Source of the DNA: Moraxellaceae bacterium
Lineage (GTDB): Bacteria; Pseudomonadota; Gammaproteobacteria; Pseudomonadales; Moraxellaceae
Direction of reading: 5' to 3'
NCBI GenBank assembly: GCA_029237815.1
Contig: JAQZBP010000002.1
Location: 206,917-270,916 of the forward strand
Length of the DNA: 64,000 nucleotides
In this document: positions 1-64,000 of the stretch, piece after piece
Position numbering within the stretch: position 1 is the stretch's first letter
How the letters are laid out: every line of letters begins with the position of its first letter
The notes under the pieces: generated by a model
Databases searched by the model: none
Seen by the model: the letters and a program-made list of their open reading frames with translations, nothing else
Told to the model about the DNA's origin: nothing
Made by a program: the position numbers and the translations under genes

Positions 1-389
1 TTGGTCATGGCCTTGAGGCAAGCCTTGCTCATGCGATATATCGAGTTGAGATTGGTATTGATTACCGCATCCCACTCATCCTCCTTCATCCGCAGCATCA
101 GGTTGTCACGCGTAATCCCGGCGTTGTTCACCAGGATAACGGGCGCTCCCACATCTCCGTTAATGGCGGCAAGCGTAGCCTCGATTGAGGCCGGGTCAGC
201 AACGTTGAGTGAATACCCCCGCCCGCGATTACCTGCCTCCTGAAGGAATGCCGATATGCCTTCCGCGCCAGCCTCCGTTGTTGCTGTCCCAACCACCACT
301 GCGCCACGACGCGCAAGTTCAAGAGCGATCGCCTTGCCAATGCCACGGCTTGCTCCGGTGACCAGTGCAATCTTTCCATCAATGGACAT
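1..389 (-). CDS. fabG: 3-oxoacyl-ACP reductase FabG; N-terminal part only, gene runs off the window start
   Basis: The reverse-complement frame beginning at the ATG at 387-389 translates MSIDGKIALVTGASRGIGKAIALELARRGAVVVGT..NAGITRD, the classic SDR/FabG N-terminus. It lies downstream of fabD as in the fab cluster. Confidence 0.85.
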   Translation of the reverse strand, partial: MSIDGKIALVTGASRGIGKAIALELARRGAVVVGTATTEAGAEGISAFLQEAGNRGRGYSLNVADPASIEATLAAINGDVGAPVILVNNAGITRDNLMLRMKEDEWDAVINTNLNSIYRMSKACLKAMT

Positions 390-426
390 ACGAATCCTCC
401 ATAGTCGTTGCAAAAGCAATGACAAG

Positions 427-1356
427 TTAAACAGCCAGCGCCAAACGGAAGCCCTCTGCTCCCTCAAGCGAGGCACACTCAAGCTCTTTGACAATGCGCT
501 TATTCAGACCACAGAGCACCTTGCCTGGCCCGCACTCAAGTGCACGGGAAACACCCAGACCAGCCAGTGCCTCTACAGACTGCGTCCACAAGACGGGGCT
601 GTAAAGCTGGCGAACCAGAGCCTCCCGCATTGCTTCGGTGTCAGCCTCCGCACGCGCCGCCACATTTTGAATCACAGGAATCACCGGCATGCTGAAGGCG
701 ACTGTCACCAATGCAGCCCTCAACTTCTCAGCTGCGGGTTTCATCAGTGCACAGTGCGAAGGGACGCTGACGGATAACGGTAACGCCCTTTTGGCGCCAG
801 CCAGTTTGAGTCGCTCGATGGCAGCATTCACGGCCAACTTTGCGCCGGCGATGACAACCTGACCCGGCGCATTAAAGTTCACCGCCTCGACGATGCCGGC
901 CTCCGAAGCGTCAGCGCAACACTGCCGAACTACTTCATCATCCAGCCCGAGAATCGCAGCCATGGCACCCTCACCAGGAGGAACTGCCTGCTGCATGAGG
1001 CGGCCCCGCTCTGCAACAAGGCGAACCCCGTCCTCCAGAGAGACTGCGCCAGCCGCGACCAATGCCGTGTACTCACCCAGCGAGTGGCCAGCCAAGAAAT
1101 CGGGAGTCCGCCCGCCCGCACGCTGCCAAGCGCGAAACACGGCAACACCGGCAGTTAGCAACAAAGGCTGGGTATTTTCAGTCCTGTTCAGTTCGGGCTC
1201 GGGTCCCTCCTGGGACAAGCCCCACAAGTCGAGCCCAAGTGCGGCGGACGCCTCCTCAAAAGTCGAGCGAATGACTGCGTGTTCAGTAGCGAGGTCGGCC
1301 AGCATACCCACGCTCTGCGAGCCCTGCCCTGGAAATACAAATGCAAGCTTGGACAT
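427..1356 (-). CDS. fabD: malonyl CoA-ACP transacylase
   Basis: 309-aa ORF starting MSKLAFVFPGQGSQSVGM with a GHSLGEY active-site motif. Sits between fabG and plsX. Confidence 0.9.
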   Translation of the reverse strand: MSKLAFVFPGQGSQSVGMLADLATEHAVIRSTFEEASAALGLDLWGLSQEGPEPELNRTENTQPLLLTAGVAVFRAWQRAGGRTPDFLAGHSLGEYTALVAAGAVSLEDGVRLVAERGRLMQQAVPPGEGAMAAILGLDDEVVRQCCADASEAGIVEAVNFNAPGQVVIAGAKLAVNAAIERLKLAGAKRALPLSVSVPSHCALMKPAAEKLRAALVTVAFSMPVIPVIQNVAARAEADTEAMREALVRQLYSPVLWTQSVEALAGLGVSRALECGPGKVLCGLNKRIVKELECASLEGAEGFRLALAV

Positions 1357-1418
1357 GGAGATTCCTGTTTTTCCTGCACCAGGCCCACCGCTATCGGGGA
1401 ACCTCCAGCGCAGCTATT

Positions 1419-2453
1419 TCATTCAGTTTTCGATTCGCGAGTTGCAGGAGCTTCAGCACAACCGAAGCGACGCTCGATCAGCGCCGGCACATTTTTCTCG
1501 ACCTCAAGTACAGCCACACGTAGCGCCTGGGCAAATGCATCGGCATCCGCTCCGCCATGGCTCTTGACGACGATTCCAGTCAGCCCCACGAGGCTGGCGC
1601 CGTTATAACGACCCGGATCCATGCGATGGCGCAGTCCCTGCCAGACCGGGTATGCCAGCGCCCCAGTCAAGCGAGTCAGCCAGTTTCGACCGATTTCTTC
1701 CTTGATCATGCCTGCCAGCATCTTGGCGACGCCTTCCGACGCCTTCAGTGCGACATTCCCCACGAAGCCGTCACAGACCACCACGTCGGCCTGCCCCTTG
1801 AACACGCCGTCGCCCTCCACATAACCGATGTAATTCAGGCCAGACTGTCTCAACAGTTCGTCCGCCCGCTTGATCAGCTCATTACCCTTGATTTCTTCCT
1901 CACCGATATTGAGCAGGCCCACTCGCGGATGCTCGATACCGTCAAGCGCCTCCGCCACGACTGAGCCCATCTGGGCAAACTGGAGCAAGTGCTCCGGCTG
2001 GGAGTCGACGTTAGCGCCGAGATCCAGCATGTGAACATGGCCTTTAGTCGTAGGCAAAGCAGTGAGGATGGCAGGACGATCGATATTCGCATGGGTCTTC
2101 AGCACAAAGCGGCTGATCGCCATGAGGGCGCCGGTATTACCAGCCGAAACACAGGCTTGAACCGCCCCCTCTTGCACAAGGTTGATGGCGAGGCGCATCG
2201 ACGACTGCCTCTTTTGACGCAACGCGACAGCCACCTTGTCATCCATCGCAACGACTTCAGAGGTGTGGAGCACGGTTGTGCGCAAGCGCTCAGAAGGCGC
2301 GAGTCTAGACAGGAAGGGAGCTATTATTGATTCGTCGCCGACGAGCGTCAGGCGGAGGGAGGGATTTTCACGCAGCACCGCTAGTGTAGCGGGAACCGTG
2401 ACGCGGGGACCGAAGTCCCCGCCCATGGCATCGACGGCAATCGCGATGCTCAT
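1419..2453 (-). CDS. plsX: phosphate acyltransferase PlsX
   Basis: 344-aa ORF starting MSIAIAVDAMGGDFGP, the typical PlsX N-terminus. Directly downstream of rpmF. Confidence 0.9.
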   Translation of the reverse strand: MSIAIAVDAMGGDFGPRVTVPATLAVLRENPSLRLTLVGDESIIAPFLSRLAPSERLRTTVLHTSEVVAMDDKVAVALRQKRQSSMRLAINLVQEGAVQACVSAGNTGALMAISRFVLKTHANIDRPAILTALPTTKGHVHMLDLGANVDSQPEHLLQFAQMGSVVAEALDGIEHPRVGLLNIGEEEIKGNELIKRADELLRQSGLNYIGYVEGDGVFKGQADVVVCDGFVGNVALKASEGVAKMLAGMIKEEIGRNWLTRLTGALAYPVWQGLRHRMDPGRYNGASLVGLTGIVVKSHGGADADAFAQALRVAVLEVEKNVPALIERRFGCAEAPATRESKTE

Positions 2454-2464
2454 TGGATGACGGC

Positions 2465-2647
2465 TTATTCTTCGTCTTTGCTCGCGAACAGCTGGCGGCC
2501 ACGATACAGGCCATCCTTGGTCACGTGGTGACGAAGATGCACTTCACCGGACTCCTGATCCACCGACAGGGTGGGACCGGTCAGCGCATCGTGCGCGCGG
2601 CGCATGTCGCGGCGGGAACGGCTCTTGCGGTTTTGTTGAACGGCCAT
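2465..2647 (-). CDS. rpmF: 50S ribosomal protein L32
   Basis: 60-aa [25 protein letters not shown], the L32 signature. Conserved yceD-rpmF-plsX order. Confidence 0.9.
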
Positions 2648-2675
2648 GGTTTACTCCGGCACAAATATTGTTGGT

Positions 2676-3204
2676 TTACTCTTTCTCGGTGCGGCCCTTG
2701 AGCGAGGCCAGCACCTCAAACGGATTTTCGCGCTTGGGCGCTTCCACTTCAGCATCCTCGGACTCTGCCACCGGATACACCACACAATTCTCATGCATGG
2801 GAGCCAGCGGTAGCGCCAGAATCAGCTCATCCTCGAGAGCGTCGGCCAAGTCAATTCGGCCGTCTTCATCGAGAACCAGAAAATCAGCGTCGTCCGGCAG
2901 TCGATCCGCTCGCGCTTCATCGCGTAGGAGCCAGAGCTGAACGTCCGCCTTGATGTCAGTAGCGGCAGGCTCAAGGCATCGCTGGCAGATCAGGTTTATG
3001 GTGGTGGCCATATGCCCGTCCACTACAAACAATCCTTGCGCGTCACGATGCAACTGAACCTTTACCGCTACTTCGCCTCTATCATCGGCCGCCCCTTCCG
3101 TAAGACGAGCGAAGGCGGAAAGCGGAAAGACCTGTTCGATCGTCGCTTCACGGTCCGCCCATTTCTGGACATCGATGTACTGAGGCAGGGTGCCGGCTGA
3201 CATA
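2676..3204 (-). CDS. yceD: YceD/DUF177 protein, large ribosomal subunit accumulation
   Basis: ORF in frame with the listed 2676..3347 ORF. Start chosen at the internal ATG (3202-3204, MSAGTLPQYIDVQKW..) to give the typical ~175 aa. Contains the CQRC..C motif and an acidic C-terminus, upstream of rpmF. Confidence 0.75.
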
Positions 3205-3291
3205 GGCGCGCGATAATACGAGCAGACAGAAGGCGTGTCAAAAGGAAAACCCTTGTTTTTAATACACTCTTGAAAGGAGGCACTCACGCCC

Positions 3292-3882
3292 ATGCCCACC
3301 CACGCGCCGAACCTTCTTCTGGCCTCATCCTCCCCCGCCAGACGCATGCTGCTGGAAAGGCTAGGCCTGCCCTTCCGGTGTCAAAGTCCTGATGTCGATG
3401 AAACGCCATTGCCCGAGGAGTCCGCCGTGGACCTGGTCAGGCGACTGAGCGAAGCCAAGGCTCGCGCCCTGCAAGCAGCCTTTCCCGACTGCCTGATCAT
3501 TGGTTCGGACCAGGCCTTGCAACTGGACGGGGGCATTCTGGGAAAGCCCGGCAGGCACGATGCTGCAATGACTCAGCTGAAGCGCCTATCAGGGCGCACC
3601 GCCACCTTCCACACCGGACTTTGCCTTCTCAACGTCCAGGCCAACAGACTTCACCTGCTAACCGAGCCCTTCACGGTCCACTTCCGCGACCTCGATAAAG
3701 CCACCATAGAGCGCTACCTGGCGGCAGAAGAACCCTACGGCTGCGCCGGCAGCTTTAAAGCAGAGGGACTGGGAATTAGCCTTTTCAGGAGGTTTGAGGG
3801 AAGGGACCCAAGCAGTCTGATAGGGCTGCCGCTCATGGCCCTTGTTGACATGCTCCACGCAGAGGGAATCTCCGTTCCCTGA
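3292..3882 (+). CDS. maf: Maf-like nucleoside triphosphate pyrophosphatase (YceF type)
   Basis: 196-aa ORF with LLLASSSPARRMLLERLGLPF and GSDQAL..DG motifs of the Maf family. Divergent from yceD as in enterics and pseudomonads. Confidence 0.85.
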   Translation: MPTHAPNLLLASSSPARRMLLERLGLPFRCQSPDVDETPLPEESAVDLVRRLSEAKARALQAAFPDCLIIGSDQALQLDGGILGKPGRHDAAMTQLKRLSGRTATFHTGLCLLNVQANRLHLLTEPFTVHFRDLDKATIERYLAAEEPYGCAGSFKAEGLGISLFRRFEGRDPSSLIGLPLMALVDMLHAEGISVP

Positions 3883-3995
3883 AAAGGCACAAGCCTTGCA
3901 GGAGAGGGGAAGCACGTGCATCCGGAAACGTCAGGCGAACACTGACTAATCCAGGGCTTTAGCGTTTGCATCAATCCCAAAGGAGTTTAAACGCC

Positions 3996-4247
3996 ATGAG
4001 CAGCAGCCCATCTCCACATTCCGCCAATAAAGCGGCCATCCTTCTCCTGAGGATTGCCTTTGTCCTCAACGGCACCCTCAGCTGCATGTTCGTTATAGTG
4101 CAACTGGGTGCATCACTGCCCCACGGAAGATCGCTGCTGCTGGCCGCAGCACTGCTTGGAGGCGCCGCAATACTGTTCGGGCTCTCCAAGCTCTTCCGCG
4201 AAGTCTCTACGCCACTGCAGCATCCCAAGCGCCCGCTGAGGGGCTAA
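3996..4247 (+). CDS. hypothetical small membrane protein
   Basis: ORF with two hydrophobic segments (ILLLRIAFVLNG.., LLLAAALLGGAAILFGL) in an otherwise empty 400-bp gap between maf and sppA. No recognisable family. Confidence 0.3.
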   Translation: MSSSPSPHSANKAAILLLRIAFVLNGTLSCMFVIVQLGASLPHGRSLLLAAALLGGAAILFGLSKLFREVSTPLQHPKRPLRG

Positions 4248-4298
4248 TCGGATGGCGGCAGGCAGCCCTGTCGGGGCCGCCCGCCACCCGGGAGGCGA

Positions 4299-5303
4299 CT
4301 ACCTCAACTGCACTCCGCCGGCGGGAGACATGCTGGAGGCAATCGCCTGCCCCATGCTGGCACCAAGCTTCCTGACCATGGCGCTCAGCGGATCAGGATG
4401 TTCGCTGTAATCCACCACATGCTCAGTGCTGATGACGGTTCTGGCCACCGAGTCCACCGACCCAAACCCGTCCGCCAAACCCAGCTCGACCGCCTGCTGC
4501 CCTGTCCAGAACAGCCCGCTGAAAATCAGGGGGTCGTCCTTCAGACGCTGGCCTCGCCCCTGCTTTACGGCGGTGATGAACTGCTGGTGCACTGCATCGA
4601 GCAGCTTTTTGACATGCACCAAGTCCTCGGCCTTCATCGGTTCGAATGGACTCAGGATCGCCTTGTGTTCACCCGCAGTGAGAGTTCGGTCCTCAATGCC
4701 CAGCTTCTGCATCAGCCCCTGTACACCGAAGCCCTGCATGATGACCCCGATGGAGCCAACCAGACTGCCCGGATTGACATATATCTGGTCCGCTGCGGAC
4801 GCGATGTAATAGGCGCCGCTGGCGCCCATGTCGGTGACAACGGCATATACACGCTTCTCCTTGTGCAGGCTGCGCAGACGTCGAATTTCGTCATAGACAT
4901 AGGCCGACTGTACGGGGCTGCCGCCAGGGCTATTGATCCGCAGGATGATCGCCTTGCTTTTGGGTGCCTCGAACGCCGCCTGCAGACCACCGATGATCGC
5001 ATCCGCATTGGCATCGGATTCGTCAGAGATTTCGCCAGTGACCGCCACCATTGCCACGTGCTCCCCGGCGATAGCCGCCTTGTCGACCCCTCCACGACCC
5101 GTGATCATCCAGACGAAGCCGAGGATATAAAGGAACGTAAGAAGCTTGAAGAACACACCCCAGCGCCGGGCGCGGCGCTGCTCCTCAACCGAAGCCATGA
5201 GAACTCGATCGAGGAGCTCCCACTCCCGCCCCCTTGCGGAGCCGCCACCCTGGCCAGGGGGCTGCTGTGGAGGAACGTCATTTCCCCAGGGATCATCCGC
5301 CAT
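4299..5303 (-). CDS. sppA: signal peptide peptidase SppA, 36K type (S49 family)
   Basis: 334-aa ORF with an N-terminal TM segment and S49 motifs (RINSPGGS, GASGAYYIASAAD). Confidence 0.85.
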   Translation of the reverse strand: MADDPWGNDVPPQQPPGQGGGSARGREWELLDRVLMASVEEQRRARRWGVFFKLLTFLYILGFVWMITGRGGVDKAAIAGEHVAMVAVTGEISDESDANADAIIGGLQAAFEAPKSKAIILRINSPGGSPVQSAYVYDEIRRLRSLHKEKRVYAVVTDMGASGAYYIASAADQIYVNPGSLVGSIGVIMQGFGVQGLMQKLGIEDRTLTAGEHKAILSPFEPMKAEDLVHVKKLLDAVHQQFITAVKQGRGQRLKDDPLIFSGLFWTGQQAVELGLADGFGSVDSVARTVISTEHVVDYSEHPDPLSAMVRKLGASMGQAIASSMSPAGGVQLR

Positions 5304-5396
5304 AAACCGCTCCTTACGTGACCGCTTATTTGAACGGCCCTCTCATTACTGACATCGCCCGGTAATGGGCCACAAATCAAAAGCCGATCGCAGAGA

Positions 5397-6044
5397 CTAA
5401 AGCGACGCGAGACATAAGGACAATGCTGCCAAGTCGGGCACTATCGTTAGCGGCTGATGCAGTTCCAGCACGTCTCGCTCATGCGCACCGTGCTCAATGC
5501 CGATACTGCGCATATTTGCCCGGCGTGCCATCTCAAGGTCGTAACTGGTATCACCAATCATTAGGGAGTCCTCCGGCCTCACCTCCAGACAAGCAAGCAG
5601 CTCATGGAGCATCATTGGATCCGGCTTGGAGGCTGTCTCGTCGGCACACCTTGTTGCATGAAAGAGGTCCGCGAGACCTGTCTGGCCTAGCACCCGGTCA
5701 AGCCCCAGGCGACTCTTGCCAGTAGCGACAGCCAGTAACCAACCACCCCGTTGGAGCTCGTGAAGCAATTCCCTGGCCCCGGGAAAGAGATCGGATGCCC
5801 CGCCCGCCCCGGACAGAAAGTACTGGGCATAGGCTCGACGTATCTGCTCGCGAATATGGCCGGGCTCCAGGGGGAACAACTGGAAGATCGCCTCTGGCAA
5901 TCCAAGCCCAATGATGTGCCTCACATCAGCGTGGTGCGGTATGACCAATCCAAGCTCGGCCGCGGCAGCCTGCATGCAAAGGACAATCTGCCGCTCCGAA
6001 TCCATCAGCGTACCGTCCCAGTCGAAGATGCAGAGCTTAGGCAT
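5397..6044 (-). CDS. HAD-IA family hydrolase (phosphoglycolate phosphatase-like)
   Basis: Start at the ATG at 6042-6044, giving MPKLCIFDWDGTLMDS (DxDGT motif I). IGDTSYDLEMA is HAD motif III. Confidence 0.8.
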   Translation of the reverse strand: MPKLCIFDWDGTLMDSERQIVLCMQAAAAELGLVIPHHADVRHIIGLGLPEAIFQLFPLEPGHIREQIRRAYAQYFLSGAGGASDLFPGARELLHELQRGGWLLAVATGKSRLGLDRVLGQTGLADLFHATRCADETASKPDPMMLHELLACLEVRPEDSLMIGDTSYDLEMARRANMRSIGIEHGAHERDVLELHQPLTIVPDLAALSLCLASL

Positions 6045-7017
6045 GGGCGCGACGGAGATTATCAAGGACTGCCTGAAGATCGGGCTCAAGGGGGCAGTGA
6101 ACCTCGATCGGAGAGGTCGCACCACTCATCCGGATCTTGAGGTCGCGGGCATGCAGGAAAAGTCGCGCCAGGCCGAATGAGCGCATCTCCTTGTTCAGCC
6201 GGTCATTTCCATACTTTTCATCACCCAGGAGGGGATGCCCGAGATACTGCGCATGAACACGAATCTGATGGGTACGACCAGTTTTTGGGCGCGCCTCGAC
6301 AAGAGTGGTGTCACCAATTCGATCCAGAACCCTGAACTCGGTCAGAGCCTCCTTTCCCTCCCCAGCAACCCTGACAATTCGCTCCCCGGTGCCAAGCGTG
6401 TATTTCATCAGGGGCGCGGACACCTTGTGCACCCCTCCCTTGAGGCGCCCCGCCAGGAGAGCGACGTATACCTTCTCCATTTGTCCTTCTCGGAGATGGC
6501 TATGCAATTCACGAAGCACACTCCGCTTCTCCGCCACCATGAGCAATCCGGACGTATCCCTGTCGAGCCGATGGACCAGCTCCAGAAAAGGCGCTTCCGG
6601 CCTGAGCACACGCAAAGCTTCGATTACCCCCCAAGCGACACCACTGCCACCATGAACAGCAAGACCGGCTGGTTTGTTGAGGATCAGCAGGCCGTCCTTT
6701 TCATAGACGACCCGGGAAGCCAGATCTCGCGCCACCCCGGGACCAGGCTGCACCGCTGGCCCCGGCTCCGCCAGACGCAATGGCGGCACACGAACAACGT
6801 CCCCCACCTGAAGCCGATAATCAGGCCGGCTCCGCCCCTTGTTCACACGCACCTCTCCCGTCCGCACGATCCGGTATATCAGCGTCCGGGGGGCGCCTTT
6901 GAGCTGCGTAAGCAGGAAATTGTCGAGCCGTTGGCCAGACACGTCGTCAGGAACGACGATCTGCCGGACAGAGGCCGTAGCCCCTTCATCGGGAGTCATG
7001 GGAAAACCATTTAGCAA
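6037..7017 (-). CDS. rluC: 23S rRNA pseudouridine(955/2504/2580) synthase RluC
   Basis: 326-aa ORF with an S4 domain (QRLDNFLLTQLKG) and the RluA-family catalytic motif HRLDRDTSGLLMV. Divergent from rne as in E. coli and Pseudomonas. The true start may be the MTPDEG methionine at about 6999. Confidence 0.9.
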   Translation of the reverse strand: MLNGFPMTPDEGATASVRQIVVPDDVSGQRLDNFLLTQLKGAPRTLIYRIVRTGEVRVNKGRSRPDYRLQVGDVVRVPPLRLAEPGPAVQPGPGVARDLASRVVYEKDGLLILNKPAGLAVHGGSGVAWGVIEALRVLRPEAPFLELVHRLDRDTSGLLMVAEKRSVLRELHSHLREGQMEKVYVALLAGRLKGGVHKVSAPLMKYTLGTGERIVRVAGEGKEALTEFRVLDRIGDTTLVEARPKTGRTHQIRVHAQYLGHPLLGDEKYGNDRLNKEMRSFGLARLFLHARDLKIRMSGATSPIEVHCPLEPDLQAVLDNLRRAHA

Positions 7018-7650
7018 TCAATAAGCTGGCGGCGATATATGTGGCCGAACTGCAATCCTGCTGCTATATTAACCTGTCGCTTGCAGAACCGGCCGCCCGG
7101 CCTACCCACTGAGGGAACCGCCAGAAGGGCCGCCGATTGTACAGAAGGTGCGTACAGGTGTCGCGAGCGGCTGCCCTGTCACAAGACACAAGAAAACCCG
7201 TTGCCGTTCTCCTACAGACCGGGACCGGGCGCAGCCGCTACCCGCCTCATCATCTTCGTTAACTGCCAGCGCCACACCCTGCCGGACCAGCAACTCGACG
7301 GACTTCATGCCTCAAAGGCAGGTTGATCCGCATCACATGCATCTCCAGCAGGGTTTAAGAAGCAGACTGAGAGCCACCGTCGTAGCGCTCATGCAATCAA
7401 AGGCGCGCGACGCGAAACACGGCAAAAAGCCTGCAATCCGGGGCGGCTAGTCCGCCTGTTGCCACCATTTGCACAAAGGCAAGTGGAACGCCGTCGGATA
7501 GCGGAACGAATTCAAGGAAATGCCCAGGCATTTCCGCGCCGGAGGGCAGCGCTGATTGCGCGACAGGCCATAAGCCGTCCCCCTCTGGCGATGTGATGAG
7601 CGTATTTATTGTTACTGCGTGTCCAGTTGCATCTAGCCTGCACGCAGTAT

Positions 7651-7679
7651 CACAGCACTCCTCATGAGGAGTGCTGTGG
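7651..7679 (+). promoter_or_regulatory. near-perfect 14-bp-stem hairpin in the rne 5' leader; candidate RNase E autoregulatory stem-loop
   Basis: The sequence cacagcactcctcatgaggagtgctgtg is palindromic and lies about 65 nt upstream of the rne start. Confidence 0.4.
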
Positions 7680-7743
7680 ACGTCACGACAGTCCGCTACC
7701 GGCGGTGTTCTGTGCCAAAGTGCCGGAGCCCGTTGGGTAGAAC

Positions 7744-10608
7744 ATGAAACGCATGCTGATCAATGCCACGCACGCCGAAGAAAAGCGCGTCGCGATGGTT
7801 GATGGACAAAGACTTTACGATTTCGATCTCGAGCACACTGCTCGCGAGCAGAAAAAAGCCAATATCTACAAGGGCAAGGTGACGCGCGTCGAGCCCAGCC
7901 TCGAAGCCGCCTTCATCGATTACGGTGCCGAACGCCACGGCTTCCTGCCCTTGAAAGAAATCGCCCGCGAATACTTCAGCAAGTCGCCCAAAGAAGCCGG
8001 CGGCCGCATCACCATTCGTGACGCCATCCGCGAAGGCCAGGAAATCATTGTCCAGGTCGAGAAAGAAGAGCGTGGCAACAAGGGTGCCGCCCTCTCCACC
8101 TTCATCTCGCTGGCGGGCCGTTACCTTGTCCTGATGCCCAACAATCCCCGTGCCGGCGGCATTTCCCGCCGTATCGAGGGAGAGGAACGGCAGGAACTCA
8201 AGGACGCTCTCAACGCCATCAACATTCCGCAGGACATGGGCGCCATTGTCCGCACCGCCGGCCTTGGCCGCAGTGCCGAGGAGCTGCAGTGGGACCTCGA
8301 TTACCTGCTGACGCTGTGGACCTCCATCAAGGCCGCCAGCGAGCGCCCTGCCCCTTTCCTGATCTATCAGGAATCCAACGTCATCATTCGCGCCGTGCGC
8401 GACTATCTGCGCCAGGACATCAATGAAGTCCTGATCGATGCCGAACCCGCCTATAACGAGGCCATGAGCTTTGTGCAGCAGGTGATGCCGCACTATCAGC
8501 AGAAGCTCAAGCTGTACAAGGACTCCGTCCCCCTCTTCAACCGCTACCAGGTTGAAGGCCAGATCGAGACCGCCTACCAGCGCGAAGTGAAGCTGCCCTC
8601 CGGCGGCTCCATCGTGATCGACCCGACCGAAGCGCTGGTCTCCATCGATATCAACTCCTCGCGCGCCACCAAGGGTGGCGACATCGAGGAGACCGCGCTC
8701 AACACCAACCTGGAAGCAGCAGACGAAATCGCCCGCCAGCTGCGCCTGCGTGATATCGGCGGCCTCATCGTCATCGACTTCATCGACATGACGCCGGTCA
8801 AGCACCAGCGTGCCGTTGAGGATCGCCTGCGTGACGCCCTGGCCATGGACCGCGCCCGCATCCAGATGGGCCGCATCTCCAAGTTCGGCCTGCTGGAGCT
8901 CTCCCGCCAGCGCCTGCGTCCGTCACTGGAAGAAACCACCGGCCTCGTCTGCCCGCGTTGCAACGGCACCGGCGTGATCCGTGACGTGCGTTCGCTGGCG
9001 CTGTCCATCATGCGCGTGATCGAGGAGGAGGTGCTCAAGGAGCGCTCCGCCCAGATCAATGCGCAGGTGCCTATCTCCGTGGCCACCTTCCTGCTCAATG
9101 AAAAGCGCGGAGCGCTCACGCAGCTCGAGACCCGCAGTGGCGTGCGCATCGTCATCCTGCCCAACGAGCACCTCGAGACGCCGCATTACGAAGTCTCGCG
9201 CCTGCGCGATGACCAGATCGAAGAAGGCGACGAGGACACCGCCAGCTTCAAGCTGGTGGAGCGCATCCAGCCGCCGGCCAATGAAGAAGTGCTGAACTCC
9301 GTCGAGGACGCGCCGCGCCGGCAGGAAGCGGCTGTCAAGATGATCCAGCCGGGCCAGGCGCCCGCGCCGCGCCAAGCTCCGGCGGCCCCGGCCCCGGCCC
9401 CGGCGCCGGCAGCAGTCGCTCCGGCTCCTGCCGTGGCAGATGCCAGCAAGCAGGGCTTCTTCGCATGGCTGACCAACCTGTTCGGCAGCGGCGAGAAGGA
9501 AGCCCCGGTCGTCGCCGAGGCTCCCAAGAAGCAGGAAGGCCGCCAGCGCCAGCGTAGCGAGGGTCGTCGTGACGGCAACCGCCAGAATGGTCGCGGTCGC
9601 GGTGAGCGTGACCGCAACGAACGCAGCGACCGTAGCGATCGCATCGAGACCGTCGGGCAGCGCGAGCAGCGCGAGTCCCGCCAGGAGCGGGGCGAGCGTC
9701 AGGGTGGCGAGACCAATCGTCGTACCGTGATCGAGGGTCGTCGCGTCGAGATCGAAGGACGCGCAGAGGGTGAGCAGCGAGAAACGCGCGAGCCCCGGCA
9801 GCCGCGTGAGCCTCGCGAAAACCGCGAGCCGCGTGAACCTCGTGAGCCCCGCGAACAGCGTGAACCTCGCGAGCCCCGCGGCGAACGCGGCCCGCGTCCG
9901 GAACGTGAACCGCGCCCGCGTCGCGAAGAGGCCGATGCCACGGCTCCCGTTGCTGCAACGGAAGTAGTCGCGGTTGAAGGCGAGCAGCGCGTCGAAGGGG
10001 ACCGCCCCCGTCGTCGCGGTCGCCACCCCAATCGCCGCCAGCGCGGTCCGCGCGAGCGCGACCAGCAGGTGCTGATTGAGGAAGGCCTGATCCCGGCGGA
10101 AGGCGGAGCACAAGCCGCAGCAACTCCCGTCGAAGCAACAGTGGCAGCCGAGATCCTGGCTGAGACGCTTCCTCAGGAAAACGCTGCAGCTGAAGCCGCC
10201 TCGACTGATCTGCCGCGTCCAGCAAGCATTGAGGTCGCTGAAGTTGCGCCGCTGCTGCCCGCGGCAGAAGCAGAAGATCAGCCCGCTACAACTGCTCCTG
10301 GAGCGGTGGTGAGCATGACGATCAGCGCCGATACCACCACTTCGGCCATCGAAGCACCGGTCTACACACCACGCGCACCGGGCCGGGCCGCAAACGACCC
10401 GCGCGAGCGTCGTCGTCGCGAGCAGGCTAACATGCAGACGTCACAGTCGGCGGCCGCACCTGCACCGGAAGTGGCGGTGACGCCAGCCACCGCGGAAACG
10501 TCTGCTCATGCAGAGGCAGATGTTGTGCAGGCTACTTCGGTAACTTCTACCGACACGACGCCGACCTCCATCGTTGAGGGAACTTCGTCGGAGCCAGCGG
10601 AGCGCTAG
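7744..10608 (+). CDS. rne: ribonuclease E
   Basis: 954-aa ORF starting [30 protein letters not shown] (S1 and catalytic domains), with a long Arg/Glu/Pro-rich non-catalytic C-terminal half. Confidence 0.95.
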
Positions 10609-10620
10609 ACGCTCTCGAAT

Positions 10621-10656
10621 AAAAAAGGGGCGGTTGATACCGCCCCTTTTTTTATT
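10621..10656. terminator. bidirectional rho-independent terminator between rne and the convergent hydrolase gene
   Basis: aaaaaaGGGGCGGttgataCCGCCCCttttttt. A GC stem is flanked by an A-run and a T-run. Confidence 0.7.
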
Positions 10657-10671
10657 TCCGCTTTCTGCTGC

Positions 10672-11613
10672 TTACCTGCCTGAGTACAGCCCGTCGATGA
10701 AGCGGGTGACGACGAGAGCGCTCTCATCGGGAATCTCCGCCATCGGGACGTGCCCCGCCTCAGGGAAATAATGGAGACGGCTACCGGGGATATAGCGATT
10801 GAATACCCGGGCATTGTCCGGATGCAGCACACGATCCTTCTCGCCCCAGAGAATTAGTGTTGGCGCCTTGATGTCGGCGAGCGCCAGCGTCAGAAAGCCG
10901 ACATCGTGGATCAGCACTTCATAAAAGATGCGTTCGTGCAGCGGCGCATCCTTCACCGCCCTGTCCGCCAGATAGTCGATGATCGGACGCGTCATGACGG
11001 GCCTGCGATACGCCACATAATCGAGGAGCCGCTCGAAATCCTCCGGCTTCTTCGGAATGAGGAAGTTGTTGCCCTTCAGCACCTGCTGGTCCAGCTCCGT
11101 CGCCTTGAAGTGCACACCGGCCGAGTCCATCAAGGTTAGGCTGGCCACGGCATCGGGTCGCAAAAGCGACATTTGTGCGACCACCCCGCCGCCCATCGAG
11201 TTCCCCACCAGATGGGCACTCTTCACCTGCAGTTTCTCCATCAGCAGCAAGAGCCTGCGGGCCTGTGCCGCATACCCGTAGTCGCCGGCAGCCGGACGCG
11301 CGCTGCGCCCGAAGCCCAGCAGGTCGGGAATGATCACGCGATAGTCGCCATCACGGAACGAGCGGGCAAAGAACATCCAGCTTGCGCTGCTGTCGCCGAA
11401 GCCGTGCACGAACATCACCGTACGACCTGCGGTGGCGCGGCCATTGTCCAGGTAGGACACTTTATGTCCGTCAATGACGGCCTCGAAACGCTTCAGGCCG
11501 GCGATGCCTTCCTGGCTCCGCAGCATGTCCTCGACCATTTCCCTGTCTAAGGCGATCGCAGGCAGTGGCGCCAGCATCAGAAAGCAGAGCAGGAAGCGCG
11601 TCAGTGTACGCAT
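10672..11613 (-). CDS. secreted alpha/beta-fold hydrolase
   Basis: 313-aa ORF with an N-terminal signal peptide (MRTLTRFLLCFLMLAPLPAIA), HGFG and GNSMGG nucleophile-elbow motifs. Confidence 0.8.
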   Translation of the reverse strand: MRTLTRFLLCFLMLAPLPAIALDREMVEDMLRSQEGIAGLKRFEAVIDGHKVSYLDNGRATAGRTVMFVHGFGDSSASWMFFARSFRDGDYRVIIPDLLGFGRSARPAAGDYGYAAQARRLLLLMEKLQVKSAHLVGNSMGGGVVAQMSLLRPDAVASLTLMDSAGVHFKATELDQQVLKGNNFLIPKKPEDFERLLDYVAYRRPVMTRPIIDYLADRAVKDAPLHERIFYEVLIHDVGFLTLALADIKAPTLILWGEKDRVLHPDNARVFNRYIPGSRLHYFPEAGHVPMAEIPDESALVVTRFIDGLYSGR

Positions 11614-11658
11614 GGATAATCCTCGTTCTTGTTATTATGGAATTGCGCTGCCGGCGCT

Positions 11659-12705
11659 TCAGTCCGGGCCGTAAACCTGGGGCTCCATCTCCAGCTGCAC
11701 GCCGAACATCTGCAGCACGGCTTGCTGTATGGCGTGCGCCACCTGCATGACATCTGCACCTGTGGCGCCGCCATGATTGACGAGCACCAGGGCCTGCTTG
11801 TTATAGGAGCCCACCGGGCCGATGCGGCGCCCCTTCCAGCCGGCCTTCTCTATCAGCCAGCCAGCGGCGAGCTTGGCCTGCTCACCCTGCGGATAGGCAA
11901 CGATCTCGGGGAAGTGCTGCCGGAGCGACTCCAGCTTGCCTGCGGCCACGACGGGATTCTTGAAAAAACTGCCGGCATTGCCGAGCACGGACGGCAGCGG
12001 CAGCTTGCGGGTGCGGATCGCGATGACCGCATCGGCCACCTGCCGCGGCGTGGGCTGCACGATGCCATGGTCGGCGAGCTCCTGCCGGATGTCGCCATAG
12101 CCCGTCCTGACCGCCGCCGCCTTCAAGAGCAGGAACCGCACCCGCGTGATGATGTAGCGACCGCGCAACTCCTGCTTGAAGACGCTCTCGCGGTAACCGA
12201 GCCGACACTCCTCACGGCTGAATTCGCGAACTTCGCCGGAGGCAATCTCCATGGCCGTGAGCGAATGCAGGTGATCGGCAATCTCGACGCCATACGCACC
12301 GATGTTCTGGATGGGCGAAGCGCCAACCGTGCCGGGAATGAGAGAAAGGTTCTCCAGCCCGTACCAGTGGCAGGCCAGCGTGTACTGCACGAAGTCGTGC
12401 CACTTCTCGCCGCCGGCCGCCTCCACGAGGTAGTGATCTGCGCTTTCGCCGATGCAGGCGACACCGGTCAGGGCTGGCTGCAGCACGACTCCCGGAAAGT
12501 CACCGGAGAAGATCAGGTTGCTGCCGCCGCCCAGCACCATGAGCGGGAGATTGCGGGCCGTCACCGATCGGAGGAAGCGTGCCAGCTCGACTTCGGATTC
12601 GGGTGCCGCGTAGAAGCGCGCGCGCGCCGTGATGCCGAAGGTGTTGAGCCGGTCCAGCGGCTGGTTCTCAATAAAGCGCATGTCAGCACCCGCAGCCGAA
12701 AACAC
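11659..12705 (-). CDS. murB: UDP-N-acetylenolpyruvoylglucosamine reductase
   Basis: 348-aa ORF with NTFGI, LVLGGGSNL and the long-form MurB C-terminus. The start may be the MRFIENQ methionine at 12681. Confidence 0.9.
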   Translation of the reverse strand: MFSAAGADMRFIENQPLDRLNTFGITARARFYAAPESEVELARFLRSVTARNLPLMVLGGGSNLIFSGDFPGVVLQPALTGVACIGESADHYLVEAAGGEKWHDFVQYTLACHWYGLENLSLIPGTVGASPIQNIGAYGVEIADHLHSLTAMEIASGEVREFSREECRLGYRESVFKQELRGRYIITRVRFLLLKAAAVRTGYGDIRQELADHGIVQPTPRQVADAVIAIRTRKLPLPSVLGNAGSFFKNPVVAAGKLESLRQHFPEIVAYPQGEQAKLAAGWLIEKAGWKGRRIGPVGSYNKQALVLVNHGGATGADVMQVAHAIQQAVLQMFGVQLEMEPQVYGPD

Positions 12706-13189
12706 CCTGCCGCTTCAGCAGAGTCCGTAAAAGAGAATGGCTGCCCTCCTCGACAAGATCGAGGACAGTCTCGAAGCCGTCTCCGGCACCGTAATAAGGA
12801 TCGGGGACATCGCGACCTTCATGTCCAGGCAGAAAATCGAGAAAGAGCGACGCCTCGATCGCGTCGGCACCTGCCAGGCGTTGCAGGCGGCGCACTTCCT
12901 CATGCACATCCACTGCCATGGACAGGATCAGGTCGAAGCGGTCGAAATCTTCTGCCCCGAGCTGGCGCGCCCGGAGCCGGGACAGATCATAGCCTCGCGA
13001 GGCCGCGTACCGCTGCGTGCGGTGATCCGGCGACTCGCCGGCATGGATGCCGCTGATGCCCGCGGAGGCCACGCTGAACATTCCGCCCCATCCGGCACGG
13101 TCGGCCTGGTGCCGGAACACGGCTTCGGCGGTCGGCGAGCGGCAGATGTTGCCGACGCAGACGAAGAGAATGCGCGTCACCTCGCCCAT
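12683..13189 (-). CDS. ptp: low-molecular-weight protein-tyrosine phosphatase
   Basis: 168-aa ORF with the LFVCVGNICRSPTAEAVF P-loop (CX5R) and DP motifs. Confidence 0.85.
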   Translation of the reverse strand: MGEVTRILFVCVGNICRSPTAEAVFRHQADRAGWGGMFSVASAGISGIHAGESPDHRTQRYAASRGYDLSRLRARQLGAEDFDRFDLILSMAVDVHEEVRRLQRLAGADAIEASLFLDFLPGHEGRDVPDPYYGAGDGFETVLDLVEEGSHSLLRTLLKRQGVFGCGC

Positions 13190-13195
13190 GTCCGC

Positions 13196-13954
13196 CTACC
13201 CGGCCAGCAGCGCGCGCACGCGTTCGAGGTCTTCCGCCGTGTCGACGCCGGGCGGCAGCTCGACCGCGGCGACATCCACGTGGATCTTCACGCCATTGAA
13301 GAGCGCGCGCAGTTGCTCCAGCGCCTCGATCTGCTCGATTTCCGCCGGCGGCCATTGCACGTAGGCATGCAGGAAGCCGACACGGTAGGCGTAGATGCCG
13401 AGATGGCGCAGATACAGGTTGCTCGCCGGCAGCGTCGTCCTGTCCTTTGCAAAAAGATCACGCGCCCAAGGCAATGGTGCACGACTGAAGTAGAGGGCGT
13501 GCCCCTTCACATCGCGCACGAGCTTCACGATATTGGGATTGAAGAGCTGGCCAGCATCCTGGAGCGCCTCGGCCAGCGTTGCGATACCGGCCTCGCCGGC
13601 CGTGGCCAGATTGGCGGCGACCTGGTCGATGACGGCGGGCGGGATCAGCGGCTCGTCGCCCTGCACGTTCACCACGATGACGTCGTCGGCCCAGCCCTTC
13701 AGCTTGGCCACCTCCTGCAGGCGGTCGGTGCCGGACGGATGCTCTTGCGCGGTCATCACCACGGGCGCGCCGATGGCCTGTGCGGCGCGCTCGATGCGCT
13801 CATCGTCGGTGGCGATCAGCACTTCCTCGGCACCACTGCGGCAGGCGCGTTCGTAGACATGCGCGAACATGGGCTTGCCGGCGATCTCCAGCAGCGGCTT
13901 GCCCGGCAGGCGGCTGGATCCGTAGCGGGCCGGAATGACAACCTTGAATCCCAT
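13196..13954 (-). CDS. kdsB: 3-deoxy-manno-octulosonate cytidylyltransferase
   Basis: 252-aa ORF starting [21 protein letters not shown]. Confidence 0.9.
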
Positions 13955-13964
13955 GATGCCCTCC

Positions 13965-14150
13965 TCAGCCCAGGCGTTCGTCGACGGTCAGGCGGCGCGC
14001 TTCGTCTTCCAGCATGACGGGAATGCCATCGCGGATCGGGAACGCGAGGGCATCGGCGCGACAGACCAGTTCCTGTGCCTCGGCGTGGTACTGCAGGGTG
14101 CCTTTGCAGAGGGGGCACACGAGGATGGCAAGCAGCTTCTTATCCAGCAT
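13965..14150 (-). CDS. ycaR: Trm112/YcaR-like (UPF0434) small protein
   Basis: 61-aa ORF with [21 protein letters not shown], matching the YcaR family. Sits between lpxK and kdsB as in E. coli. Confidence 0.8.
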
Positions 14151-15135
14151 TTCGGTTTTCCTTTGTCGCGGCCCGCAGCTCGGCGAGCAGGGCCTCGTAG
14201 AACGGTTCCGGCAAGGCGGCGCTCACCGGCACATACCAGCAATTCCGCAGCGCCAACTCTCGGCACTTCACCATGTCTTTTTCCGTCATGACGACGGGCA
14301 AGCCATCGGCAAACGAAAAGTCGGCCGTCGCGTAGGCATGGTGATCAGGAAACGCATGCGGGATGACACTGAACCCCTGAGCCTGCAGCTGATCGAAGAA
14401 GCGCTCGGGATTGCCGATGCCGGCCACGGCGTGAACCCGGCTGCCCGCAGCCGGCAATGACGCCTCCCCCTCGCCTACCGGCAACCAGGCGCCAGGCACC
14501 AGGCGCATAGGATAGGCGCCGGGCCACGGGTCGCCGTCGCCGTTCACCACCACGTGATCCACCGTGCGCAGGCGCCGCACCGGCTCGCGCAGTGGGCCCG
14601 CCGGAAGCAGCCAGCGGTTGCCGAAGCCGCGGGCACCGTCGACCACCGCGATCTCGATGTCCCGTGCCAGCGCGAGATGCTGCAGGCCGTCGTCGCAGAG
14701 CACGACATTGCAGTCCGAGTTCTGCAGCAGGTGGCGCACCGCACGGCTGCGTATCGGGTCCACCACCAACGGCACACCGCTACGGCGGAACATCATGGCT
14801 GGCTCATCGCCCGCTTCCGCCGGTGTGCTGCTTTCGCCAAGCAGGAAGGGATAGCGCGCCTTGCCGCCATAGCCGCGGCTGACGACGCCGGGCCGGTAGC
14901 CGGCCGCGCGCAGCCGCTCGATCAGCGCCAGTGTCAGCGGCGTTTTCCCGGTGCCGCCCACCGTGATGTTGCCCACCACGATGACCGGCACCCCGAAGTG
15001 GCTCACGCCCAGCAGTCCTGCACGGTACAGCGCCCGGCGCAGCGTGAGCAGCAGCGCATACACGACGGCCAGCGGCGCCAGTAACCACAGTGCCGGATGG
15101 CCCCGGTACCAGGCGCGCGCCAGCACATCGCTCAC
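14140..15135 (-). CDS. lpxK: tetraacyldisaccharide 4'-kinase
   Basis: 331-aa ORF with [18 protein letters not shown], the Walker A motif of LpxK. Confidence 0.9.
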
Positions 15136-16907
15136 ACGGCCCCCGGCGCCGTTTCACCCTCGGCGAAGTTGCGGCTGTGCAGGCTCGCGTAGGCGCCGTT
15201 GCGTGCCAGCAGTTCCGCATGCGTGCCGGTCTCGACGATGAGGCCCTGGTCCAGGACCACGATCACGTCGGCGTTCTCGATAGTGGAAAGGCGATGCGCA
15301 ATGACCAGCGTCGTGCGGTCTTTCATGATCTCGTCCAGCGCGGCCTGGATATAGAACTCGGATTCGTTGTCGAGCGCGCTGGTCGCCTCGTCGAGAATGA
15401 GGACAGGGGCGTCCTTGATCAGTGCGCGGGCAATGGCGAGGCGCTGGCGCTGGCCTCCGGAAAGCTGGAGCCCGTCCTGGCCGACGCGGGTATTGTAGCC
15501 CTGCGGCAGCCTGGCGATGAATTCATCGGCATAAGCCGATCTGGCGGCCCGTTCGACATCCTCGATCGAGCGGTCGCGGAATGCACCGTAGGCAATGTTG
15601 TTGCGGATGCTGTCGTCGAAGAGCACGACCTTCTGGCTCACCGTCGCGATCTGCTGGCGCAGCGAGGACAGCCGGTATTCCTCGATGGGATGCCCATCCA
15701 CCAGCAATGTCCCGGACGAGACGTCATGGAAGCGCTGCAGCAGGCTGACCAGCGTGCTCTTGCCGGAGCCCGAACGGCCCACGAGCGCCACGGTCTGGCC
15801 CGGCCGTATGTGCAGGCTGATGTCCCGCAACACCGGCTTGCCCTCCTCGTAGGCAAAGCCCACCTGGCGGAACTCGATATCGCCCCGCAACCGGGGCACA
15901 TCGCGCACGCCCTTGTCCGTCTCCGGTGGCGTATCCAGCAATTCGAATACCGAGGCTGAGGCTGCAATGCCGCGCTGGATTTTCTCGTTGATGTCGGTCA
16001 GCGCGCGCACCGGCTTCTGCAGCATGCCGGCCGCGACGATGTAGGAGACGAACTCGCCCGCGGTAATACCCTGGGAGATCACGGTCTGCAGCGCATACCA
16101 GATGACACCGCCCATGGCGATCGCGAGCAGCAGCTGCACGAGGGGCGAGCTCAGCGACGCCGTAACCACCATCTTCATGCCCTGGCGCAGGTTCTCGCGG
16201 GATGCCCTGTCGAAGCGTTCGCGCTCGTACTGCTCGCCGCCATAGCTCTTCACCACCTGGAAGGCCAGGATGATCTCGCTGACCACATGGTTGATGTCGC
16301 CCATGGCGTTCTGGATGCGCGTGGATAATTTGCGAAAACGCTTGCCAGCGAGGCGCACGAGCAGGCCCGCGAGCGGACCGATGATGAGCAGCGAGAGGGA
16401 CAGCCGCCAGTTGAGATAGAAGAGATAGCCGAGCAGCGTGACGACAATGAAGCCCTCGCGCACCAGCGTCTTGATGGCGTCGGTGGCAGCGCCGGTCACC
16501 TGCTCCACGTTGTAGATGATCTTGGAGGCGATATGTCCGGGCGAATTCAGGTGGTAGTAGCTGGCGGGCAGCACCAGCAGCTTGTCGAAGAGCTCGCGGC
16601 GCATTTCATAGACGACGTTGCGCGACACCAGGGCAAGGAAATAATTGCCGATGAAGGATCCCACGCCACGCATGAACACGACCCCGATCACCAGGAAAGG
16701 AAACAGGTTCATGTGCGACTGGTCGCGATGCTGGATGGCGTCGATGATGTACTGGATCAGCTTGGCGCTGGCGGCCTCGGTCAGGCCGTTCAGCAGGAAG
16801 CCGAAGGTGCCGATCAGGAAGAAAACCCAGAAGCGCCCCGTGTAGCGCAGGAGGCGGCGGTAGACGTGGGCACCGGACTCGGGTCCGGCGGCTTGCGATG
16901 TGCTCAT
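15132..16907 (-). CDS. msbA: lipid A export ABC transporter (fused permease/ATPase) MsbA
   Basis: Six-TM domain plus ABC ATPase (GRSGSGKST, LSGGQRQR). Start chosen at the ATG at 16905-16907 (MSTSQAAG..) to avoid a 67-nt overlap with exbD. Confidence 0.9.
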   Translation of the reverse strand: MSTSQAAGPESGAHVYRRLLRYTGRFWVFFLIGTFGFLLNGLTEAASAKLIQYIIDAIQHRDQSHMNLFPFLVIGVVFMRGVGSFIGNYFLALVSRNVVYEMRRELFDKLLVLPASYYHLNSPGHIASKIIYNVEQVTGAATDAIKTLVREGFIVVTLLGYLFYLNWRLSLSLLIIGPLAGLLVRLAGKRFRKLSTRIQNAMGDINHVVSEIILAFQVVKSYGGEQYERERFDRASRENLRQGMKMVVTASLSSPLVQLLLAIAMGGVIWYALQTVISQGITAGEFVSYIVAAGMLQKPVRALTDINEKIQRGIAASASVFELLDTPPETDKGVRDVPRLRGDIEFRQVGFAYEEGKPVLRDISLHIRPGQTVALVGRSGSGKSTLVSLLQRFHDVSSGTLLVDGHPIEEYRLSSLRQQIATVSQKVVLFDDSIRNNIAYGAFRDRSIEDVERAARSAYADEFIARLPQGYNTRVGQDGLQLSGGQRQRLAIARALIKDAPVLILDEATSALDNESEFYIQAALDEIMKDRTTLVIAHRLSTIENADVIVVLDQGLIVETGTHAELLARNGAYASLHSRNFAEGETAPGAV

Positions 16908-16959
16908 TCGTATGACCGTCGGAGTGGCGAGCCGGATGCAGGAGTAGCGCGGGCCGCTA

Positions 16960-17382
16960 TTACTTGGCCCGCTCAGGCTGGCGCGTGCTGATGCTGAGAC
17001 TCTGGAAGCCCATCTGCCCTGCGGCATCCATCACCGTCACCACGGCCTGGTGCGGCGCATTGCCGTCGGCGGAGATGATGAATGGCAGGTCGCGACTGCC
17101 CTCGCTGGCTTTCTCGATTGCCGAGCGCAGGCTGGTGGCCTGCTTGGTCGCCAGCACCTGGCCATTCACGGCGTAGTCACCCGACGCGCTCACCGCCACC
17201 TCGATGTTACGGGCAGGCGCATTCGACGCCTCGGCTTTCGCTTCGGGCAGGCTGATCTGCAGCTTGCTCGGCTTGAGGAAGGTCGTGGAGAGCATGAAAA
17301 AGATGATGAGGAAGAGCAGGCAGTCAATCAGCGGCGTGAGATTGATCTCGAGCGGGTCCTCGGCGGGGCGACGGAACTTCAC
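16960..17382 (-). CDS. exbD: biopolymer transport protein ExbD/TolR
   Basis: 140-aa ORF with INLTPLIDCLLFLIIFFM. Confidence 0.85.
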   Translation of the reverse strand: MKFRRPAEDPLEINLTPLIDCLLFLIIFFMLSTTFLKPSKLQISLPEAKAEASNAPARNIEVAVSASGDYAVNGQVLATKQATSLRSAIEKASEGSRDLPFIISADGNAPHQAVVTVMDAAGQMGFQSLSISTRQPERAK

Positions 17383-18056
17383 GCCGTGGTCTCCCGGGGC
17401 TTGCCCTGCGCGGCGCCCTTCGCGGGGCGCTGCTGGAAGTCCACTTCACGGTCGCCATGGACGATGTCGACGAGCTTGATGGCCTGCTGCTCCATCTCGA
17501 CCGTGATCGACGCGACGTGCCGGGTGAAATAACGATGCACCACGATCGCGGGAATGGCGACCACGATGCCCCCCGCGGTAGTGATCAGCGCCTTGGATAT
17601 GCCTCCCGCCAGCATGGCCGGGTCGTTTATGCCGGAGGTCGTCACCGCCATGAACGCCTCGATGATGCCCACCACCGTACCCAGCAGGCCGAGCAGCGGC
17701 GAAATGACGGCGATGGTGCCGAGCAGCGAGAGATAGCGCTCGAGGTTGTGGATCACATGCGAAGCCGCCTCTTCGATGCTTTCCTTCATGATCTCGCGGC
17801 CATGCTTGGAGTTCAGCAGGCCGGCGGCCAGGATTTCACCCAGCGGGGAGTCTTCGCGCAGTTGTTTAAGCTTGGCGGCATCCAACTGGTTGGACTTGAT
17901 CCATTGCCACACGCGCGCCAGCAGGTCCGGCGGCGCCACGCGACTAGTACGCAGGGTCCAGGCACGCTCCAGGCTGATGGCCAGGGCCAGCGTCGATGCC
18001 AGCAGGATCGGTAGCATCAACCAGCCACCCGCTTTGATCAGCTCCCACACAGTCAT
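17379..18056 (-). CDS. exbB: MotA/TolQ/ExbB proton channel protein
   Basis: 225-aa ORF with three TM segments and the GLLGTVVGI motif. Confidence 0.85.
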   Translation of the reverse strand: MTVWELIKAGGWLMLPILLASTLALAISLERAWTLRTSRVAPPDLLARVWQWIKSNQLDAAKLKQLREDSPLGEILAAGLLNSKHGREIMKESIEEAASHVIHNLERYLSLLGTIAVISPLLGLLGTVVGIIEAFMAVTTSGINDPAMLAGGISKALITTAGGIVVAIPAIVVHRYFTRHVASITVEMEQQAIKLVDIVHGDREVDFQQRPAKGAAQGKPRETTA

Positions 18057-18110
18057 GCACTCCCGTGAAAAAATCGGGCCGGTCGTCGCCGGCTAAAATC
18101 GCGTCTTACT

Positions 18111-20486
18111 CTACCGGTTTACCCCTACAGCGCCAAGCGCGAAGACCGCTGTCCAGTCCGTAAAAAACGGGCTCTGCGGATCGCGCTGCCAGTAGCCTGC
18201 GGACTCGCGGCGGAACTCGTGCACCTGCAGTTTTCCCTGCTCGTCGAGCTGTACCGTGATGGCCCCCGAGCCGGCGGTGTTGCGCCACGGGATGCCGGCG
18301 GCCTCCAGGCGCGACAGCACCTTCGGACTGGGATGCCGGTAGGCGTTGCGATAGCCGGCCGAGATGAGCGACAGCTCGGGCCGCACCACCGTGAGCAGCT
18401 CCTCCGACGTGCTGGTGCGACTCCCGTGATGGCCGAGCACCCACACCGTGGACCGGAGCGACGCCGGTGGATGGCGGTCCAGCAGGGAGAGTTCGCCGAG
18501 TCGCTCGAGGTCTCCGGTCATAAGCACTGCCGCCTGACCGCGACTGATGCGCAGGACGCAGGAGCGATTGTTGTCGTTGCGCGCATAGCGACGCTGATCG
18601 TCGTCCGGATAGAGCACGGCGAACTCCCAGCCATCCCACGTCCAGCGCTGCCCGGAGCGGCAAGCCCTCCAGAAGATGCCCGCAGTGCCCTGCCCAGCCA
18701 CGGGCGCCGTGCCGAGCCCGTCACCCAGCGCCAGGCCCTGCATCACCGAGCGTGCACCGCCGACATGATCATTGTCGCCATGACTGAGCAGGAGCCTGTC
18801 GATGAAGCGGATGCCCTGCCGGCTGATCGTTGGCAGGACATGCCGGCGCCCGGCATCAGCATGCGGACCAAGGGCAGGACCCGTGTCGTAAAGCAGACGG
18901 TGGCCTTCCGTTTCAACCAGCACGGACAGGCCCTGCCCGACATCGATGACGGTGAGGCGAAGAAGGCCGGGCAGTCGCGTATCGGGAGGTAGGAGGACGG
19001 GTAGCAGGAACAGCGGCGCCAACAGCCGCAGTGACGGGCTCAAGGGCTGGAAAAGACAGGTCACCGCCAGCACCAGCGCCACGAGCCCCGCAAATCCCGG
19101 CAGGCTGAAGTCGAAGCTGGCACCGGGCCAGGCGGCGAATTGGGCCATGCAGGCATCGAGAACCTCGACCAGCCCGATGGCGCCCGACCACATGACACCG
19201 GCCATAGAACTGGCGCCCGCCAGCCAGCAAAGGCTGCCGGCCAGGCCGAGCGGCACGATGGCGAACGTGACGAGGGGCACGGCCAACAGGTTGGCGAACG
19301 GTGATACCCAACTGATCCGTTCGAAGAGCCAGAGCGTCAGCGGAAGCAAGAGGAACGAGATGGCGACTTGCAGGAGTACGGCCTGCCGCCAGGCTGGCTG
19401 GCCGCGCACGCCGCGACCAAACAGCATCAGCAGTGCGACGGCGCCAAAGGAAAGCCAGAAGCCTGCGGCATGCACTGCAAGTGGAGACCACAGCAATACC
19501 GCCAGCAGCGCCAGGAGCAGCACGTGGAGCGCCGGTATATGCCGCTCCAGCATCATTGCCGCACTCACCACCGCCATCATGATCAGCGTGCGCTCGGTGG
19601 GAATGGAATAGCCGGCAAACAGGCTGTAGGCGATACCGGCAACGAAGGCGGAGATCAACGCAGGCTTCTGCAAGGGCCAGCTCAGGCCGAGCCGAGGCAA
19701 TGCGCGCAGCGAGTGCCGCACCAGCCAGAAGACCACCAGCGACAGCATGGCCACGTGCAGTCCGGAGATCGCCATCAGGTGCACGATGCCAGTGGCCACA
19801 TAGGTTTCCCACATGGCATCGGGAACCAGCGCGCGGTCCCCGCTCACCAGGGCCAGCACGACGCCAGCCGCGGGGCGCTCCGGATACATCTGCCGGAATG
19901 TGTTGCGCAATCCGAGTCGAATGCGGTCAACGGAAAGGCCGGCAGAAGGCCTGCAGTCCAGGGCCCTGGCAGTCCCGGTTGCGTCGATGCCTTCGGAGAG
20001 CAGCCACTCCTCGTAATCAAAGCCCGCGGGGTTGGCCGCGCCATGGGGACGCTTGAGCCTTGCCGTCAGCCTGCAGGCATCGCCCGGAGCGGGAGCAACG
20101 TCGCCGGCGCCATGCAACAGCCAGAGGGCCCCGCGTGGCGGGACATATTTTCCTTCCCTCACTTCGACATGCTGCGGACGAAAGCGGAAGCGGAATCCCG
20201 CGCGCTCGGCCGGATCGGGCAGGCCTTCCACCACGCCGAAAGCCACGACGGGCTCACCCTCCAGGGCGAAGGGAATCCGCTCCTCGAGTGCGCGGGAGGC
20301 GGACGCCACCGACCAGCAGAAACTGGCCAGGAAGCAGGCAGACAGCAGCAGCCAGCGGCGACGCCAGCGCCACCACGACACCAGCAGGCAAAGCGTGGCC
20401 AGCAGTAAGGGCCCTGGCGGCGGCAGCACCTTGAGGAGCGGCAGCACAAGCAGGCCGCTCGCGGTAGCGCACAAGAGCAATCCCAT
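18111..20486 (-). CDS. comEC: DNA internalization competence protein ComEC/Rec2
   Basis: 791-aa polytopic membrane protein with the competence domain plus a C-terminal metallo-beta-lactamase domain (HGDNDHVGG). Confidence 0.85.
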   Translation of the reverse strand: MGLLLCATASGLLVLPLLKVLPPPGPLLLATLCLLVSWWRWRRRWLLLSACFLASFCWSVASASRALEERIPFALEGEPVVAFGVVEGLPDPAERAGFRFRFRPQHVEVREGKYVPPRGALWLLHGAGDVAPAPGDACRLTARLKRPHGAANPAGFDYEEWLLSEGIDATGTARALDCRPSAGLSVDRIRLGLRNTFRQMYPERPAAGVVLALVSGDRALVPDAMWETYVATGIVHLMAISGLHVAMLSLVVFWLVRHSLRALPRLGLSWPLQKPALISAFVAGIAYSLFAGYSIPTERTLIMMAVVSAAMMLERHIPALHVLLLALLAVLLWSPLAVHAAGFWLSFGAVALLMLFGRGVRGQPAWRQAVLLQVAISFLLLPLTLWLFERISWVSPFANLLAVPLVTFAIVPLGLAGSLCWLAGASSMAGVMWSGAIGLVEVLDACMAQFAAWPGASFDFSLPGFAGLVALVLAVTCLFQPLSPSLRLLAPLFLLPVLLPPDTRLPGLLRLTVIDVGQGLSVLVETEGHRLLYDTGPALGPHADAGRRHVLPTISRQGIRFIDRLLLSHGDNDHVGGARSVMQGLALGDGLGTAPVAGQGTAGIFWRACRSGQRWTWDGWEFAVLYPDDDQRRYARNDNNRSCVLRISRGQAAVLMTGDLERLGELSLLDRHPPASLRSTVWVLGHHGSRTSTSEELLTVVRPELSLISAGYRNAYRHPSPKVLSRLEAAGIPWRNTAGSGAITVQLDEQGKLQVHEFRRESAGYWQRDPQSPFFTDWTAVFALGAVGVNR

Positions 20487-20637
20487 CGCACATCCTTGTG
20501 GGTCGGGAAAGACATCGAAAAACTTGCGGTATTGCCGTCAACACCAAACGAAACCTGGCGGCAATGGCACGGCCAAGGCCATTGACCGGCGAGGGCGGAT
20601 TGTCCAAATATGGCGCACCTTCCCGTGGTCGCAATCC

Positions 20638-21216
20638 ATGCCGAAACACCTGATACGCCGCTACCTGCCATCGCCCGAGCGGATCATTCATCATCCGTCG
20701 TTACGGTTCATGAGCAAGCGGCTCGCCGACCCGGGACTCTGGCACCTGCATCGCCGCTCCGCCGCCGGCGCGGTCTTCTGGGGCCTCTGGTGCGCCATGC
20801 TCCCCATGCCTTTCCAGATGCTGCCGGCGGCAGCGCTCGCCATCTTCTTCCGCGTCAACCTGCCGCTGACCATCGTGCTGGTCTGGGTCAGCAATCCCCT
20901 CACGCTCATTCCGCTGATGTGGATTGCCTACTGGCTGGGCAGCCACCTGCTCGGTGAGCCGATGGTCTCGGGTGGAGAGCTGCGCCAGTTGCTCAGCGAG
21001 CTCACCTCGATGGTGGGCGGCTGGATCGGCGCGACAGAGCCAGCGACGACGCATCTCGCACAGTACGCCGAACCCTTCTTGCTGGGCACGATGGTGCTGG
21101 GCCTGATGACGGGCAGTCTGGGCTATATACTCATGCGCCTCTACTGGCGATGGCACGTACTGAAAGCCTGGCAGCGACGGCAGGAGAGCAGGAAGTGCCG
21201 GTCCGCGAACAGCTGA
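20638..21216 (+). CDS. DUF2062-family membrane protein
   Basis: Starts at the ATG at 20638 (MPKHLIRRYLPSPERIIHHPSLRFM..), a typical DUF2062 N-terminus followed by TM segments. The 394-aa listed ORF upstream of it is low-complexity read-through. Confidence 0.6.
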   Translation: MPKHLIRRYLPSPERIIHHPSLRFMSKRLADPGLWHLHRRSAAGAVFWGLWCAMLPMPFQMLPAAALAIFFRVNLPLTIVLVWVSNPLTLIPLMWIAYWLGSHLLGEPMVSGGELRQLLSELTSMVGGWIGATEPATTHLAQYAEPFLLGTMVLGLMTGSLGYILMRLYWRWHVLKAWQRRQESRKCRSANS

Positions 21217-21253
21217 CCGGCTGCAGGAATAGCACTGAAAATGTGACGCGGCT

Positions 21254-21937
21254 TTACGCCGATTCGCTCAATCGGCCGTGATCCATGCGCAGGATGCGCC
21301 CGGCGGAGCGGGCCAGCACCTGGTCGTGCGTCACGATCACCAGGCTGATACCCAGCTCACGGTTCAGCTCGGCCAGCAAGGCCTGCACTTCCTGCGACGT
21401 ATCGTTGTCCAGATTCCCGGTCGGCTCATCCGCGAGCACCACCGCAGGCTCCGTCACCAGCGCGCGCGCCAGCGCCACGCGCTGCCGCTCGCCTCCCGAC
21501 AGCTCGGCCGGCTTGTGCTGAAGGCGCTCGCCAAGCCCGACCCGCGTCAGCAGTCGCGTCGCCCGGGCCTCGGCATCGCGGGTGTCCGAGTTCCGGAGCA
21601 GCAGTGGCATGCAGACATTCTCAAGTGCCGAGAATTCGGGCAGCAGGTGATGGAACTGGTAAACGAAGCCGATGTGCCGGTTGCGCAGTTCACCGCGCTG
21701 GGCCTCGTTGCAACGGCTGAAATCCTGGCCACAGATGCGTACCTCGCCACTGCTGGGAGAGTCCAGCCCGCCCAGCAGGTGCAGCAGCGTGGTCTTGCCG
21801 GAGCCGGAGCTGCCCACGATTGCCACGAACTCGCCACGCTGCACCTGCATGTCGACGCCATGCAGGATCTCGAGCACCTGGGGGCCCTCCTCGAAGCGCT
21901 TGGCCAGCGCACGCGTCTCCAGTACCGGCTCACTCAT
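21254..21937 (-). CDS. lolD: lipoprotein-releasing ABC transporter ATP-binding protein
   Basis: Starts MSEPVLETRALAKRF. Has Walker A GSSGSGKTT and signature LSGGERQR. Its start overlaps the lolC stop. Confidence 0.9.
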   Translation of the reverse strand: MSEPVLETRALAKRFEEGPQVLEILHGVDMQVQRGEFVAIVGSSGSGKTTLLHLLGGLDSPSSGEVRICGQDFSRCNEAQRGELRNRHIGFVYQFHHLLPEFSALENVCMPLLLRNSDTRDAEARATRLLTRVGLGERLQHKPAELSGGERQRVALARALVTEPAVVLADEPTGNLDNDTSQEVQALLAELNRELGISLVIVTHDQVLARSAGRILRMDHGRLSESA

Positions 21938-23174
21938 AGCGCAGTGCCTCCGCTGGCTGCACGCGTGCCGCACGGCGCGCCGGATAGATGGTGGCCAGGA
22001 AGCTGAGGCCGAAAGCGACCGCGCTGACCCATGCCACGTCATCCAGCTCGAGCTGGGACGGCAGGTAGTTCACGAAATAGGCGTCGAACAGGCTGACATT
22101 GAAGAGCGCCTCGATACCGCTGGCGATGTCGCCAATGGTTAGCGAGAGCAACACTCCCAGCAGCACCCCGACCAGCGTCCCGACAACTCCCACCACCGTA
22201 CCCTGCACCATGAATATCTTCATTATGGTGCCCGGGCTCGCGCCCAAGGTGCGGAGAATGGCGATATCGGCCTTCTTGTCTGTCACCACCATGACCAGGC
22301 TGGACACGATGTTGAAGGCGGCCACCGCAACGATGAATAGCAGCAGCAACGCCATCATGGCCTTTTCCATCTTGATGGCATTGAAGAGGTTGCCGTGGGT
22401 CTGCGTCCAGTCGGTGGAGTAGAGAAACTCGGGATGCCGCGCGGCCAGTGCCGCGCTGATCTGCTGCGCCTCGAAAAGGTCGTGCATGCGCAGGCGCACG
22501 CCCTGCACCTTGTCTCCGATATGGAGCAGGCGGCCGGCGTCGTGCAGGTTGACGTAGGCCAGCATGCCGTCGATGTCGGCGCCCACCTTGAAGATACCCA
22601 CGACAGTGAAGCGCTTGAAGCGGGGAATCACCCCCGCCGGCGACAGCGATGCCTCGGGCATCACCAGGGTGACCTTGTCGCCGCTACGCACACCGAGGCT
22701 GGCTGCCAGGCCCGAGCCCAGCACCATGCCGAACTCACCCTCGCGCAAGTCTTCAAGGCGGCCTTCCTCGAAATGACGATGGATGATGGACACCTGCTTC
22801 TCGGCCGCCGGCTCGATGCCGGTGACCATGGCGCCACTGACCAGCCCGTTGGCGGCGATCATTCCCTGCAGGTGATTGAACGGCGCGGCGGCCTCGACAC
22901 CGGGTTCCCGCTTCGCGTAGTCCACGACGCGCTGCCAGTTGCGGAAGGGCTCGTAGGCATTCAGCGTTGCCTGTGGCACCATGCCGAGAATGCGGTTCTT
23001 GAGCTCCCGGTCGAAGCCGTTCATGACCGAAAGCACGGTAATAAGGACAGCGACCCCCAGCATCAGCCCGATGATGGACGTCAGGGAGATGAAGGAGATG
23101 AAGTGGTTTCGCCGACGTGCGCGCGTATAGCGCAGGCCTATGAAAAGGAAAGCTGGCTTGAACATGCGGGGCAT
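21930..23174 (-). CDS. lolC: lipoprotein-releasing system permease
   Basis: 414-aa FtsX-like permease with a MacB-like periplasmic domain. Immediately upstream of lolD. Confidence 0.9.
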   Translation of the reverse strand: MPRMFKPAFLFIGLRYTRARRRNHFISFISLTSIIGLMLGVAVLITVLSVMNGFDRELKNRILGMVPQATLNAYEPFRNWQRVVDYAKREPGVEAAAPFNHLQGMIAANGLVSGAMVTGIEPAAEKQVSIIHRHFEEGRLEDLREGEFGMVLGSGLAASLGVRSGDKVTLVMPEASLSPAGVIPRFKRFTVVGIFKVGADIDGMLAYVNLHDAGRLLHIGDKVQGVRLRMHDLFEAQQISAALAARHPEFLYSTDWTQTHGNLFNAIKMEKAMMALLLLFIVAVAAFNIVSSLVMVVTDKKADIAILRTLGASPGTIMKIFMVQGTVVGVVGTLVGVLLGVLLSLTIGDIASGIEALFNVSLFDAYFVNYLPSQLELDDVAWVSAVAFGLSFLATIYPARRAARVQPAEALRYE

Positions 23175-23259
23175 TAAACCACAGTTGGGTCAGACCGGAA
23201 TAAGGCTGTCAGGCGAAAGCTGAAAACAATCACAAGACCAGCGCAAACTGAAGAAAGGT

Positions 23260-23862
23260 ATGTCCATGAGCAACGCTCGAGTCCCCGGGGAACGCCGCGC
23301 CGCCACTCGCATCTATTCCACTCTCGCCCTTGTTTACAAACACATCAGTGGTCTGGATGCCGGCCTCGATCCCTACGACACCCGTTTCGGCCTGCCGCAG
23401 CATTTCACGCTGGCAGAAGAGCTGGCCCAGGTCGACAGCCTGCAGCGCCAGCATCTGGATGCCCTGCAGCTCCAAGTCCCCCAGCTCGAGGGCCTGATCG
23501 CCACGATCAACCAGAAGTTCGACATCCTGGCGCGCACGATCGGGGGCAGCCTGAGCCACGTCGTTTCTCCGGCACCACAGAATGTGAACCTCTCCGAATC
23601 AGGCCTGTCGTTTCATGCGGCCGAACCCCTGCTGCCAGGCGTGCACCTTCACCTAGCCATCAGCAACACCTCCCGCAACTACCATATCGCGGCAACCGGC
23701 CGGGTGGTGTTCTGCGAGGAGGAGGACCTGGAGGGCTACCGGACGGGGGTCGCCTTCGTGACCCTGCGGGACGACGACCGGCAAATCCTGGCCCGTGACG
23801 TCATCCGCAAAGTTCAGGAAAACGAGGTCATCCAGGACTTCCTTAACCCCGAAAACGGTTGA
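23260..23862 (+). CDS. PilZ-domain protein (putative c-di-GMP receptor)
   Basis: RRAATR (RxxxR) near the N-terminus and NLSESGLSF (D/NxSxxG) downstream. No other recognisable domains. Confidence 0.55.
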   Translation: MSMSNARVPGERRAATRIYSTLALVYKHISGLDAGLDPYDTRFGLPQHFTLAEELAQVDSLQRQHLDALQLQVPQLEGLIATINQKFDILARTIGGSLSHVVSPAPQNVNLSESGLSFHAAEPLLPGVHLHLAISNTSRNYHIAATGRVVFCEEEDLEGYRTGVAFVTLRDDDRQILARDVIRKVQENEVIQDFLNPENG

Positions 23863-23924
23863 ATATCGACCTATAAGTCACTACAGTCCTTGAAGTTTCC
23901 ATAACAATAAAGGACCGGGAACTC

Positions 23925-24539
23925 ATGATGCGCGCCAAGCTCAGCACCTGTGCCTTCCTGCTGGCCATCGCTGCCCCGATTTATGCCGAGACCGCCCTTC
24001 CCTCCGCCGGCATGAACATGCAGGCGGTGGAGAGCCAGTTCGGCAAACCCGCAAGCAAGAGCTCCCCCGTCGGACATCCCCCCATTACACGTTGGGATTA
24101 CGGCGATTATGTCGTCGTTTTCGAGCGCTCCTCGGTGGTCAACAGCGTGCGCATCGTACGCACTGCGGGCGGGGCTACCGTGACTGCTCCGTCGCCTGTC
24201 GCGCCCCCTGCCCCGGCAGCAGCACCTGCTGCGGTCACACCGGCTGCGGCACCCAAGGCGCCCGCCCCCGTCGCCGCCGAACCTGCGAAGTCGGGAACGA
24301 AGGCCACCGTCACGGTGACCGTGAAGCCGGTTGAAGCCGCTGCCGCCCCCGAGGTAACCGCCCCCGCGGGCAGCTCTGGCGAAGTGAATGTCCAGCAGGC
24401 GCTCGACAAGGCCACTGCCGAGAAGACTGCTGACGGCACGGTGACAACGCCTGCAGTTCCCGAAGCTCCTGCGCCCGCTCCGGCGCCTGCCGATGCCTAT
24501 ACCTTCGACCCTGAAACCGGTCGTATCATCATCAAGTAA
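23925..24539 (+). CDS. secreted protein with a small N-terminal domain and an Ala/Pro-rich low-complexity tail
   Basis: Signal peptide MMRAKLSTCAFLLAIAAPIYA, then a roughly 60-aa globular segment, then APAPA/AAPA repeats. Confidence 0.5.
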   Translation: MMRAKLSTCAFLLAIAAPIYAETALPSAGMNMQAVESQFGKPASKSSPVGHPPITRWDYGDYVVVFERSSVVNSVRIVRTAGGATVTAPSPVAPPAPAAAPAAVTPAAAPKAPAPVAAEPAKSGTKATVTVTVKPVEAAAAPEVTAPAGSSGEVNVQQALDKATAEKTADGTVTTPAVPEAPAPAPAPADAYTFDPETGRIIIK

Positions 24540-24751
24540 GCGGCTGCCACCGAATGAAGAGGCCGACGTCATGTCGGCCTTTTCATTGGTCCCTGACCCA
24601 TACGGCGTGTGCACCGCGATCACAGCCGCGAAAGCGGGCAGACTATCCTGAGCCAGATGGTCGTGACGCCACTTCCCGCCCATGACAGCAGCCGCGATTT
24701 GTGGGTCAATCCGGCTTTATATGCCCGGAACATCCATCCACGGGGGATGAT

Positions 24752-25501
24752 ATGCGCCTGATCGGCCATCGCGGTGCGCGGGGCGAAGCACCGGAAAACA
24801 CGCTTGGCGGCTTCCGCTATCTGCGCGGGCTCGGCGTGATGGCCGTGGAGCTCGACATAGTGCTGAGCGCAGATGCCGAACTGGTCGTCATCCACGACAG
24901 CTTCCTGGATCGCACCACGCTGAGCCAGGGCCGGGTGGACAGCAAGACCGCGGCAGAACTCGCGGACGTCGACGCCTGCCATCGCGCCTTTCCTGACTGG
25001 CCAGGCACCGAGGGCGTGCCGACCCTGCGCGCCGTGATGGAGGTCCTGCGCGATTTCGAACATGTCCAGTTCGAGGTCAAGGCACGGAGCGAGGCCGAGG
25101 CGATGCTGGTCGCCGAAAAGTTCCCGCTGCTCTGGCGCGAATTCGAATTCGGCGACCGCGCCTACACGACGTCCTTCAATCCCCACTACCTGCAGTACAT
25201 ACGCCAGTCGGCCCCCGAAATTCCCCGCGGCTTCCTCTTCGAACTCGACTTCAGCCTTGATCCCGTGGCCATTGCCATTGCGCTGGGCTGCACCTCGCTG
25301 GGCCCGCACCAGGAGCGTTGCACGCCCGAGCTGATCCGCCAGGCACATGCGGCGGGCCTCACCGTCTCGACATGGACCGTCAACAGTCCCGAGCGGATGC
25401 GTGACCTCGCGCGGGACGGCGCCGACAGCATCATTACCGACCTGCCTGCCCTCACCCTCCAGGAGGTGCCGGAGCTGTTTACCGCCGTCGCCCCACGGTA
25501 A
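24752..25501 (+). CDS. glycerophosphodiester phosphodiesterase (GDPD/UgpQ-like)
   Basis: Starts MRLIGHRGARGEAPENTL, the GDPD HR(G) motif. Start taken at the ATG at 24752 within the listed 24701 ORF. Confidence 0.8.
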   Translation: MRLIGHRGARGEAPENTLGGFRYLRGLGVMAVELDIVLSADAELVVIHDSFLDRTTLSQGRVDSKTAAELADVDACHRAFPDWPGTEGVPTLRAVMEVLRDFEHVQFEVKARSEAEAMLVAEKFPLLWREFEFGDRAYTTSFNPHYLQYIRQSAPEIPRGFLFELDFSLDPVAIAIALGCTSLGPHQERCTPELIRQAHAAGLTVSTWTVNSPERMRDLARDGADSIITDLPALTLQEVPELFTAVAPR

Positions 25502-25539
25502 GAGAGTCTTCCGAGGCCCTTAGCCATTCCTCTTAGCGG

Positions 25540-25562
25540 TTATCCACAAAAGCTGTGGATAA
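25540..25562. promoter_or_regulatory. inverted pair of perfect DnaA boxes (TTATCCACA aaagc TGTGGATAA)
   Basis: Exact 9/9 DnaA-box consensus twice, in inverted orientation, at the start of an unusually AT-rich 330-bp spacer between convergent gdpd and uvrB. Confidence 0.35.
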
Positions 25563-25875
25563 AGTCGTGGAAAAGTTTGCGGATTTCTTGAGTGAGGCGC
25601 GCCCCCAGCGCCTCGCGACGATTTGGGCGTTTTTTGACCAAAAAATAAGGCCTTATTTTTCAATGCCTTACCTATTTACGCCCTCATACAAGGGTAGTAC
25701 GCAATTCTTTTGCGGGCACACACGGTAAGGAGACACTTGCTGTGTACAACTTTGGTGCAGGAATAGCTTCCTAGCGTTCCTGCCTCCTGCGTTAAAAAGC
25801 GACCATAACCATATGTTTTCGCAGCTTATTTTCTAAAACTTCCCGCATCTTGCCGCAACGGATCAACCCAACTGG

Positions 25876-27918
<2,043 letters not shown>

Positions 27919-28072
27919 GGCGAACCTCTGGGTAAGAGGGAAAGTGTACACCGCGTGCGGCAGCGCGCGGCTGGACAGGAAACGGACGGGCGGAGCGCCC
28001 GGCCTGACCCCAGCGCTGTGAGCCCGGAAGCGGCTCGGCTAGGCTGACGACAGCAACCGGGGAATAACAACC

Positions 28073-28984
28073 ATGGCATCGTGGAAACGCTTGATCGGCA
28101 TGCGCCAGGCCAACCCGGAATGGTTCTGCAGCCATGAGGGCTGCAACCACCTGGCGGCGGACGACACGCTCGCCATCACCTATCTGGGTACGGCAGGCTT
28201 CATCCTCAAGGGGGCGGAGCGCACCATCGTGCTCGATCCGTATGTGTCGCGCCCGGGGCTTGTGGACACGCTCACCGCACCGCTGCAGCCCGATACGGCC
28301 CTCATCCGGCAGATCATTCCGCGGGCCGACGACGTCCTCATCGGACACGCCCATTACGACCACATCCTCGACGCGCCGGACCTCTGCCGGCAGACCGGCG
28401 CACGGCTGATCGGTTCGGCGTCGGCGATCCAGGTCGGCCGCGCCGCCGGATTGCCGGAATCGCAACTGCTCGCCACGGCCGGACGCGAGGACATCGCCTC
28501 GGGCGCCTGGACGGTGCGCGGTCTGCCCTCGCGGCACGGGCGTGTATTCGGGCGCATTCCGTTTCCCGGCGACATCACCGCCCCTCCCCCGTGGCCGCCC
28601 CGCATGAGTGACCTGAAACACGGCCCGGTGCTGAACTGGATCGTGGACACGGGCGGGCTGCGGATTGCCCACATCGACAGCGCCGACTTCATCAACGATG
28701 AGCTGGCGGGGCAGCACGTCGACGTGGTCTGCCTCTGCGCCATCGGGCGCAACTACCGCAAGGACTATGTGAAGGACGTGGTGCACCTGCTGCAGCCGCG
28801 CTGGATCATCCCCTGCCACTGGGACACGATGCTGACGCCCCTGCACGCCGAACCCGACCTGATCCCGGGCGTGGACCTGCCGGGGATGCTGAACGAGATC
28901 GTCGCCGAGGGCGTGCAGCCACTGCTGACGCCGCTCCTGGGCCTGCAGCGCCTGCCGCTCTCTCCGGAGATATGCCCTCGCTAG
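28073..28984 (+). CDS. MBL-fold metallo-hydrolase
   Basis: 303-aa ORF with the HAHYDH metal-binding motif. Convergent with rtcR. Confidence 0.7.
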   Translation: MASWKRLIGMRQANPEWFCSHEGCNHLAADDTLAITYLGTAGFILKGAERTIVLDPYVSRPGLVDTLTAPLQPDTALIRQIIPRADDVLIGHAHYDHILDAPDLCRQTGARLIGSASAIQVGRAAGLPESQLLATAGREDIASGAWTVRGLPSRHGRVFGRIPFPGDITAPPPWPPRMSDLKHGPVLNWIVDTGGLRIAHIDSADFINDELAGQHVDVVCLCAIGRNYRKDYVKDVVHLLQPRWIIPCHWDTMLTPLHAEPDLIPGVDLPGMLNEIVAEGVQPLLTPLLGLQRLPLSPEICPR

Positions 28985-29083
28985 GCCGGGCTTCCGCCCG
29001 ACCGCGCCTTGGGAAGGTTCGTTGCGCTGAAGTCCGATCGGCTTCATAGCCGGACAGAAACAATCAACCTGCAGCGTACCGCA

Positions 29084-30682
29084 TCACAGAGCGGTGACGG
29101 CGCCCCAGTCCAGGCCGAAGCGCGCCAGGTACTTGCGCAGGCGGTCAGTATCGTTGGGCGTGCTGCGCCTCTCTCGGCTGCGCGCAAACAGGCGGCGTCC
29201 GGCCTCGGCCAGGCTCCCGCATTCGCGACAAACTTCCACCACATGCTCGAGCTGGACACGATCGAAGTCGTCAAGCGTTGCCAGCAGCGCCACCGGCAAG
29301 ACGGCGCTAGTTCCCTCTCCCGTCGTCGCCTCGCCCGAAGGCCGCTCCCAGGCCATGCGCAGACGCTGGATCTCGCGTTCCACCGTGGCGGTGGTGATGC
29401 GCCCACTGGCGGCCAGCGCCGCCATTCGCCGCACCGACGCATAAAGATCTCGAAAGTTGCCGTGCCAGGGTGCGGCCGCCGACAACGCAAAGCCCAGGTA
29501 ATGCGCCTTCGCCTCCCGGTTGAAGCGCACCAGCCGCCCCTCGCGCTCGGCGAAACGCTCCAGCTCGTAGTCGACGTTGGGCTCGATATCCTCCCGCCGA
29601 CGCGCGAGCCCGGGCAGATGGAAGGTCCAGACATTGAGGCGGGCAAACAAATCCTCGCGAAAGCGGCCCCGCGCCACGTCCACACGCAGGTCGCGGTTGG
29701 TGCCGGCGATGAGCTGGAACTCCGAACGCACGTCACGATCAGCGCCCATCGGCAGGAAGGTCTTTTCCTCCAGCGCCTTGAGCAGCATGGCCTGCTCGTC
29801 GAGGCCGAGCTCGCCGATCTCGTCGAGGAAGAGTTGGCCGCCGTCGGCACGCTTGAGCAGGCCCTCGCGCGCGCTGGCTGCACCGGTGAAAGCTCCCTTC
29901 GCATGACCGAATAGCGTGCTCATGGCGGTATCCCCACGCAGCGTGGCGCAGTTCACTTCAACGAAGTCGCCACGGAACTGGTGACGCTGGCGCTTCAGCT
30001 CGTAAAGACGCCGCGCCAGATGCGATTTGCCGGCGCCAGTGGGGCCGATCAGCAGCAGCGGTTCGCGCGAGCCGATGGCCACCTGTTCCATCTCGTCGAT
30101 CATGGCGTTGAAGGCGGCGTTACGCGTGGCGATGCCTGCCTTAAGATGACTGACCGCGTCCTCTTTCTCGCGCGCAAAGCGCTCGGCCAAGCGATCATAG
30201 CGGGAGAGGTCGAGGTCGATGACGGTGCAGCTGCCCCCCGGCCCCTCTCCGTCACGTGGCGGCGAAGTCTGCAGTATGCGCGCGGGCAGGTAACGGCTCT
30301 CGGTCAGCAGGAACCAACAGATCTGCGCCACATGCGTGCCGGTGGTGAGGTGAACCAGGTAGTCCTCCTCTTGCGTGCGGAAGGGATAGGCGCGCACGAA
30401 GTCGTGCAGCTTGGCGTAGACCTCCTCGAAGTCCCAGGGATCGCGGAAGTACATGTCGTGAACCACCAGCTCGATCGTGGGCGCGATTTCGGCGATATCC
30501 GCCTGCACCTGGGCCAGCAAGCGCGAGCTGCGGCGACGGTCGCAGAGCAGCTCGATGCGGTCGACGCCGAGCGCGGCCTGATGGGCGATGCCGACCGTGG
30601 GCCGCCAGTGCTTCTTGCGCTCCTCACCCTTGCCGCGGGCGTCGAGCTGGGTGCCGAGGAAGCCAATGACGACAGTTTTCAT
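29084..30682 (-). CDS. rtcR: sigma54-dependent transcriptional activator RtcR (CARF-AAA+-HTH)
   Basis: N-terminal 180 aa align closely with the E. coli RtcR CARF domain (VIGFLGT..WRPT..DRIELL..HDMYFRDPWDFEEVYAKLHDF..EEDYLVHLTTGTHVAQICWFLL..RYLPARILQTSPP). It is followed by the AAA+ sigma54-interaction domain (GPTGAGKS, GAFTGA) and a C-terminal HTH. Confidence 0.9.
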   Translation of the reverse strand: MKTVVIGFLGTQLDARGKGEERKKHWRPTVGIAHQAALGVDRIELLCDRRRSSRLLAQVQADIAEIAPTIELVVHDMYFRDPWDFEEVYAKLHDFVRAYPFRTQEEDYLVHLTTGTHVAQICWFLLTESRYLPARILQTSPPRDGEGPGGSCTVIDLDLSRYDRLAERFAREKEDAVSHLKAGIATRNAAFNAMIDEMEQVAIGSREPLLLIGPTGAGKSHLARRLYELKRQRHQFRGDFVEVNCATLRGDTAMSTLFGHAKGAFTGAASAREGLLKRADGGQLFLDEIGELGLDEQAMLLKALEEKTFLPMGADRDVRSEFQLIAGTNRDLRVDVARGRFREDLFARLNVWTFHLPGLARRREDIEPNVDYELERFAEREGRLVRFNREAKAHYLGFALSAAAPWHGNFRDLYASVRRMAALAASGRITTATVEREIQRLRMAWERPSGEATTGEGTSAVLPVALLATLDDFDRVQLEHVVEVCRECGSLAEAGRRLFARSRERRSTPNDTDRLRKYLARFGLDWGAVTAL

Positions 30683-30690
30683 TCTATCTA

Positions 30691-30742
30691 TCCGTATAGC
30701 CTTCCTAGCTTTATAGCGCTTTTTATATGCTTCCGTACAGCC
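30691..30742. promoter_or_regulatory. direct repeats TCCGTATAGCC / TCCGTACAGCC; candidate RtcR upstream activator sites
   Basis: Two 11-mers 41 bp apart, located 100-140 bp upstream of the sigma54 -24 element and next to the rtcR start. Confidence 0.3.
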
Positions 30743-30772
30743 CCACCCCGCGGAATCAAGGGCGACTTAAAA

Positions 30773-30785
30773 TAATTTATTGATA
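30773..30785. promoter_or_regulatory. putative IHF site (TATCAATAAATTA on the reverse strand)
   Basis: Matches WATCAANNNNTTR within an AT-rich stretch between the repeats and the sigma54 promoter. Confidence 0.3.
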
Positions 30786-30830
30786 TTTTTCATTAGCTTG
30801 CCTCTGAACACCTCCTTCTTTCGCCAATGC

Positions 30831-30846
30831 TGGCACGCCCCTCGCT
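30831..30846 (+). promoter_or_regulatory. sigma54 (-24/-12) promoter of the tRNA-mimic/SPFH/rtcB operon
   Basis: TGGCACGccccTcGCT against the consensus TGGCACGnnnnTTGCW, with correct GG-N10-GC spacing. Divergent from rtcR. Confidence 0.6.
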
Positions 30847-30984
30847 ATATCCCCCTCGCCACACCGCACGGCTCCTGAGACAGGCGTCCCACGCCGTGGC
30901 GCACTGCCCTGTCCCCCGGTAGGTCCGGACATGGGGCGGGTGCGTACCGGGCCGGGTGGAACGGCAATGCCCTGTTAAGGCATC

Positions 30985-31054
30985 GGGTTTGTAGCTCAGG
31001 GGTAGAGCAGCGGCTTCGGCCGTGGACGCGGGTTCGAGTCCCGCCAGACCACCA
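30985..31054 (+). ncRNA. tRNA-like RNA 1: cloverleaf whose anticodon arm is replaced by a cUUCGg tetraloop hairpin; encoded 3' CCA
   Basis: Acceptor GGTTTG/CAGACC (6 bp), U8A9, D-arm GCTC-AGGGGTA-GAGC, hairpin GCGGC-TTCG-GCCGT, variable GGAC, T-arm GCGGG-TTCGAGT-CCCGC, then ACCA. Confidence 0.6.
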
Positions 31055-31126
31055 CTGTTGTAGCTCAGTCGGGTAGAGCACCGATCTAAACCGTCGGCTG
31101 TCGCGGGTTCGATTCCCGCCAACACC
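31055..31126 (+). ncRNA. tRNA-like RNA 2: pseudo-tRNA with a 7-nt anticodon loop CUAAACC (anticodon AAA, C37), imperfect acceptor stem, no encoded CCA
   Basis: Acceptor TGTTG/CAACA (5 bp plus a C:C mismatch), D-arm GCTC-AGTCGGGTA-GAGC, anticodon stem CCGAT/GTCGG, variable CTGTC, T-arm GCGGG-TTCGATT-CCCGC. It starts 1 nt after RNA 1. Confidence 0.55.
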
Positions 31127-31394
31127 GCGTTAACCACGCGATCTGAAAAACCGAGAAGGCGATGCCGTGTCGCCGGTCCGGGACGAGGTGGAGGCCAAGC
31201 CAGAATGGCTGGCCAATGCCCCGCCCCGGGCCACCCGGCCAGAGGCCGGCCGACACGTCGCCGCGGGACCGGCGCACCGGAGGCGATTGCTCCGGTCGCC
31301 CGCCCCGCGGCCACCCGAGGCCCCCGCTGTCCGGGGGCGGCACGGCAAAGCCCGATCACTTGATGACAATGAAGAACAGCAAGGAAGAAAGAAG

Positions 31395-32606
31395 ATGAAC
31401 ACGAAGACCAACACCCGAATGAATTCCCTGGACCCGCGTTGCAAGACCGTCCTCGGCGCTTGGAAGACCTGGCGCGTCGAGGCCGACGAGCGCGGCCTGC
31501 TGTACCGCTACGACACCCCCGTCGCCGTGCTGCGCGCCGGCGAGCACCGCTTCTTCGATCCGCTCGGCAAGCTGCGCGCGGAAGTCTCGACGCTGAGCCA
31601 GCCGCTGTTCCGCTCCGCCCAGGAAGACTGGCTGCGCGCGGAACGCCGCGAATGGCTGGAGACCGAGTGGCAGGCGGTGGAGACCGGCGCCGATGAGCTG
31701 GCCTGGGTGCGCTACAACGGCAAGCTTGCCGACGTGCTGCCGCCCCGGACCCGCGCGCTGTACTGGCGCGGCTTCGTGGAGGTGAGCGTGGAGCGCGTGG
31801 ATCTTTCAGCGACGCTCGAGGTGGCCCCGGCGCTGCTGCGCGAGCTCGCCAACACGAGCTTCGTGGGCGCGCACGCCTCACCGGCCCAGGTCGTGATGCA
31901 GGTGGAAGTGCCGTCTTATGCGGTGGGCGTACTGACCGTCGACGACGGCGAAGCGCGCCTGCTGACACCGGGCCGCTACGGGTTCTACCGCACCGGTCGC
32001 AACATCGGCTTCCAGACTGCGGACACGCGCGAGCAGGCGCTGGAAATCAGCGGCCAGGAAATCCTGACCGCGGACAAGGTGGCGCTGCGCGTGACCGTGG
32101 GCGTGAGCTGGAAGGTGGCGGACGTGCTGGCCTGCCAGCGCGAACTGGCCAAGCCGGGCGAGCACCTGTACCGCGAGGTGCAGTTCGCGCTGCGCCAGGT
32201 GGTGGGTACGCGCTCGCTGGACACGCTGCTGGAAGACAAGACCGCGCTGGACCGCGAGGTGCTGGAGCTGGTGAAGCCCCGGCTGGAGGGCCAGGGCCTG
32301 GCCGTTGTGCGGGTGGGGGTGAAGGACATCATCCTGCCCGGCGACATGAAGGCCATCCTGACCCGGGTGGTGGAGGCCGAGAAGGCCGCTCTGGCGAACG
32401 TGATCCGTCGCCGTGAGGAAACCTCTGCGACCCGCTCGCTGCTGAACACCGCCAAGGTCATGGAGGACAACCCGGTGGCGCTGCGCCTGAAGGAGCTGGA
32501 AACGCTGGAACGCATCACCGACAAGATCGGCAACATCTCGGTCTACGGTGGCCTGGAAGGCGTGCTGCAGGATTTGGTGAAACTGGCACCGGCGAGCAAG
32601 CAATGA
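31395..32606 (+). CDS. SPFH/band-7 (stomatin/prohibitin-like) domain protein with a novel ~180-aa N-terminal domain, no TM segment
   Basis: C-terminal half has the SPFH core (..VRVGVKDIILPGDMKAILTRVVEAEKAALANVIRRREETSATRSLLNTAKVMEDNPVALRLKELETLERI..). Start at the ATG at 31395 preceded by AAGGAAGAAAGAAG. The upstream in-frame stretch of the 479-aa listed ORF is low complexity. Confidence 0.8.
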   Translation: MNTKTNTRMNSLDPRCKTVLGAWKTWRVEADERGLLYRYDTPVAVLRAGEHRFFDPLGKLRAEVSTLSQPLFRSAQEDWLRAERREWLETEWQAVETGADELAWVRYNGKLADVLPPRTRALYWRGFVEVSVERVDLSATLEVAPALLRELANTSFVGAHASPAQVVMQVEVPSYAVGVLTVDDGEARLLTPGRYGFYRTGRNIGFQTADTREQALEISGQEILTADKVALRVTVGVSWKVADVLACQRELAKPGEHLYREVQFALRQVVGTRSLDTLLEDKTALDREVLELVKPRLEGQGLAVVRVGVKDIILPGDMKAILTRVVEAEKAALANVIRRREETSATRSLLNTAKVMEDNPVALRLKELETLERITDKIGNISVYGGLEGVLQDLVKLAPASKQ

Positions 32607-32685
32607 CCCGTGCCGGGCGGCAGGACGCCGCCCGGTGCGGAACTCCCTCGGCAAGATGAGAGGAATGACCAAGCACAGGCTTTTG

Positions 32686-32900
32686 CAGGGCTGAGCGCGA
32701 AATGGCGAGCGGCCGGCAAAAGTGTTTACGTAGCCGGTGAAGGGTAAAACCGACGGCATTGGCGGCAGCCGGTAATTTGAGGATGCAGCCCCGGGGTCCG
32801 AGCAAGGTTCCGAGGGTGTCGCGCGTTTAAAGGACTGCCGCACGCGGGAGTAATGCCCCGTGGCTGCCTATTGCGGGTTCGAGTCCCGCCAGCCCTGCCA
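32686..32900 (+). ncRNA. roughly 215-nt structured RNA with an 8-bp terminal stem, a T-arm identical to tRNA-like RNA 1, and a 3' CCA (Y-RNA-like)
   Basis: 5' CAGGGCTG pairs with 3' CAGCCCTG-CCA. The T-arm GCGGG-TTCGAGT-CCCGC precedes the 3' strand. An inner stem GCGCGA/TCGCGC and several GC-rich hairpins lie between. The RNA sits in the 358-bp gap between the SPFH gene and rtcB. Confidence 0.45.
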
Positions 32901-32964
32901 AGGCCTGTGCCATATCGGGTAACAGGAGCCGCGCCGACATGGCCGGCCCGGAGAAGCGAAGAAG

Positions 32965-34191
32965 ATGGACCATACGCATGAAATCTGGCAGCCGGCGCCG
33001 CAAAGCCGGCCCATCAAGATGTGGACCTCGGGCGTGCCCGTGGAAGCCGAGGCCCGCGCCCAGCTTGCCAACATCGCGCAGCTGCCCTTCGTATTCCGGC
33101 ACGTGGCGGTGATGCCCGACGTGCACCTGGGCAAGGGCGCGACCGTAGGCTCGGTGATCCCCACCAAGGGCGCCATCATCCCTGCCGCCGTGGGGGTGGA
33201 CATCGGCTGCGGGATGATCGCCGCGCTCACCTCGCTCACGGCCAAGGACCTGCCGGACAACCTGCAGGGCCTGCGCGCCGCCATCGAGCGCGCCGTGCCG
33301 CATGGCCGCAGCGTGGGCCGCGGCAAGCGCGACGAAGGAAGCTGGAGCAATCCGCCCGCCGAGGCGCTGGCGGCCTGGTCGACCCTGGCCGACGGCTTCA
33401 GGGCCATCACGGAAAAGCATCCGCGCCTGAAGAACACCAACAACGTGCAGCACCTGGGAACGCTGGGGACCGGCAACCACTTCATCGAGATCTGCCTGGA
33501 CGAGGCCGACCGCGTCTGGTTCATGCTGCATTCGGGGTCGCGCGGGGTGGGCAATGCCATCGGGACCCACTTCATCGAGCTGGCCAAGGCGGACATGCGC
33601 CGCCACTTCATCAACCTGCCCGACCAGGACCTCGCCTACCTGCCGGAAGGGACTCAGCACTTCGAGGACTACTGGCAGGCGGTGGACTGGGCGCAGCGCT
33701 TCGCCATGAAGAACCGCGAGGTGATGATGGGAGCAGTGGTACGCGCCGTCGGCGCCGCGCTCGGGAAGCCGTTCTCGGCAACGCAGGAGGGGGTGAACTG
33801 CCACCACAACTACGTGTCGCGCGAGCGCCACTTCGGCGAGGACGTGCTGGTGACACGCAAGGGCGCGGTGAGCGCGAAGGAAGGCGAGCTCGGGATCATT
33901 CCGGGATCCATGGGCGCCCGCTCCTACATCGTGCGCGGCAAGGGCAACCCGGAGTCGTTCTGCTCCTGCAGCCACGGCGCGGGGCGCGTCATGAGCCGCA
34001 CCAAGGCCAAGGCGCAGTTCACGCTGGAGGACCACCGCCGCATGACCGCGCACGTGGAATGCCGCAAGGACGCGGCGGTGATCGACGAGACCCCGGCGGC
34101 CTACAAGGACATCGAGGCCGTGATCGCCGCCCAGGCCGATCTGGTCGAGGTGGTGCATACCTTGCGGCAGGTGGTGTGCGTGAAAGGCTGA
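32965..34191 (+). CDS. rtcB: RNA-splicing ligase RtcB (3'-phosphate/5'-hydroxy nucleic acid ligase)
   Basis: 408-aa ORF with KMWTSGVPVEAEA, MPDVHLGKG, GTGNHF, NCHHNY and CSHGAGR, all hallmark RtcB motifs. Confidence 0.95.
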   Translation: MDHTHEIWQPAPQSRPIKMWTSGVPVEAEARAQLANIAQLPFVFRHVAVMPDVHLGKGATVGSVIPTKGAIIPAAVGVDIGCGMIAALTSLTAKDLPDNLQGLRAAIERAVPHGRSVGRGKRDEGSWSNPPAEALAAWSTLADGFRAITEKHPRLKNTNNVQHLGTLGTGNHFIEICLDEADRVWFMLHSGSRGVGNAIGTHFIELAKADMRRHFINLPDQDLAYLPEGTQHFEDYWQAVDWAQRFAMKNREVMMGAVVRAVGAALGKPFSATQEGVNCHHNYVSRERHFGEDVLVTRKGAVSAKEGELGIIPGSMGARSYIVRGKGNPESFCSCSHGAGRVMSRTKAKAQFTLEDHRRMTAHVECRKDAAVIDETPAAYKDIEAVIAAQADLVEVVHTLRQVVCVKG

Positions 34192-34395
34192 TGCCTGTGA
34201 GGAAGAGCCAGGGCCATGAATCGGTCCGGCAGTCGGTGTCGACGCCGGACTGATGCCCACCGCACCGCAAGGACGAGTGCTTGCCGGAGGTCAAGCGGCG
34301 GGCAAATCGCCCCTTTTCCGCTCCCCTCCCGCCCCCGCCTTCCGGTATCATCCTCCCGCCTTTTTCCCTACCCCCGTCCAACACGAGGTTCCGCC

Positions 34396-35497
34396 GTGGA
34401 CATCCGCCTGTCTGAACGTGTACTGAGCATCAAGCCCTCCCCCACGCTGGCCGTCACCAACAAGGCCGCCGAGCTGAAAGCCGCGGGCAAGGACATCATC
34501 GGCCTCGGCGCCGGCTGACGGCACCGCGGGCCTCAAGAAGGCCATCATCGCCAAGTTCAAGCGCGACCAGAATCTCGACTACGCGGCCAACCAGATCCTG
34601 GTGAGCTGCGGCGGCAAGCAGAGCTTCTTCAATCTCGCCCTGGCGCTGCTGAACAAGGGCGACGAGGTCATCATCCCGGCGCCCTACTGGGTGTCCTACC
34701 CGGACATGACCCTGATCGCCGACGGCGTGCCGGTCTGCATCGAGTGCCCGCAGTCCCAGGGCTACAAGATCACCGCCGCCCAGCTGGAAGCCGCGATCAC
34801 CCCGAAGACCCGCCTGCTGGTGCTGAACAGCCCGTCCAACCCCACCGGCATGGTTTATTCCAGCTCCGAGCTGCTGGCCCTGGCCGAGGTCCTGCGCAAG
34901 CACCCGCACGTGCTGGTGGCCACCGACGACATGTACGAGCACATCATCTGGACCACGGAGAAGTTCGAGAACATCGTCACCGTGGCGCCGGACCTGTATG
35001 ACCGCACCATCGTGCTGAACGGCGTCTCCAAGGCCTATGCCATGACCGGCTGGCGCATCGGCTATGCCGCCGGCCCGGTGAAGCTGATCAACGCCATGAA
35101 GAACGTGCAGTCGCAGTCCACCTCCAACCCGACCTCCATCTCCCAGGTGGCGGCCGAGGCGGCCCTGAACGGCCCGCAGGATGTGCTGGCGCCCATGGTC
35201 AAGGCCTTCAAGGAGCGCCATGACTTCGTGGTGGGCAAGCTGAACGAGATCGAGGGCGTGTCCTGCTCGGCGGCCGATGGTGCTTTCTATGCCTTCGCCA
35301 ATGTCGAAGGGGCGATCAAGAAGTTGGGCCTGAAGGACGACCTGGAGTTCTCCGAACTGCTGCTCAATACCGTCGGTGTGGCCGTGGTGCCGGGCTCCGC
35401 CTTCGGCCTTGGCGGCCATATGCGCATCTCCTATGCCACCTCGCCCAAGGTGCTGGAAGATGCGCTCAACCGCATCAGGAAGGCCATCGAGGGCTGA
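34396..35497 (+). pseudogene. aspC: aspartate aminotransferase (class Ib AspAT) disrupted by an internal out-of-frame deletion
   Basis: N-terminal frame VDIRLSERVLSIKPSPTLAVTNKAAELKAAGKDIIGLGAG ends at the TGA at 34516. The downstream frame continues DGTAGLKKAIIAKFKRDQNLDYAANQILVSCGGKQ through to the C-terminus. About 28 conserved residues (EPDFDTPEH..KY) are missing at the junction. Confidence 0.65.
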
Positions 35498-35643
35498 TCG
35501 GAAGCGGCGAAAAAAACGCCAGCCAAGCCGTTGAAAAGCCAGACAAAGCCGCCGAAATGGCGGCTTTGTTTTTTAGTTCAGAAAAGCCTGCGTCAGCGCT
35601 TGACCGACTTAGGTTCAATCCCTATTATTCGCGGCCTCTGCCA

Positions 35644-35719
35644 TTCCCCGATAGCTCAGTTGGTAGAGCGCAGGACTGTTAATCCTTAGGTCGCTGGTTC
35701 GAGCCCAGCTCGGGGAGCC
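35644..35719 (+). tRNA. tRNA-Asn (GTT)
   Basis: TCCCCGA-TA-GCTC-AGTTGGTA-GAGC-G-CAGGA-CTGTTAA-TCCTT-AGGTC-GCTGG-TTCGAGC-CCAGC-TCGGGGA-G-CCA. Canonical cloverleaf with encoded CCA. Confidence 0.95.
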
Positions 35720-35726
35720 AAATCAG

Positions 35727-35758
35727 AAAAGCCCGCTTTCGAGCGGGCTTTTTGTTTT
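35727..35758 (+). terminator. rho-independent terminator after tRNA-Asn
   Basis: AAGCCCGCT-ttcg-AGCGGGCTT followed by TTTGTTTT. Confidence 0.7.
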
Positions 35759-35836
35759 CTGCGCAGGCAGCGGCCTGTGTCAGACTCTCACAACCGGCCA
35801 CGCCCGCCCGCACGGGCCATTTACTTTTCGGGATGC

Positions 35837-36691
35837 ATGAAAACACCGAAGCGCCTTGAACCCCTGCTGCAGGACGGCCTGATCGACGAGGTGATCGGTC
35901 AGCTCAAGAGCGGCAAGGAAGCCACAGTCTATCTCGTGAAGAGCAGCGGCGTGCTGCGCTGCGCCAAGGTCTACAAGGACGTGCACCAGCGCAGCTTCCG
36001 CCAGGCCACGGCCTATCGCGAGGGCCGCAAGGTGAAGAGCAGCCGTGCGGCGCGCGCCATGGAAAAGGGTTCGCGCTTCGGCAAGCAGGAACTGGAAGAA
36101 GCCTGGCAGAACGCCGAGGTCAGCGCGCTCTACCGACTGGCCGCCGCCGGCGTGCGCGTGCCGGTGCCGTATGGCTGCTTCGACGGCGTGCTGCTGATGG
36201 AAATGGTGAATGACGGCGAAGGGCATCCCGCGCCGCGCCTCAGCGAAGTGGACTTCACGCCCGACGAGGCGCGCGACTGCCACCAGCGACTCGTGCGCGA
36301 AGTCGTGCGCATGCTCTGCGCCGGCCTCGTGCACGGCGACCTCTCCGAATACAACATCCTGGTGGACCCGATGGGGCCGGTCATCATTGACCTGCCGCAG
36401 GCGGTGGACGCCGCCGGCAACAACCATGCGCGACCGATGCTGGAACGCGACGTGGACAACCTGCGGCTGTTCTTCGGGCAGTTCGCACCGGAATTGCTGG
36501 ACTCGCGCTACGGCAAGGAAATCTGGCAGCTCTACGAAGCCGGCGAGCTCACGCCGGACAGCGAACTGACCGGCGTGGTGGAAGAAGACGAGACGCCCGC
36601 CGACCTCGACAGCCTGCTGCGCGAGATCATGGACGTGCGCGAGGAAGAAGAACGCCGCCGCGAACGCGAAGCCGCGCAGGACGAAGACTGA
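35837..36691 (+). CDS. RIO1-family serine/threonine protein kinase-like protein with an acidic C-terminal tail
   Basis: EATVYLVKS, LVHGDLSEYNILV and IIDLPQAV are the RIO kinase catalytic motifs. Start taken at the MKTPKRLEP methionine. Confidence 0.65.
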   Translation: MKTPKRLEPLLQDGLIDEVIGQLKSGKEATVYLVKSSGVLRCAKVYKDVHQRSFRQATAYREGRKVKSSRAARAMEKGSRFGKQELEEAWQNAEVSALYRLAAAGVRVPVPYGCFDGVLLMEMVNDGEGHPAPRLSEVDFTPDEARDCHQRLVREVVRMLCAGLVHGDLSEYNILVDPMGPVIIDLPQAVDAAGNNHARPMLERDVDNLRLFFGQFAPELLDSRYGKEIWQLYEAGELTPDSELTGVVEEDETPADLDSLLREIMDVREEEERRREREAAQDED

Positions 36692-36775
36692 TACGCCGCC
36701 CCCTTCCCACGGCCTGCCTGTTGCCCGGGTGTCGTCGTGACCCCTTTGTGTTGCAAATGAAGCAGGCCTGATTCC

Positions 36776-38158
36776 GTGACGACCCCGACCGAACCAACAT
36801 CCTTTTCCACCCTCGCCCTGCCCGCGGCGCTGCTCGCCACGCTGGTCGAGCTCGGCTACGCCACCATGACGCCGATCCAGGCGCAGAGCCTGCCCTCGCT
36901 GCTGGCCGGACGCGATGTCATCGCGCAGGCACGCACCGGCAGCGGCAAGACCGCGGCCTTCGGCATCGGCCTGCTCACCGCGCTCGACCCGCGCAATTTC
37001 AATGTGCAGGCACTGGTGCTCTGCCCGACGCGCGAACTGGCCGACCAGGTCATGAAGGAATTGCGCCGGCTGGCGCGCTTCGCCGGCAACGTGAAAATCC
37101 TGGGCCTGTGCGGCGGTGTGCCGATGGGGCCGCAGCTGGACTCGCTGGAACATGGCGCGCATGTGATCGTGGGCACGCCGGGGCGCGTCCTCAAGCACCT
37201 GGCAAAGGGCTCGGTGGAATTTCGCGGCCTGCGCACGCTGGTGCTGGACGAGGCCGATCGCATGCTGGACATGGGCTTTCATGACAGCATCCGCGACATC
37301 GTCGAGCAGCTGCCGCCCAAGCGCCAGACGCTACTGTTCTCCGCCACCTATTCGCCGGAGATCCGCGCGCTCAGCAAGCGCTTCCAGCGCGAGCCGGTGG
37401 AAGTCACGGTGGCGGAGGTGCACACCGAGGCGACCATCCGCCAGGTGTTCTTCGAGATCGACAACAAGGATCGCGTGGCGGCGCTGGCCACCTTGCTGCG
37501 CCACTACCGCCCCGCCTCGGCCGTGCTGTTCTGCAATACCAAGCAGCGCTGCGAGGACGTGCTGACGGCACTGGAGGGCCAGGGCTTCGCCGTCGCCGCG
37601 CTGCACGGTGACCTCGAGCAGCGCGACCGCGACCTCACGCTGGTGCAGTTTGCCAATGGCAGCGTGCCGCTGCTGGTGGCGACCGACGTGGCCGCGCGCG
37701 GCCTCGACATCAAGAACCTGGAAGCGGTGATCAACGTCGAGATGGCTTTCGATGCCGAGGTGCATGTGCACCGCATCGGCCGCACCGGCCGCGCCGGCCA
37801 GGAGGGCCTGGCGCTGTCGCTGTGCGCACCGTCGGAAGCCCATCGCGTCAACGCCGTCGAGGATTACCAGAAAATCAAGGTGGACTGGCAGCCGCTGCCG
37901 GCAGTCACGAACAGCAATCCGCCGGCGCCACCGCGCATGGTGACGCTGAACATCGCCGGCGGGCGCAAGGACAAGCTGCGCCCGGGCGACATCCTGGGCG
38001 CCCTGACGGGCGAGGCCGGCCTCGCCGGCGCGCAGATCGGCAAGATCGACATCTTCGACATGCAGGCCTTCGTGGCGGTGGAACGCAGCGTGGCCAGCGC
38101 GGCGCTGAAGGGCCTGGGCAAGATCAAGGGCCGGGTGTTCCGGGTGCGCCGCCTCTGA
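36776..38158 (+). CDS. dbpA: ATP-dependent DEAD-box RNA helicase DbpA (23S rRNA-specific)
   Basis: Q-motif, AQARTGSGKT, DEAD, SAT and HRIGRTGRAG motifs plus the C-terminal DbpA RNA-binding domain (VTLNIAGGRKDKLRPGDILGAL..KIDIFD). GTG start. Confidence 0.85.
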   Translation: MTTPTEPTSFSTLALPAALLATLVELGYATMTPIQAQSLPSLLAGRDVIAQARTGSGKTAAFGIGLLTALDPRNFNVQALVLCPTRELADQVMKELRRLARFAGNVKILGLCGGVPMGPQLDSLEHGAHVIVGTPGRVLKHLAKGSVEFRGLRTLVLDEADRMLDMGFHDSIRDIVEQLPPKRQTLLFSATYSPEIRALSKRFQREPVEVTVAEVHTEATIRQVFFEIDNKDRVAALATLLRHYRPASAVLFCNTKQRCEDVLTALEGQGFAVAALHGDLEQRDRDLTLVQFANGSVPLLVATDVAARGLDIKNLEAVINVEMAFDAEVHVHRIGRTGRAGQEGLALSLCAPSEAHRVNAVEDYQKIKVDWQPLPAVTNSNPPAPPRMVTLNIAGGRKDKLRPGDILGALTGEAGLAGAQIGKIDIFDMQAFVAVERSVASAALKGLGKIKGRVFRVRRL

Positions 38159-38313
38159 GCCACCCGTGGACACGGTGCTGGTGGCGGCACGGGCGACGGC
38201 GCCATCTCACCGCCACCAACCGCTGCCGTTGGCTCCAGCCGCACCACCGCTCTGTCGACCCGCCTGTTTGAATCCGTTACTCCCGGGTGCGGCAACCGAC
38301 TCTCGCCGCAATC

Positions 38314-39432
38314 CTAGAGCCGCTCCACCAACCAGAAAAAGCCGAGCCCGGTGGCGCCTCCCAGCAGGCCCTGCGCCAGCCATGCCGACGCCCCGCGCAG
38401 CCGGGCCAGCAACGGCCACAGCAGCAGCACCACCAGCACCTGCCCGGCCTCGATACCGAGGTTGAAGCCCGCCAGGGTGGACCAGCGCTGCTCCGTCACC
38501 AGCGCGGTCGTACTGACCGCACCGGCGAAGCCCATGCCATGAACGAGCCCGAACAGCAGCGCAAGCGGCGCGTGCCACGCGTCCGCCCCGCCTGCCGCCG
38601 GGGACGGCGTCGCCACGCGTCCGGCCAGCAGAGGAGCAGTCCGCCGCGACCGGTACAGGCACTGCAGGCCGGTGACGACAATCGTCGCGGCAATCGCCGC
38701 TTCAGCCCAGACCGGAAAAATCAGGACGCCCAGCATTACCAGCAACAGGGTCAGGGAATGCCCCACGGTGAACGCCGTCAGCCAGAGCGCGGCGCTGCGG
38801 ATCCGTACGGCTCCCCACACGAGCAGGAGCAGGAACACCAGATGGTCGATGCCCAGCAGGATGTGCTCGATGCCGACGGCCAGCCACTGCCGGAAGGTCT
38901 CCCAGCCGGTGGCCGTTCCCAGGGCAAAGCGCACCTTGTCCTGGCGCGGCGTCAGCGCAGCGGATTGCAGCGGCTGCCCGTCCGCCTGCAGCAGGACCAT
39001 GACCGGCGCGCCGGACCGCACTGCAAGGTCCGTGTCCAGCTGCACGACGCCAGGCACGGTTGTGAAGCGGTACCTGCGAATGATCTTCACATGCGTCGCC
39101 GGCCCCGGCACGACGTCCTTGCCCTGTGCAGGCACCACCACGTCGGAGAGGGTCAGCGCCGGCATGCGTCCCGCGCCGTCGCGCAGCACCAGCATGCGGT
39201 CGAGTTCCAGCGCGATCGCCTCGCGCTGCTGCTGCAGCTCGGTGGCGGCCAAGCGGCCGTCGCCATCACGGTCGAAGGCGGCGAACGCCCTGGCCGGGGG
39301 CGTCGCCACCAGCAGCAGCCGGTCGCCCTCGAGCTGCAGACCGATCTGGCCGACGTCGAGCCCGTGGGCCCGCAGTGGCGGCGAAAGGAGCAGCGCAATT
39401 GCGAAGAGCAGGACAACAGGCAGGCGGTTCAT
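38314..39432 (-). CDS. HupE/UreJ-family metal transporter-like membrane protein with a periplasmic N-terminal domain carrying an EF-hand-like DRDGDGRLAATEL loop
   Basis: Signal peptide, then a soluble segment, then the GIEHILLGIDHLVFLL and HGMGFAG motifs of HupE/UreJ_2. Confidence 0.65.
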   Translation of the reverse strand: MNRLPVVLLFAIALLLSPPLRAHGLDVGQIGLQLEGDRLLLVATPPARAFAAFDRDGDGRLAATELQQQREAIALELDRMLVLRDGAGRMPALTLSDVVVPAQGKDVVPGPATHVKIIRRYRFTTVPGVVQLDTDLAVRSGAPVMVLLQADGQPLQSAALTPRQDKVRFALGTATGWETFRQWLAVGIEHILLGIDHLVFLLLLVWGAVRIRSAALWLTAFTVGHSLTLLLVMLGVLIFPVWAEAAIAATIVVTGLQCLYRSRRTAPLLAGRVATPSPAAGGADAWHAPLALLFGLVHGMGFAGAVSTTALVTEQRWSTLAGFNLGIEAGQVLVVLLLWPLLARLRGASAWLAQGLLGGATGLGFFWLVERL

Positions 39433-39461
39433 TCAGCGTCCCCTCGGTGCATTATGGAAAT

Positions 39462-40457
39462 TCAGTGCGGGAAAAAGGAGGGATCGACGGGAGTGCCCTT
39501 CACGCAGCGCTGGATGAAGGGATAGTCCGCGGTGATGTAGTAGTGATAGATGCCGAGCGGGAATTCCGGCGTCACACCAAAGCGGCCGTTGCACTCGTCG
39601 AGGTCACCGCTGTCCGCCACATACTCCCAATCCTTCGTGAAAGTGCCGTCGTAAGTGCCGCCAGGTCCGGAGGGGCGCGTGCCGGATTTCACCTCGTAGC
39701 TTGCCGTCAGCTGCACTACGGCGCTGGTGGCATCCAGCGGATCCGCGTAGCCGTAGCGGGCGTAGATTGGGAAACCGTCAGCCGCCCACGCGACCAGCGT
39801 CATCGCCGTGCCCTTGCCGATCGCGTCGACGAGGCCGGTGGGCATGCCGTGGTAGTGGTAGGCACCGTTGGGCTGCACATGGGCGTTGCTGGCGTCGATG
39901 CCGAGGTTGAGGCCGCCGGTGATGGCCTCGTAGTTCCAGGTGCCGCCGGTCTCGTTGTTCCAGAACTCGGCCGTGGTGACGTCGAGCGGCACGCCGTTGA
40001 TGCCGTAGCCCGACTTGGAAATGCCGAACTCGCTGCTGAAAGGCGTCCTGAGCCAGGTGATGGTGCCGGACACCTGCGGCCAGGCGGGCAGCGTCACCGT
40101 ATAGTCCTGCGCGGAAATCGAATTGGGATTGCCGGCATTCGGAAAGCTGCCGGTGGCATGGTCGGGAATGCCGTTGGCGACCAGGTAGCGATAGGTCCCA
40201 TCGGTAGTCATGACGACGCTGTTGCCGGTGCCGCTGGCGGTGCTCACCACCAGCACGTCGCCGGTGTAGACGGCCGCGGCCGGATCACTTGAGCCGCCGT
40301 TATAAACGATATCGTCCTCTCCGCCCGAGCCGGAGCCGCTGCCGGACTCACCACTGGCATTAGACGGGCTGCCACCTCCCCCGCAGGAGATGATGGTCAG
40401 CGATATGAGAAAGGCGGGCAGGTAACCCGGGGAAAAGGGCGGGAGCGGGAATTTCAC
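39462..40457 (-). CDS. YHYH-domain lipoprotein
   Basis: GTG start at 40457 with a GGAGAA ribosome-binding site. Lipobox LISLTIISC-GGGG, Gly/Ser-rich linker, AYHYHG and GIYHYY motifs. Confidence 0.65.
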   Translation of the reverse strand: MKFPLPPFSPGYLPAFLISLTIISCGGGGSPSNASGESGSGSGSGGEDDIVYNGGSSDPAAAVYTGDVLVVSTASGTGNSVVMTTDGTYRYLVANGIPDHATGSFPNAGNPNSISAQDYTVTLPAWPQVSGTITWLRTPFSSEFGISKSGYGINGVPLDVTTAEFWNNETGGTWNYEAITGGLNLGIDASNAHVQPNGAYHYHGMPTGLVDAIGKGTAMTLVAWAADGFPIYARYGYADPLDATSAVVQLTASYEVKSGTRPSGPGGTYDGTFTKDWEYVADSGDLDECNGRFGVTPEFPLGIYHYYITADYPFIQRCVKGTPVDPSFFPH

Positions 40458-40540
40458 GGGCGTTCTCCATTTCGGCGTCTGATGGCGAGATGCTCGCGGC
40501 CAAAAATGGAGAAAAAATGGAGGTGCGGCGCAGGGCGCCG

Positions 40541-41221
40541 TCAGTCGTGCTCGAAGCGATAGCCGACGCCATAAACGGAATGAATGGTCGTCTGCTCGCC
40601 CAATACGGCCGCAATTTTCCGGCGCAGGTTCTTGATGTGGCTGTCGATGGCGCGGTCGAAGACCTCGGCCGTGTCGCTGTAGGCGCGATCCAGCAGCTGG
40701 GCACGCGAGAACACGCGGCCGGGATGCTGCATCAGCACCTGCAGCAGGCGGTACTCCTGCGGCGTCAGGTCGAGCAGCTGGCCGGCACAGCGGACACGCT
40801 GCGCTTCCGCATCGGCGACGAACAACGGCGCCCGGACAGAGGGCACCAGCACGCCGCTGCGGCGCAGCAGCGCCTGCACGCGTGCCACCAGCTCCTTCGG
40901 ACTGAAAGGCTTGCAGAGGTAATCGTCGGCGCCCACGTCGAAGCCGAGCAGGCGGTCGATCTCCTCCACGCGCGCCGTGACCATGATCACCGGCACGGTG
41001 CTGAATTCGCGCACCGCGCGGCAGATTTCGGTGCCGTCCAAACCGGGCAGCATGAGATCGAGGACGAGCAGGTCGGGGGCATGCCGGCGCACCCAGTCCA
41101 CGGCCTCGTCGCCACGTTCGAGATGCCGGGCCGCGAAGCCTGCGTTGCGCAGGTAGGCCAGTTCGATCTCGGCGATGTCCAGCTCGTCCTCCACCACCAG
41201 CACTTGCGGCTGCCGCTCCAT
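40541..41221 (-). CDS. OmpR-family response regulator (BaeR-like)
   Basis: Receiver domain (VLVVEDE..D..LDLMLPG) plus a winged-helix domain (YGVGYRF). Confidence 0.85.
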   Translation of the reverse strand: MERQPQVLVVEDELDIAEIELAYLRNAGFAARHLERGDEAVDWVRRHAPDLLVLDLMLPGLDGTEICRAVREFSTVPVIMVTARVEEIDRLLGFDVGADDYLCKPFSPKELVARVQALLRRSGVLVPSVRAPLFVADAEAQRVRCAGQLLDLTPQEYRLLQVLMQHPGRVFSRAQLLDRAYSDTAEVFDRAIDSHIKNLRRKIAAVLGEQTTIHSVYGVGYRFEHD

Positions 41222-41241
41222 GTGTCCCCCTGTGAAAAAAT

Positions 41242-42972
41242 TCAGCCCTGTCCCTTCGCAACCGGCAGCGACAGGCTGACCTTGAGGCCGCCCAGCGCCG
41301 ACGCGCTGGCGGTGATGCTTCCCCCATGGGCCTGCACGATGGCACGGCAGATCGCCAGCCCGAGCCCGGAACCGCCGCTGCGGCGGCTGCGCGAGGCATC
41401 GACGCGAAAGAAGCGGTCAAAAAGCCTTGGCAGCGACGCGGGCGGCACGCCGGGTGCGCTGTCCTCGACGACGATCTCGATGCGATCGTTGTGCCGCTGC
41501 GCGGTCACCCGCACCTTGCCGCCGGCATCGGTGTAGCGCGAGGAATTGGTGAGCAGGTTGCCGAGCAGCTGTGCGAGACGCAGGCGGTCCCCGCGCACGC
41601 AACTGCCGGGCGGGGTTTCGTCATGCACTGCCAGCGCCAGCTTCGCACTGGCAAGACGCGGCGCAAAACTGCTCTCGAGTTCGGCGAGCAGACCAGCCAC
41701 GGGCACCGGCTCGTAGCGGTAGTCATGCGCACCGGCATCGGTGGTCGCCAGCTGGAAGAGGTCGTTCACCAGGCGGTTCATGTCCGCCACGGTGCGCGAC
41801 AGGGTCTGCAGTTTCTCCGGACTGGTCGGGATCACGCCGTCGCGCATGGCTTCGAGATGCGTCGCGAGCACGGTGAGCGGCGTGCGCAGCTCGTGCGAGC
41901 TGTCGGCCATCCACTGCCGGCGCGACTGCTCGAAGGCTTCCAGCTTTTCCGCCATGCGATTGAAGTCGCCGGCCATGCGGCCAAGTTCGTCGCCGCGGGT
42001 TTCCGGCAGGCGTGCGCCGAAGTCGCCGCTGGCGATGCGCCGCGTGCCTGTGGCCAGCGCGCTGATCGGGCGGCGGAAATACCGTGCCAGTCCCCAGGCG
42101 GCGAGCGCGGACAGCAGTAGTGCGAGCAGTGCGATCCAGAGCAGGTTGCGCGACTGGCCGGCGACAAAATCCTCGCCGGCCTGGCGCTGCGCTGCCGGCG
42201 GTTCGGTGAGCACGAGATAACCGACGAGGCGCCGGGTTGCACCATCACCCGTCCAGAGCGCGCGCCGTGGATCTCGCACGGCGTTGCGATTGCCCGCCAG
42301 GAAGACGCCGTCGGGGCCGAGCAGCGCGGCGCGCGGCCCCAGCGAGAGCACATCCTGCCGAGGCCGCGCGCCGCCCGGGTCGGCGAAGCGGCCCGGCGTC
42401 ATTGCCGGCCGGACCTCTTGGGGCAGGTCGGTCCCCGGAGAAAAGTCTCCGGCCATGCCCTGCCGCTGGGGGGGATAGTGGCCCGGGGGCGGATCCCGGT
42501 GTTGCGGCCCGTATGAATAGCCGTCGCCGGCGGGAGGGCCGAAACGCTCCGATGGTGGTCCAAACCCCTCGGACCGGGGGCCGAATCCCGCAGGTGGCGG
42601 CTCGAAACGCTCCGGCATTGGACCTGAGCCCGCCGGTGGTGGCCCGACTCCGCGCGGTGGTGGACCGCCCTGCCAGCCTGCCGCGCCGTATCCCGCTGCG
42701 GATGCCGGGCCGGACCTTGCCCCGCGCGCCGGCATCACCGCGCGCCCGATGTCGGCCTGGCCGGCCACGAAATCCCAATTGCCCTGCTCCGCATGCCGGG
42801 CGAGCAGCAAGGCTTCCAGCGGCGCCAGCCGCTGCAGCTCGGCGCTCTGCACATAGGTGCGGAAGCCGTGCTGCAGGCTGACATGGAAAAGCCCGGTCAT
42901 CGCCAGCACGACCACAAGAGCCAGCAGCGTGATGACCAGGAACAGGGTCTGTGCAATCGATCGCTTCAGCAC
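41242..42972 (-). CDS. sensor histidine kinase (BaeS-like) with a Pro/Gly-rich repetitive periplasmic segment
   Basis: Two TM segments, HAMP domain, H-box SHELRTPL and HATPase motifs. The periplasmic region is GFGP/PPxG repeats (GFGPRSEGFGPPSERFGPPAGDG..). Confidence 0.85.
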   Translation of the reverse strand: MLKRSIAQTLFLVITLLALVVVLAMTGLFHVSLQHGFRTYVQSAELQRLAPLEALLLARHAEQGNWDFVAGQADIGRAVMPARGARSGPASAAGYGAAGWQGGPPPRGVGPPPAGSGPMPERFEPPPAGFGPRSEGFGPPSERFGPPAGDGYSYGPQHRDPPPGHYPPQRQGMAGDFSPGTDLPQEVRPAMTPGRFADPGGARPRQDVLSLGPRAALLGPDGVFLAGNRNAVRDPRRALWTGDGATRRLVGYLVLTEPPAAQRQAGEDFVAGQSRNLLWIALLALLLSALAAWGLARYFRRPISALATGTRRIASGDFGARLPETRGDELGRMAGDFNRMAEKLEAFEQSRRQWMADSSHELRTPLTVLATHLEAMRDGVIPTSPEKLQTLSRTVADMNRLVNDLFQLATTDAGAHDYRYEPVPVAGLLAELESSFAPRLASAKLALAVHDETPPGSCVRGDRLRLAQLLGNLLTNSSRYTDAGGKVRVTAQRHNDRIEIVVEDSAPGVPPASLPRLFDRFFRVDASRSRRSGGSGLGLAICRAIVQAHGGSITASASALGGLKVSLSLPVAKGQG

Positions 42973-43045
42973 GGGGGAATCTCAAACCGGAGCGGGACGG
43001 GGAGCGGATCGACCGCCGCCCGCCCCGCTCCTGTCATGGCGGTGA

Positions 43046-43378
43046 TTATTGCGGGCGCTGCTGCGGGACCTGCCCGCCCTGCTGTGGCCGCTGGCCGGAC
43101 TGGCCCTGTGCTCCCTGCCCGGCACCGGATGGCACGAAGGCCATGCGGCAGGTGCCCTGCATGAGGCCGCGGGGACCGTTCACCGACACGCTGTCCCCTT
43201 CCTTCTTGCCCTTGCACACCGTGTAGAACTCCTGCGGCGGTCCGGGCGGACGATGCCCCTGCCCCATACCCTGGCCCTGGCCCATGCCCTGACCCTGCCC
43301 CATACCCTCGCCATAGGGATTGGCGATCGCCAGCAGCGGCAGGCTGGCCAGCACATACAGCATCACAAGCTTTTTCAT
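43046..43378 (-). CDS. small secreted Gly/Gln-repeat protein
   Basis: Signal peptide MKKLVMLYVLASLPLLAIA, then MGQGQGMGQGQGMGQG repeats and a Cys-containing core. Heads the two-component operon. Confidence 0.5.
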   Translation of the reverse strand: MKKLVMLYVLASLPLLAIANPYGEGMGQGQGMGQGQGMGQGHRPPGPPQEFYTVCKGKKEGDSVSVNGPRGLMQGTCRMAFVPSGAGQGAQGQSGQRPQQGGQVPQQRPQ

Positions 43379-43686
43379 CTCGACCTCCGGTTGCGCAGCG
43401 GCCCTCCGCTGCCCTCACGCTGCCAGACTGGCCTGCGAATGTGGAGGAAGTTTGGAGAACGGCAACAATCAATGCCACGCCGGCCGGACCAGCGCCGCCG
43501 TCGGGCGCTGCACGGAGCCGCACGCATCGCCACTGCCGGCAGCCTGCCCGCTTTTCCGTGCCCCATCCGACCACCGCGCCGGCCACCGGCACGGCCGGCA
43601 TCGCCCGACCGGGGTCCGCCTGATACAAATCAAACCCGACCGCGCCCGCCGCGTGGACACTGACGGTATCACTATCAGGACAGCCC

Positions 43687-45426
43687 ATGACGACTCCCGC
43701 CATTGCCCCGATCGACTCGCTCGATGCCCTGCACCACGCGCTCGACACGGCGCACCTGCCCGCACTGACGCTGGAGGACTACCTGCTGCAGCAGGAGCTG
43801 GTCACGCCGGCGCAACTGCAGGCGGCACAGCAGGCGAAAGCAGCGCAGCCGCAGAAGCGCCTCGGCGATATCCTCGTCGCGCAGAAGGCGCTGCGCCCGG
43901 AGGCGCTGACGCGGGCACTGCGCCACCTCATCGGCATCCCCGCCGTGCGCCTCGCCGCGCTGACGCTGGAGCGCACGGCAGTGAGCCGCCTCTCGCCGGA
44001 CCTGGCGCACCGCCACCACGTCATCCCGGTCATGTTCCACCACGACGGGCTCGTGGTCGCCTGCACCGAACTGCCGCCGCCCGACGTGCTGCAGGAAATC
44101 TCCTTCCAGGCCGGCACCTTCGTGTTCCTCGTGCAGGCGTCGCTCGAGGACATCCAGGCGGGGATCTTCCAGCACTACGACACTTTCGCCGAGGACCTCG
44201 CCGCCGCCGACAGCCTGGTGAGCCGCACCTCGCCGGACGACTACCAGCGCCTCTGGCGCGATGCCGAATTCCTCGCCAAGCAGGCGCCGGTGGTGCGCCT
44301 CGTGAACTCCTTCATCCTGGAAGGCATCCGCCGCCATGCTTCCGACGTGCACCTGCGGCCGGCGGCCGGCCACGTCGATCTCTTCTATCGCCTCGACGGC
44401 ACGCTGGTGCGCGTGAAACGGTTGCCGCACCACCTGCTGCCGGCGCTCGTCAGCCGCCTCAAGATCCTGGCGCAGCTCGACATCACGGAACGCCGCGTGC
44501 CGCAGGACGGGCACATGAAGACGCACTACCTCGGCCAGGAAATCGACCTGCGCATCTCCATCATCCCGACCAGCCACGGCGAGAGCGTGGTGCTGCGCAT
44601 CCTCAACAAGCAGGTCGGGCTGCGCGACGTGCACGGTATCGGCTTCACGGCGGACGATGAGGAGCGCTTCCGCGACCTCATCCGCCGCAGCAACGGCATG
44701 CTACTGGTGACGGGGCCCACGGGCTCCGGCAAGACGACCACGCTCTATGCCGCGCTACAGGACATCCGCAGCGAGAGCATCAACGTGGTCACGGTGGAGG
44801 ACCCGATCGAGTACGAGCTCGAGGGCATGACACAGATCCAGTTGCTGGAGGCGGTGGGCTTCGGCTTTCCGCAGACGCTCCGCCACATCCTGCGCCACGA
44901 CCCCGACGTGATCATGGTCGGCGAGATCCGCGACGGCGAAACCTGCAAGATCGCGCTGGAGGCGGCGCTCACCGGTCACCTCGTGCTCTCCACGCTGCAC
45001 ACCCCGGATGCGCCTTCCGCCATCATCCGGCTGCAGGAAATGGGCATGTCGCCCTACCTGATCAAGTCGGCGTTGATCGGCGTGCTGGGGCAGCGCCTGA
45101 TCCGGCTGAACTGCCCGCACTGCCTCGAGATCGAAAACGTGCCGCCGCTCGTGCGTCGCCAGCTCGGCCTGCGCGAGGACGAAACCTTCCGGCACGGCGC
45201 CGGCTGCGATGAATGCGACGGCACGGGCTTTCACGGCCGCGCCGCAATCTACGAGCTCTTCGTCATCGACGACGAGGTGCGCAACGCCATCCACGAAGAC
45301 ATGACGGGCGCGGAACTGCGCGAGGTGGCCAGGCGTGCCCGGATGCGGCCGCTGATGGAACACGGCCTGGAATTCGCGCGCGCCGGCAGGGCGTCGTTGC
45401 TGGAGGTTTATCGCGCCAGTGCCTGA
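43687..45426 (+). CDS. GspE/PilB-family secretion ATPase with an MshEN-type (c-di-GMP-binding) N-terminal domain
   Basis: N-terminal RLGDILVAQKAL..ALTRAL matches the MshEN motif. It is followed by a T2SSE_N domain, Walker A GPTGSGKTT, Asp/His boxes and the tetracysteine CPHC..CDEC motif. Confidence 0.85.
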   Translation: MTTPAIAPIDSLDALHHALDTAHLPALTLEDYLLQQELVTPAQLQAAQQAKAAQPQKRLGDILVAQKALRPEALTRALRHLIGIPAVRLAALTLERTAVSRLSPDLAHRHHVIPVMFHHDGLVVACTELPPPDVLQEISFQAGTFVFLVQASLEDIQAGIFQHYDTFAEDLAAADSLVSRTSPDDYQRLWRDAEFLAKQAPVVRLVNSFILEGIRRHASDVHLRPAAGHVDLFYRLDGTLVRVKRLPHHLLPALVSRLKILAQLDITERRVPQDGHMKTHYLGQEIDLRISIIPTSHGESVVLRILNKQVGLRDVHGIGFTADDEERFRDLIRRSNGMLLVTGPTGSGKTTTLYAALQDIRSESINVVTVEDPIEYELEGMTQIQLLEAVGFGFPQTLRHILRHDPDVIMVGEIRDGETCKIALEAALTGHLVLSTLHTPDAPSAIIRLQEMGMSPYLIKSALIGVLGQRLIRLNCPHCLEIENVPPLVRRQLGLREDETFRHGAGCDECDGTGFHGRAAIYELFVIDDEVRNAIHEDMTGAELREVARRARMRPLMEHGLEFARAGRASLLEVYRASA

Positions 45427-45528
45427 TGCCGGTCGGGAGCGACCGCTGCCCCTCTCGGACTCGCGCCTGGCAACAGCATTCCTGGCACACGTCCCGCGCG
45501 GCGACCTGCACCGCACGGGAATCCCTGT

Positions 45529-45552
45529 GTAGCCGCAACAATGCGTTGCGGC
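45529..45552. repeat. GTAG-palindrome repeat (SMAG/REP-like): GTAG-CCGCAAC-aatgc-GTTGCGGC
   Basis: GTAG followed by a 7-bp stem hairpin in the convergent intergenic region. Confidence 0.4.
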
Positions 45553-45556
45553 GTGG

Positions 45557-46888
45557 CTAGCCTTGCGGCGGCGTTTGCGGCTGGGGCCGCTGCCGCTGCG
45601 GCTGCGGCTGCCCCTGCTGCGTGCCCTGCGACGGGCGCTGCCGGTTCTGCTGCTGTTGCGGGTTCTGCTGCTCCTGTCCGCCCTGCCCGGTCAGCACGTT
45701 GCCGAGCCCGAGGCTGGCCAGCGACTGCACCGTCAGCGCGCCGGTGGGCGCGATGCCGCGGGCCTGCTGGAACTTGCGCAGGGCCTGCGCGGTCTGCCGG
45801 TCCCAGTCGCCGTCCACCGCATCCACGCCGAAGCCGTTGCGGTTCAGCGCCTGCTGCACCTGGCGGACGGTTTCCGGCCCGGCCCAGAGCGGCGTGCCCG
45901 GTCCCACCGAGGCCTTGCGGCTGCCTTTCAGGCTGCTCGCCTGCTGCTGCGGTGGCTGGCCCTGCTGCTGCGATGGCGCCTGACTCTGCTGGGCCTGCTG
46001 CTGTGGCGGTTGTCCTTGCGGCTGCCCCTGCTGTGCCGTGGACTGCTGCGGCGGCTGCTGACCCTGTTGTGCCTGCTGCCCCTGCTGCGGCTGACCTTGC
46101 TGCTGCGGCGGCTGTCCCTGCTGTGGTGAACGCTGCGCCTGCTGCTGTTGGCTTTGCTGCTGCGGTTGCTGCTGACCCTGCTGCGCCTGCTGCTGTTGAC
46201 CTTGCCTGGTCTGCTGTTGGCTTTGCTGCTGCGCCTGCTGCTGTTGCTGGCCCTGCTGTTGCTGCTGCGCCTGCTGGCCCTGCTGCTGGCCGGCCGAAAA
46301 AATCTGCTGCCCCACGCCCAGCGCGGTGATAAGACCGGTGTCGAGCTTGCCGGTCGGCTCCAGGTCATTCACGCGCTGGAAATTCTCCACGGCCTTTTCG
46401 GTGCCGGGCCCCCAGCGTCCATCCACGCTCTGCACGGGAAAACCCTGCTGGCTCAATGCCTGCTGCACCTGTCGCACGGCAGTGGAGCCGACATGGACCG
46501 GTACCCCTTTGGCAGCGGCACCGCTAGCCGCCTGGCCACTGCCCTGCTGCATGCCCTGACCGGTCAGCAGTGAGGAAAGGCCGAGGCTGTTGAGCAGCTC
46601 GACAGTGAGCGTGCCCGTGGGATCGATGCCGGCGGAGCGCTGGTATTCCTGCGCCGCCTGCTTGGTCCGGGTGCTCCACTGGCCATCGATCGAGCCGGCG
46701 TTGAAGCCCTTGGCATTCAAGGCCTGCTGCACCTGCTGCACCGCCGGCGCATCCAGGTAGATCTGCGTGCCCTCGGCATCTGACTGCTGTTGCGATGCCT
46801 GCGCGTCCGGGTCCTTCTGCTTGGCATATGCCGGCGCAATGGCCATGGCCGCCGCCAACGCCGCCGTTGCGAATAGATGTTTCTGCAT
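45557..46888 (-). CDS. secreted protein with four putative peptidoglycan-binding (PG_binding_1-like) modules joined by a Gln-rich low-complexity linker
   Basis: Signal peptide, then repeated V(R/Q)QVQQAL..GF..VDG.WG..T..A modules. The linker is QQQGQQQ repeats encoded by a CAG/CTG-rich tract. Confidence 0.65.
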   Translation of the reverse strand: MQKHLFATAALAAAMAIAPAYAKQKDPDAQASQQQSDAEGTQIYLDAPAVQQVQQALNAKGFNAGSIDGQWSTRTKQAAQEYQRSAGIDPTGTLTVELLNSLGLSSLLTGQGMQQGSGQAASGAAAKGVPVHVGSTAVRQVQQALSQQGFPVQSVDGRWGPGTEKAVENFQRVNDLEPTGKLDTGLITALGVGQQIFSAGQQQGQQAQQQQQGQQQQQAQQQSQQQTRQGQQQQAQQGQQQPQQQSQQQQAQRSPQQGQPPQQQGQPQQGQQAQQGQQPPQQSTAQQGQPQGQPPQQQAQQSQAPSQQQGQPPQQQASSLKGSRKASVGPGTPLWAGPETVRQVQQALNRNGFGVDAVDGDWDRQTAQALRKFQQARGIAPTGALTVQSLASLGLGNVLTGQGGQEQQNPQQQQNRQRPSQGTQQGQPQPQRQRPQPQTPPQG

Positions 46889-47198
46889 GACGTCCTCCTT
46901 TGCCGCGAGACGAAGGAGGCATCGACACCCCCTCCACGGTCCAGAGCGACGCGTAGCAGCGACGATTGATGCCGGTACGGCACGGGCCGCGGCACAACTT
47001 CAGGGCCGAGGACCGCTGCACCACGACGCTGCGCGGCTGCCACTCTGGTCAGAGTCAGTGCAGCGCGTGACCGTTCAAAGTCCAGCAGGAATTACAAAGC
47101 GCCAAGATAAAACTGCGATTCAAGGGGGTGCGCGCTATACATCTGCAACCCGGCAGCGATAACGGCAGAGCAAAGGGGCGCGAATTTCCGCCCTGGCG

Positions 47199-48863
47199 TC
47201 AGGCCGCCGGCCAGGCGCGGGCCAGGAGTGCGCCAAAGTCGGTGTCGCGCGGCAGTACGCCGTAGTTGTGCTGGCCGCGCACCTCGAGCCGGCTGCGGCA
47301 AAAGGCGTCGGCCACCGCCGCGGGCGCATGCTGCACCAGCAGCGCCGCCTGCAGCGCCACGGCCATGCGATCCACCACGTCGCGCGCGCGCACCTCGAAG
47401 TCGGCCGGATCGACGAACTCCTTCAGCAGCGAACTGACATGCGCGTCCAGCGCGGCATTGCCGCCTTTCGCCTTCTTCAGCTCGACGACGAAGGCCTCGA
47501 CCACCGCGGGCGTCTTCTGCATGGCGCGCAACACATCGAGGCACTGCACATTGCCGCTGCCTTCCCAGATCGCGTTGACGGGCGACTCGCGGAACAGACG
47601 CGGGAACATCGAGTTCTCCATCACGCCGCTGCCGCCGATGCACTCCATGGCTTCATAGGCATGGTTGGGCGTGCGCTTGCAGATCCAATACTTGCCCACG
47701 GCGGTCGCGATACGCACCAGCAGGTCCTCGTGCTCGTCGTGGCGGTTGTCCATGGCGCGGGCCATGCGCAGCGTCAGCGTGGTGGCGGCCTCGGACTCCA
47801 GGGCCAGGTCGGCGAGCACGTTGCGCATCAGCGGCTGGTCAATGAGCTTCCTGCCGAAGGCGGCACGCTGCTGGCAGTGATGAATCGCCTGCGACAGCGC
47901 CATGCGCATGCCGGCGCTGGAGCCGATCATGCAGTCGAAGCGCGTCATGCTGACCATCTCGATGATGGTGCGCACGCCGCGGCCTTCCTCGCCAACGCGC
48001 CAGGCCAGGGCGCCGCGCAACTCGATCTCGCTGGACGCGTTGGAGCGGTTGCCCATCTTTTCCTTCAGGCGCAGCACCTCGAGCGGGTTCTTGCTGCCGT
48101 CCGGCCGCCAGCGCGGCACCAGGAAGCAGGTCAGGCCACCCGGCGCCTGCGCCAGCACAAGGAAGAGATCGCACATGGGCGCGGACAGGAAGAACTTGTG
48201 GCCCACGAGTTCATAGGCGTCACCCACCGGCCAGGCGCGCGTGGTGTTGGCGCGCACGTCGGAGCCGCCCTGCTTCTCGGTCATGCCCATGCCGACGGTG
48301 ACACCGGCCTTTTCCTGCGCGGGAATATTGCGCGGATCGTAGACGCGCGAGGTGATCTTCGCCTCCCAGAGCGCGGCCAGCTCCGGCTGCACGCGCAGCG
48401 ACGGCACGGCCGCAAAGGTCATGGTGACCGGGCAACCGTGGCCGGCCTCGATCTGCGAGTGCAGGAAGAAGCGCGCGGCGCGCGCCACATGGGCGCCCTT
48501 GCCCGGATTCGTCCAGGGCGAGGCATGGAGGCCCTGCTCGATGGAAGTCTGCATGAGCTGGTGGTAGGCGGGATGGAACTTCACCAGGTCGACGCGGTGG
48601 CCGAAGCGGTCATGCGTGTCGAACTCCGGTGCGTGGCGGTTGGCAAGATCGCCCAGCTCAAGGTAGCCGGCACGGCCGATCATCTCGCCGAAAGCCGAGA
48701 GCGCGGCCGCCTCATGACCACCGCCCTCGCGCAGCACGGCCTCTTGCAGCACCGTGTCGCGGGTATACAGGTTGTAGTCCTGCAGCTCGCTGGAGACATT
48801 GAAAACGTCGTGCGTCGCGGCCACGAAAGGCGCGCCGGGGATGGGGTCGTGGTGGGCGTTCAT
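47199..48863 (-). CDS. AidB-like acyl-CoA dehydrogenase
   Basis: About 555 aa from MNAHHDPIPG. Has the ACAD middle and C-terminal domains and an AidB-type N-terminal extension. Confidence 0.8.
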   Translation of the reverse strand: MNAHHDPIPGAPFVAATHDVFNVSSELQDYNLYTRDTVLQEAVLREGGGHEAAALSAFGEMIGRAGYLELGDLANRHAPEFDTHDRFGHRVDLVKFHPAYHQLMQTSIEQGLHASPWTNPGKGAHVARAARFFLHSQIEAGHGCPVTMTFAAVPSLRVQPELAALWEAKITSRVYDPRNIPAQEKAGVTVGMGMTEKQGGSDVRANTTRAWPVGDAYELVGHKFFLSAPMCDLFLVLAQAPGGLTCFLVPRWRPDGSKNPLEVLRLKEKMGNRSNASSEIELRGALAWRVGEEGRGVRTIIEMVSMTRFDCMIGSSAGMRMALSQAIHHCQQRAAFGRKLIDQPLMRNVLADLALESEAATTLTLRMARAMDNRHDEHEDLLVRIATAVGKYWICKRTPNHAYEAMECIGGSGVMENSMFPRLFRESPVNAIWEGSGNVQCLDVLRAMQKTPAVVEAFVVELKKAKGGNAALDAHVSSLLKEFVDPADFEVRARDVVDRMAVALQAALLVQHAPAAVADAFCRSRLEVRGQHNYGVLPRDTDFGALLARAWPAA

Positions 48864-48925
48864 GCTGGCATTTCCTCCGCTGCTATCCGGTATCGGGCAA
48901 CGCCGTTCGCACGGCGTCGCGTCAT

Positions 48926-49657
48926 TCAGTCGGGCTCGAATTCGAGCCGGGCCTCGCACCAGGCGCTGGTGCTATGCGCCGACGTGGCGGCCAGGCGCCG
49001 GCCTTGTGCATCAAAGATCATCGACAGGCCCTGGCTGGGCACGAAGGGCGCGCCGGCGCCCCAGTTGGCATTGGCCACGGCAATGCCGTGCCGACGCGCG
49101 AGCGTCGCCAGGCGATGGTTGCGGCTGTCGGGTTCTTCCACCCAGGCCGAGGGAAACAGCAGCAGGTCCGCGGCGCCGAGCGCCTCCCAGGCGTCCTGTT
49201 CGATGAAGTGCAAATCAAAACAGATGCCGGCGCAGACCTTCACGCCCTCGAAGTCGACCACGGGCGTGCCGATATCACCGGGCGTGGCCCAGGCTTCCGG
49301 ATACCAGGGATGGCGCTTGCGCCAGTGGCCGATGCGCCGGCCCGCGCGGTCGAAGAGCAGGTAGCTGTTGAAGTAACGCGCGCCGTCGCGCTCCACGAGG
49401 GAGCCGGCCAGGCCGATGCCGTGGCGCCGCGCCAGTGCGCCCAGGGTCCGCGCCGTCTCGCCCTCCAGCGCTTCGGCAAAGGGCGTGAGGTCGAAATTGC
49501 CGCGCGGGGAGACGTAACCGGACAGGGCCAGCTCCGGCAGCAGCACGAGGTCGGCGCGATGCTCCGCCAGCAGCGGCTCCAGACGATCGAGCTGGCCCGC
49601 GGCGTCGCCAAAGGCGGCCGGGAGTTGCGCAATGCCGACGCTGATGCCGCGTTTCAT
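48926..49657 (-). CDS. carbon-nitrogen hydrolase (Nit/nitrilase superfamily)
   Basis: 243-aa ORF with E..K..C catalytic-triad context (LPELALSGY, WRKRHPWYPE, CAGICFD). Confidence 0.8.
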   Translation of the reverse strand: MKRGISVGIAQLPAAFGDAAGQLDRLEPLLAEHRADLVLLPELALSGYVSPRGNFDLTPFAEALEGETARTLGALARRHGIGLAGSLVERDGARYFNSYLLFDRAGRRIGHWRKRHPWYPEAWATPGDIGTPVVDFEGVKVCAGICFDLHFIEQDAWEALGAADLLLFPSAWVEEPDSRNHRLATLARRHGIAVANANWGAGAPFVPSQGLSMIFDAQGRRLAATSAHSTSAWCEARLEFEPD

Positions 49658-49727
49658 TCCTGCTTTCTCCCGCTGGATTCGCTACCGCTGCCGTTGCCGC
49701 TGGCCAGGCGTCCCGGCCAGCAGCGTG

Positions 49728-50756
49728 TCAGGACGCCGGCCGCGAGGACACGATCCGCAACACGTCGAGATAGCCCGGCGCCTCCGGCACGGCATTGCGC
49801 TCGCGCAGCAGACGGTGCATCTGCGGCAGCCGGAAATACGGCACCGACGCCATGACATGGTGTTCGATGTGGTAGTTCACGTGGATGGGCGCCACCGTGG
49901 CGCGGGCCAGCCAGCCGGCACGGGTGCTGCGCGTGTTGCGGAACATGTCGGCGGTCTTTTCCGTGCAGGCATGCTCGGCCATGGAGCGGATGCGCACGAA
50001 AAGCGCAAAGGGCGTCATGTAGGCCACCACCCAGGCAGCGAAAAGCCAGGGATAGCCTACGGTCCAGAGCGCGGCGAAGAGCACGCCGTTCACGATCAGG
50101 GTCGGCGTCACGTTGCGCACGAACATCGCCACGCGGTCGGTGGCGCTCACGCCTTCCTTCGGCAGCCATACCACGTCGTTGGCCACCGTCCACTTCACAT
50201 AGCCCGCGTCCATCAGGAAGCGGCCGATGAAGAACTTGAAGCCGGTGATGCCCACGAGGTCACGCAGGAGCTTGCGCGCGAGCGAGGTGCGCGAGCAGGG
50301 AAACGGCGCCACCAGCGAGATGTCGGTGTCTTCGGCGGAGCCCGTCTTCGTGTGGTGCACGAAGTGATGCACCTTGTACTTCTGCAGGTCGTTCCAGATC
50401 GGGCGCGCGCAAGTCCAGTCGGCAAGGACGTCGTTCAGCCACTTCGTCTTGAACAACGTGCCGTGCGAGGCGTCGTGCATGAGGATGGCGAGGCAGAGCT
50501 GGCGCCCGGCGATCACGCAGAGTCCGACCACGAAGGCCGGCACGGCAATCGCGAGCGGCTGCGTCGTCGCCCACGCCAGCAGCGCGAAGGCGGCGGCGAT
50601 GACGGCCCAGGTCGAGCCCACGGCCCAGAAGCCCATGAGATCGGAACGCGCGGTCAGCATTTTTATTTCGTCGCGCGTGAACAGGTCGGTGACCTTGCGG
50701 CGGGTTTCCGCCGGCATCTCGACGGGGGTGGCGGAGTCCGGAATCGCGGCAGTCAT
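49728..50756 (-). CDS. membrane fatty-acid desaturase
   Basis: Histidine boxes HDASHG, HHFVHH and HIEHHV with TM segments. Confidence 0.8.
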   Translation of the reverse strand: MTAAIPDSATPVEMPAETRRKVTDLFTRDEIKMLTARSDLMGFWAVGSTWAVIAAAFALLAWATTQPLAIAVPAFVVGLCVIAGRQLCLAILMHDASHGTLFKTKWLNDVLADWTCARPIWNDLQKYKVHHFVHHTKTGSAEDTDISLVAPFPCSRTSLARKLLRDLVGITGFKFFIGRFLMDAGYVKWTVANDVVWLPKEGVSATDRVAMFVRNVTPTLIVNGVLFAALWTVGYPWLFAAWVVAYMTPFALFVRIRSMAEHACTEKTADMFRNTRSTRAGWLARATVAPIHVNYHIEHHVMASVPYFRLPQMHRLLRERNAVPEAPGYLDVLRIVSSRPAS

Positions 50757-50773
50757 GAAAGCCTCCAGAAGGG

Positions 50774-51598
50774 TCAGTGGGATGTGGCGGGTTTGCGGCC
50801 GGCGGCCACGGCGGCCGGCGCCGGCTGGCGGACGCGCCGCCAGATCTCGCGGCCGGCGCGATCGAAGTCGAGCACGGTCGCCACGAAGGCGCGGCGCTCG
50901 GCGATGTCCACCAGGGGATCGGGCAGCAGCGGATCGAACACGAGCTGCCGGATGGCGTCGCTGCCCTGCAGGAAGGATTCGCGTGCGGCGACATCGGGCT
51001 CGAGTTCACCGGCGCGCGCCAGCCATTTCTGGAGCTGCTGGCGCGTCTGCCGGTAGCGCTTCGTCAGCGCCTTGCCGTCCCAGAGCGCGCGGGCACGCTT
51101 CTCCCGCGACGTGTCGAGCTCGCTCGCGAGGAAGACCGCGGCGTCCTCCTCCAGGCCGAGTTTGTGCAGGCGCTCGCGCACGCCGGCGACGCCGCCGACG
51201 AGGTTGTCGGGGCGCAGGAACAGGCCGCGATCGAGCTCGCGCAGGCCAAGCAGGGCGAGGGCGCGGTCCCGCGCACGCAGGGCGACGCGGTCGCTGCGGC
51301 CGAGGGCGCCGACATGCACGGCGACCCAGCCGCCCTGCCACTCGCGCACGCGCTGCTCGGCCGTCGGCCAGGTGGCCACGTCCGCAGCCAGGCCGGTGCC
51401 ATTGGGCCCCAGGCGGTAGCTGCCACGGCCGGCGGCTTCGATGAGGCCGGCGCCGGCCAGGCGGACCAGGGCCACGCGCACGCTGTTCTCGCGGATGCCG
51501 AACAGGGCGCAGCCGGCGACGGCGTCACGCGCGCTGAGCTCGCCGTCGTCGGCAGCCAGCAGGAGCTTGAGGATCAGTTGACGGGGTTGGGGAGCCAT
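50774..51598 (-). CDS. PaaX-family transcriptional regulator
   Basis: N-terminal wHTH (LILKLLLAADDGELSARDAV) and a PaaX C-terminal domain. Confidence 0.7.
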   Translation of the reverse strand: MAPQPRQLILKLLLAADDGELSARDAVAGCALFGIRENSVRVALVRLAGAGLIEAAGRGSYRLGPNGTGLAADVATWPTAEQRVREWQGGWVAVHVGALGRSDRVALRARDRALALLGLRELDRGLFLRPDNLVGGVAGVRERLHKLGLEEDAAVFLASELDTSREKRARALWDGKALTKRYRQTRQQLQKWLARAGELEPDVAARESFLQGSDAIRQLVFDPLLPDPLVDIAERRAFVATVLDFDRAGREIWRRVRQPAPAAVAAGRKPATSH

Positions 51599-51698
51599 GT
51601 CGCTACATTACATCCTATGACGCCGTTTGCTATGTGGTGCAATGTTTCATAGGATGCCACTAATTGCAATATCACGTAATGCCTGCAGGAGCCGCCCC

Positions 51699-52481
51699 AT
51701 GCCCGCCACCGTGACACTGGAACGCCAGCCACCCCTGCTGGTGGTGACGATCAACCGCCCCGGGGCGCGCAACGCCGTCGATGGTCCCACGGCCGTCGCC
51801 CTGGCGGAGGCCTTCCGCGCTTTCGACGCCGATCCGGAACTGGCGGTGGCCATCCTCACCGGCGCGGGCGAACACTTCTGCGCCGGGGCCGACCTCAAGG
51901 CCGTGGCCAGCGGCGACCCCGCCCGCGCCAACCGCCTCTCCCCGGAAGGGGACGGCCCCATGGGCCCGACCCGCCTGCAGCTCTCCAAGCCGGTGATCGC
52001 GGCAGTGTCCGGCTACTGCGTCGCCGGCGGCCTCGAGCTCGCGCTCTGGTGCGACCTGCGCGTGGCGGACGAGAGCGCCGTGTTCGGCGTGTTCTGCCGC
52101 CGCTTCGGCGTGCCGCTCATCGACGGCGGCACGGTGCGCCTGCCCCGCGCCATCGGCATGAGCCGCGCCATGGACCTGATCCTGACCGGGCGTCCCGTCG
52201 GCGCGGAGGAAGCCTTGCAGATGGGCCTCGCCAACCGCGTGGTGAAACCGGCGCAGCTGATGCAGACGGCGCGCGAACTGGCGCTGCAGGTCGCCGCCTT
52301 CCCGCAGACCTGCATGCGCGGCGATCGCCGGAGCGCTCATGAACAGTGGAGCCTGGAGGAAACCGCGGCGCTCGCGAACGAATTCGGAAAGGGCCTCGCC
52401 ACGCTGCAGTCCGGCGAGACCGTGGCCGGTGCCACGCGCTTCTCGCAGGGCAGCGGCCGGCACGGCAATTTTGGCCAGTGA
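51699..52481 (+). CDS. enoyl-CoA hydratase/isomerase (crotonase family)
   Basis: MPATVTLERQPPLLVVTINRPGARNA, ILTGAGEHFCAGADLK and CVAGGLELAL crotonase motifs. Confidence 0.8.
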   Translation: MPATVTLERQPPLLVVTINRPGARNAVDGPTAVALAEAFRAFDADPELAVAILTGAGEHFCAGADLKAVASGDPARANRLSPEGDGPMGPTRLQLSKPVIAAVSGYCVAGGLELALWCDLRVADESAVFGVFCRRFGVPLIDGGTVRLPRAIGMSRAMDLILTGRPVGAEEALQMGLANRVVKPAQLMQTARELALQVAAFPQTCMRGDRRSAHEQWSLEETAALANEFGKGLATLQSGETVAGATRFSQGSGRHGNFGQ

Positions 52482-52517
52482 CGCACGCCCCTGCCCTGGA
52501 GCCGCCGCCGCTCCAAC

Positions 52518-52576
52518 CGTAGGTCGGACTTCAGTCCGACGCAGGCGCCGCTGTCGGGCTGAAGCCCGACCTACGG
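52518..52576. repeat. inverted pair of GTAG-palindrome (SMAG/REP-like) elements
   Basis: ccGTAG-GTCGGAC-ttca-GTCCGAC ... GTCGGGC-tgaa-GCCCGAC-CTACgg. Two hairpin units in opposite orientation between the two crotonase genes. Confidence 0.5.
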
Positions 52577-52643
52577 GACGGCCCGGCGGGATACGTGACG
52601 GCGGAATATGAACCTGATGCAACCACTATCGAGGAGACGAGGA

Positions 52644-53558
52644 ATGGAAACGCTGAAGACCATGACCTACGAGGTCACCGGCCGCATTGCCCGCATCACG
52701 CTTAACCGCCCCACGCGCGGCAACGGCATCACCATGGACATGCCGCGCGAGCTGGCCGCCTGCGTCGAGCGCGCCAACCTCGACCCGGCCGTGCATGTGA
52801 TCGCGCTGGCGGGCAACGGCAGCGGCTTCTGTGGCGGCTACGACCTCGTCGACAGCGCGGAGCGCCTGGCCTTCGATCATGAAGCCGGCGCGTTTCCCGA
52901 AGGCTCGCCGGTCGACCCGCGCGTGCAGATGCAGAACCACATTCCCGGTGAAACCTGGGACCCCATGCTCGACTACGCCGGCATGAGCCGCAACGTGAAG
53001 GGCTTCATGAGCCTGTTCCACTCCGACAAGCCCGTGGTGTGCAAGGTGCACGGCTTCTGCGTCGCCGGCGGCACCGACATGGCGCTCTGCTCCGACCTGC
53101 TCGTCATCGCCGACGACGCCAAGATCGGCTACCCACCGGCGCGCGTGTGGGGCTCGCCCACCACCTCGCTCTGGTTCCACCGCGTGGGACTGGAAAAAGC
53201 CAAGCGCCTGCTCTTCACCGGCGACTGCCTCTCGGGAAAGGAAGCAAAGGAATGGGTGCTCGCCATCGAGTCCGCGCCCGCCGCGGAACTCGACGCGCGC
53301 TTCGAGAACCTGCTGGAGCGCATCGCGCGCATGCCGGTCAACCAGCTCATGATGATGAAACTGCTGCTGAACCAGAGCGTGATGCAGCAGGGCCTGCACA
53401 CGACGCAGCTCCTCGGCACCGTGTTCGACGGCATCACCCGCCACACGAAGGAAGGCTTCGCCTTCCAGCAGCGCGCCGCGGAAGCCGGCTTCAAGCAGGC
53501 CGTGCGCGAGCGCGACGAGCCCTTCGGCGACTTCGGGCTCTCCACCTTCAAGGGCTGA
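52644..53558 (+). CDS. enoyl-CoA hydratase-like protein (crotonase fold)
   Basis: METLKTMTYEVTGRIARITLNRPTRGNG, LAGNGSGFCGGYDL and CVAGGTDMAL motifs. Confidence 0.75.
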   Translation: METLKTMTYEVTGRIARITLNRPTRGNGITMDMPRELAACVERANLDPAVHVIALAGNGSGFCGGYDLVDSAERLAFDHEAGAFPEGSPVDPRVQMQNHIPGETWDPMLDYAGMSRNVKGFMSLFHSDKPVVCKVHGFCVAGGTDMALCSDLLVIADDAKIGYPPARVWGSPTTSLWFHRVGLEKAKRLLFTGDCLSGKEAKEWVLAIESAPAAELDARFENLLERIARMPVNQLMMMKLLLNQSVMQQGLHTTQLLGTVFDGITRHTKEGFAFQQRAAEAGFKQAVRERDEPFGDFGLSTFKG

Positions 53559-53810
53559 CCATTGCAGCGGACGGCGGCCCGGCACAGTCCCGGAACCGCC
53601 GTCATTCGCGACCCTCCCCTCCCACCTGCCCACAGGAAACTTCACAGCGGCACGGCGCATTTGCTACTTTGCGCGGGCGACACCGGCGCCGCCCCGTATG
53701 GACGGCGCCGGGCGGGCCGGCCATCGACACGGCCGCCCCAAATCCAAACCCCCGACATTCTCATTAGCCAGGCGCCTGCGCGTTGCAGGCCCCCTTGCCG
53801 GATCTCCGCC

Positions 53811-55109
53811 ATGCACCCCGATTCCCCGCCCCCCAGCCTTGCGCGCAGCCGCATGCTGGCCAATACCGCGCTGATCGCGGCGGCCCTGCTCTGGATCGTC
53901 TTCCTCGTGCTGGAAAAGATGTTCCCGGAGCACCGCCCGCTGCTCGCCATCCTCGCGCTCGGCGCCGAGGCCGGCGTCGTCGGCGGCCTCGCCGACTGGT
54001 ACGCCGTCACCGTGCTGTTCCGCAATCCCTTCGGCCGCCTGCCGCTGCCGCGCCTGCTGCAGGAGCACACCGAAATCATTCCGCGCAACAAGGCGCGCAT
54101 CGCCATCTCGATGGGCCGCTTCGTGCAGGAAAACTTCATGGCGCCGGACATCCTGCGCAAGTCGCTGCGGCAGACCGACATCAGCCAGGGCATGGGCGAC
54201 TGGCTGGCGAAGGAGGAGAACGTGCGCCGCATCAGCGATGTGGTGCAACGCATCGGCCCGCGCCTGCTGCAGATCTTCGAGAGCCACGACATCCAGGCCT
54301 TCCTCAAGGAAAACGCCATCGAGTGGGTAAAGGAGACGCCCATGCACCAGATGGTGAGCCAGGTGCTGCGCGCCGTGCTGGAGAACGATTTCCACCACGA
54401 GGCGCTGCAGCTCGGGCTCGACACCGCCGACCAGTGGGTGAAGGCGAATCCGCAGAAGGCGCGCGACGTCGCCACCCGCGTGTTCCAGGAGCTGGGCGTG
54501 GGCGGTATCTCGCGCGCGGCGGGCTGGGTCGGCATCGACGTGCAGAAGCGCATCATCGAGACTTTCATGCAGCAGGTGGAAGCGCTGCTGGAGGACCGCG
54601 CCCATCCCTGGCGCCTCGGCCTGGAGGAAAACGCGCACGAGCTCATGGTGGCGCTGCTCAACGACGACAGCGACGCCGCCATCCGCCTGAACTCTATCAA
54701 GAACGCGCTCGCGGAAAGCCCGGCAGTGGTGAACTTCGTCACCAGTGCCATCATGGTGCTGCGCGACGCCGTGAAGGCCGACCTGCAGCGGGATAACTCG
54801 GGCCTGGCCGCCAACCTGCGCGGCGCCCTGCTGCGCCTCGGCCAGCACCTGCAGGAAAGCGAGCAGGTGCGCGCCGCGCTGAATGCCGAGATCGAGGAGC
54901 TCGCCGTGGTGTTCGCGAACGACTATGCCGACGCCGTCATCGAATACGTGGCGAGCCGCATCCACGACTGGGACACGCGCGAGATGATCGCCAAGATCGA
55001 GACCGAGGTCGGTGGCGACCTGCACATGATCCGCGTGAACGGCGTGGTGGTGGGCAGCGTCATCGGCTTGCTGCTCGGGCTGACACGCGCCCTGGTCGAG
55101 CGCCTCTGA
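53811..55109 (+). CDS. DUF445 (YjiN-like) membrane-associated protein
   Basis: N-terminal TM segment then a long helical region. The WYAVTVLFRNPFG motif is typical of DUF445. Confidence 0.65.
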   Translation: MHPDSPPPSLARSRMLANTALIAAALLWIVFLVLEKMFPEHRPLLAILALGAEAGVVGGLADWYAVTVLFRNPFGRLPLPRLLQEHTEIIPRNKARIAISMGRFVQENFMAPDILRKSLRQTDISQGMGDWLAKEENVRRISDVVQRIGPRLLQIFESHDIQAFLKENAIEWVKETPMHQMVSQVLRAVLENDFHHEALQLGLDTADQWVKANPQKARDVATRVFQELGVGGISRAAGWVGIDVQKRIIETFMQQVEALLEDRAHPWRLGLEENAHELMVALLNDDSDAAIRLNSIKNALAESPAVVNFVTSAIMVLRDAVKADLQRDNSGLAANLRGALLRLGQHLQESEQVRAALNAEIEELAVVFANDYADAVIEYVASRIHDWDTREMIAKIETEVGGDLHMIRVNGVVVGSVIGLLLGLTRALVERL

Positions 55110-55146
55110 GCGCCGCTTCACGCGCCGCCTGCCGTCCTGTCGGCGG

Positions 55147-55165
55147 TTGCACCCGGCCAGTGCAA
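55147..55165. promoter_or_regulatory. palindrome TTGCAC-N7-GTGCAA upstream of cioAB; candidate operator
   Basis: Perfect 6-bp inverted repeat about 190 bp upstream of the cioA start. Confidence 0.25.
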
Positions 55166-55354
55166 CTGCCGCGCCGCGCCAACAGAGCGCAAACAACCGC
55201 CAACACAACACCTTCCCGCGCAAACTAAATCCTTCCAGCCGCCTACTGGCCGACGCTGGCATGACGACAATTTCAGGCACAGCCTGAGCACCTTCCGGGA
55301 GCGGCCTGCGCGGCTGCCGACCTGACCTGTCCTCCTGTCATTGCCGGTGCCGCC

Positions 55355-56743
55355 ATGGAACTCGATCCGCTCCTGCTCGCCCGCATCCAGTTCGCCTTCG
55401 TGGTGTCCTTCCACATCCTGTTTCCGGCCTTCACCATCGGCCTCGCCTCCTACATTGCCGTGCTGGAGACGCTGGCGCTGTGGACGAAGCGCGACGTGTA
55501 CACGCGCCTCTCGCAGTTCTGGACGAAGATCTTCGCGGTGTCCTTCGCCATGGGCGTGGTGTCGGGCATCGTCATGGCCTACCAGTTCGGCACCAACTGG
55601 AGCCGCTTCGCCGACGCCACCGCCGCGGTGATCGGCCCGCTGATGGGCTACGAGGTTCTCACCGCGTTTTTCCTCGAGGCCACCTTCCTCGGCATCCTGC
55701 TGTTCGGGCGGCAGCGCGTGCGGCCGGAGCTGCACCTGCTCGCCGCGTGGATGGTCGCGCTGGGTACGCTGACCTCCGCCTTCTGGATCCTGAGTGCCAA
55801 CAGCTGGATGCACACGCCGGCAGGCTTCGCGCTCGAGAACGGCCGCTTCGTGGTCACGGACTGGTGGCAGGCCATCTTCAATCCGTCCTTTCCCTACCGC
55901 TTCGTGCACATGGTCACGGCAGCCTATCTCACCACCGCGTTTGTCGTGATCGGCGTCAGTGCCTGGTACCTGCGCCGGCAGCGCTTCCAGGACAGCGCGC
56001 GCACCGCCTTCAACATGGGGCTCGGACTGATCGCGCTACTGGCGCCGCTGCAGCTCGTCTTCGGCGATCTGCACGGCCTCAATACGCTGAAGCACCAGCC
56101 CACCAAGATCGCCGCCATCGAGGGCCACTGGGAAACCGGCCGCGGCCTGCCGCTGGTGCTGTTCGCGCTGCCGGATGAAACGGCGGAGCGCAACCGTTTC
56201 GCGCTGGAGATTCCCAAGATCGGCAGCCTCATCCTCACGCACCAGTGGGACGGAGAAATCCGTGGCCTCAAGGCCTGGCCGGCGCAGGAGCGTCCGCCGG
56301 TGACCGTGGTGTTCTTTGCCTTCCGGATCATGGTGGCGCTCGGCCTGCTGATGATCCTGGTCGGCATCATCAGCCTCTACCTGCGCTTGCGGCGGCGGCT
56401 CTACGACAGCCCAGCCTTCCTGCACCTCTGCAACGCCTGCCTGCCGATCGGCTTCATTGCCATGCTCGCAGGATGGTTCACCACCGAGGTCGGGCGGCAG
56501 CCCTGGACGGTATACGGCCTGATGCGTACCGCGCAGAGCACCTCGCCGGCGATTGCGGGCGGCCATGTGCTGGCCTCGCTGCTGCTGTATGTCGTGGTGT
56601 ACGCGGTGATCTTCGGCGCCGGCATTTATTACCTCTTCCGCATCGTGCAGGCGGGCCCGTCCGACACGCCGCCGCATGGCGGGCTGGAAGCGGCCAAGCG
56701 GCCGCTGTCCGCGCCCCGCACGCCACTGGACAACGAGGGTTGA
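55355..56743 (+). CDS. cioA: cytochrome bd-type (cyanide-insensitive) quinol oxidase subunit I
   Basis: 462-aa ORF with MELDPLLLARIQFAFVVSFHILFPAFTIGLASY and GRQPW motifs and a short Q-loop typical of CioA. Confidence 0.9.
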   Translation: MELDPLLLARIQFAFVVSFHILFPAFTIGLASYIAVLETLALWTKRDVYTRLSQFWTKIFAVSFAMGVVSGIVMAYQFGTNWSRFADATAAVIGPLMGYEVLTAFFLEATFLGILLFGRQRVRPELHLLAAWMVALGTLTSAFWILSANSWMHTPAGFALENGRFVVTDWWQAIFNPSFPYRFVHMVTAAYLTTAFVVIGVSAWYLRRQRFQDSARTAFNMGLGLIALLAPLQLVFGDLHGLNTLKHQPTKIAAIEGHWETGRGLPLVLFALPDETAERNRFALEIPKIGSLILTHQWDGEIRGLKAWPAQERPPVTVVFFAFRIMVALGLLMILVGIISLYLRLRRRLYDSPAFLHLCNACLPIGFIAMLAGWFTTEVGRQPWTVYGLMRTAQSTSPAIAGGHVLASLLLYVVVYAVIFGAGIYYLFRIVQAGPSDTPPHGGLEAAKRPLSAPRTPLDNEG

Positions 56744-56746
56744 GCC

Positions 56747-57751
56747 ATGGAACTGGATCTCGCGCTGGTCTGGGCCGCCGTTATCGGCTTCGCCGTGGTC
56801 ATGTACATCCTCATGGACGGTTTCGACCTCGGCGTCGGCATCCTCTTCCCCTTCGTGCGCAACGAGGACGAGCGCGACGTAATGATGAACACCGTCGCGC
56901 CGATCTGGGACGGCAACGAAACCTGGCTGGTGCTGGGCGGTGGTGGCCTGCTGGCCGCGTTTCCGCTGGCCTACGCCATCATCATGCCGGCGCTGTATTT
57001 TCCCGTGCTGATCATGCTGATCGCGCTGATCTTCCGCGGCGTGGCCTTCGAGTTCCGCTTCAAGAGCCACCATCGTGAACTGTGGGGGCGCGCTTTCTTC
57101 TGGGGCTCGCTGATCGCCACGTTTTCGCAGGGGCTGGTGCTGGGTGGCTTCCTGCAGGGCTTCAAGGTGGAGGGACGCAACTTCGCCGGCGGCGTGTTCG
57201 ACTGGCTGACGCCCTTCGGCATCGGCTGCGGCATAGCGCTCGTCACGGGCTACGCACTGCTCGGCGCGACCTGGCTGATCCTGAAGACCGAGGGTGGCCT
57301 GCAGGCGCGCTTCTACCGGCTGGCCATGCCGCTCTGCCTTGCCATGATCGCCTTCATCGGCGTGTTCTGCGTGTGGGCGCCGCTGACCTATCCCGCAATC
57401 GCGGAACGCTGGTTCACGTTGCCGAACTTCTTCTTCCTGCTGCCAATCCCGGTGCTCACCGTGGCCGTAGCAGTGGCACTTTTCCTGTCGCTCAAGCGGC
57501 AGCAGGAGGCCAGGCCTTTCGTGCTGTCGTTGCTCCTGCTGCTGCTGACCTATCTCGGCTTTGGCGTAAACCTCTGGCCCTATGTCGCGCCACCATCGAT
57601 CACGCTCTGGGACGCGCAAACGACGCCGGGCTCGCAGGTTTTCCTGCTGGTGGGCGTGCTGCTACTGATGCCGGCGATCCTCTTCTACACCGGCTATTCC
57701 TATTTCGTGTTCCGCGGCAAGGTGCGCGCCGGCGAGGGCTACCACCACTGA
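56747..57751 (+). CDS. cioB: cytochrome bd-type quinol oxidase subunit II
   Basis: 334-aa polytopic ORF starting 3 nt after cioA (MELDLALVWAAVIGFAVVMYILMDGFDLG). Confidence 0.9.
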   Translation: MELDLALVWAAVIGFAVVMYILMDGFDLGVGILFPFVRNEDERDVMMNTVAPIWDGNETWLVLGGGGLLAAFPLAYAIIMPALYFPVLIMLIALIFRGVAFEFRFKSHHRELWGRAFFWGSLIATFSQGLVLGGFLQGFKVEGRNFAGGVFDWLTPFGIGCGIALVTGYALLGATWLILKTEGGLQARFYRLAMPLCLAMIAFIGVFCVWAPLTYPAIAERWFTLPNFFFLLPIPVLTVAVAVALFLSLKRQQEARPFVLSLLLLLLTYLGFGVNLWPYVAPPSITLWDAQTTPGSQVFLLVGVLLLMPAILFYTGYSYFVFRGKVRAGEGYHH

Positions 57752-57825
57752 CCTGATCCGCTTCCTGCATACGCCGCCCATGAAAAGCGGCGTGATCGGC
57801 AGCGGGGAGATAGCGCCAATTGAAA

Positions 57826-57848
57826 AGCCCCGGCAATGCCGGGGCCTT
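57826..57848. terminator. hairpin terminator between cioB and the convergent qor
   Basis: aaaaGCCCCGGCA-atg-CCGGGGC. The T-run is on the minus strand, so it serves qor. Confidence 0.5.
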
Positions 57849-57908
57849 CCTGGATGCGGTCGGTCAACAGCCTACCCGCAATGTCATGCCGCGGTCGGGC
57901 CACTGCCA

Positions 57909-58883
57909 CTAGGTCACCAGCACAACCTTCCCGGTGACCTTGCGCTCCATCAGCGCACGCAAGGCCTCGCCCGCCTTCTCCAGCGGATAGCGCTGCGAGA
58001 TGTGCGGCCGCAGTTCGCCCTGCATCAGCCACTGGAAGAGCTGCATGCCGTTGCCCATATTGGCCTGCGGCTCGCGCGCCGCGAAATCGCCCCAGAACAC
58101 GCCGAGGATGGCACAGCCCTTGAGCAGTGGCAGGTTGAGCGGAATCTTCGGAATGTCGCCGGCGGCAAATCCGACCACGAGGTAGCGGCCCTTCCAGGCG
58201 ATGCTGCGCAGCGCAGGCTCGGCGTACTTGCCACCGACCGGATCGTAGATCACGTCCACGCCACGCCCCTCGGTGAGCGCCTTGATGCGCTCGCGCAGGT
58301 CCTCCGTTTCGTAATTGACGAGTTCATCGGCGCCGTGCTCGCGGCACACGGCCAACTTCTCGGCCGTGGAGGCGGCGGCGATCACGCGCGCCCCCATCTT
58401 CTTGCCGAGCTCGATGGCGGCCAGGCCGACGCCGCCGGCGGCGCCCAGCACCAGCAGCGTCTCGCCGGCCTGCAGCTGCGCGCGGTCCTTGAGCGCGTGA
58501 TAGGAGGTGCCGTAGGTCATCATGAAGGCCGCGGCCACGGCGTGATCGAGCCCGGGCGGCAGCGGCACCACCTGGCGGGCATCGGCCAGCACTTCCTCGG
58601 CAAAGCCGCCCCAGCCGGTAAAGGCCAGCACGGGCTGCCCGACCTGCAGGTGCTTAACGCCCTCGCCCACCACCTTCACCACGCCGGCCAGCTCGCCACC
58701 CGGCGAGAACGGCAGCTCAGGCTTGAACTGATAGAGGTTCTGGATGATCAGCGTGTCGGGGAAATTCACGCCGCAGGCCTTCACCGCGATCAGCACCTGC
58801 TTCGGGCCGGGCACGGGCGACGGCACGTCTTCCACCACCAGGGTTTCGGGCAATCCGTGTTGCTTGCAGAGAACGGCTTTCAT
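57909..58883 (-). CDS. qor: NADPH:quinone oxidoreductase (zinc-type ADH/MDR family)
   Basis: Starts MKAVLCKQHG. Has the GAAGGVG NADPH-binding motif. Confidence 0.85.
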   Translation of the reverse strand: MKAVLCKQHGLPETLVVEDVPSPVPGPKQVLIAVKACGVNFPDTLIIQNLYQFKPELPFSPGGELAGVVKVVGEGVKHLQVGQPVLAFTGWGGFAEEVLADARQVVPLPPGLDHAVAAAFMMTYGTSYHALKDRAQLQAGETLLVLGAAGGVGLAAIELGKKMGARVIAAASTAEKLAVCREHGADELVNYETEDLRERIKALTEGRGVDVIYDPVGGKYAEPALRSIAWKGRYLVVGFAAGDIPKIPLNLPLLKGCAILGVFWGDFAAREPQANMGNGMQLFQWLMQGELRPHISQRYPLEKAGEALRALMERKVTGKVVLVT

Positions 58884-58967
58884 AAAAGGGGCTCCCGGTT
58901 TGGGTGGAAGGCGAGTCGATAGCGCGTCACGTGTGCGACGGCACACGTGACGCGCCGGTGCGATGAC

Positions 58968-59327
58968 TCATCGGGTGAAATAAAGCAGCGCCAGCGCCAC
59001 CACGGCCGGCACGGCCTGCACGACCACGATGCGCCGGCTCACCGTGGCGCCGCCAAAGACGCCGGCCACGATCACGCAGGACAGGAAGAACACCTTTTCG
59101 GGGAAGCCTTCCGCCCCCAGCACCAGGCCCCACACGAGTCCGGCCGCCAGAAAGCCGTTGTAAAGCCCCTGGTTGGCGGCCAGCGCCTTCGACTGCTCCG
59201 CAAATTCGGGCTTCAGCCCAAACACGCGGCGGCCAACCGGCTTCGTCCAGAGGAACATCTCCAGCACGAGGAACCCCACGTGCTGCAGGGCGACAAAGGC
59301 GATCAGGGCATCCGCGAAAAGATTCAT
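58968..59327 (-). CDS. small four-TM membrane protein (DoxX/DUF1304-like)
   Basis: 119-aa ORF with 3-4 hydrophobic helices. Confidence 0.5.
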   Translation of the reverse strand: MNLFADALIAFVALQHVGFLVLEMFLWTKPVGRRVFGLKPEFAEQSKALAANQGLYNGFLAAGLVWGLVLGAEGFPEKVFFLSCVIVAGVFGGATVSRRIVVVQAVPAVVALALLYFTR

Positions 59328-59334
59328 GACTGCA

Positions 59335-60099
59335 TTACCCCAGCAGGTAGCCGCCGTCGACGTTCAGGCAAGTGCCCGTGGTGTAACTCGCCCCCGGCGA
59401 CACGAGATAGAGCACGGCCGCCGCCATTTCGTCCGGCTGCGCCACGCGGTTCATGGGCACGTGCTGCAGCACGGTCTTCAGGATCTGCTCGTTCTGCGTC
59501 AGCGCCGAGGCGAACTTCGTCTCGGTAAAGCCTGGCAGCAGCGCATTCACGCGCACGCCGAGCGGCGCGCACTCCTTGGCGAAGGCATGCGTCATGGAGA
59601 TCACGGCCGCCTTGGTGATGGAGTAGATGCCCTGCCACTGGCCCGGGATCACGCCGTTGACGGAAGCCACGTTCACGATCGCGCCGCCGCCGTGCTGGCC
59701 CATCAGCTTCACCGCCTTCGAGGACATGAAGAAATAGCCGCGGATGTTCACGTCCAGCGTCTTCTGGAAGGCGCCAAGGTCGGTGTCCTGGATCGGCCCG
59801 AAATAGGGATTGGCGGCGGCGTTGTTGATCAGGATGTCGAGGCGGCCGTGCTTCTGTTCGATGGCCGCGAAAATTGCGTCGATCTGGTCCATCTCGCCGA
59901 TGTGGCAGGCCATGACCTCGGCGCTGCCACCGGCCTCGCGGATGGAGGCGGCGACGCGCTCGCAGCCCTCGACCTTGCGGCTGGCGACAATGACGTGGGC
60001 GCCGTGGTCCGCGAGCGTGCGCGCAATGGCCTCGCCGATGCCGCGGCTGCCGCCGGTGACGAGGGCGATCTTGCCGGTGAGGTCGAAGGGGTTCTTCAT
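59335..60099 (-). CDS. SDR-family oxidoreductase
   Basis: TGGSRGIG, NNAA and YxxxK (YSITKAAV) motifs. Confidence 0.85.
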   Translation of the reverse strand: MKNPFDLTGKIALVTGGSRGIGEAIARTLADHGAHVIVASRKVEGCERVAASIREAGGSAEVMACHIGEMDQIDAIFAAIEQKHGRLDILINNAAANPYFGPIQDTDLGAFQKTLDVNIRGYFFMSSKAVKLMGQHGGGAIVNVASVNGVIPGQWQGIYSITKAAVISMTHAFAKECAPLGVRVNALLPGFTETKFASALTQNEQILKTVLQHVPMNRVAQPDEMAAAVLYLVSPGASYTTGTCLNVDGGYLLG

Positions 60100-60119
60100 G
60101 AACAGGCTCCTGTGGCGGT

Positions 60120-60806
60120 TCAGCGATAGGTGACGAGCCCGGCGTCATCGTGGACATCCAGATGCGCCGTGGCGTTGAAGGAATGCAGGCTGACTTCGTC
60201 GGCCCGGTACAGCAGACGCGTCACGCTGCTGTTGGCGATGATGCCGTTGAGGGCGAAGCAGCGGTGGTTATCGAGCCCGAGCAGCTCCTGCAGGATGACG
60301 GCGATGGCGCCGCCCGAGGTGAACACCACCACGTCGCCGCCCTCGCGCAGCATGCCGTGGAAGGCGTCGACGACGCGCTGGCGGAAGTGCGGCCAGGGCT
60401 CGTTGTACTCGTGGTCGAACTCGCCGCTGTGCCAGCGGCTCACGGCATGCGTGAAGAATTCGTGAAACGCCTGCCGCGGCTTCGGGTGCTCGGCGATGAA
60501 CTTCACCATCGCTGCCTTGTCGGCGAACTCGGGCCGGTGCACCTCGATCACGTTCTCGTGGTCGAACTCGGCGAGGCCCGGCACGTCGACGGCGCTGAGC
60601 GCCTGTCCATAGCCCGCGGCGAAATTCTCGAAACTCTGGTGATGACGATGCATGGGGCCGGTGAGCAGCGTGCCCGTGTCGAGGCCGCGCGCCCGCCACC
60701 ATTCGCCGAGCAGGCGGCACTGCCGCTCGCCGAGCGGCGAGAGCTGGTCGTAGTTGGCGGCGCCGAAGGACGCCTGGCCGTGGCGGACGAGATAAATGCT
60801 CGCCAT
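60120..60806 (-). CDS. histidine phosphatase (phosphoglycerate mutase-like) family protein
   Basis: IYLVRHGQASFG, the RHG motif. Confidence 0.8.
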   Translation of the reverse strand: MASIYLVRHGQASFGAANYDQLSPLGERQCRLLGEWWRARGLDTGTLLTGPMHRHHQSFENFAAGYGQALSAVDVPGLAEFDHENVIEVHRPEFADKAAMVKFIAEHPKPRQAFHEFFTHAVSRWHSGEFDHEYNEPWPHFRQRVVDAFHGMLREGGDVVVFTSGGAIAVILQELLGLDNHRCFALNGIIANSSVTRLLYRADEVSLHSFNATAHLDVHDDAGLVTYR

Positions 60807-61870
60807 TACAGGCTCGACTGCCGGATCAGGTTCATGCAGCGCTGCTCCAGGTAATTCACCATGGGGCCGAACTGCGCGAACGCGGGGTTGGTGGTCTGCT
60901 GGTGAAAGAAGCGGTACCAGATCTGCTGCGCGATGCCGGCCAGGCGGAACAGGCCGTAGACCTCGTAGAAATCGAAGTTGTCGACGCGCCAGCCGGTCTT
61001 TTCGCCGTAATAGTCGATGACCTCGCGCCGGGTCAGCATGCCGGGCGCGTTGGTGGGCTGGCGGCGCATCATCTGGAAAATGGGGTCGTCGTCGGCCTGC
61101 ACCCAGTAGGCGAGTGTGTTGCCGAGGTCCATGAGCGGATCACCGAGCGTGGCCATTTCCCAGTCGAGCACGCCGATCACGTGCAGGTCATCCGGGTCCA
61201 GCACCACATTGTCGAAGCGGTAGTCGTTGTGGATCAGCGTGATGGCGACCTCGCCGGCCGGCTTCTTCGCCTCCAGCCAGGCGATCACCTCCGCGAAGTC
61301 CTTGTTGTCCGGCGTGTGCGCATTGCGCAGGCGTTCGCTCCAGCCGCTGATCTGGCGGTTCACGTAGCCCTCGCCCTTGCCCAGCGATTCCAGGCCCGCG
61401 GCCTTGATGTCGACCTTGTGCAGCTCGACCAGCTTGTCGATCACGCTCAGGCAGAGCGCGCGCGTCTTTTCTGACGTGAGCGCGATTTCCGGCGGGAAGT
61501 CCTGGCGCGGAATCACGCCACGCAGGCGCTGCATCACGTAGAAGTCGCAACCCATCACGGTCTCGTCCTGGCACAGGGCCAGGACCTCGGGCACATAGGG
61601 ATAAACCGGCTTCAGCGCCTGCATGATCTTCGCCTCGCGCACCATGTCGTGCGCGCCCTTCGCCTTTTTGCCCGCGGGCGGACGGCGCAGGATCAGCTCG
61701 CGGTTCGCGTAGCGCACGAGATAGGTCAGGTTGGAGGCGCCGCCCGGGAACTGCTGCAGCTCCGGACTGCCCGCAAGGCCGGGGATGTGCTGCTTCAGGT
61801 AATGGTCCACCGCGGCCACATCCAGTTCGTCGCCCTTGCGGACGCTGCGCGGCTCGTCGATCACGGCCAT
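60806..61870 (-). CDS. aminoglycoside-phosphotransferase-fold (APH) kinase, acyl-CoA-dehydrogenase-associated type
   Basis: Brenner motif HNDYRFDNVV and DWEMATLGD. Adjacent to an ACAD gene, a frequent pairing. Confidence 0.8.
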   Translation of the reverse strand: MAVIDEPRSVRKGDELDVAAVDHYLKQHIPGLAGSPELQQFPGGASNLTYLVRYANRELILRRPPAGKKAKGAHDMVREAKIMQALKPVYPYVPEVLALCQDETVMGCDFYVMQRLRGVIPRQDFPPEIALTSEKTRALCLSVIDKLVELHKVDIKAAGLESLGKGEGYVNRQISGWSERLRNAHTPDNKDFAEVIAWLEAKKPAGEVAITLIHNDYRFDNVVLDPDDLHVIGVLDWEMATLGDPLMDLGNTLAYWVQADDDPIFQMMRRQPTNAPGMLTRREVIDYYGEKTGWRVDNFDFYEVYGLFRLAGIAQQIWYRFFHQQTTNPAFAQFGPMVNYLEQRCMNLIRQSSL

Positions 61871-61892
61871 CGTCTGTCTCCCTGTCGCAGGT

Positions 61893-63110
61893 TCAGTGGC
61901 TCTTCGGCAGGTACTTGCCGAGCTCGATCTTGGCGATCACCCGGCGATGGACCTCGTCGGGACCATCGAAGATACGCATCGCGCGGCAATAGGCAAACAG
62001 GGCCGAGAGCGGCGTGTCGTCCGACATGCCGGCACCGCCATGAATCTGGATCGCGGCGTCGATGACCGAGAGCGCGGTCTTCGGCGCCACCACCTTGATC
62101 TGCGAGATCTCGCTCATGGCACCCTTGCTGCCGACCTTGTCCATCATCCAGGCGGCCTTCAGCGTCAGGAGGCGCGCCTGCTCGATGTCCATGCGGGCAT
62201 TGGCGATGACGTCGGGATTGCCGCCCAGCAGCGCCAGCGGCTTGCCGAAGGCGGTACGGCTGACGGCGCGCTGGCAGAGCAGCTCCAGTGCGCGCTCCGC
62301 GGCGCCGAGGGCACGCATGCAGTGGTGGATGCGGCCCGGGCCGAGCCGGCCCTGCGCCACTTCGAAACCACGGCCGGGGCCGGCGATGAAATTCGCCACC
62401 GGCACGCGCACATTGGTGAAGGTCACCTCGCCATGACCGAAGGGCTCGTCCAGCTTGCCGAAGGACGCCAGCATGCGCTCGATGTGCACGCCCGGCGTAT
62501 CGAGCGGCACCAGCACCATGGAATGCCGCTGGTGTTTCGGCGCCTCGCCACTGGTGTCGGTCAGCCCCATGAAAATCACGAAGCGGCAGTTCGGGTGACC
62601 GATGCCGGAGCTCCACCACTTGCGGCCGTTGATGACGATCTCGTCGCCCTCCACCACCGCGGTGGCTTCCATATTGGTGGCATCGGAGGACGCCACGCCG
62701 GGCTCCGTCATGCAGAACGCGGAACGGATCTCGCCGGCCAGCATTGGCTTCAGCCAGCGCTCCTGCTGCTCCTGCGTGCCGTACTTGACCAGCACTTCCA
62801 TGTTGCCGGTGTCGGGCGCGTTGCAGTTGAAGATCTCGGGCAGCATGGGGTGGCGGCCGGTTTCCTCGGCCAGCGGGGCGTATTCGAGGTTGCTGAGGCC
62901 GGCGCCCCACTCCGCCTCCGGCAGGAAGATATTCCAGAGGCCGGCGGCCCTGGCCTTCGCCTTCCACTCCTCCATCACCGCCGGCTGCTGCCAGGGCGCG
63001 GCCTTCAGGGCGGCGTGATAGTCGGCCTCGCGCGGCTCGACTTCTGCTTTCACGAACTGGCGCAGGCGGGCCAGGTAGTCCTGGCAGCGGGGGGAATAGG
63101 CGAAATCCAT
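61893..63110 (-). CDS. acyl-CoA dehydrogenase
   Basis: 405-aa ORF with [11 protein letters not shown] and the catalytic-base region of the ACAD C-terminal domain. Confidence 0.9.
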
Positions 63111-63199
63111 GGGAGGGCTCCTCGGGGGGAATGGGCAGAGCCTAGACGCGCGGTTATGATTCGTCTAATCGATAGTTTTCATACCGTACTATTCACGCC

Positions 63200-64000
63200 A
63201 TGGATATCAGAAAGCTCGACCTCAACCTGCTCGTGGTGCTGGAGGCCATCCATGCCGAAGGCAGCCTGACCCGCGCCGCACAGCGCCTCAGCCTGTCGCA
63301 GCCGGCGCTGTCGCATGCCCTCGCCCGCCTGCGCGAGGCGCTGGACGATCCCCTCTTCCTGCGCCAGGGCAAGCGCATGGTGCCAACGCCACGGACGCAG
63401 CGCCTGATGGGCCCGCTGCACGAGGCGCTGGGCCTGATCGGCGAGGCAGTGCAGGAAGGCGCGCGCTTCGACCCGGCCAGCGCCCGCCAGGAGTTCCGCC
63501 TCGGCCTGCGCGACGTGTTCGAAGCCACTACTCTGCCCGCGCTGCTCGCCGACCTGGCGCGCGAGGCGCCCGGCATCCGCCTGGCCAGCGTGCGCGCCGA
63601 CCGCCGCGAGCTCGAGGCCGACCTCGCCGACGGCCGCCTCGACGTGGCGCTCGACGTGCTGCTGCCGCTGTCGCCGGAGGGCGACATCCGCCGCGCGCCC
63701 CTCTCTCATGACCGCCTCATGGTGGTGGCCCGCAAGGGGCATCCCGCCATCCGCCGCGGGAAGCTGTCACTGGAGGACTATCTCGCGGCCGGCCACCTGC
63801 TGGTGTCCTCGCGCCGGCGTGGCCCGGGCTTCGAGGACCAGGAGCTGGCACGGCTCGGCCACGAGCGCTCCATCGTGCTGCGCTGCCAGCATTTCTTTGC
63901 CGCCTGCCGCGTCGTGGAGGGCACGGATGCGCTGCTGACCATGCCGGCGCAGTATGCCGCCGTCGCCAACGCCGGCCTCGACAACGTGCTGCTGGAGATG
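63200..64000 (+). CDS. LysR-family transcriptional regulator; C-terminus beyond the window
   Basis: MDIRKLDLNLLVVLEAIHAEGSLTRAAQRLSLSQPALSHALARLRE, the LysR HTH. The ORF stays open to the window end, so it is absent from the ORF track. Confidence 0.8.
   Translation, partial: MDIRKLDLNLLVVLEAIHAEGSLTRAAQRLSLSQPALSHALARLREALDDPLFLRQGKRMVPTPRTQRLMGPLHEALGLIGEAVQEGARFDPASARQEFRLGLRDVFEATTLPALLADLAREAPGIRLASVRADRRELEADLADGRLDVALDVLLPLSPEGDIRRAPLSHDRLMVVARKGHPAIRRGKLSLEDYLAAGHLLVSSRRRGPGFEDQELARLGHERSIVLRCQHFFAACRVVEGTDALLTMPAQYAAVANAGLDNVLLEM

Follow-up and report, generated by a model that had tools for sequence, protein, structure and literature searches.

The window, which is the whole 64,000-nucleotide stretch of Moraxellaceae DNA analysed here, carries a divergent pair of rtcR and an rtcB-terminated operon together with several RNA elements (Table 1). 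All five elements claimed in the earlier note (RtcR, tandem tRNA-like RNAs, an SPFH protein, a long structured RNA and RtcB) are present in the sequence, with slight corrections of the coordinates.

Table 1. Features of the rtcR-rtcB locus, numbered from the first letter of the window.
Feature	Position	Strand	Remarks
rtcR, CARF-domain sigma54-dependent transcriptional activator	29084..30682	-	divergent from operon
sigma54 -24/-12 promoter element TGGCACGCCCCTCGCT	30831..30846	+	pattern match
small leader hairpin TGCC-CTGTTAA-GGCA	30968..30982	+	directly 5' of unit 1; read from sequence
tRNA-like unit 1	30985..31054	+	ARAGORN; Rfam tRNA 48.2 bits
tRNA-like unit 2 (b7a-tRNA; counterpart of P. 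aeruginosa PA4581.1)	31055..31127	+	Rfam tRNA 47.8 bits
hairpin similar to leader hairpin	31127..31139	+	3' of unit 2; read from sequence
GC-rich spacer / Band-7 5' UTR	31128..31394	+	conserved block GGCGATGCCGTGTCGCCGG at 31168-31186
Band-7/SPFH ('slipin') protein, 403 aa	31395..32606	+	predicted soluble, MVP-like; Pfam Band_7
GC-rich hairpin without T tract	32610..32638	+	directly 3' of Band-7 stop codon; stem in cmscan alignment
RNA3, 214-nt tRNA-like RNA	32687..32900	+	covariance model R1 152 bits, E 2e-45
rtcB, 3'-phosphate/2',3'-cyclic-phosphate to 5'-OH RNA ligase	32965..34191	+	last operon gene; Pfam RtcB 447 bits

The rtcR product was assigned by NCBIfam NF038308 (RtcR equivalog; 796.5 bits against a cut-off of 650) and by the Pfam domains PF06956 (RtcR/CARF) and PF00158 (Sigma54_activat). 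The gene faces the operon from the minus strand, as expected for the divergent CARF-domain sigma54 activator proposed before, and falls just outside position 30691, the start stated in the earlier note. The claimed sigma54 promoter was also found; its sequence is identical in several Pseudomonas loci, and 57 of the 62 rtcR-containing loci keep an element of the same form at a distance of 137-189 nt from the rtcR start codon. No intrinsic terminator was called on the plus strand between 30600 and 34600, the hairpin behind the Band-7 gene included. Since the elements downstream of the promoter are co-oriented and have no recognisable terminator between them, they are consistent with one predicted transcription unit of leader, tRNA-like units 1 and 2, Band-7, RNA3 and rtcB.

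Both tRNA-like units are conserved RNAs with strong covariation. Their scores lie above the Rfam tRNA gathering score of 29 bits, and ARAGORN sets the boundaries at 30985-31053 and 31054-31128. Unit 1 has a canonical D-arm and T-arm, an anticodon stem capped by a 4-nt UUCG tetraloop and a 3' end reading ...ACCA; across 73 loci its T-stem covaries, and a CCA-type end is common among its relatives. Unit 2 combines a 7-nt loop (CUAAACC), a T-arm and an invariant D-arm with an acceptor of only 4 bp (GUUG/CAAC) and lacks CCA. In a MAFFT alignment of the 73 loci, 97.2% of the unit 2 cells are paired, against 36-48% with partners slid, and every anticodon-stem and acceptor pair covaries. Unit 2 has no conserved loop sequence, the 'anticodons' called by ARAGORN vary between loci, and the anticodon loop is replaced by a UUCG tetraloop in unit 2 of five relatives (L038, L054, L058, L063 and L064). 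RNAs with such tetraloops take no part in decoding and present no anticodon-loop target for anticodon nucleases, and the 4-bp acceptor of unit 2 makes excision of the RNase P type uncertain.

In most of 84 related loci, the Band-7 gene has tandem T-arm motifs with a spacing of 60-95 nt on its 5' side, where ARAGORN also makes calls, in line with the tandem pair described earlier. The loop motif of the leader hairpin also occurs 3' of unit 2 in L036, L064 and L080. The Infernal/Rfam search that had been suggested matched both units to tRNA and returned no family for RNA3 (cmscan). The YrlA model stayed at 39.3 bits, below its gathering score of 69, with a match spanning the junction of both units, and the permuted-tmRNA model gave one weak match over the pair (25 bits; gathering score 47).

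Between the tRNA-like pair and the Band-7 gene lies a spacer of 165-520 nt in 85 loci (median 282), in which the block GGCGATGCCGTGTCGCCGG is identical in the metagenomic relative L083 and recognisable in distant loci. A Band-7 start at GTG 31167 was given by the ORF lister; ATG 31395 is favoured by the homologues and by a ribosome-binding site. The protein has at least 7570 homologues and consists of two beta-rich N-terminal repeats, an SPFH domain (Pfam Band_7, residues 171-342, 2e-21) and a long C-terminal helix. Its AF2 model (mean pLDDT 81) matched MVP in Foldseek over 406-446 columns (E about 2e-11), whereas stomatin and HflKC matched over only about 230 columns. Full-length alignment, covering the N-terminal domain, SPFH and long helix, was obtained with MVP only; the SPFH-plus-helix part matches cage-forming stomatin, HflKC and flotillin. 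No transmembrane segment was found, and the absence of any 19-residue window above a Kyte-Doolittle value of 1.37 supports a soluble protein. Overall, the protein appears soluble, and its resemblance to the major vault protein extends along the full chain. Solubility had been proposed before and stands, while the N-terminal domain, then called uncharacterised, is part of the full-length MVP alignment.

RNA3 corresponds to the structured RNA of about 215 nt with a T-arm and CCA that had been noted earlier, there without being singled out as possibly undescribed. Its ends form a 7-bp acceptor (AGGGCUG/CAGCCCU) and a T-arm (GCGGG-UUCGAGU-CCCGC), followed by G73 and an encoded CCA, and its body contains a D-like stem, an anticodon-like hairpin and, at the variable-loop position, an insertion of about 130 nt with five helices. 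The family covers at least 78 loci and shows 10 helices with strong covariation; CCA is encoded in 65 of the 68 distinct copies. Alignment A8 has 95.7% of its cells paired, against 37-44% when slid, and compensatory changes occur in 44 of 58 pairs, a number reached by none of 500 shuffles. For the window copy, the gain in folding over shuffled sequence is not significant (z = -1.19).

RNA3 is found in rtc operons, with Band-7, with Ro60/YrlA or alone, mostly directly 5' of rtcB, and homologues are situated inside rsr-YrlA-RNA3-rtcB operons (L147, L121). It is lacking in most loci with a Band-7-to-rtcB gap of 40-136 nt. L083, the closest relative, has no RNA3, nor do 76 of the 80 species-representative Band-7 loci, which indicates that it is dispensable for the core system. 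Most likely, RNA3 is an RtcB-linked cofactor or adaptor RNA and not a Band-7-specific ligand.

For RtcB, alignment with solved RtcB structures showed the metal-binding and GMP-histidine motifs (DxHxG, DIGCG, GNHF, HSGSRG, SHGAGR), in agreement with the earlier assignment. The gene 3' of rtcB encodes an aminotransferase. As had been claimed for rtcA and Ro60/rsr, tblastn of the 64-kb window gave no match to RtcA, the RlaP nucleotidyltransferase or the Zn-ribbon protein (E<1e-3), nor to Ro60/Rsr (E<1e-8). In L083, whose Band-7 protein is 77% identical, the order is MBL-fold gene, rtcR, tRNA-like pair, Band-7 and rtcB, and rtcR-Band7-rtcB synteny extends to about 30 species representatives. A survey of rtcR neighbourhoods had been proposed, and the tRNA-like pair and the Band-7 gene do recur at rtcR/rtcB loci.

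The locus belongs to the RtcR/sigma54-controlled 'Band-7 / b7a-tRNA / RtcB' RNA-repair system, in a minimal form without RtcA and with one additional non-coding RNA. The operon logic put forward in the earlier note (RtcR/sigma54 control, tRNA mimics, an SPFH accessory protein, RtcB without RtcA or Ro60) was right, but not its statement that no Rtc system of this composition had been described. RtcB operons encoding a Band-7 protein together with a 'band 7-associated tRNA' were predicted by Burroughs & Aravind in 2016 (NAR 44:8525, as summarised in bioRxiv 10.1101/312249 and PMC13404743), and P. aeruginosa has an equal layout of PA4581 rtcR, PA4581.1 'tRNA-Arg4', PA4582 SPFH (PaFlo8) and PA4583 rtcB (PMC13637947, PMC13086221, PMC8619066). 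Only RNA3, as a conserved 214-nt tRNA-like RNA directly 5' of rtcB, may be a new component.

The operon would probably function as an inducible RNA-protein scaffold serving RtcB. We infer this function from the anatomy of the locus and from analogy; the roles suggested before (decoy, scaffold, cofactor) agree with proposals already in print. RtcR is activated by damaged tRNAs, nicked or in fragments, that carry 2',3'-cyclic phosphate ends (PMC7790460, PMC10159003) and which, following published work on the Salmonella and E. coli Rtc systems, would be produced by ribotoxins or stress nucleases and would switch on the operon via the CARF domain. tRNA-processing enzymes could then excise the tRNA-shaped modules from the transcript. 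The Band-7 protein may oligomerise by its C-terminal helix, like MVP and other SPFH proteins, and may bind the nuclease-resistant tRNA mimics, as the Ro60-Y RNA and vault-vtRNA pairs would suggest. Such an RNP could serve as scaffold or adaptor, recruiting RtcB and perhaps further tRNA-binding factors to broken tRNAs so that these are resealed.

In P. aeruginosa, qRT-PCR detects PA4581.1, and the proteins PA4582-PA4585 are induced together; the PA4581.1 level is unchanged on induction of the Rtc proteins (PMC13637947), which suggests that its transcription is partly RtcR-independent. For the paFlo8 deletion, assays of growth, virulence factors, motility, biofilm and oxidative stress gave no phenotype (PMC13086221). 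This result and the basis in analogy weigh against the scaffold reading.

It is conceivable, though rather unlikely, that the tRNA mimics act as decoys or competitive inhibitors. Induced uncleavable RNAs would then sequester toxins that attack tRNA (anticodon nucleases, acceptor-end modifiers) or enzymes that bind it, with RtcB mending cut tRNAs and Band-7 merely stabilising or storing the RNAs. The UUCG tetraloops of window unit 1 and of unit 2 in five relatives would fit, as would the CCA ends of unit 1 and RNA3, and Hughes et al. proposed YrlA's tRNA-like domain, uncut by an SOS-induced anticodon nuclease, as a competitive inhibitor (PMC7790460). However, the anticodon loop missing from these RNAs is the main recognition site of anticodon nucleases, and they would have to compete with the cell's tRNAs, whose pool is very large. 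Nor would this reading explain the conserved 130-nt insertion of RNA3 or why there is a strict linkage to a vault-like protein.

We give little credence to the idea that the tRNA-like elements chiefly serve as processing signals ('tRNA punctuation'). On this view, RNase P and enzymes of 3' processing would cleave at them, so that the Band-7 and rtcB messages are parted and stabilised, and the RNAs released would have no function of their own. The placement of the elements in the leader and between both cistrons, the small hairpins flanking the pair and the M. smegmatis YrlA, which is cut by RNase P and gets CCA (PMC4201824), point in this direction. Yet punctuation needs neither two units nor an invariant D-arm nor a covarying five-helix insertion, unit 2 with its short acceptor would be a poor RNase P substrate, and most loci with 40-136 nt between Band-7 and rtcB lack RNA3.

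The earlier suggestion of sensor substrates for anticodon nucleases fits poorly and is very improbable. Here, toxin-cut fragments of the mimics with cyclic-phosphate ends would be the RtcR CARF ligand, in keeping with the known response of RtcR to such ends and with the 7-nt loop retained in window unit 2. Both RNAs, however, are placed downstream of the RtcR-dependent promoter, so that as sensors they could provide at best positive feedback; unit 1 and, in several relatives, unit 2 carry tetraloops, the unit 2 loop sequence is not conserved, and YrlA fragments were not detected in Salmonella (PMC7790460). An assembly chimera, or decayed tRNA genes or junk beside rtcB, has a negligible chance of being correct, as the gene order recurs in L083, an independent metagenomic relative, and in dozens of genomes, all three RNAs covary strongly and the promoter is conserved, the folding score of the window RNA3 being the sole weak point.

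Compared with the P. aeruginosa PA4581-PA4585 type, the window shares the divergent rtcR, the sigma54 promoter and the order of tRNA-like RNA(s), soluble Band-7 and rtcB; identities to Pseudomonas loci are about 50% for Band-7, 64% for RtcR and 72% for RtcB. Unlike that type, it lacks the RlaP-type nucleotidyltransferase, RtcA and the Zn-ribbon protein, has RNA3 between Band-7 and rtcB, and carries a CCA end on unit 1, which Pseudomonas unit 1 does not. With Salmonella rsr-yrlBA-rtcBA (Ro60, Y RNAs, RtcB/RtcA) it has in common RtcR/sigma54 control and a scaffold protein and tRNA-mimicking non-coding RNAs encoded 5' of rtcB, but the putative scaffold is the Band-7/MVP-like protein, without a Ro60/TROVE gene. 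In the predicted b7a-tRNA/Band-7/RtcB systems, Band-7 and Ro60 modules are interchangeable (bioRxiv 10.1101/312249).

RNA3 resembles the tRNA-like domain of tmRNA in its open 7-bp acceptor, T-arm and encoded CCA ending a much longer RNA. G3:U70 and A73 form the alanine identity set used by tmRNA, and G3:U70 is present in 53 of the 68 RNA3 members, mostly with A73, whereas the window copy has G3-C70 and G73. Unlike tmRNA, RNA3 has no tag reading frame, possesses a D-like arm and bears its insertion at the variable-loop position; at RNA3 there was no ARAGORN tmRNA call and no match to the Rfam tmRNA models.

Relative to the eukaryotic vault (MVP and vault RNAs), MVP has nine repeats against two N-terminal ones in the window Band-7 protein (four in homologues with a duplicated N-terminus), and sequence identity is 15-17%. 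The window RNAs resemble tRNAs rather than vault RNAs, and on the SPFH-plus-helix part stomatin and HflK/C slightly outscore MVP. Bacterial 'MVP homologs' share operons with RtcB (PMC13404743). Like the vault, the Band-7 model combines beta-repeat domains, an SPFH-like shoulder and a long cap helix, and its gene is linked to small structured RNAs.

Open reading frame listing together with Pfam, NCBIfam, ARAGORN and Rfam searches recovered all elements that the earlier note had recognised at the locus, i.e. RtcR, a sigma54 element, a pair of tRNA-like RNAs (units 1 and 2), a Band-7 (SPFH) protein, a CCA-ended RNA (here RNA3) and RtcB. The start of the Band-7 gene was moved from GTG 31167, where a mechanical 479-aa ORF opens, to ATG 31395; homologues begin at the downstream ATG, and the upstream 'extension' is GC-rich and non-coding. 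The analysis establishes which parts the operon has and how they are arranged, as well as the promoter and that the RNAs are real.

Features of the rtc locus, with positions in the window and supporting evidence
Feature	Position	Strand	Evidence
rtcR	29084-30682	-	NCBIfam NF038308, 796.5 bits (RtcR equivalog cut-off 650); PF06956 (CARF-type) and PF00158 (sigma54-interaction AAA+)
sigma54 -24 GG / -12 GC element, upstream of operon	30831-30846		pattern match, TGGCACGCCCCTCGCT
tRNA-like unit 1	30985-31053	+	ARAGORN; Rfam tRNA, ~48 bits, above gathering score; head-to-tail with unit 2
tRNA-like unit 2	31054-31128	+	ARAGORN; Rfam tRNA, ~48 bits, above gathering score
Band-7/SPFH gene	31395-32606	+	PF01145, 2e-21; ATG 31395
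RNA3	32687-32900 (214 nt)	+	acceptor AGGGCUG/CAGCCCU, T-arm, G73, CCA
rtcB	32965-34191	+	PF01139, 447 bits; catalytic motifs aligned to solved RtcB structures

The rtcR gene is divergent from the Band-7/rtcB operon, and 57 of the 62 rtcR-containing loci among those fetched for comparison have the sigma54 element at the same spacing from rtcR. The loose sigma54 pattern is matched a second time, by TGGCACCGGCCTGGCT, at 51386-51401 on the minus strand; two matches per window correspond to chance level (two or more in 6 out of 100 shuffles). Between rtcR and uvrB an MBL-fold (Lactamase_B_2/3) gene is situated at 28073-28984, a neighbour also kept in the close metagenomic relative L083.

At least 7570 proteins are related to the Band-7 protein. 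Its linkage to RtcB, on which the earlier note had made its reading depend, was seen in about 50 of 80 species-representative loci, where the two genes adjoin on the same strand. The protein is devoid of hydrophobic segments that could span a membrane as a helix, in agreement with the solubility claimed before. An AlphaFold2 model (52 homologues, mean pLDDT 81) predicted two beta-rich N-terminal units, an SPFH domain and a helix of ~65 residues. In a Foldseek search against the PDB, stomatin and HflK/C ranked first with only ~230 columns aligned, while the major vault protein (MVP) entries (9z4w, 9r86, 4v60 and others) were the sole ones aligned over 406-446 columns, corresponding to the whole protein (E ~2e-11). 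The MVP alignment has a TM-score of 0.36-0.37 (normalised by query length) and 15-17% identity and includes two repeats only, stomatin being the better match over the SPFH part. In some Band-7 homologues the N-terminal unit is duplicated, which resembles the duplicated repeats of MVP. Because of this duplication and the full-length MVP alignment, the N-terminal domain, previously called uncharacterised, is best read on the model as MVP-type repeats. The protein itself would, as modelled, be a small soluble relative of the cage-forming SPFH/MVP proteins, and presumably oligomerises as well. A slipin of the Band-7 family was also noted in E. coli STEC639 (locus L158, 3652-5576), together with a nucleotidyltransferase-domain protein, with a DUF3811 gene on one side of the pair and lysC on the other. 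Among 5426 complete E. coli genomes, 1625 match the slipin query with a coverage of 80% or more; no RtcB and no ARAGORN tRNA-like call were found near the pair in L158.

The tandem tRNA-like RNAs are situated 267-410 nt upstream of the Band-7 ATG. Unit 1 carries a 4-nt UUCG tetraloop in place of the anticodon loop, and the same tetraloop occurs in unit 2 of several Pseudomonas and Ralstonia loci. Unit 2 of the window has a 4-bp acceptor, no CCA and a C at position 37. Across the loci, ARAGORN calls odd 'tRNAs' upstream of Band-7 whose 'anticodons' vary from locus to locus. A canonical tRNA was rejected on these features and, since UUCG tetraloops replace the anticodon loops, the units are not decoding tRNAs.

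The earlier note had also made its reading depend on conservation of the RNAs in related loci. In most of 84 loci (80 species-representative and four metagenomic), two T-arm motifs were found 60-95 nt apart, preceding the Band-7 start by ~200-450 nt. When 73 distinct pairs were aligned plainly with MAFFT, the unit 2 stems and the unit 1 T-stem were 97.2% paired, versus 36-48% with slid partners, and compensatory changes occur at every pair of the unit 2 anticodon stem and of its short 4-bp acceptor. The D-arm is essentially invariant in this alignment; the 5' half of unit 1 varies more across the loci, and the unit usually ends in (A)CCA.

The Rfam tRNA model matched both units. YrlA, the bacterial Y RNA for which a check had been proposed, reached 39.3 bits against a gathering score of 69, and no Rsr is encoded in the window; this identity was rejected for the pair. 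The sub-threshold match (31007-31104) joins the T-arm of unit 1 to the D-arm of unit 2 across the unit junction, and dimeric tRNAs can give false YrlA matches (Chen et al. 2014). A common origin of YrlA and the tandem pair is another possibility. The permuted-tmRNA model gave one weak match over the pair (31025-31112; 25 bits, gathering score 47).

Hairpins with loops of the CUGUUAAG/UUAACCA type flank the pair at 30968-30982 and 31127-31139, and the loop motif is also found after unit 2 in the distant loci L036, L064 and L080; these may be processing or protein-binding signals. The spacer between unit 2 and Band-7 (31128-31394) is long and GC-rich; across 85 loci its length ranges from 165 to 520 nt, with a median of 282. 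Within it lies a block of recognisable conservation (31168-31186), reading GGCGATGCCGTGTCGCCGG in the window and identically in L083, and GCAGTACCC..GCCGG in others, which could be a further structured element. In many loci lacking rtcR, the pair and Band-7 are immediately preceded by an array of 10-15 tRNA genes whose anticodons are ordinary (L005, L008, L015, L018, L022, L031, L042, L052, L056 and L077; ~500-2500 nt upstream of Band-7). Because these arrays adjoin rtcR-less Band-7 loci, a link of the Band-7 system to spare tRNA sets is suggested; the window holds no such array.

The T-arms of RNA3 and unit 1 are identical. Homologues were found by nhmmer in four of the 80 species-representative loci, and a pattern of invariant blocks retrieved 73 metagenomic loci, all of them homologues and most full-length; several of these 'invariant' blocks are imposed by the fixed pattern and are thus ascertainment-biased, and the majority subtype is closely related. 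The sequences were trimmed to their exact ends, used to build a covariance model (R1) and re-aligned. The window RNA3 scores 152 bits over the full model, being itself among the model-building sequences. The structure obtained consists of ten helices. Besides the acceptor of 7 bp and the T-arm, there are a D-like stem whose loop carries the GG, an anticodon-like hairpin closed by 8-21 nt of A-rich loop, and an insertion of five helices at the position of the variable loop. In this alignment, which was fitted to R1, 95.7% of the cells are paired, versus 37-44% with slid partners, and compensatory changes occur at 44 of the 58 pairs, a number matched in none of 500 shuffles. Single-sequence folding of the window RNA3 was uninformative (z = -1.19), and the structure therefore rests on covariation. 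A GGUCCGA-like block, partly imposed by the search pattern, forms a local hairpin.

No Rfam family was found for RNA3, either at gathering scores over the whole window and eight related loci or at E<=10 over 30600-33100, where a mascRNA-type T-arm (E 5.4) was the sole match over RNA3. Among known RNAs, tmRNA was rejected (no ARAGORN call, no Rfam tmRNA model matching RNA3), as were YrlA (no Rfam match on RNA3 of the window or of related loci) and a group I intron within a tRNA (no Rfam match; insert too short). A Y RNA was also rejected, as the Ro-binding motif GNCGAAN0-1G is missing from the window RNA3 on reading.

The acceptor is a perfect 7 bp in 67 of 68 distinct copies, and CCA is encoded in 65. 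G3:U70 is present in 53 of the 68, mostly together with A73 (RNA3 alignment A8; e.g. 10429-10661 of the related locus L147); the window copy has G3-C70 and G73 instead. G3:U70/A73 together with CCA is the set recognised by alanyl-tRNA synthetase in tRNA-Ala and tmRNA.

In every locus RNA3 has the orientation of the rtc genes, and the rtcB start usually follows 50-100 nt downstream. Band-7 accompanies it in 39 loci and Ro60 in 15, including L147 and L121 with the order rsr-YrlA-RNA3-rtcB (YrlA placed by Rfam), while in a few loci it follows the RtcR promoter without a gene in between. The closest relative, L083, has no RNA3, and neither do 76 of the 80 species-representative loci. Given the Band-7 and Ro60 contexts, the short distance to rtcB and the absence from most loci, RNA3 appears to be an optional accessory tied to RtcB and not to one particular scaffold. 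An unannotated RNA3 also adjoins rtcB on an Eleftheria terrae plasmid, and the pattern was met at the very end (8088-8187) of an IMG/VR contig classed as viral (L160), in whose 8.5 kb no RtcB, Band-7, RtcR or Rsr was found.

In the literature on b7a-tRNA ('band 7-associated tRNA'), YrlB and MVP with RtcB, in which Burroughs & Aravind 2016 is represented through citing papers, no mention of an RNA3-like RNA was found. We tentatively propose, as a reading that is quite possibly right, that RNA3 forms an undescribed third class of rtc-operon RNAs beside Y RNAs and b7a-tRNAs, of ~205-245 nt, with a tRNA core, a conserved five-helix insertion and an encoded CCA, mostly with G3:U70/A73, and accompanying rtcB irrespective of whether the scaffold is Band-7, Ro60 or absent. 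Such an RNA could be an RNA cofactor directing RtcB or, because most members carry the alanine identity set, an aminoacylatable tmRNA-like molecule.

For RtcB of the window, the NCBIfam equivalog models scored below their cut-offs. The absence of rtcA and Ro60/rsr noted earlier was confirmed by tblastn, which gave no match across the 64 kb for RtcA (the canonical E. coli rtcBA feature), for Ro60, or for the RlaP nucleotidyltransferase and Zn-ribbon proteins. The RtcA query, a Pseudomonas ORF from L036 named by reading its sequence without a family search, matches 35 of the loci fetched for comparison; not all rtc operons include RtcA. In Pseudomonas-type loci (L029, L037, L038, L039, L053, L054, L058, L063) a conserved basic ~125-aa CxxC...CxxC (Zn-ribbon-like) protein is encoded between Band-7 and rtcB. 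After rtcB, such loci carry an ORF reading as a putative RlaP-type nucleotidyltransferase and also RtcA (L036, 7437-9259), and L147 carries a treble-clef zinc-finger protein; none of these proteins is encoded in the window. A strong GC-rich hairpin at 32610-32638, four bases past the Band-7 stop codon, has no T tract; it aligns weakly to the PtaRNA1 terminator hairpin of Rfam and was not called by the terminator scan.

A working model for the operon can be put forward. Damaged tRNAs with cyclic-phosphate ends would activate RtcR, as judged from work on Salmonella and E. coli (PMC7790460, PMC10159003). The further steps are modelled on Ro60-Y RNA and vault RNPs: the tRNA-shaped modules would be excised, the Band-7 protein would oligomerise and bind them, and the resulting particle would act as the adaptor through which RtcB reaches broken tRNAs. 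Against this model, a paFlo8 deletion has no phenotype in standard assays (PMC13086221), and the levels of PA4581.1, the P. aeruginosa counterpart of unit 2, do not follow Rtc induction (PMC13637947); the acceptor of unit 2 is truncated and RNA3 is dispensable in most relatives. The scaffold mechanism taken alone is held as possible but somewhat doubtful, the identity of the system alone as very likely, and the whole package of both as rather probable. That the tRNA mimics instead act as a decoy or competitive inhibitor is unlikely, and that the tRNA-like elements are pure processing signals is distinctly improbable. A cleavable sensor for RtcR is slightly less credible still, given the tetraloops and the location of the RNAs downstream of the RtcR promoter. 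An artefact can practically be dismissed: the assembly chimera considered in the earlier note is argued against by L083 (Band-7 77% identical), which shares the order MBL-fold gene, rtcR, pair, Band-7, rtcB.

Predicted in 2016 by computation alone, the Band-7/b7a-tRNA/RtcB system is experimentally untouched to date; it bears on the repair substrates of bacterial RtcB and on the role of tRNA mimics. The window offers a compact four-part version (tRNA-mimic pair, vault-like protein, RNA3 and RtcB), with neither RtcA nor nucleotidyltransferase, suited to reconstitution. The full-length likeness of Band-7 to MVP connects the unsolved function of the vault RNP with a tractable bacterial operon. RNA3 is the point where the evidence exceeds the descriptions found in the literature; with a covariance model, a covariation-backed structure and a clear genomic context, the family is now a concrete, testable lead.

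The 2016 abstract of Burroughs & Aravind reportedly presents SPFH/Band-7 modules, together with 'a novel tRNA-like molecule', in the role of scaffolding cofactors. That work is summarised in a 2018 preprint, 'Structural basis for transfer RNA mimicry by a bacterial Y RNA' (bioRxiv 10.1101/312249), which states that Band-7 and Ro60 modules sometimes swap RNAs and that b7a-tRNA was without experimental validation as of 2018. In later literature, no experimental follow-up of b7a-tRNA and no physical Band-7/RNA/RtcB complex was found. A 2026 vault-RNA preprint mentions, citing the 2016 paper, bacterial 'MVP homologs' in shared operons with RtcB (PMC13404743). In P. aeruginosa, the SPFH protein PA14_60630/PA4582 (PaFlo8) lies inside the rtc locus (PMC13086221). 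PA4581.1, annotated as tRNA-Arg4, is located between rtcR and the cluster, has no CCA and is detectable by qRT-PCR, and the PA4582-PA4585 proteins rise together (PMC13637947, PMC8619066). As the Band-7/b7a-tRNA/RtcB system is already published, the claim of an undescribed composition fails for the core module, and the locus does not represent a new type of Rtc system, contrary to the headline claim. The window operon belongs to a system that is already known from computational description and is also present in a model pathogen; in comparison with that system it is minimal, being without RtcA, RlaP and the Zn-ribbon protein, and it adds RNA3.

Follow-up and report, generated by a model that had tools for sequence, protein, structure and literature searches.

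The window analysed here, a 64,000-nt stretch of a Moraxellaceae contig, contains an RtcB repair locus. The rtcR gene (29084–30682, minus strand) encodes a sigma54-dependent activator with an RtcR/CARF N-terminal domain (Pfam RtcR, E=2.8e-77; Sigma54_activat, E=2.8e-48) and is transcribed divergently from an operon of tRNA-like RNAs, a Band-7 gene and rtcB, all on the plus strand. A pattern match places a sigma54-type -24/-12 promoter motif, TGGCACgcccctcGCT (TGGCAC-N5-TCGCT), at 30831–30846. The motif is 75–94% identical in relatives, against only 39–61% for the spacer upstream of it, and the same motif occurs 130–215 nt 5' of the first tRNA-like element in essentially all RtcR-type loci. These sequence patterns suggest that it acts as an RtcR/sigma54 promoter. 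A conserved structured 5' leader (30853–30984) follows, with 68–96% identity to three related loci (L085, L083 and L086) and compensatory changes in 18 of the 38 pairs in an RNAalifold consensus of six sequences. It terminates in a hairpin resembling an anticodon stem-loop (AUGCC-CUGUUAA-GGCAU, 30967–30983), the loop triplet of which differs among close orthologues (GUU, GAU, GUC).

Two tRNA-like elements come next: element 1 (30985–31054), about 140 nt beyond the promoter motif, and, abutting it, element 2 (31054–31128). A G+C-rich spacer (31129–31394; 91% identity to L085, 57% to L083 and 47% to L086) separates them from the gene of a 403-aa Band-7/SPFH ('slipin') protein (31395–32606; Pfam Band_7, E=2e-21), the sole protein gene between rtcR and rtcB; the operon has no rsr gene. 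An unannotated, tmRNA-like RNA of about 214 nt (32687–32900), recognized by its fold and its homologues, lies just upstream of rtcB (32965–34191; Pfam RtcB, E=8.5e-134), which encodes the RNA 3'-phosphate/2',3'-cyclic-phosphate ligase. The promoter/terminator scan found no promoter-like or terminator-like site on the plus strand of the spacer, and no sigma70-like promoter or terminator on that strand between the sigma54 motif and rtcB. It is well supported that the leader, both tRNA-like elements, the Band-7 gene, the tmRNA-like RNA and rtcB form one transcription unit from the RtcR/sigma54 promoter.

The initial annotation described element 1 as a cloverleaf with a tetraloop hairpin in place of the anticodon arm, and every part it named is present. 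The 6-bp acceptor pairs GGUUUG (30986–30991) with CAGACC (31045–31050) and leaves G30985 opposite A31051. U8 and A9 (30992–30993) lead into the D arm (GCUC/AGGGGUA/GAGC, 30994–31008); the anticodon stem, GCGGC (31010–31014) with GCCGU (31019–31023), is capped by UUCG (31015–31018). The 4-nt variable region GGAC precedes the T arm (GCGGG/UUCGAGU/CCCGC, 31028–31044), and A31051 is followed by CCA (31052–31054), so that ACCA is encoded. The C(UUCG)G loop appears in both the sequence and the minimum-free-energy fold. ARAGORN labels the element 'tRNA-???' with a 2-nt 'anticodon'. The covariance-model search proposed in the initial annotation, run with the Rfam tRNA model RF00005, calls it at 48.2 bits (gathering score 29; E=3e-7 over the whole window), with 2 nt standing for five anticodon-loop positions of the model.

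Free-energy minimization returns precisely the cloverleaf, at -28.1 kcal/mol and with 59% of the ensemble. Folding energy does not distinguish either element from shuffled sequences of the same G+C content (z=-0.5 for element 1, z=-0.18 for element 2), and we make no use of thermodynamic stability as support; the more-than-chance case for element 1 therefore rests on covariance-model scores and comparative data. Element 1 retains the nucleotides that shape the L-fold (U8, A14, G18 and G19, the Levitt pair 15-48, T54 Psi55 C56 and A58), and these are near-invariant across the family alignment.

A loop of four nucleotides leaves no anticodon: the 7-nt loop, U33, the 3-nt anticodon and the purine at position 37 are all missing, which rules out a genuine decoding tRNA. 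Reading of the sequence found neither G3:U70 nor a long variable arm nor G-1, and we know of no anticodon-independent synthetase identity set that matches element 1. Sequence and established tRNA identity rules thus support the view, already put forward in the initial annotation, that element 1 is a tRNA mimic predicted to be unable to decode. The acceptor also departs from the standard 7 bp. With 6 bp and a G1.A72 mismatch, CCA comes one nucleotide early relative to the 7-bp register, and handling of element 1 by RNase P or the CCA enzyme is therefore an assumption.

Element 2, of the canonical Band-7-associated type, combines a 5-bp acceptor with a 7-nt loop (CUAAACC) and lacks CCA; ARAGORN labels it 'Phe AAA', and it scores 47.8 bits with the Rfam tRNA model. 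Its loop is hypervariable, with six of seven columns differing among five orthologues. Its T arm (31103–31119) had been proposed, along with another at 32873–32889, as a paralogue of that of element 1; both T arms are real, and the second belongs to the larger RNA upstream of rtcB. That element 1 is half of a tight tandem pair had been overlooked. In tandem loci the gap between the two elements is -2 to +6 nt in 18 of 18 cases.

Comparison with 167 related loci ties these RNAs to the Band-7 gene. Nearly every Band-7 gene has, upstream and on its own strand, a tRNA-like element whose D and T arms hardly vary (about 80 of 88 Band-7 loci), and such an element is found in all 27 Band-7 loci of an independent set chosen via another RNA. 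All 222 matches to the family model lie on the Band-7 strand. The linkage is to Band-7 and is not due to chance. Loci that carry Rsr instead of Band-7 carry YrlA instead. The family model, R1, was built from 78 Band-7-proximal elements; both elements of the window are in its seed alignment and score 62.3 bits (element 1) and 78.7 bits (element 2), the former being the lower. ARAGORN alone misses the tRNA-like element in about 15 RtcR-type loci, where it is picked up by the covariance model and by a D/T-arm regular expression.

Stem cells are paired in 96.8% of cases among the 78 relatives; shuffles reach 69% and slid controls 35–44%. Both sides of a pair have changed in 421 stem cells, against 123 in shuffles. 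Compensatory changes affect five of five acceptor pairs, five of five anticodon-stem pairs and four of five T-stem pairs; the D stem and the T loop hardly vary. The cloverleaf, for which an absence of covariation in homologous loci had been named as the refutation, is thus upheld by covariation in three of its stems.

[quoted passage not shown] To the extent that it is described there, the b7a-tRNA lies beside a Band-7/SPFH gene and rtcB in RNA-repair operons, is proposed as an RNA cofactor of Band-7 interchangeable with YrlA/Rsr, and was as of 2018 a prediction without experimental validation. Element 1 is likewise placed just 5' of a same-strand Band-7/SPFH gene in an RtcB repair locus. Element 2 is a textbook b7a-tRNA, and element 1 matches the same family model. 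The b7a-tRNA is characterized in that secondary description as 'strongly resembling an authentic tRNA', from which element 1 differs by its UUCG loop, the loss of the anticodon loop and its encoded CCA; it also differs in being an extra, upstream paralogue of a tandem pair. The anticodon-loop-less, UUCG-capped form is a variant of the predicted family. It is well supported that element 1 is a non-decoding, tRNA-shaped RNA gene of the b7a-tRNA family and the upstream, CCA-bearing half of a tandem pair.

Element 1 might alternatively be a drifting pseudogene left over from a tRNA array, its anticodon loop destroyed by a 3-nt deletion. The arrangement of some loci fits such an origin: the last CCA-bearing tRNA of an array abuts the Band-7-associated tRNA-like element (L014, L017) as element 1 abuts element 2. 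Most RtcR-type loci hold just one tRNA-like element, and element 1 is dispensable in many lineages. The orthologue in L085 has two weakened pairs in its stems (G.A and U.U), so constraint is not absolute. Against decay, UUCG varies at none of its four positions in five close orthologues, NCCA is kept in five of five, and the D and T arms are invariant. Two stems of element 1 show compensatory change: the T stem passes from GCGGG/CCCGC to GCAGG/CCUGC, and acceptor pair 6-67 appears as U-A, U.U and G.U. The whole transcribed leader is similarly conserved (91–97% in the closest relative), and high identity alone does not single out element 1.

The distribution of loop types also speaks against random loss. 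Among the 29 elements of the family with 4-nt anticodon loops, 13 have GNRA and 12 have YNCG loops; 25 of 29 thus fall into two thermostable tetraloop classes, far above the expectation for random deletion. Close relatives swap tetraloop class yet stay at 4 nt, and distant relatives retain 4–5-nt loops of other sequence (CUAG, UGUC, CUCGA). Replacement of the 7-nt anticodon loop by a UNCG or GNRA tetraloop is recurrent in the family; the initial annotation had missed that capping is not peculiar to element 1. In RtcR-type loci the loop is shortened in 31 of 42 elements, compared with 12 of 57 in other loci (Fisher p=2e-7, with kinship ignored). These sequence comparisons indicate that capping is probably a selected state and not decay, with the reservation that the enrichment in RtcR-type loci ignores shared ancestry. 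We regard the relic explanation as very improbable.

The family offers a contrast, in that an anticodon-like loop is kept beside tRNA arrays and is repeatedly replaced by UNCG or GNRA where RtcR controls the operon. What RtcR senses is tRNAs that have been cleaved in their anticodon loop. Capping in operons under such a regulator makes the anticodon end an obvious target for mutations that examine RtcR signalling, nuclease resistance and Band-7 binding.

The initial annotation likened element 1 to the tRNA-like domains of Y RNAs, and the likeness is borne out by the arms. YrlA (Rfam RF02553; Chen et al. 2014, PMC4201824) has a consensus D arm, GUAGCUCA..GGUAGAGC, and a T arm, GCGGGUUCGAnnCCCGC, that are nearly the same as those of element 1. 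The two also share RtcR/sigma54 control, a place upstream of rtcB and non-decoding tRNA mimicry, and some YrlA RNAs are substrates of RNase P and the CCA enzyme. The topology is different. YrlA is permuted, running from T arm through a closed acceptor hairpin to D arm, and has a long Ro60-binding stem and Rsr as its partner, whereas element 1 has the normal order, its 5' and 3' ends are open and the gene it accompanies is Band-7. That element 1 is an ordinary-topology Band-7-associated element, as opposed to a permuted Y RNA, had gone unremarked.

A permuted domain could in principle be assembled across the pair, from the T arm of element 1 and the D arm of element 2, and closed by a long stem. 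The Rfam YrlA model does align to 31007–31104, bridging the two elements, at 39.3 bits (E=1.4e-6 in a 2.3-kb search), but this falls below the gathering score of 69, and true YrlA RNAs score 70–77 bits in the equivalent niche of sister Rsr loci, where TROVE/vWA_Ro60 proteins are encoded (for example L162). Within the alignment the would-be acceptor hairpin amounts to just 3 bp, and most of the long closing stem does not pair. Taken separately, the two cloverleaves each reach about 48 bits under the tRNA model and 62–79 bits under the family model, and covariation backs two separate acceptor stems and two anticodon stems. With its sub-threshold score, its poor closing stem and an operon devoid of rsr, we reject the composite fold as extremely unlikely.

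A described relative is PA4581.1 of Pseudomonas aeruginosa, annotated as 'tRNA-Arg4' and located between rtcR (PA4581) and the PA4582–PA4585 rtc cluster. It has no CCA and odd identity features. Comparison with PAO1 by its published description makes it the counterpart of element 2, not of element 1; in other Pseudomonas loci the same gene is the proximal member of a tandem pair. The RNA was detected by qRT-PCR, its levels did not rise with the Rtc proteins (PMC13637947), and in a late cystic fibrosis isolate it ranked with the most strongly induced genes (PMC8743555). PA4581.1 is an expressed RNA of the Band-7-associated tRNA-like family. Because its loop still has 7 nt, it is annotated as a decoding tRNA; other members of the family are likewise listed as ordinary tRNAs or given nonsense anticodons.

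A second point of comparison is provided by the L-arrays and the trn operon of Anabaena, in which translational stress brings joint regulation of rtcB, a slipin-family gene and extra tRNA genes outside the housekeeping set (PMC8421152, PMC10272220). Many of the Band-7 loci carry arrays of 2–14 CCA-encoding tRNA genes exactly at the position of element 1. The array tRNAs keep their anticodon loops and are chargeable, whereas element 1 is a single capped, non-decoding derivative; the arrays are under the TrcR repressor and not under RtcR.

The Band-7 protein itself comprises an N-terminal beta region, an SPFH domain and a long helix, and no membrane segment is seen in its translation. Its AF2 model (pLDDT 80) matches stomatin and HflK/C in Foldseek (E~1e-14), and the predicted architecture would be the SPFH-plus-helix arrangement of ring and cage formers. 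The full-length model also aligns with the major vault protein over 404–442 columns (E to 2e-11, TM about 0.35). When the N-terminal beta domain is modelled by itself, no PDB entry matches it at E<0.01 and the major vault protein is not among its matches, so any vault likeness would be confined to the SPFH domain and helix. The structure search found no RNA-binding fold in the N-terminal domain.

We consider it somewhat more probable than otherwise that element 1, as a b7a-family RNA, is excised by tRNA-processing enzymes and acts as a non-decoding, anticodon-nuclease-proof cofactor of Band-7 and RtcB. Damaged tRNA would turn on RtcR and the precursor would be transcribed. The acceptor/T-arm stack and the D/T elbow may let RNase P and 3' tRNA-processing enzymes excise both elements, and since element 2 begins at or one nucleotide past the CCA of element 1, one RNase P cut would also make the mature 3' end of element 1. 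The freed L-shaped RNAs would stay out of translation and might bind a soluble, ring- or cage-forming Band-7 as an RNA cofactor or adaptor in RtcB-dependent repair, as has been proposed for YrlA and Rsr (Ro60) in the sister operons. The UUCG cap would delete the part of the tRNA that anticodon nucleases cut, so that the cofactor could outlive the very attack inducing the operon, and a capped element 1 would yield no cyclic-phosphate tRNA halves of the kind that activate RtcR.

In another conceivable role, the tRNA-like elements and the leader hairpin would bait tRNA-targeting toxins, for instance anticodon nucleases, or inhibit them competitively with no involvement of Band-7, the capped copy binding the nuclease uncut and the looped copies absorbing cleavage or reporting to RtcR. 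[quoted passage not shown] Variation among five near-identical orthologues is concentrated in the 7-nt loops (8 of 14 columns vary, compared with 32 of the 282 other columns; p=9e-5) and spares UUCG, as in an arms race at a nuclease target site, although such rapid loop change may equally be relaxed constraint. A sponge would also require high abundance of the RNAs. The strict pairing with Band-7 (27 of 27) and the swap for YrlA where Rsr is present argue for a cognate protein partner, and we hold the decoy role to be rather unlikely.

The elements might instead act in cis, as mere entry sites for RNase P and RNase Z ('tRNA punctuation') that trim the long leader and determine how stable the Band-7–rtcB mRNA is or how well it is translated, the excised RNAs being idle. 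Their placement fits: in every case they belong to the 5' untranslated region and the mRNA strand, 200–500 nt before Band-7. The conservation pattern fits too: the RNase P determinants (acceptor and T-arm features) are best conserved and the anticodon end varies or shrinks freely. For punctuation, however, an acceptor/T minihelix would suffice, yet the D stem, the GG of the D loop and the Levitt-pair positions are near-invariant in distant taxa, as they are in YrlA, which indicates recognition of the whole L-shape. Two tandem copies and selection for thermostable tetraloops would go unexplained, and PA4581.1 accumulates as a stable RNA. We consider a purely cis-acting module unlikely and favour the cofactor role.

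The third RNA of the operon has a 7-bp acceptor-like stem (32687–32693 with 32890–32896) stacked on the T arm at 32873–32889, a 3' end formed by G73 and CCA (32898–32900), and a large structured insert. Its core is common to 87 metagenome loci, almost always just upstream of rtcB, and every helix covaries in a 77-sequence alignment; the nhmmer score on the window is 118 bits. It is the RNA of the operon most like the tRNA-like domain of tmRNA. ARAGORN labels a few homologues tmRNA. A search against Rfam gave no match at the gathering score, the best being a sub-threshold tmRNA hit (25 bits against 47), and reading of the sequences shows that the 'tag' frame shifts between clades; we rejected tmRNA as an assignment on these grounds. 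The third RNA is a widespread RNA of about 214–235 nt with an acceptor end of the tmRNA/tRNA-Ala type, G3:U70 and A73 in the consensus, and is apparently undescribed: a literature search found no description of it or of capped b7a-tRNAs.

The tRNA-like domain of tmRNA and element 1 are both non-decoding acceptor/T-arm mimics with a CCA end. tmRNA is without true D and anticodon stems, needs SmpB, contains a tag reading frame and is alanylated via G3:U70; a full cloverleaf and the lack of G3:U70 set element 1 apart from it. Here a tmRNA-like RNA lies directly upstream of rtcB, and in E. coli tmRNA is reportedly the RNA that RtcB ligates most often (PMC9650030).

The operon invites a broader conjecture, in which its tRNA-derived RNAs (the leader's anticodon-stem-loop bait with its quickly changing triplet, the loop-bearing element 2, the uncuttable element 1 and a possibly alanylated tmRNA-like RNA) would together make up a sensor and shield against anticodon nucleases. 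Cut baits would supply cyclic-phosphate fragments to RtcR, and element 1 together with the Band-7 cage would then retain broken tRNAs or tmRNA or hand them to RtcB. Capping would have evolved specifically in RtcR operons to part the sensing from the cofactor RNAs, and the tandem, joining the T arm of one element to the D arm of the next, would be the source of the permuted YrlA fold. We rate this scheme as distinctly improbable.

Among Band-7 loci, nhmmer finds the third RNA only in the window and in L048, with L056 matching at the T-arm end only; the RNA thus does not accompany Band-7 universally. A search of E. coli genomes gave no match to it, and one match was found on a plasmid, where it is unannotated.

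The tRNA-like RNA at 30985-31054 of the forward strand (GGGUUUG UA GCUC AGGGGUA GAGC A GCGGC UUCG GCCGU GGAC GCGGG UUCGAGU CCCGC CAGACC A CCA) belongs, as a tandem variant with a tetraloop cap and a CCA end, to the Band-7-associated tRNA-like family (b7a-tRNA) predicted by Burroughs and Aravind (2016), members of which carry tRNA-gene annotations in some genomes. The initial annotation read the element as a tRNA-like RNA carrying a cUUCGg tetraloop hairpin in place of the anticodon arm; ARAGORN, the Rfam tRNA model and the minimum-free-energy fold agree, and its interpretation proves essentially right overall. The covariance-model search it proposed matches the RNA to the Rfam tRNA model with a score of 48.2 bits, where the gathering score is 29 and the window-wide E is 3e-7, with two nucleotides aligned in place of five anticodon-loop positions, and ARAGORN reports a 'tRNA-???' with a 2-nt anticodon. 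The cloverleaf is the minimum-free-energy structure, representing 59% of the ensemble, and the elbow nucleotides are complete (U8, A14, G18 G19, G15/C48 and T-loop UUCGA). The acceptor stem consists of six Watson-Crick or wobble pairs; the standard 7-bp register places G1 opposite A72 and the CCA one nucleotide early. Stability is no greater than that of shuffled sequence (z=-0.5), so in this G+C-rich DNA the folding energy is no argument, and the case for the RNA is comparative.

Relatives of the Band-7 protein encoded in the window number in the thousands. We compared 80 genome loci, collected with a Band-7 family profile, and 11 metagenome loci of close relatives, using ARAGORN, a covariance model built here from 78 Band-7-proximal elements (R1) and a regular-expression search with the D stem and the T arm as its sole requirements. 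All three find a tRNA-like element 200-500 nt 5' of the Band-7 gene in about 80 of 88 loci, the R1 matches lie without exception on the Band-7 strand (222/222), and an independent set, chosen through the third RNA of the operon (below), has a tRNA-like element in each of its 27 Band-7-bearing loci. Across the 78 aligned sequences, essentially no variation is seen in the D stem (GCUC/GAGC) or the T loop, while the acceptor, anticodon and T stems covary. Stem cells are paired in 96.8% of cases, against 69% in shuffles and 35-44% with slid partners, and 421 of them carry double changes against 123 expected, most of the aligned sequences having originally been detected by a cloverleaf-seeking program. 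The regular-expression set, for which the anticodon stem is no requirement, has an anticodon stem of at least 4 bp in 99/99 elements. Covariation across homologous loci, the absence of which the initial annotation had named as counter-evidence, is thus strong.

The loci fall into two types. In type A loci, exemplified by Pseudomonas, Burkholderia, Ralstonia, Comamonadaceae and the clade of the window itself, rtcR is divergent and accompanied by one or two tRNA-likes. Type B loci lack rtcR in the vicinity; between 2 and 14 tRNA genes of ordinary appearance, which encode their CCA, precede a single tRNA-like without CCA, and Band-7 comes next. In many Band-7 loci such tRNA-gene arrays (for example at 1908-3502 of locus L008 and 36-3601 of L050, and in L024, L017, L014, L005, L020, L034 and others) stand directly 5' of the CCA-less element, all on the Band-7 strand. 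The literature yielded no description of an array combined with Band-7 and a terminal tRNA-like in proteobacteria; the link between a tRNA array and rtcB is already published for cyanobacteria (PMC8421152), and in Anabaena translational stress induces a slipin gene together with a tRNA array and rtcB (PMC8421152, PMC10272220). Type B element loops mostly resemble Ile, Met and Thr anticodon loops (CUGAUAA, CUCAUAA, CUCGUAA). The anticodon region is shortened in 31/42 elements of type A loci against 12/57 of other loci (Fisher p=2e-7, uncorrected for shared ancestry). Among the 29 four-nucleotide loops, usually set atop a 6-bp stem, 13 are GNRA and 12 YNCG, and the tetraloop class switches among close relatives while the loop stays four nucleotides long (GAAA, GCAA and GCGA in Burkholderia, UUCG in Ralstonia). 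The UUCG cap in the window is thus one case of a loop replacement that recurs and is apparently selected.

Closer comparison is afforded by five orthologues (the window and loci L085, L177, L178 and L179), which share about 86% column-by-column identity from the promoter to the second tRNA-like RNA. In all five the CGGC-UUCG-GCCG hairpin is retained, as is an NCCA end leading directly into the second RNA. L177 has a compensatory T stem (GCAGG/CCUGC), and acceptor pair 6-67 is U-A, U.U or G.U. More distant relatives have short loops of other sequence (CUAG in L083, UGUC in L087, CUCGA in L086), and the acceptor of L086 and L087 is a regular 7-bp stem followed by ACCA. The two cloverleaves are separated by -2 to +6 nt in 18/18 tandem loci. 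Variation among the five orthologues is focused on two 7-nt loops, that of the second tRNA-like RNA and that of the leader hairpin, which hold 8 varying columns of 14; elsewhere 32 of 282 columns vary (p=9e-5). The 5' leader (30853-30984, forward strand), between the sigma54-type motif and the first tRNA-like RNA, is conserved on par with the tRNA-likes; its fold is conserved too, with compensatory pairs. Its terminal hairpin (30967-30983; AUGCC-CUGUUAA-GGCAU) is an anticodon-arm look-alike whose 'anticodon' triplet is GUU, GAU or GUC among near-identical orthologues; the hairpin persists in L083, with a compensatory change in its stem, and in L086 the loop becomes GAAA. The leader of L081, a Band-7 locus with UvrB upstream and a sigma54 motif and with no rtcR or rtcB nearby, contains an isolated extra T-arm-like hairpin followed by ..GACCA, 5' of its tRNA-like (3385-3579).

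Two tRNA-likes abut here, the capped RNA standing first. The second one (31054-31128, forward strand; Rfam tRNA 47.8 bits) lacks CCA and has an acceptor of 5 bp and the 7-nt loop CUAAACC. On the upstream side, rtcR occupies the opposite strand (29084-30682; Pfam RtcR and Sigma54_activat) and a conserved sigma54-type motif, TGGCAC-N5-TCGCT, is identified by pattern match (30831-30846); downstream on the forward strand follow a Band-7/SPFH gene (31395-32606) and rtcB (32965-34191). The rtcR, Band-7 and rtcB proteins have consecutive accessions on record. A promoter and terminator scan of the forward strand among these elements through rtcB found no sigma70-like promoter or intrinsic terminator. 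The first RNA would be co-transcribed with Band-7 and rtcB, and both tRNA-likes would be excised by RNase P and 3' processing, a single cut at the second also freeing the CCA end of the first. The released RNA may be a trans-acting, tRNA-shaped partner of a Band-7 oligomer in RtcB-dependent repair. RtcR activators are tRNA halves that terminate in a 2',3'-cyclic phosphate, and YrlA, the bacterial Y RNA, is uncut by the inducing nuclease and was suggested to be a competitive inhibitor (PMC7790460). Owing to its UUCG cap, the capped RNA could be immune to cleavage by anticodon nucleases and incapable of yielding RtcR ligands. Rival readings would make it a free decoy or sponge, a cis processing module, a decaying relic or a composite Y RNA. 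A passage of a preprint describes b7a-tRNA as functionally interchangeable with YrlA/Rsr, unvalidated at the time of writing (bioRxiv 10.1101/312249, citing Burroughs and Aravind 2016). The Pseudomonas aeruginosa PA4581.1, located between rtcR and PA4582-85 and annotated as tRNA-Arg4, is without CCA and shows unusual identity features (PMC13637947, PMC8743555); it is detectable by qRT-PCR (PMC13637947) and strongly up in a late clinical isolate (PMC8743555).

No membrane helix was seen in the Band-7 protein of the window. Its structure model has two beta subdomains, an SPFH domain and a long helix, and matches stomatin, HflK/C and prohibitin cages. In Foldseek, the full-length model aligns with the major vault protein across 404-442 columns, with TM low at about 0.35, and the N-terminal domain alone has no significant structural match; a vault-like reading of the model is therefore unproven. 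Four nucleotides past the Band-7 stop codon lies a G+C hairpin of 12-13 bp (32610-32638, forward strand; GUGCCGGGCGGC-AGGA-CGCCGCCCGGUGC), which surfaced as a weak PtaRNA1 match. Having no U tract, it is not a classical terminator, and its role may lie in processing or in stability, between Band-7 and the RNA that follows.

This third RNA, unannotated and about 214 nt long (32687-32900, forward strand), occupies the Band-7-rtcB spacer. The T arm noted initially at 32873-32889 is real: it is stacked on the 7-bp acceptor stem that closes the RNA, which ends in G-CCA (N73-CCA) and carries a covarying insert of ~170 nt. The core is common to 87 metagenome loci, a further set chosen through this RNA, almost always directly 5' of rtcB, and occurs in both kinds of operon, after Band-7 or after Rsr (Ro60) and YrlA. 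Every helix covaries in a 77-sequence alignment. The consensus acceptor, GGGCGCG/CGCGUCC, has G3.U70 in 67/77 sequences and is followed by A73-CCA, G3.U70 and A73 being the identity set of tRNA-Ala and tmRNA; the window copy, unlike the consensus, has G3-C70 and G73. It belongs to no family in Rfam 15, where the top match is a sub-threshold tmRNA, no conserved tag frame was seen, and the searchable literature yielded no description. The window operon holds four structured RNAs, one apparently undescribed. In E. coli, the RtcB ligation target reported most often is tmRNA (PMC9650030). Two Rsr-type rtc operons (L162, 10163-10420; L168, 1536-1802) have two YrlA-like RNAs between rsr and the tmRNA-like RNA, making three structured RNAs before rtcB; both score above the Rfam gathering score in L168, and one above and one below (31.5 bits) in L162. 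The ~450-480-nt Band-7-rtcB spacers of the Pseudomonas loci L015, L016, L026, L027 and L045 have no T arm and no third RNA by nhmmer, and may hold a different element. No rtcA is recognisable 3' of rtcB (34192-35720), where two open reading frames (34216-34518, forward; 34496-35419, reverse) have no Pfam match. A genuine tRNA-Asn(GUU) gene lies at 35645-35720 (69 bits), and a tRNA-Asn is also located downstream of the Band-7 locus of L086.

What the first reader, a model, noticed from the sequence alone, without database searches (positions are those of the whole stretch)
32686..32900. About 215-nt structured RNA between the SPFH gene and rtcB with a terminal 8-bp stem, an exact copy of the RNA 1 T-arm and a 3' CCA (Y-RNA-like or minihelix-with-insertion architecture)
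CAGGGCTG at 32686-32693 pairs perfectly with CAGCCCTG at 32890-32897, which is followed by CCA. Immediately 5' of the 3' strand is GCGGGTTCGAGTCCCGC, identical to the T-arm of tRNA-like RNA 1. An inner stem GCGCGA/TCGCGC and several GC hairpins occupy the interior. Acceptor-stem, T-arm and CCA form a tRNA minihelix with a large insertion, as in tmRNA and Y RNAs. There is no tag-peptide reading frame, so it is not ssrA. It looks like a third, larger tRNA-mimic paralog co-transcribed with rtcB.
Basis: seen in the sequence. Interest (0 to 1): 0.75.

Follow-up and report, generated by a model that had tools for sequence, protein, structure and literature searches.

The report
Giant-armed tRNA-like RNA beside rtcB
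The 214-nt stretch just upstream of the RNA ligase gene rtcB encodes a real, conserved tRNA-shaped RNA with a huge folded extra arm. It belongs to a previously uncatalogued RNA family found in bacterial RNA-repair operons and phage tRNA clusters, often next to RtcB, Ro60-like or Band-7 genes.

Summary
Window 32687-32900 (+) has a 7-bp acceptor stem, a T-arm, discriminator G and an encoded CCA.

It is more than a minihelix with an insertion. It is a full cloverleaf whose 15-nt "anticodon" loop cannot decode, and a ~110-nt branched domain sits at the variable-arm position.

No Rfam family or ARAGORN model matches it. I found about 60 homologues (151-246 nt) in phage contigs, metagenomes, one betaproteobacterial genome and 22 cultured Streptomyces phages, unannotated wherever I could check.

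A covariance model built from 12 homologues, without the window, hits 32687-32900 end to end at 119.7 bits (E about 1e-32). Across 44 members, 55 of 64 pairs show compensatory changes.

The anticodon-like loop also co-varies with the 3' strand of the big arm, which suggests a pseudoknot.

The RNA lies on the same strand next to rtcB in 9 of 16 metagenomic loci. It sits directly upstream of Ro60-like genes in three phage contigs, and near Band-7, RNA ligase and kinase genes in Streptomyces phages.

Best reading: a processed tRNA mimic that acts as scaffold or decoy in RtcB/Ro60/Band-7 RNA repair. This is a new structural variant alongside YrlA and b7a-tRNA. Its function is inferred, not shown.

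The parts
30830..30846 (+). Sigma-54-type promoter-like element (CTGGCAC-N5-TCGCT) between divergent rtcR and the RNA/slipin/rtcB genes. It is the presumed start of the transcript that carries the RNA.
   Evidence: Read in the sequence. rtcR was identified by Pfam RtcR + Sigma54_activat. No terminator-like site lies between here and rtcB on the + strand. Promoter activity is inferred.
32687..32900 (+). The RNA gene: a 214-nt tRNA-like RNA with a giant variable-arm domain.
   Evidence: Model R2, built without the window, matches exactly these ends over the full model at 119.7 bits, E = 1.6e-32. An nhmmer profile of two phage members gives E = 3.4e-9.
32687..32693 (+). Acceptor stem, 5' strand AGGGCUG. 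It pairs with 32890-32896.
   Evidence: All 7 pairs show compensatory changes across 44 members, 99.7% of cells paired.
32696..32711 (+). D-arm. Stem C10-C12 / G23-G25 (32696-98 / 32709-11) plus a G13.A22 apposition. The loop AAAUGGCG carries G18G19.
   Evidence: RNAalifold on the four window-type sequences. L213 has the compensatory GGC/GCC. The D helix co-varies in the family (helix 2).
32712..32738 (+). Anticodon-like arm. Stem GCCGGC/GCCGGU (32712-17 / 32733-38). The loop is 15 nt, AAAAGUGUUUACGUA (32718-32), so it cannot decode.
   Evidence: The stem co-varies (CCGGC/GCCGG versus CACCU/AGGUG in L005; helix 3).
32718..32724 (+). Loop segment AAAAGUG. It is predicted to pair with CGCGUUU at 32822-32828 (6 pairs and one A.G): a pseudoknot tying the anticodon-like loop to the big arm.
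   Evidence: Tested on 22 sequences: 88.5% paired, 3 of 6 pairs with changes on both sides, covariation 0.191 versus 0.083 in shuffles (0/500), slid controls 15-61%. L168 has a matching insertion on both strands. Window coordinates.
32739..32754 (+). Small hairpin with the conserved GUAAAA loop (GG/CC stem 32742-43 / 32750-51).
   Evidence: Present in most long-form members with a co-varying stem (helix 4).
32755..32868 (+). Giant variable-arm domain. It is closed by the helix GGCA/UGCC (32755-58 / 32865-68) and contains the long core arm and a second hairpin.
   Evidence: Twelve of 18 constrained MFE folds give the five-branch architecture on their own. The closing helix differs in sequence but stays complementary: GGCGAGCU/AGUUCGUC, UGGCAGU/AUUGUCA, CAGUCAA/UUGGCUG.
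32762..32841 (+). Core arm. Outer helix GCGGCAGCC / GGACUGCCGC. Conserved core UUUGAGGAUGCAGCC ... GAGGGUGUCGCGCGUUUAAAGG, where the family consensus is GGUUGCGGAUGCACCGAA ... UAGGGAAGCGCGUUUCCAA. A terminal hairpin closes it.
   Evidence: All 10 pairs of the outer helix show compensatory change. The CC/GG pair switches to GG/CU-type in half the long forms.
32843..32862 (+). Hairpin CGCGGG-AGUAAUGC-CCCGUG.
   Evidence: The 6-bp stem co-varies (helix 10). Loop conservation is partly an artefact of the search patterns. In members found with a pattern that did not include it, the hairpin is often absent or the loop differs (L180 UAAG, L185 GGUAAUGC).
32873..32889 (+). T-arm GCGGG-UUCGAGU-CCCGC.
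   Evidence: helix 11.
32890..32900 (+). Acceptor 3' strand CAGCCCU (32890-96), discriminator G (32897) and encoded CCA (32898-900).
32965..34191 (+). rtcB (RNA 3'-phosphate ligase), 64 nt downstream of the RNA.
   Evidence: Pfam RtcB, E = 8.5e-134. The same gene is called on the source contig.
31395..32606 (+). Band-7/SPFH (slipin) gene immediately upstream. An alternative GTG start lies at 31167.
   Evidence: Pfam Band_7. JGI gene call of 403 aa.
30985..31128 (+). Tandem pair of tRNA-sized tRNA-like RNAs upstream of the slipin gene. They correspond to the predicted 'band 7-associated tRNA' and are other members of the same operon.
   Evidence: Rfam tRNA 48 bits each, and ARAGORN. A similar pair precedes the slipin gene in most of the 80 related loci. 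Literature.
29084..30682 (-). rtcR, the divergent sigma-54 activator of the operon.
   Evidence: Pfam RtcR E = 2.8e-77 and Sigma54_activat.

Best explanation
Window 32687-32900 encodes a stable, processed tRNA-mimic RNA of a previously uncatalogued family.

Proposed course of events:
1. It is transcribed with the slipin gene and rtcB from the RtcR/sigma-54 promoter. (Inferred.)
2. It is cut out like a tRNA: RNase P at the 5' end and trimming to the encoded CCA at the 3' end. (Inferred from the tRNA-like ends.)
3. It folds into a tRNA-like L. The acceptor/T-arm minihelix and a D-arm with G18G19 form the upper body. (Secondary structure shown; the L shape is inferred.)
4. Its lower half differs from a tRNA. 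The 15-nt anticodon-like loop is not free. It pairs with the 3' strand of a ~110-nt branched domain that replaces the variable arm. (The secondary structure is shown by covariation; the loop-arm pairing is supported but less firmly.)
5. The RNA therefore cannot decode.

Most likely role, by analogy with YrlA and b7a-tRNA: a scaffold or decoy in the RtcB RNA-repair response. The tRNA-like half would be seen by tRNA-handling enzymes, such as RtcB, anticodon nucleases and the CCA enzyme. The conserved arm would bind a partner, a Ro60-like protein in some phages and perhaps the cytosolic Band-7 protein or RtcB here. (All inferred.)

Shown: family membership, secondary structure, gene linkage. Inferred: co-transcription, processing, binding partners, function.
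For: Membership:
- R2, built from 12 homologues without the window, hits 32687-32900 at 119.7 bits, E = 1.6e-32.
- Profiles built only from phage members hit it at E = 3.4e-9.
- The L005 homologue is found by nhmmer at E = 4.7e-9.

Structure:
- 12 long forms: 64 pairs, 82.5% of cells paired against 68.3% in shuffles, 37 pairs with changes on both sides, no shuffle as high (0/500), slid controls 38-47%.
- 44 sequences: 83.6% against 59.3%, and 55 of 64 pairs compensatory.
- The four window-type sequences alone: 53 pairs, 19 compensatory.
- Loop-arm pairing.

Not a known family: no Rfam 15 or ARAGORN match.

Linkage, from searches that used RNA sequence only:
- rtcB is adjacent on the same strand in 9 of 16 metagenomic loci. 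Band-7 is present in 3 and rtcR in 1.
- In L005 the order is rtcB, RNA, tRNA-likes, slipin.
- The RNA lies 40-320 nt upstream of Ro-like genes in L108, L174 and L113.
- A Ro60 gene (TROVE + vWA) lies 2.4 kb away in L180. The Ro-like gp37 lies 3 kb away in phage Alone3.
- Band-7-like, RNA ligase and polynucleotide kinase genes lie nearby in phage Francob and relatives.

Precedent: YrlA and the predicted b7a-tRNA are tRNA-like RNAs encoded with Ro60 or Band-7 and RtcB. Hughes et al. proposed a competitive-inhibitor role for YrlA's tRNA-like domain.
Against: - There are no expression, processing or binding data for any member.
- The single-sequence folding energy is not unusual (z = -0.86).
- The RNA is dispensable for the module. 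Only 1 of the 80 species-representative slipin loci has it, and the closest relatives of this operon (slipin 77% identical) lack it.
- The Ro-adjacent phage loci also contain sub-threshold YrlA-like candidates (34-42 bits). Ro60 may therefore bind those and not this RNA.
- No Ro60 gene is in the window.
- The window copy has a divergent core. A core-only HMM from phage members misses it. Its loop-arm pairing carries an A.G mismatch.
- One member (L212) has no repair gene within 6.5 kb.
Confidence: 0.55

Rival explanations
1. An aminoacylated tRNA mimic that acts on ribosomes, in effect a tag-less relative of tmRNA. The CCA end is charged, with alanine in many members. Because the anticodon-like loop is already paired with an internal strand, the RNA could enter an empty or damaged A site and help rescue ribosomes while RtcB repairs tRNA or rRNA.
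For: - Thirteen of 36 members carry G1-C72, G2-C71, G3.U70 and A73. From general knowledge this is the AlaRS identity set shared with tmRNA. Positions 4-7 vary freely in those members. G.U at 3:70 occurs in 11 of 43 aligned sequences.
- All rtc-linked members encode CCA.
- The loop-arm pairing is supported.
- The genomic neighbourhoods are translation-rescue neighbourhoods: tRNA arrays, a tmRNA gene and RNA ligases.
Against: - The window copy has A1-U72, G3-C70 and G73, so it lacks alanine identity.
- Acceptor identity is not uniform across the family.
- There is no reading frame or resume codon, and no SmpB-like partner was seen.
- Charging was not tested.
Confidence: 0.12
2. A decoy or sponge for tRNA-targeting nucleases: anticodon nucleases, VapC-type toxins, colicins. 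Phages would carry it in their tRNA arrays as an anti-defence RNA. Bacteria would express it with RtcB to blunt self-inflicted tRNA damage.
For: - In phages it lies in tRNA arrays. In bacteria it lies in or next to tRNA arrays in rtc/Band-7 loci.
- Sponge roles have been proposed for operon-encoded tRNAs. An inhibitor role has been proposed for YrlA.
- The body is tRNA-like, but the anticodon-like loop is non-canonical and sequestered.
Against: - A simple decoy would not need a large arm of conserved sequence with co-varying helices.
- The loop that a nuclease would attack appears to be paired.
- No nuclease gene was found consistently nearby.
Confidence: 0.2
3. A cis-acting leader of rtcB, such as a riboswitch, a T-box-like element or a processing signal, rather than a separate RNA.
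For: It lies 64 nt upstream of rtcB on the same strand in the window and in L217, L223 and L221.
Against: - In L005, L215, L226, L213 and L220 it lies downstream of rtcB.
- In phages and in L206, L208 and L218 it lies among tRNA genes with no rtcB seen in the stretches held.
- It has tRNA-type ends with an encoded CCA.
Confidence: 0.03
4. A decayed tRNA gene that acquired a chance insertion, with no function.
For: Its T-arm is identical to that of the neighbouring tRNA-like RNA. The folding energy is unremarkable.
Against: About 60 homologues from phages and bacteria conserve the inserted domain and show 55 of 64 pairs with compensatory change.
Confidence: 0.02

Closest known systems
YrlA, the bacterial Y RNA-like family (Rfam RF02553; Chen et al. 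2014, Wang et al. 2018)
   Same: - It is a tRNA-mimicking non-coding RNA with T-arm and D-arm.
- It is encoded in RtcR-controlled rsr-yrlBA-rtcBA operons and in phages next to Ro60.
- It combines a tRNA-like module with a second, protein-binding helical module.
- The new family's core contains a CCGAA(U)GG element in an internal loop. This resembles the GNCGAAN0-1G / 'CGAA' Ro60-binding motif.
   Different: - YrlA is circularly permuted relative to tRNA. Its 5' and 3' ends form the Ro-binding stem and its 'acceptor' is a closed stem-loop.
- In the RNA studied here the ends form a true 7-bp acceptor stem with N73-CCA, an anticodon-like arm exists, and the extra module sits at the variable-arm position.
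- The YrlA model does not match it.
- The window has no rsr gene.
- The CGAA element is not present in the window copy.
b7a-tRNA, the band 7-associated tRNA predicted by Burroughs & Aravind 2016 (known here only through)
   Same: It is encoded next to a Band-7 protein gene and rtcB. It is tRNA-like and is proposed to act in RNA ligation or repair.
   Different: - b7a-tRNA is described as strongly resembling an authentic tRNA. It corresponds to the tRNA-sized pair at 30985-31128.
- The present RNA is three times larger, has the giant arm, and occurs in only 1 of the 80 species-representative slipin loci.
tmRNA (tRNA-like domain)
   Same: - Acceptor/T-arm minihelix with CCA joined to a large structured insert that includes a pseudoknot.
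- A third of family members have the G3.U70/A73 alanine identity.
- Phage-encoded examples exist in the same regions.
   Different: - It has no tag reading frame.
- It has a D-stem and an anticodon-like arm.
- It is much smaller.
- It is not detected by ARAGORN or the Rfam tmRNA models.
- The window copy lacks G3.U70.
Class II tRNAs (Leu, Ser, Tyr, Sec), which have a long variable arm
   Same: A cloverleaf with an extra helix that emerges between the anticodon arm and the T-arm. The discriminator is G73 or A73.
   Different: - Their variable arms are 10-25 nt. Here the arm is 60-150 nt, branched and conserved in sequence.
- The anticodon-like loop is 8-16 nt, has no U33, and is apparently base-paired.

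Membership tests
Canonical tRNA (Rfam RF00005 / ARAGORN) | 7-bp acceptor stem, discriminator, CCA; 5-bp T-stem with a T-psi-C-type loop | tested here: met
   32687-93 / 32890-96, G32897, CCA 32898-900, GCGGG-UUCGAGU-CCCGC
Canonical tRNA (Rfam RF00005 / ARAGORN) | D-arm with G18G19 | tested here: met
   CGC(G)-AAAUGGCG-(A)GCG at 32696-32711, with a compensatory change in L213
Canonical tRNA (Rfam RF00005 / ARAGORN) | 7-nt anticodon loop with U33 and a readable anticodon | tested here: not met
   The loop is 15 nt (32718-32). The family range is 8-16 nt with consensus AAAACGG, and the loop co-varies with an internal strand
Canonical tRNA (Rfam RF00005 / ARAGORN) | Detection by the tRNA covariance model or ARAGORN | tested here: not met
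   No hit at 32687-32900 at the gathering threshold or at E up to 10. One short relative (L113) does score 38.9 bits
tmRNA | Tag-peptide reading frame with resume codon; detection by ARAGORN or the Rfam tmRNA models | tested here: not met
   No tmRNA call
tmRNA | G3.U70 with A73 (alanine identity) | tested here: not met
   The window has G3-C70 and G73. Thirteen of 36 relatives do have the set
YrlA / bacterial Y RNA (RF02553) | 5' and 3' ends pair to form the Ro60-binding stem, which carries GNCGAAN0-1G | tested here: not met
   The ends form the acceptor stem. A CCGAAUGG-like element occurs inside the big arm of many relatives but not in the window copy
YrlA / bacterial Y RNA (RF02553) | Match to the YrlA covariance model | tested here: not met
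   No YrlA hit on 32687-32900 at E up to 10. The only YrlA hit (31007-31104, 39 bits) spans the tandem tRNA-likes
YrlA / bacterial Y RNA (RF02553) | Encoded within a few kb of a Ro60 (TROVE) gene on the same strand | tested here: not met
   No Ro60 homologue in the window by tblastn. The feature is met for relatives L108, L174, L113, L180 and phage Alone3
YrlA / bacterial Y RNA (RF02553) | Physical binding to Ro60 | not testable with these tools
   Needs immunoprecipitation or a gel-shift assay
b7a-tRNA (Burroughs & Aravind 2016) | Encoded next to a Band-7 gene and rtcB | tested here: met
   Slipin gene 31395-32606 and rtcB 32965-34191 flank it
b7a-tRNA (Burroughs & Aravind 2016) | [quoted passage not shown] | tested here: not met
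   It is 214 nt with a ~110-nt extra domain. The tRNA-sized candidates are at 30985-31128. The original paper is not held, so its exact definition could not be read
New family defined here (tRNA-like RNA with giant variable arm; model R2) | Full-length match to a covariance model built from other members | tested here: met
   119.7 bits, E = 1.6e-32, model positions 1-223
New family defined here (tRNA-like RNA with giant variable arm; model R2) | Five-branch architecture: D-arm, anticodon-like arm, small hairpin, giant arm, T-arm | tested here: met
   Constrained MFE of the window copy and of 11 of the 17 other members folded. Covariation
New family defined here (tRNA-like RNA with giant variable arm; model R2) | Pairing between the anticodon-like loop and the strand that follows GAAGCG | tested here: inconclusive
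   Supported in the family. In the window it gives 6 pairs and one A.G mismatch. It competes with a nested helix that never varies

The most novel reading that the evidence does not exclude
The family is a chargeable, CCA-ended tRNA mimic whose anticodon-like loop is pre-paired with an internal 'codon-like' strand. It would be a self-contained A-site ligand that works with RtcB, Ro60 or Band-7 to rescue ribosomes or restart translation after ribotoxin damage. That would make it a second, tag-less kind of tmRNA-like rescue RNA, spread by phage tRNA arrays.
Probability: 0.08. Interest if true: 0.95.

Novelty: new variant of a known kind. Interest (0 to 1): 0.77.

Why it matters
RtcB operons, Ro60/Y RNA particles and phage tRNA arrays are all tied to damage of the translation apparatus. 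What the accompanying tRNA-like RNAs do is still unknown.

This finding adds a third and structurally most elaborate class of such RNAs.
- About 60 examples were found here.
- Covariation is strong and a working covariance model exists.
- The family links RtcB, Ro60-like and Band-7 genes across bacteria and phages.
- It is present in 22 cultured Streptomyces phages and in one complete betaproteobacterial genome, so its processing, partners, charging and phenotype can be tested directly.

If the loop-arm pairing and the alanine identity seen in a third of members are functional, the RNA could reveal a new way in which tRNA mimicry is used in RNA repair or ribosome rescue.

At the least, it is a candidate new Rfam family. 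It also fills gaps that are currently unannotated, or covered by 'hypothetical protein' calls, in phage genomes.

Tried and rejected
1. **Model R1** (from 8 short phage forms). It is dominated by generic tRNA features. It scored tRNA-Asn higher (30 bits) than the RNA (15.8 bits, partial), so it is unusable as a membership test.
2. **Core-only HMM** from pattern-selected phage members. It finds L005 (E = 1e-12) but not the window, even with filters off. It was over-trained on the fixed pattern, and the window core is divergent.
3. **BLAST of long forms** against plasmids and cultured phages: no match.
4. **Pfam on 20 neighbouring phage ORFs**: mostly no family. Apart from one Ro60, no repair gene was seen.
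5. **GGUCCGA in the window and L005.** It is identical to the vertebrate Y RNA Ro-binding heptamer. I rejected it as evidence because it lies in a terminal hairpin and is not kept in the closest relatives (GGGUCUGCG in L212 and L221).
6. **Resemblances judged by eye and dropped.** These were the 16S rRNA 3' end (GGAUCACC, GUAGGGGAA), and kink-turn or loop-E motifs. None fitted the pairing pattern.
Rejected; see the observation check.
8. **Simple hairpin UGC-GGAU-GCA in the core.** Variants exist (AGAA, AGAG, GGAA), but the window (UGA...GCA) and L252 (UAC...GCA) break it. Left unresolved.
9. **MAFFT Q-INS-i structural alignment**: not installed.
10. **Burroughs & Aravind 2016**: could not be read.
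Full report
**1. The observation**

The sequence is as described.
- CAGGGCTG at 32686-32693 is complementary to CAGCCCTG at 32890-32897.
- GCGGGTTCGAGTCCCGC (32873-32889) abuts the 3' strand.
- CCA follows at 32898-32900.
- The same 17-mer is the T-arm of the tRNA-like RNA at 30985-31053.

Folding the segment alone gives the terminal stem and T hairpin. The energy is not unusual for this GC-rich sequence (-92.4 kcal/mol; shuffles -88.2 +/- 4.9; z = -0.86). The opposite strand is no better. Single-sequence evidence is therefore weak, and the case rests on homologues.

**2. Context**

The gene order on the + strand is as follows.
- rtcR lies on the minus strand at 29084-30682 (Pfam RtcR + Sigma54_activat).
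- A sigma-54-like CTGGCAC-N5-TCGCT lies at 30830-46.
- Two tandem tRNA-sized tRNA-like RNAs lie at 30985-31053 and 31054-31128.
- A Band-7/SPFH 'slipin' gene lies at 31395-32606, or from GTG 31167.
- The RNA follows.
- rtcB lies at 32965-34191.

There is no rtcA or rsr. No terminator-like site lies on the + strand before 35541. The window comes from JGI metagenome 3300042904, and no gene is called in the slipin-rtcB gap there.

**3. Known families do not match**

- Rfam 15 at gathering thresholds finds only the two tRNA-likes and a tRNA-Asn.
- At E up to 10, the only hit inside the RNA is a T-arm-like match to mascRNA (E = 5.2).
- ARAGORN calls no tRNA or tmRNA there.
- The one YrlA hit (31007-31104, 39 bits) spans the T-arm of RNA 1 and the D-arm of RNA 2. 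Chen et al. warn about exactly this dimeric-tRNA false positive.

**4. Homologues**

Slipin loci from species-representative genomes.
- Eighty loci were fetched with the slipin protein. Only one had a homologue: L005:2391-2613, Betaproteobacteria bacterium GR16-43 (nhmmer E = 4.7e-9).
- There the RNA lies after rtcB and before the tRNA-likes and the slipin gene.
- It has a different but complementary acceptor stem (GCGUCUG/CAGGCGC) followed by G-CCA.
- The closest slipin relatives (77% identity) have only 98 nt between slipin and rtcB and no RNA.

Phage contigs (IMG/VR).
- Patterns taken from blocks conserved between the window and L005 found clear members.
- A pattern from the core (GCGGATGCAC...GAAGCGCG) found about 20 more. 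They are 151-246 nt long and all lie inside phage tRNA arrays. Rfam sees only tRNAs in those loci.
- A third pattern added about 10.

Metagenomes.
- An RNA-only pattern returned 24 loci. Seventeen hold the RNA, and 16 are complete long forms of 206-225 nt, all ending in G/A73-CCA.

Cultured phages.
- Twenty-two cultured Streptomyces phages carry the RNA.
- It is unannotated or lies under 'hypothetical protein' calls. The four 'tRNA-Leu' labels belong to the neighbouring gene.

**5. Membership of the window copy**

- A profile of two phage members hits 32774-32895 at E = 3.4e-9. The T-arms of RNA 1 and RNA 2 reach only E = 0.2-0.4.
- Covariance model R2, from 12 homologues and excluding the window, matches 32687-32900 over the full model at 119.7 bits, E = 1.6e-32. 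RNA 1 and RNA 2 score 24 and 21 bits.
- R2 recognises 44 members at E < 1e-8.
- Among 86 slipin loci, R2 finds only L005.

**6. Structure**

Twelve of 18 long forms fold on their own into the same five-branch layout.
1. A 7-bp acceptor stem, then two linker nucleotides.
2. A D-arm whose loop carries GG.
3. An anticodon-like arm of 4-6 bp with an 8-16-nt loop (consensus AAAACGG).
4. A small hairpin with a GUAAAA loop.
5. A giant domain closed by its own helix. It contains a long arm and, in long forms, a hairpin with loop AGUAAUGC.
6. Three to five linker nucleotides, then the T-arm, the acceptor 3' strand, N73 and CCA.

The long arm carries the conserved core GGUUGCGGAUGCACCGAA-[hairpin]-UAGGGAAGCGCGUUUCCAA. 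Short phage forms of about 155 nt keep only the single long arm.

| Alignment | Pairs | Cells paired | Shuffled | Slid controls | Pairs with changes on both sides |
|---|---|---|---|---|---|
| 12 long forms, MAFFT | 64 | 82.5% | 68.3% | 38-47% | 37 (shuffles 24.3; 0/500) |
| 44 sequences, fitted to the model | 64 | 83.6% | 59.3% | 38-46% | 55 (614 cells; shuffles about 200) |
| 4 window-type sequences, RNAalifold | 53 | not given | not given | not given | 19, including the D-stem |

**7. A tertiary pairing**

- The loop AAAACG is complementary to the CGUUUU that follows GAAGCG.
- On 22 sequences this pairing is 88.5% formed. Three of six pairs change on both sides. Covariation is 0.191 against 0.083 in shuffles (0/500). 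Slid controls give 15-61%.
- Examples, seen by eye: L102 has AACAUG/CGUGUU, L210 has CAACG/CGUUG, and L168 has a matched insertion (AAAAGCG/CGCUUUU).
- In the window, AAAAGUG (32718-24) pairs with CGCGUUU (32822-28), giving six pairs and one A.G.
- This pairing competes with a nested helix that never varies, so the evidence is good but not conclusive.
- If it forms, the anticodon-like loop is buried and the big arm is folded back along the anticodon-like arm.

**8. Gene neighbourhood**

These loci were found by RNA sequence alone.
- Nine of 16 metagenomic loci have rtcB adjacent on the same strand. The RNA is upstream in L217, L223, L221 and L207. It is downstream in L215, L226, L213, L220 and L224.
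- Three of those loci also have the slipin gene, and L215 has rtcR.
- Five loci lie in or beside tRNA arrays.

In phages:
- The RNA lies 40-320 nt upstream of a Ro-like gene in L108, L174 and L113.
- A Pfam-confirmed Ro60 (TROVE + vWA_Ro60) lies 2.4 kb from it in L180.
- In Streptomyces phage Alone3 it is 3 kb from gp37, annotated 'Ro-like RNA binding protein'.
- In phage Francob and relatives the region holds a Band-7-like protein, an RNA ligase, a polynucleotide kinase and a tmRNA.
- The Ro-linked loci also contain sub-threshold YrlA-like hits (34-42 bits). This RNA is therefore an additional RNA and not necessarily the Y RNA of those phages.

One member (L212) has none of these genes nearby.

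**9. Comparison with what is known**

- YrlA RNAs are tRNA mimics encoded with Ro60 and RtcB. Their ends form the Ro-binding stem, which carries GNCGAAN0-1G. Phage Y-like RNAs have been picked out by a CGAA-containing bulge between stems.
- Burroughs and Aravind predicted a tRNA-sized 'b7a-tRNA' next to Band-7 and RtcB. That matches the pair at 30985-31128.
- Stress-induced tRNA arrays co-regulated with rtcB are known in cyanobacteria.
- The present family shares the theme and, in many members, a CCGAA element in an internal loop. Its topology differs: true acceptor ends, and the extra module at the variable-arm position. It fails the YrlA, tRNA and tmRNA tests.
- I found no paper that describes it. 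The key 2016 paper could not be read.

**10. Mechanism**

Shown: a conserved, structured, tRNA-like RNA family linked to rtcB, Ro60-like and Band-7 genes.

Inferred:
- Co-transcription from the RtcR promoter.
- tRNA-type processing.
- A non-decoding role as scaffold or decoy, in which the tRNA-like half is presented to tRNA-handling enzymes and the conserved arm binds a partner.

An unexpected lead comes from acceptor identity. Thirteen of 36 members, though not the window copy, have G1-C72, G2-C71, G3.U70 and A73, the alanine identity shared with tmRNA. This keeps open a chargeable, ribosome-directed role.

**11. Verdict**

This is a real feature. It is a new structural variant within the known kind of repair-associated tRNA mimics. 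Its function is unknown but can be tested in cultured phages.

Noticed in passing
L010, L012, L013, L014, L021, L024, L033, L046, L066 (upstream of the slipin gene, roughly locus positions 1800-3800): Many Band-7/rtc loci of Burkholderiales and relatives carry arrays of 5-12 tRNA or tRNA-like genes with encoded CCA, just upstream of the tRNA-like pair and the slipin gene. This resembles the stress-induced tRNA 'L-arrays' that are co-regulated with rtcB in cyanobacteria.
   Followed up: partly
window 30985-31128: This tandem tRNA-like pair is the predicted b7a-tRNA. RNA 1 has a UUCG tetraloop where the anticodon loop should be. The Rfam YrlA model gives a 39-bit hit (31007-31104) that joins the T-arm of RNA 1 to the D-arm of RNA 2. 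This is a dimeric-tRNA artefact.
   Followed up: partly
window 32610-32638: A perfect GC-rich hairpin (GUGCCGGGCGGC-AGGAC-GCCGCCCGGUGC) lies right after the slipin stop codon. It has no U tract. It might be a processing or stability element between the slipin gene and the RNA.
   Followed up: no
L015, L034, L047, L052 (slipin-rtcB gap, about 470-660 nt): Pseudomonas loci have no RNA in the slipin-rtcB gap. They have instead a conserved Cys-rich ORF of about 120 aa (MKSGKQRRREIK...C.DC...RC..CR, zinc-ribbon-like). Other loci hold an ORF of about 300 aa there.
   Followed up: no
L099:435-471 region and L100:2193-2273 (IMG/VR contigs): These normal-length tRNA-like genes with CCA ends contain the motif GGAGUAAUGCCCC. 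In L100 it forms a 9-nt anticodon-position loop, AGUAAUGCC, that includes the 8-nt loop of the RNA's hairpin at 32849-56. L099 carries the same motif but its stem is irregular.
   Followed up: no
L091:5354-5534, L095:5699-5881: This is a shorter, AT-richer subtype (181-183 nt) with a divergent core (CGGGAUGNCUG in place of GCGGAUGCACC). R2 still recognises it at 91 and 67 bits.
   Followed up: partly
family-wide, e.g. L222:1945-2162, L217:3791-4014, L221:771-982: Thirteen of 36 members have the acceptor GGG.../...UCC-A-CCA, that is G1-C72, G2-C71, G3.U70 and A73. This is the alanine/tmRNA identity set, and positions 4-7 co-vary freely. The window copy does not have it.
   Followed up: partly
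L113:3540-5207, L108:68-838, L174:1259-1840: These Ro-like proteins are 37-45% identical to Streptomyces phage Alone3 gp37. For L113, Pfam returned no family, but the ORF submitted was on the opposite strand to the tblastn hit, so that test is not valid. L108 and L174 were not submitted to Pfam.
   Followed up: no
L168:7548-7790 and L168:2157-2396: One phage contig appears to carry two copies of the RNA about 5 kb apart.
   Followed up: no
window 31167-32606: The slipin start is ambiguous (GTG 31167, or ATG 31395 as called by JGI). The protein shows no obvious N-terminal membrane segment, so it may be cytosolic. Its ~170-aa N-terminal region matches no Pfam family.
   Followed up: no
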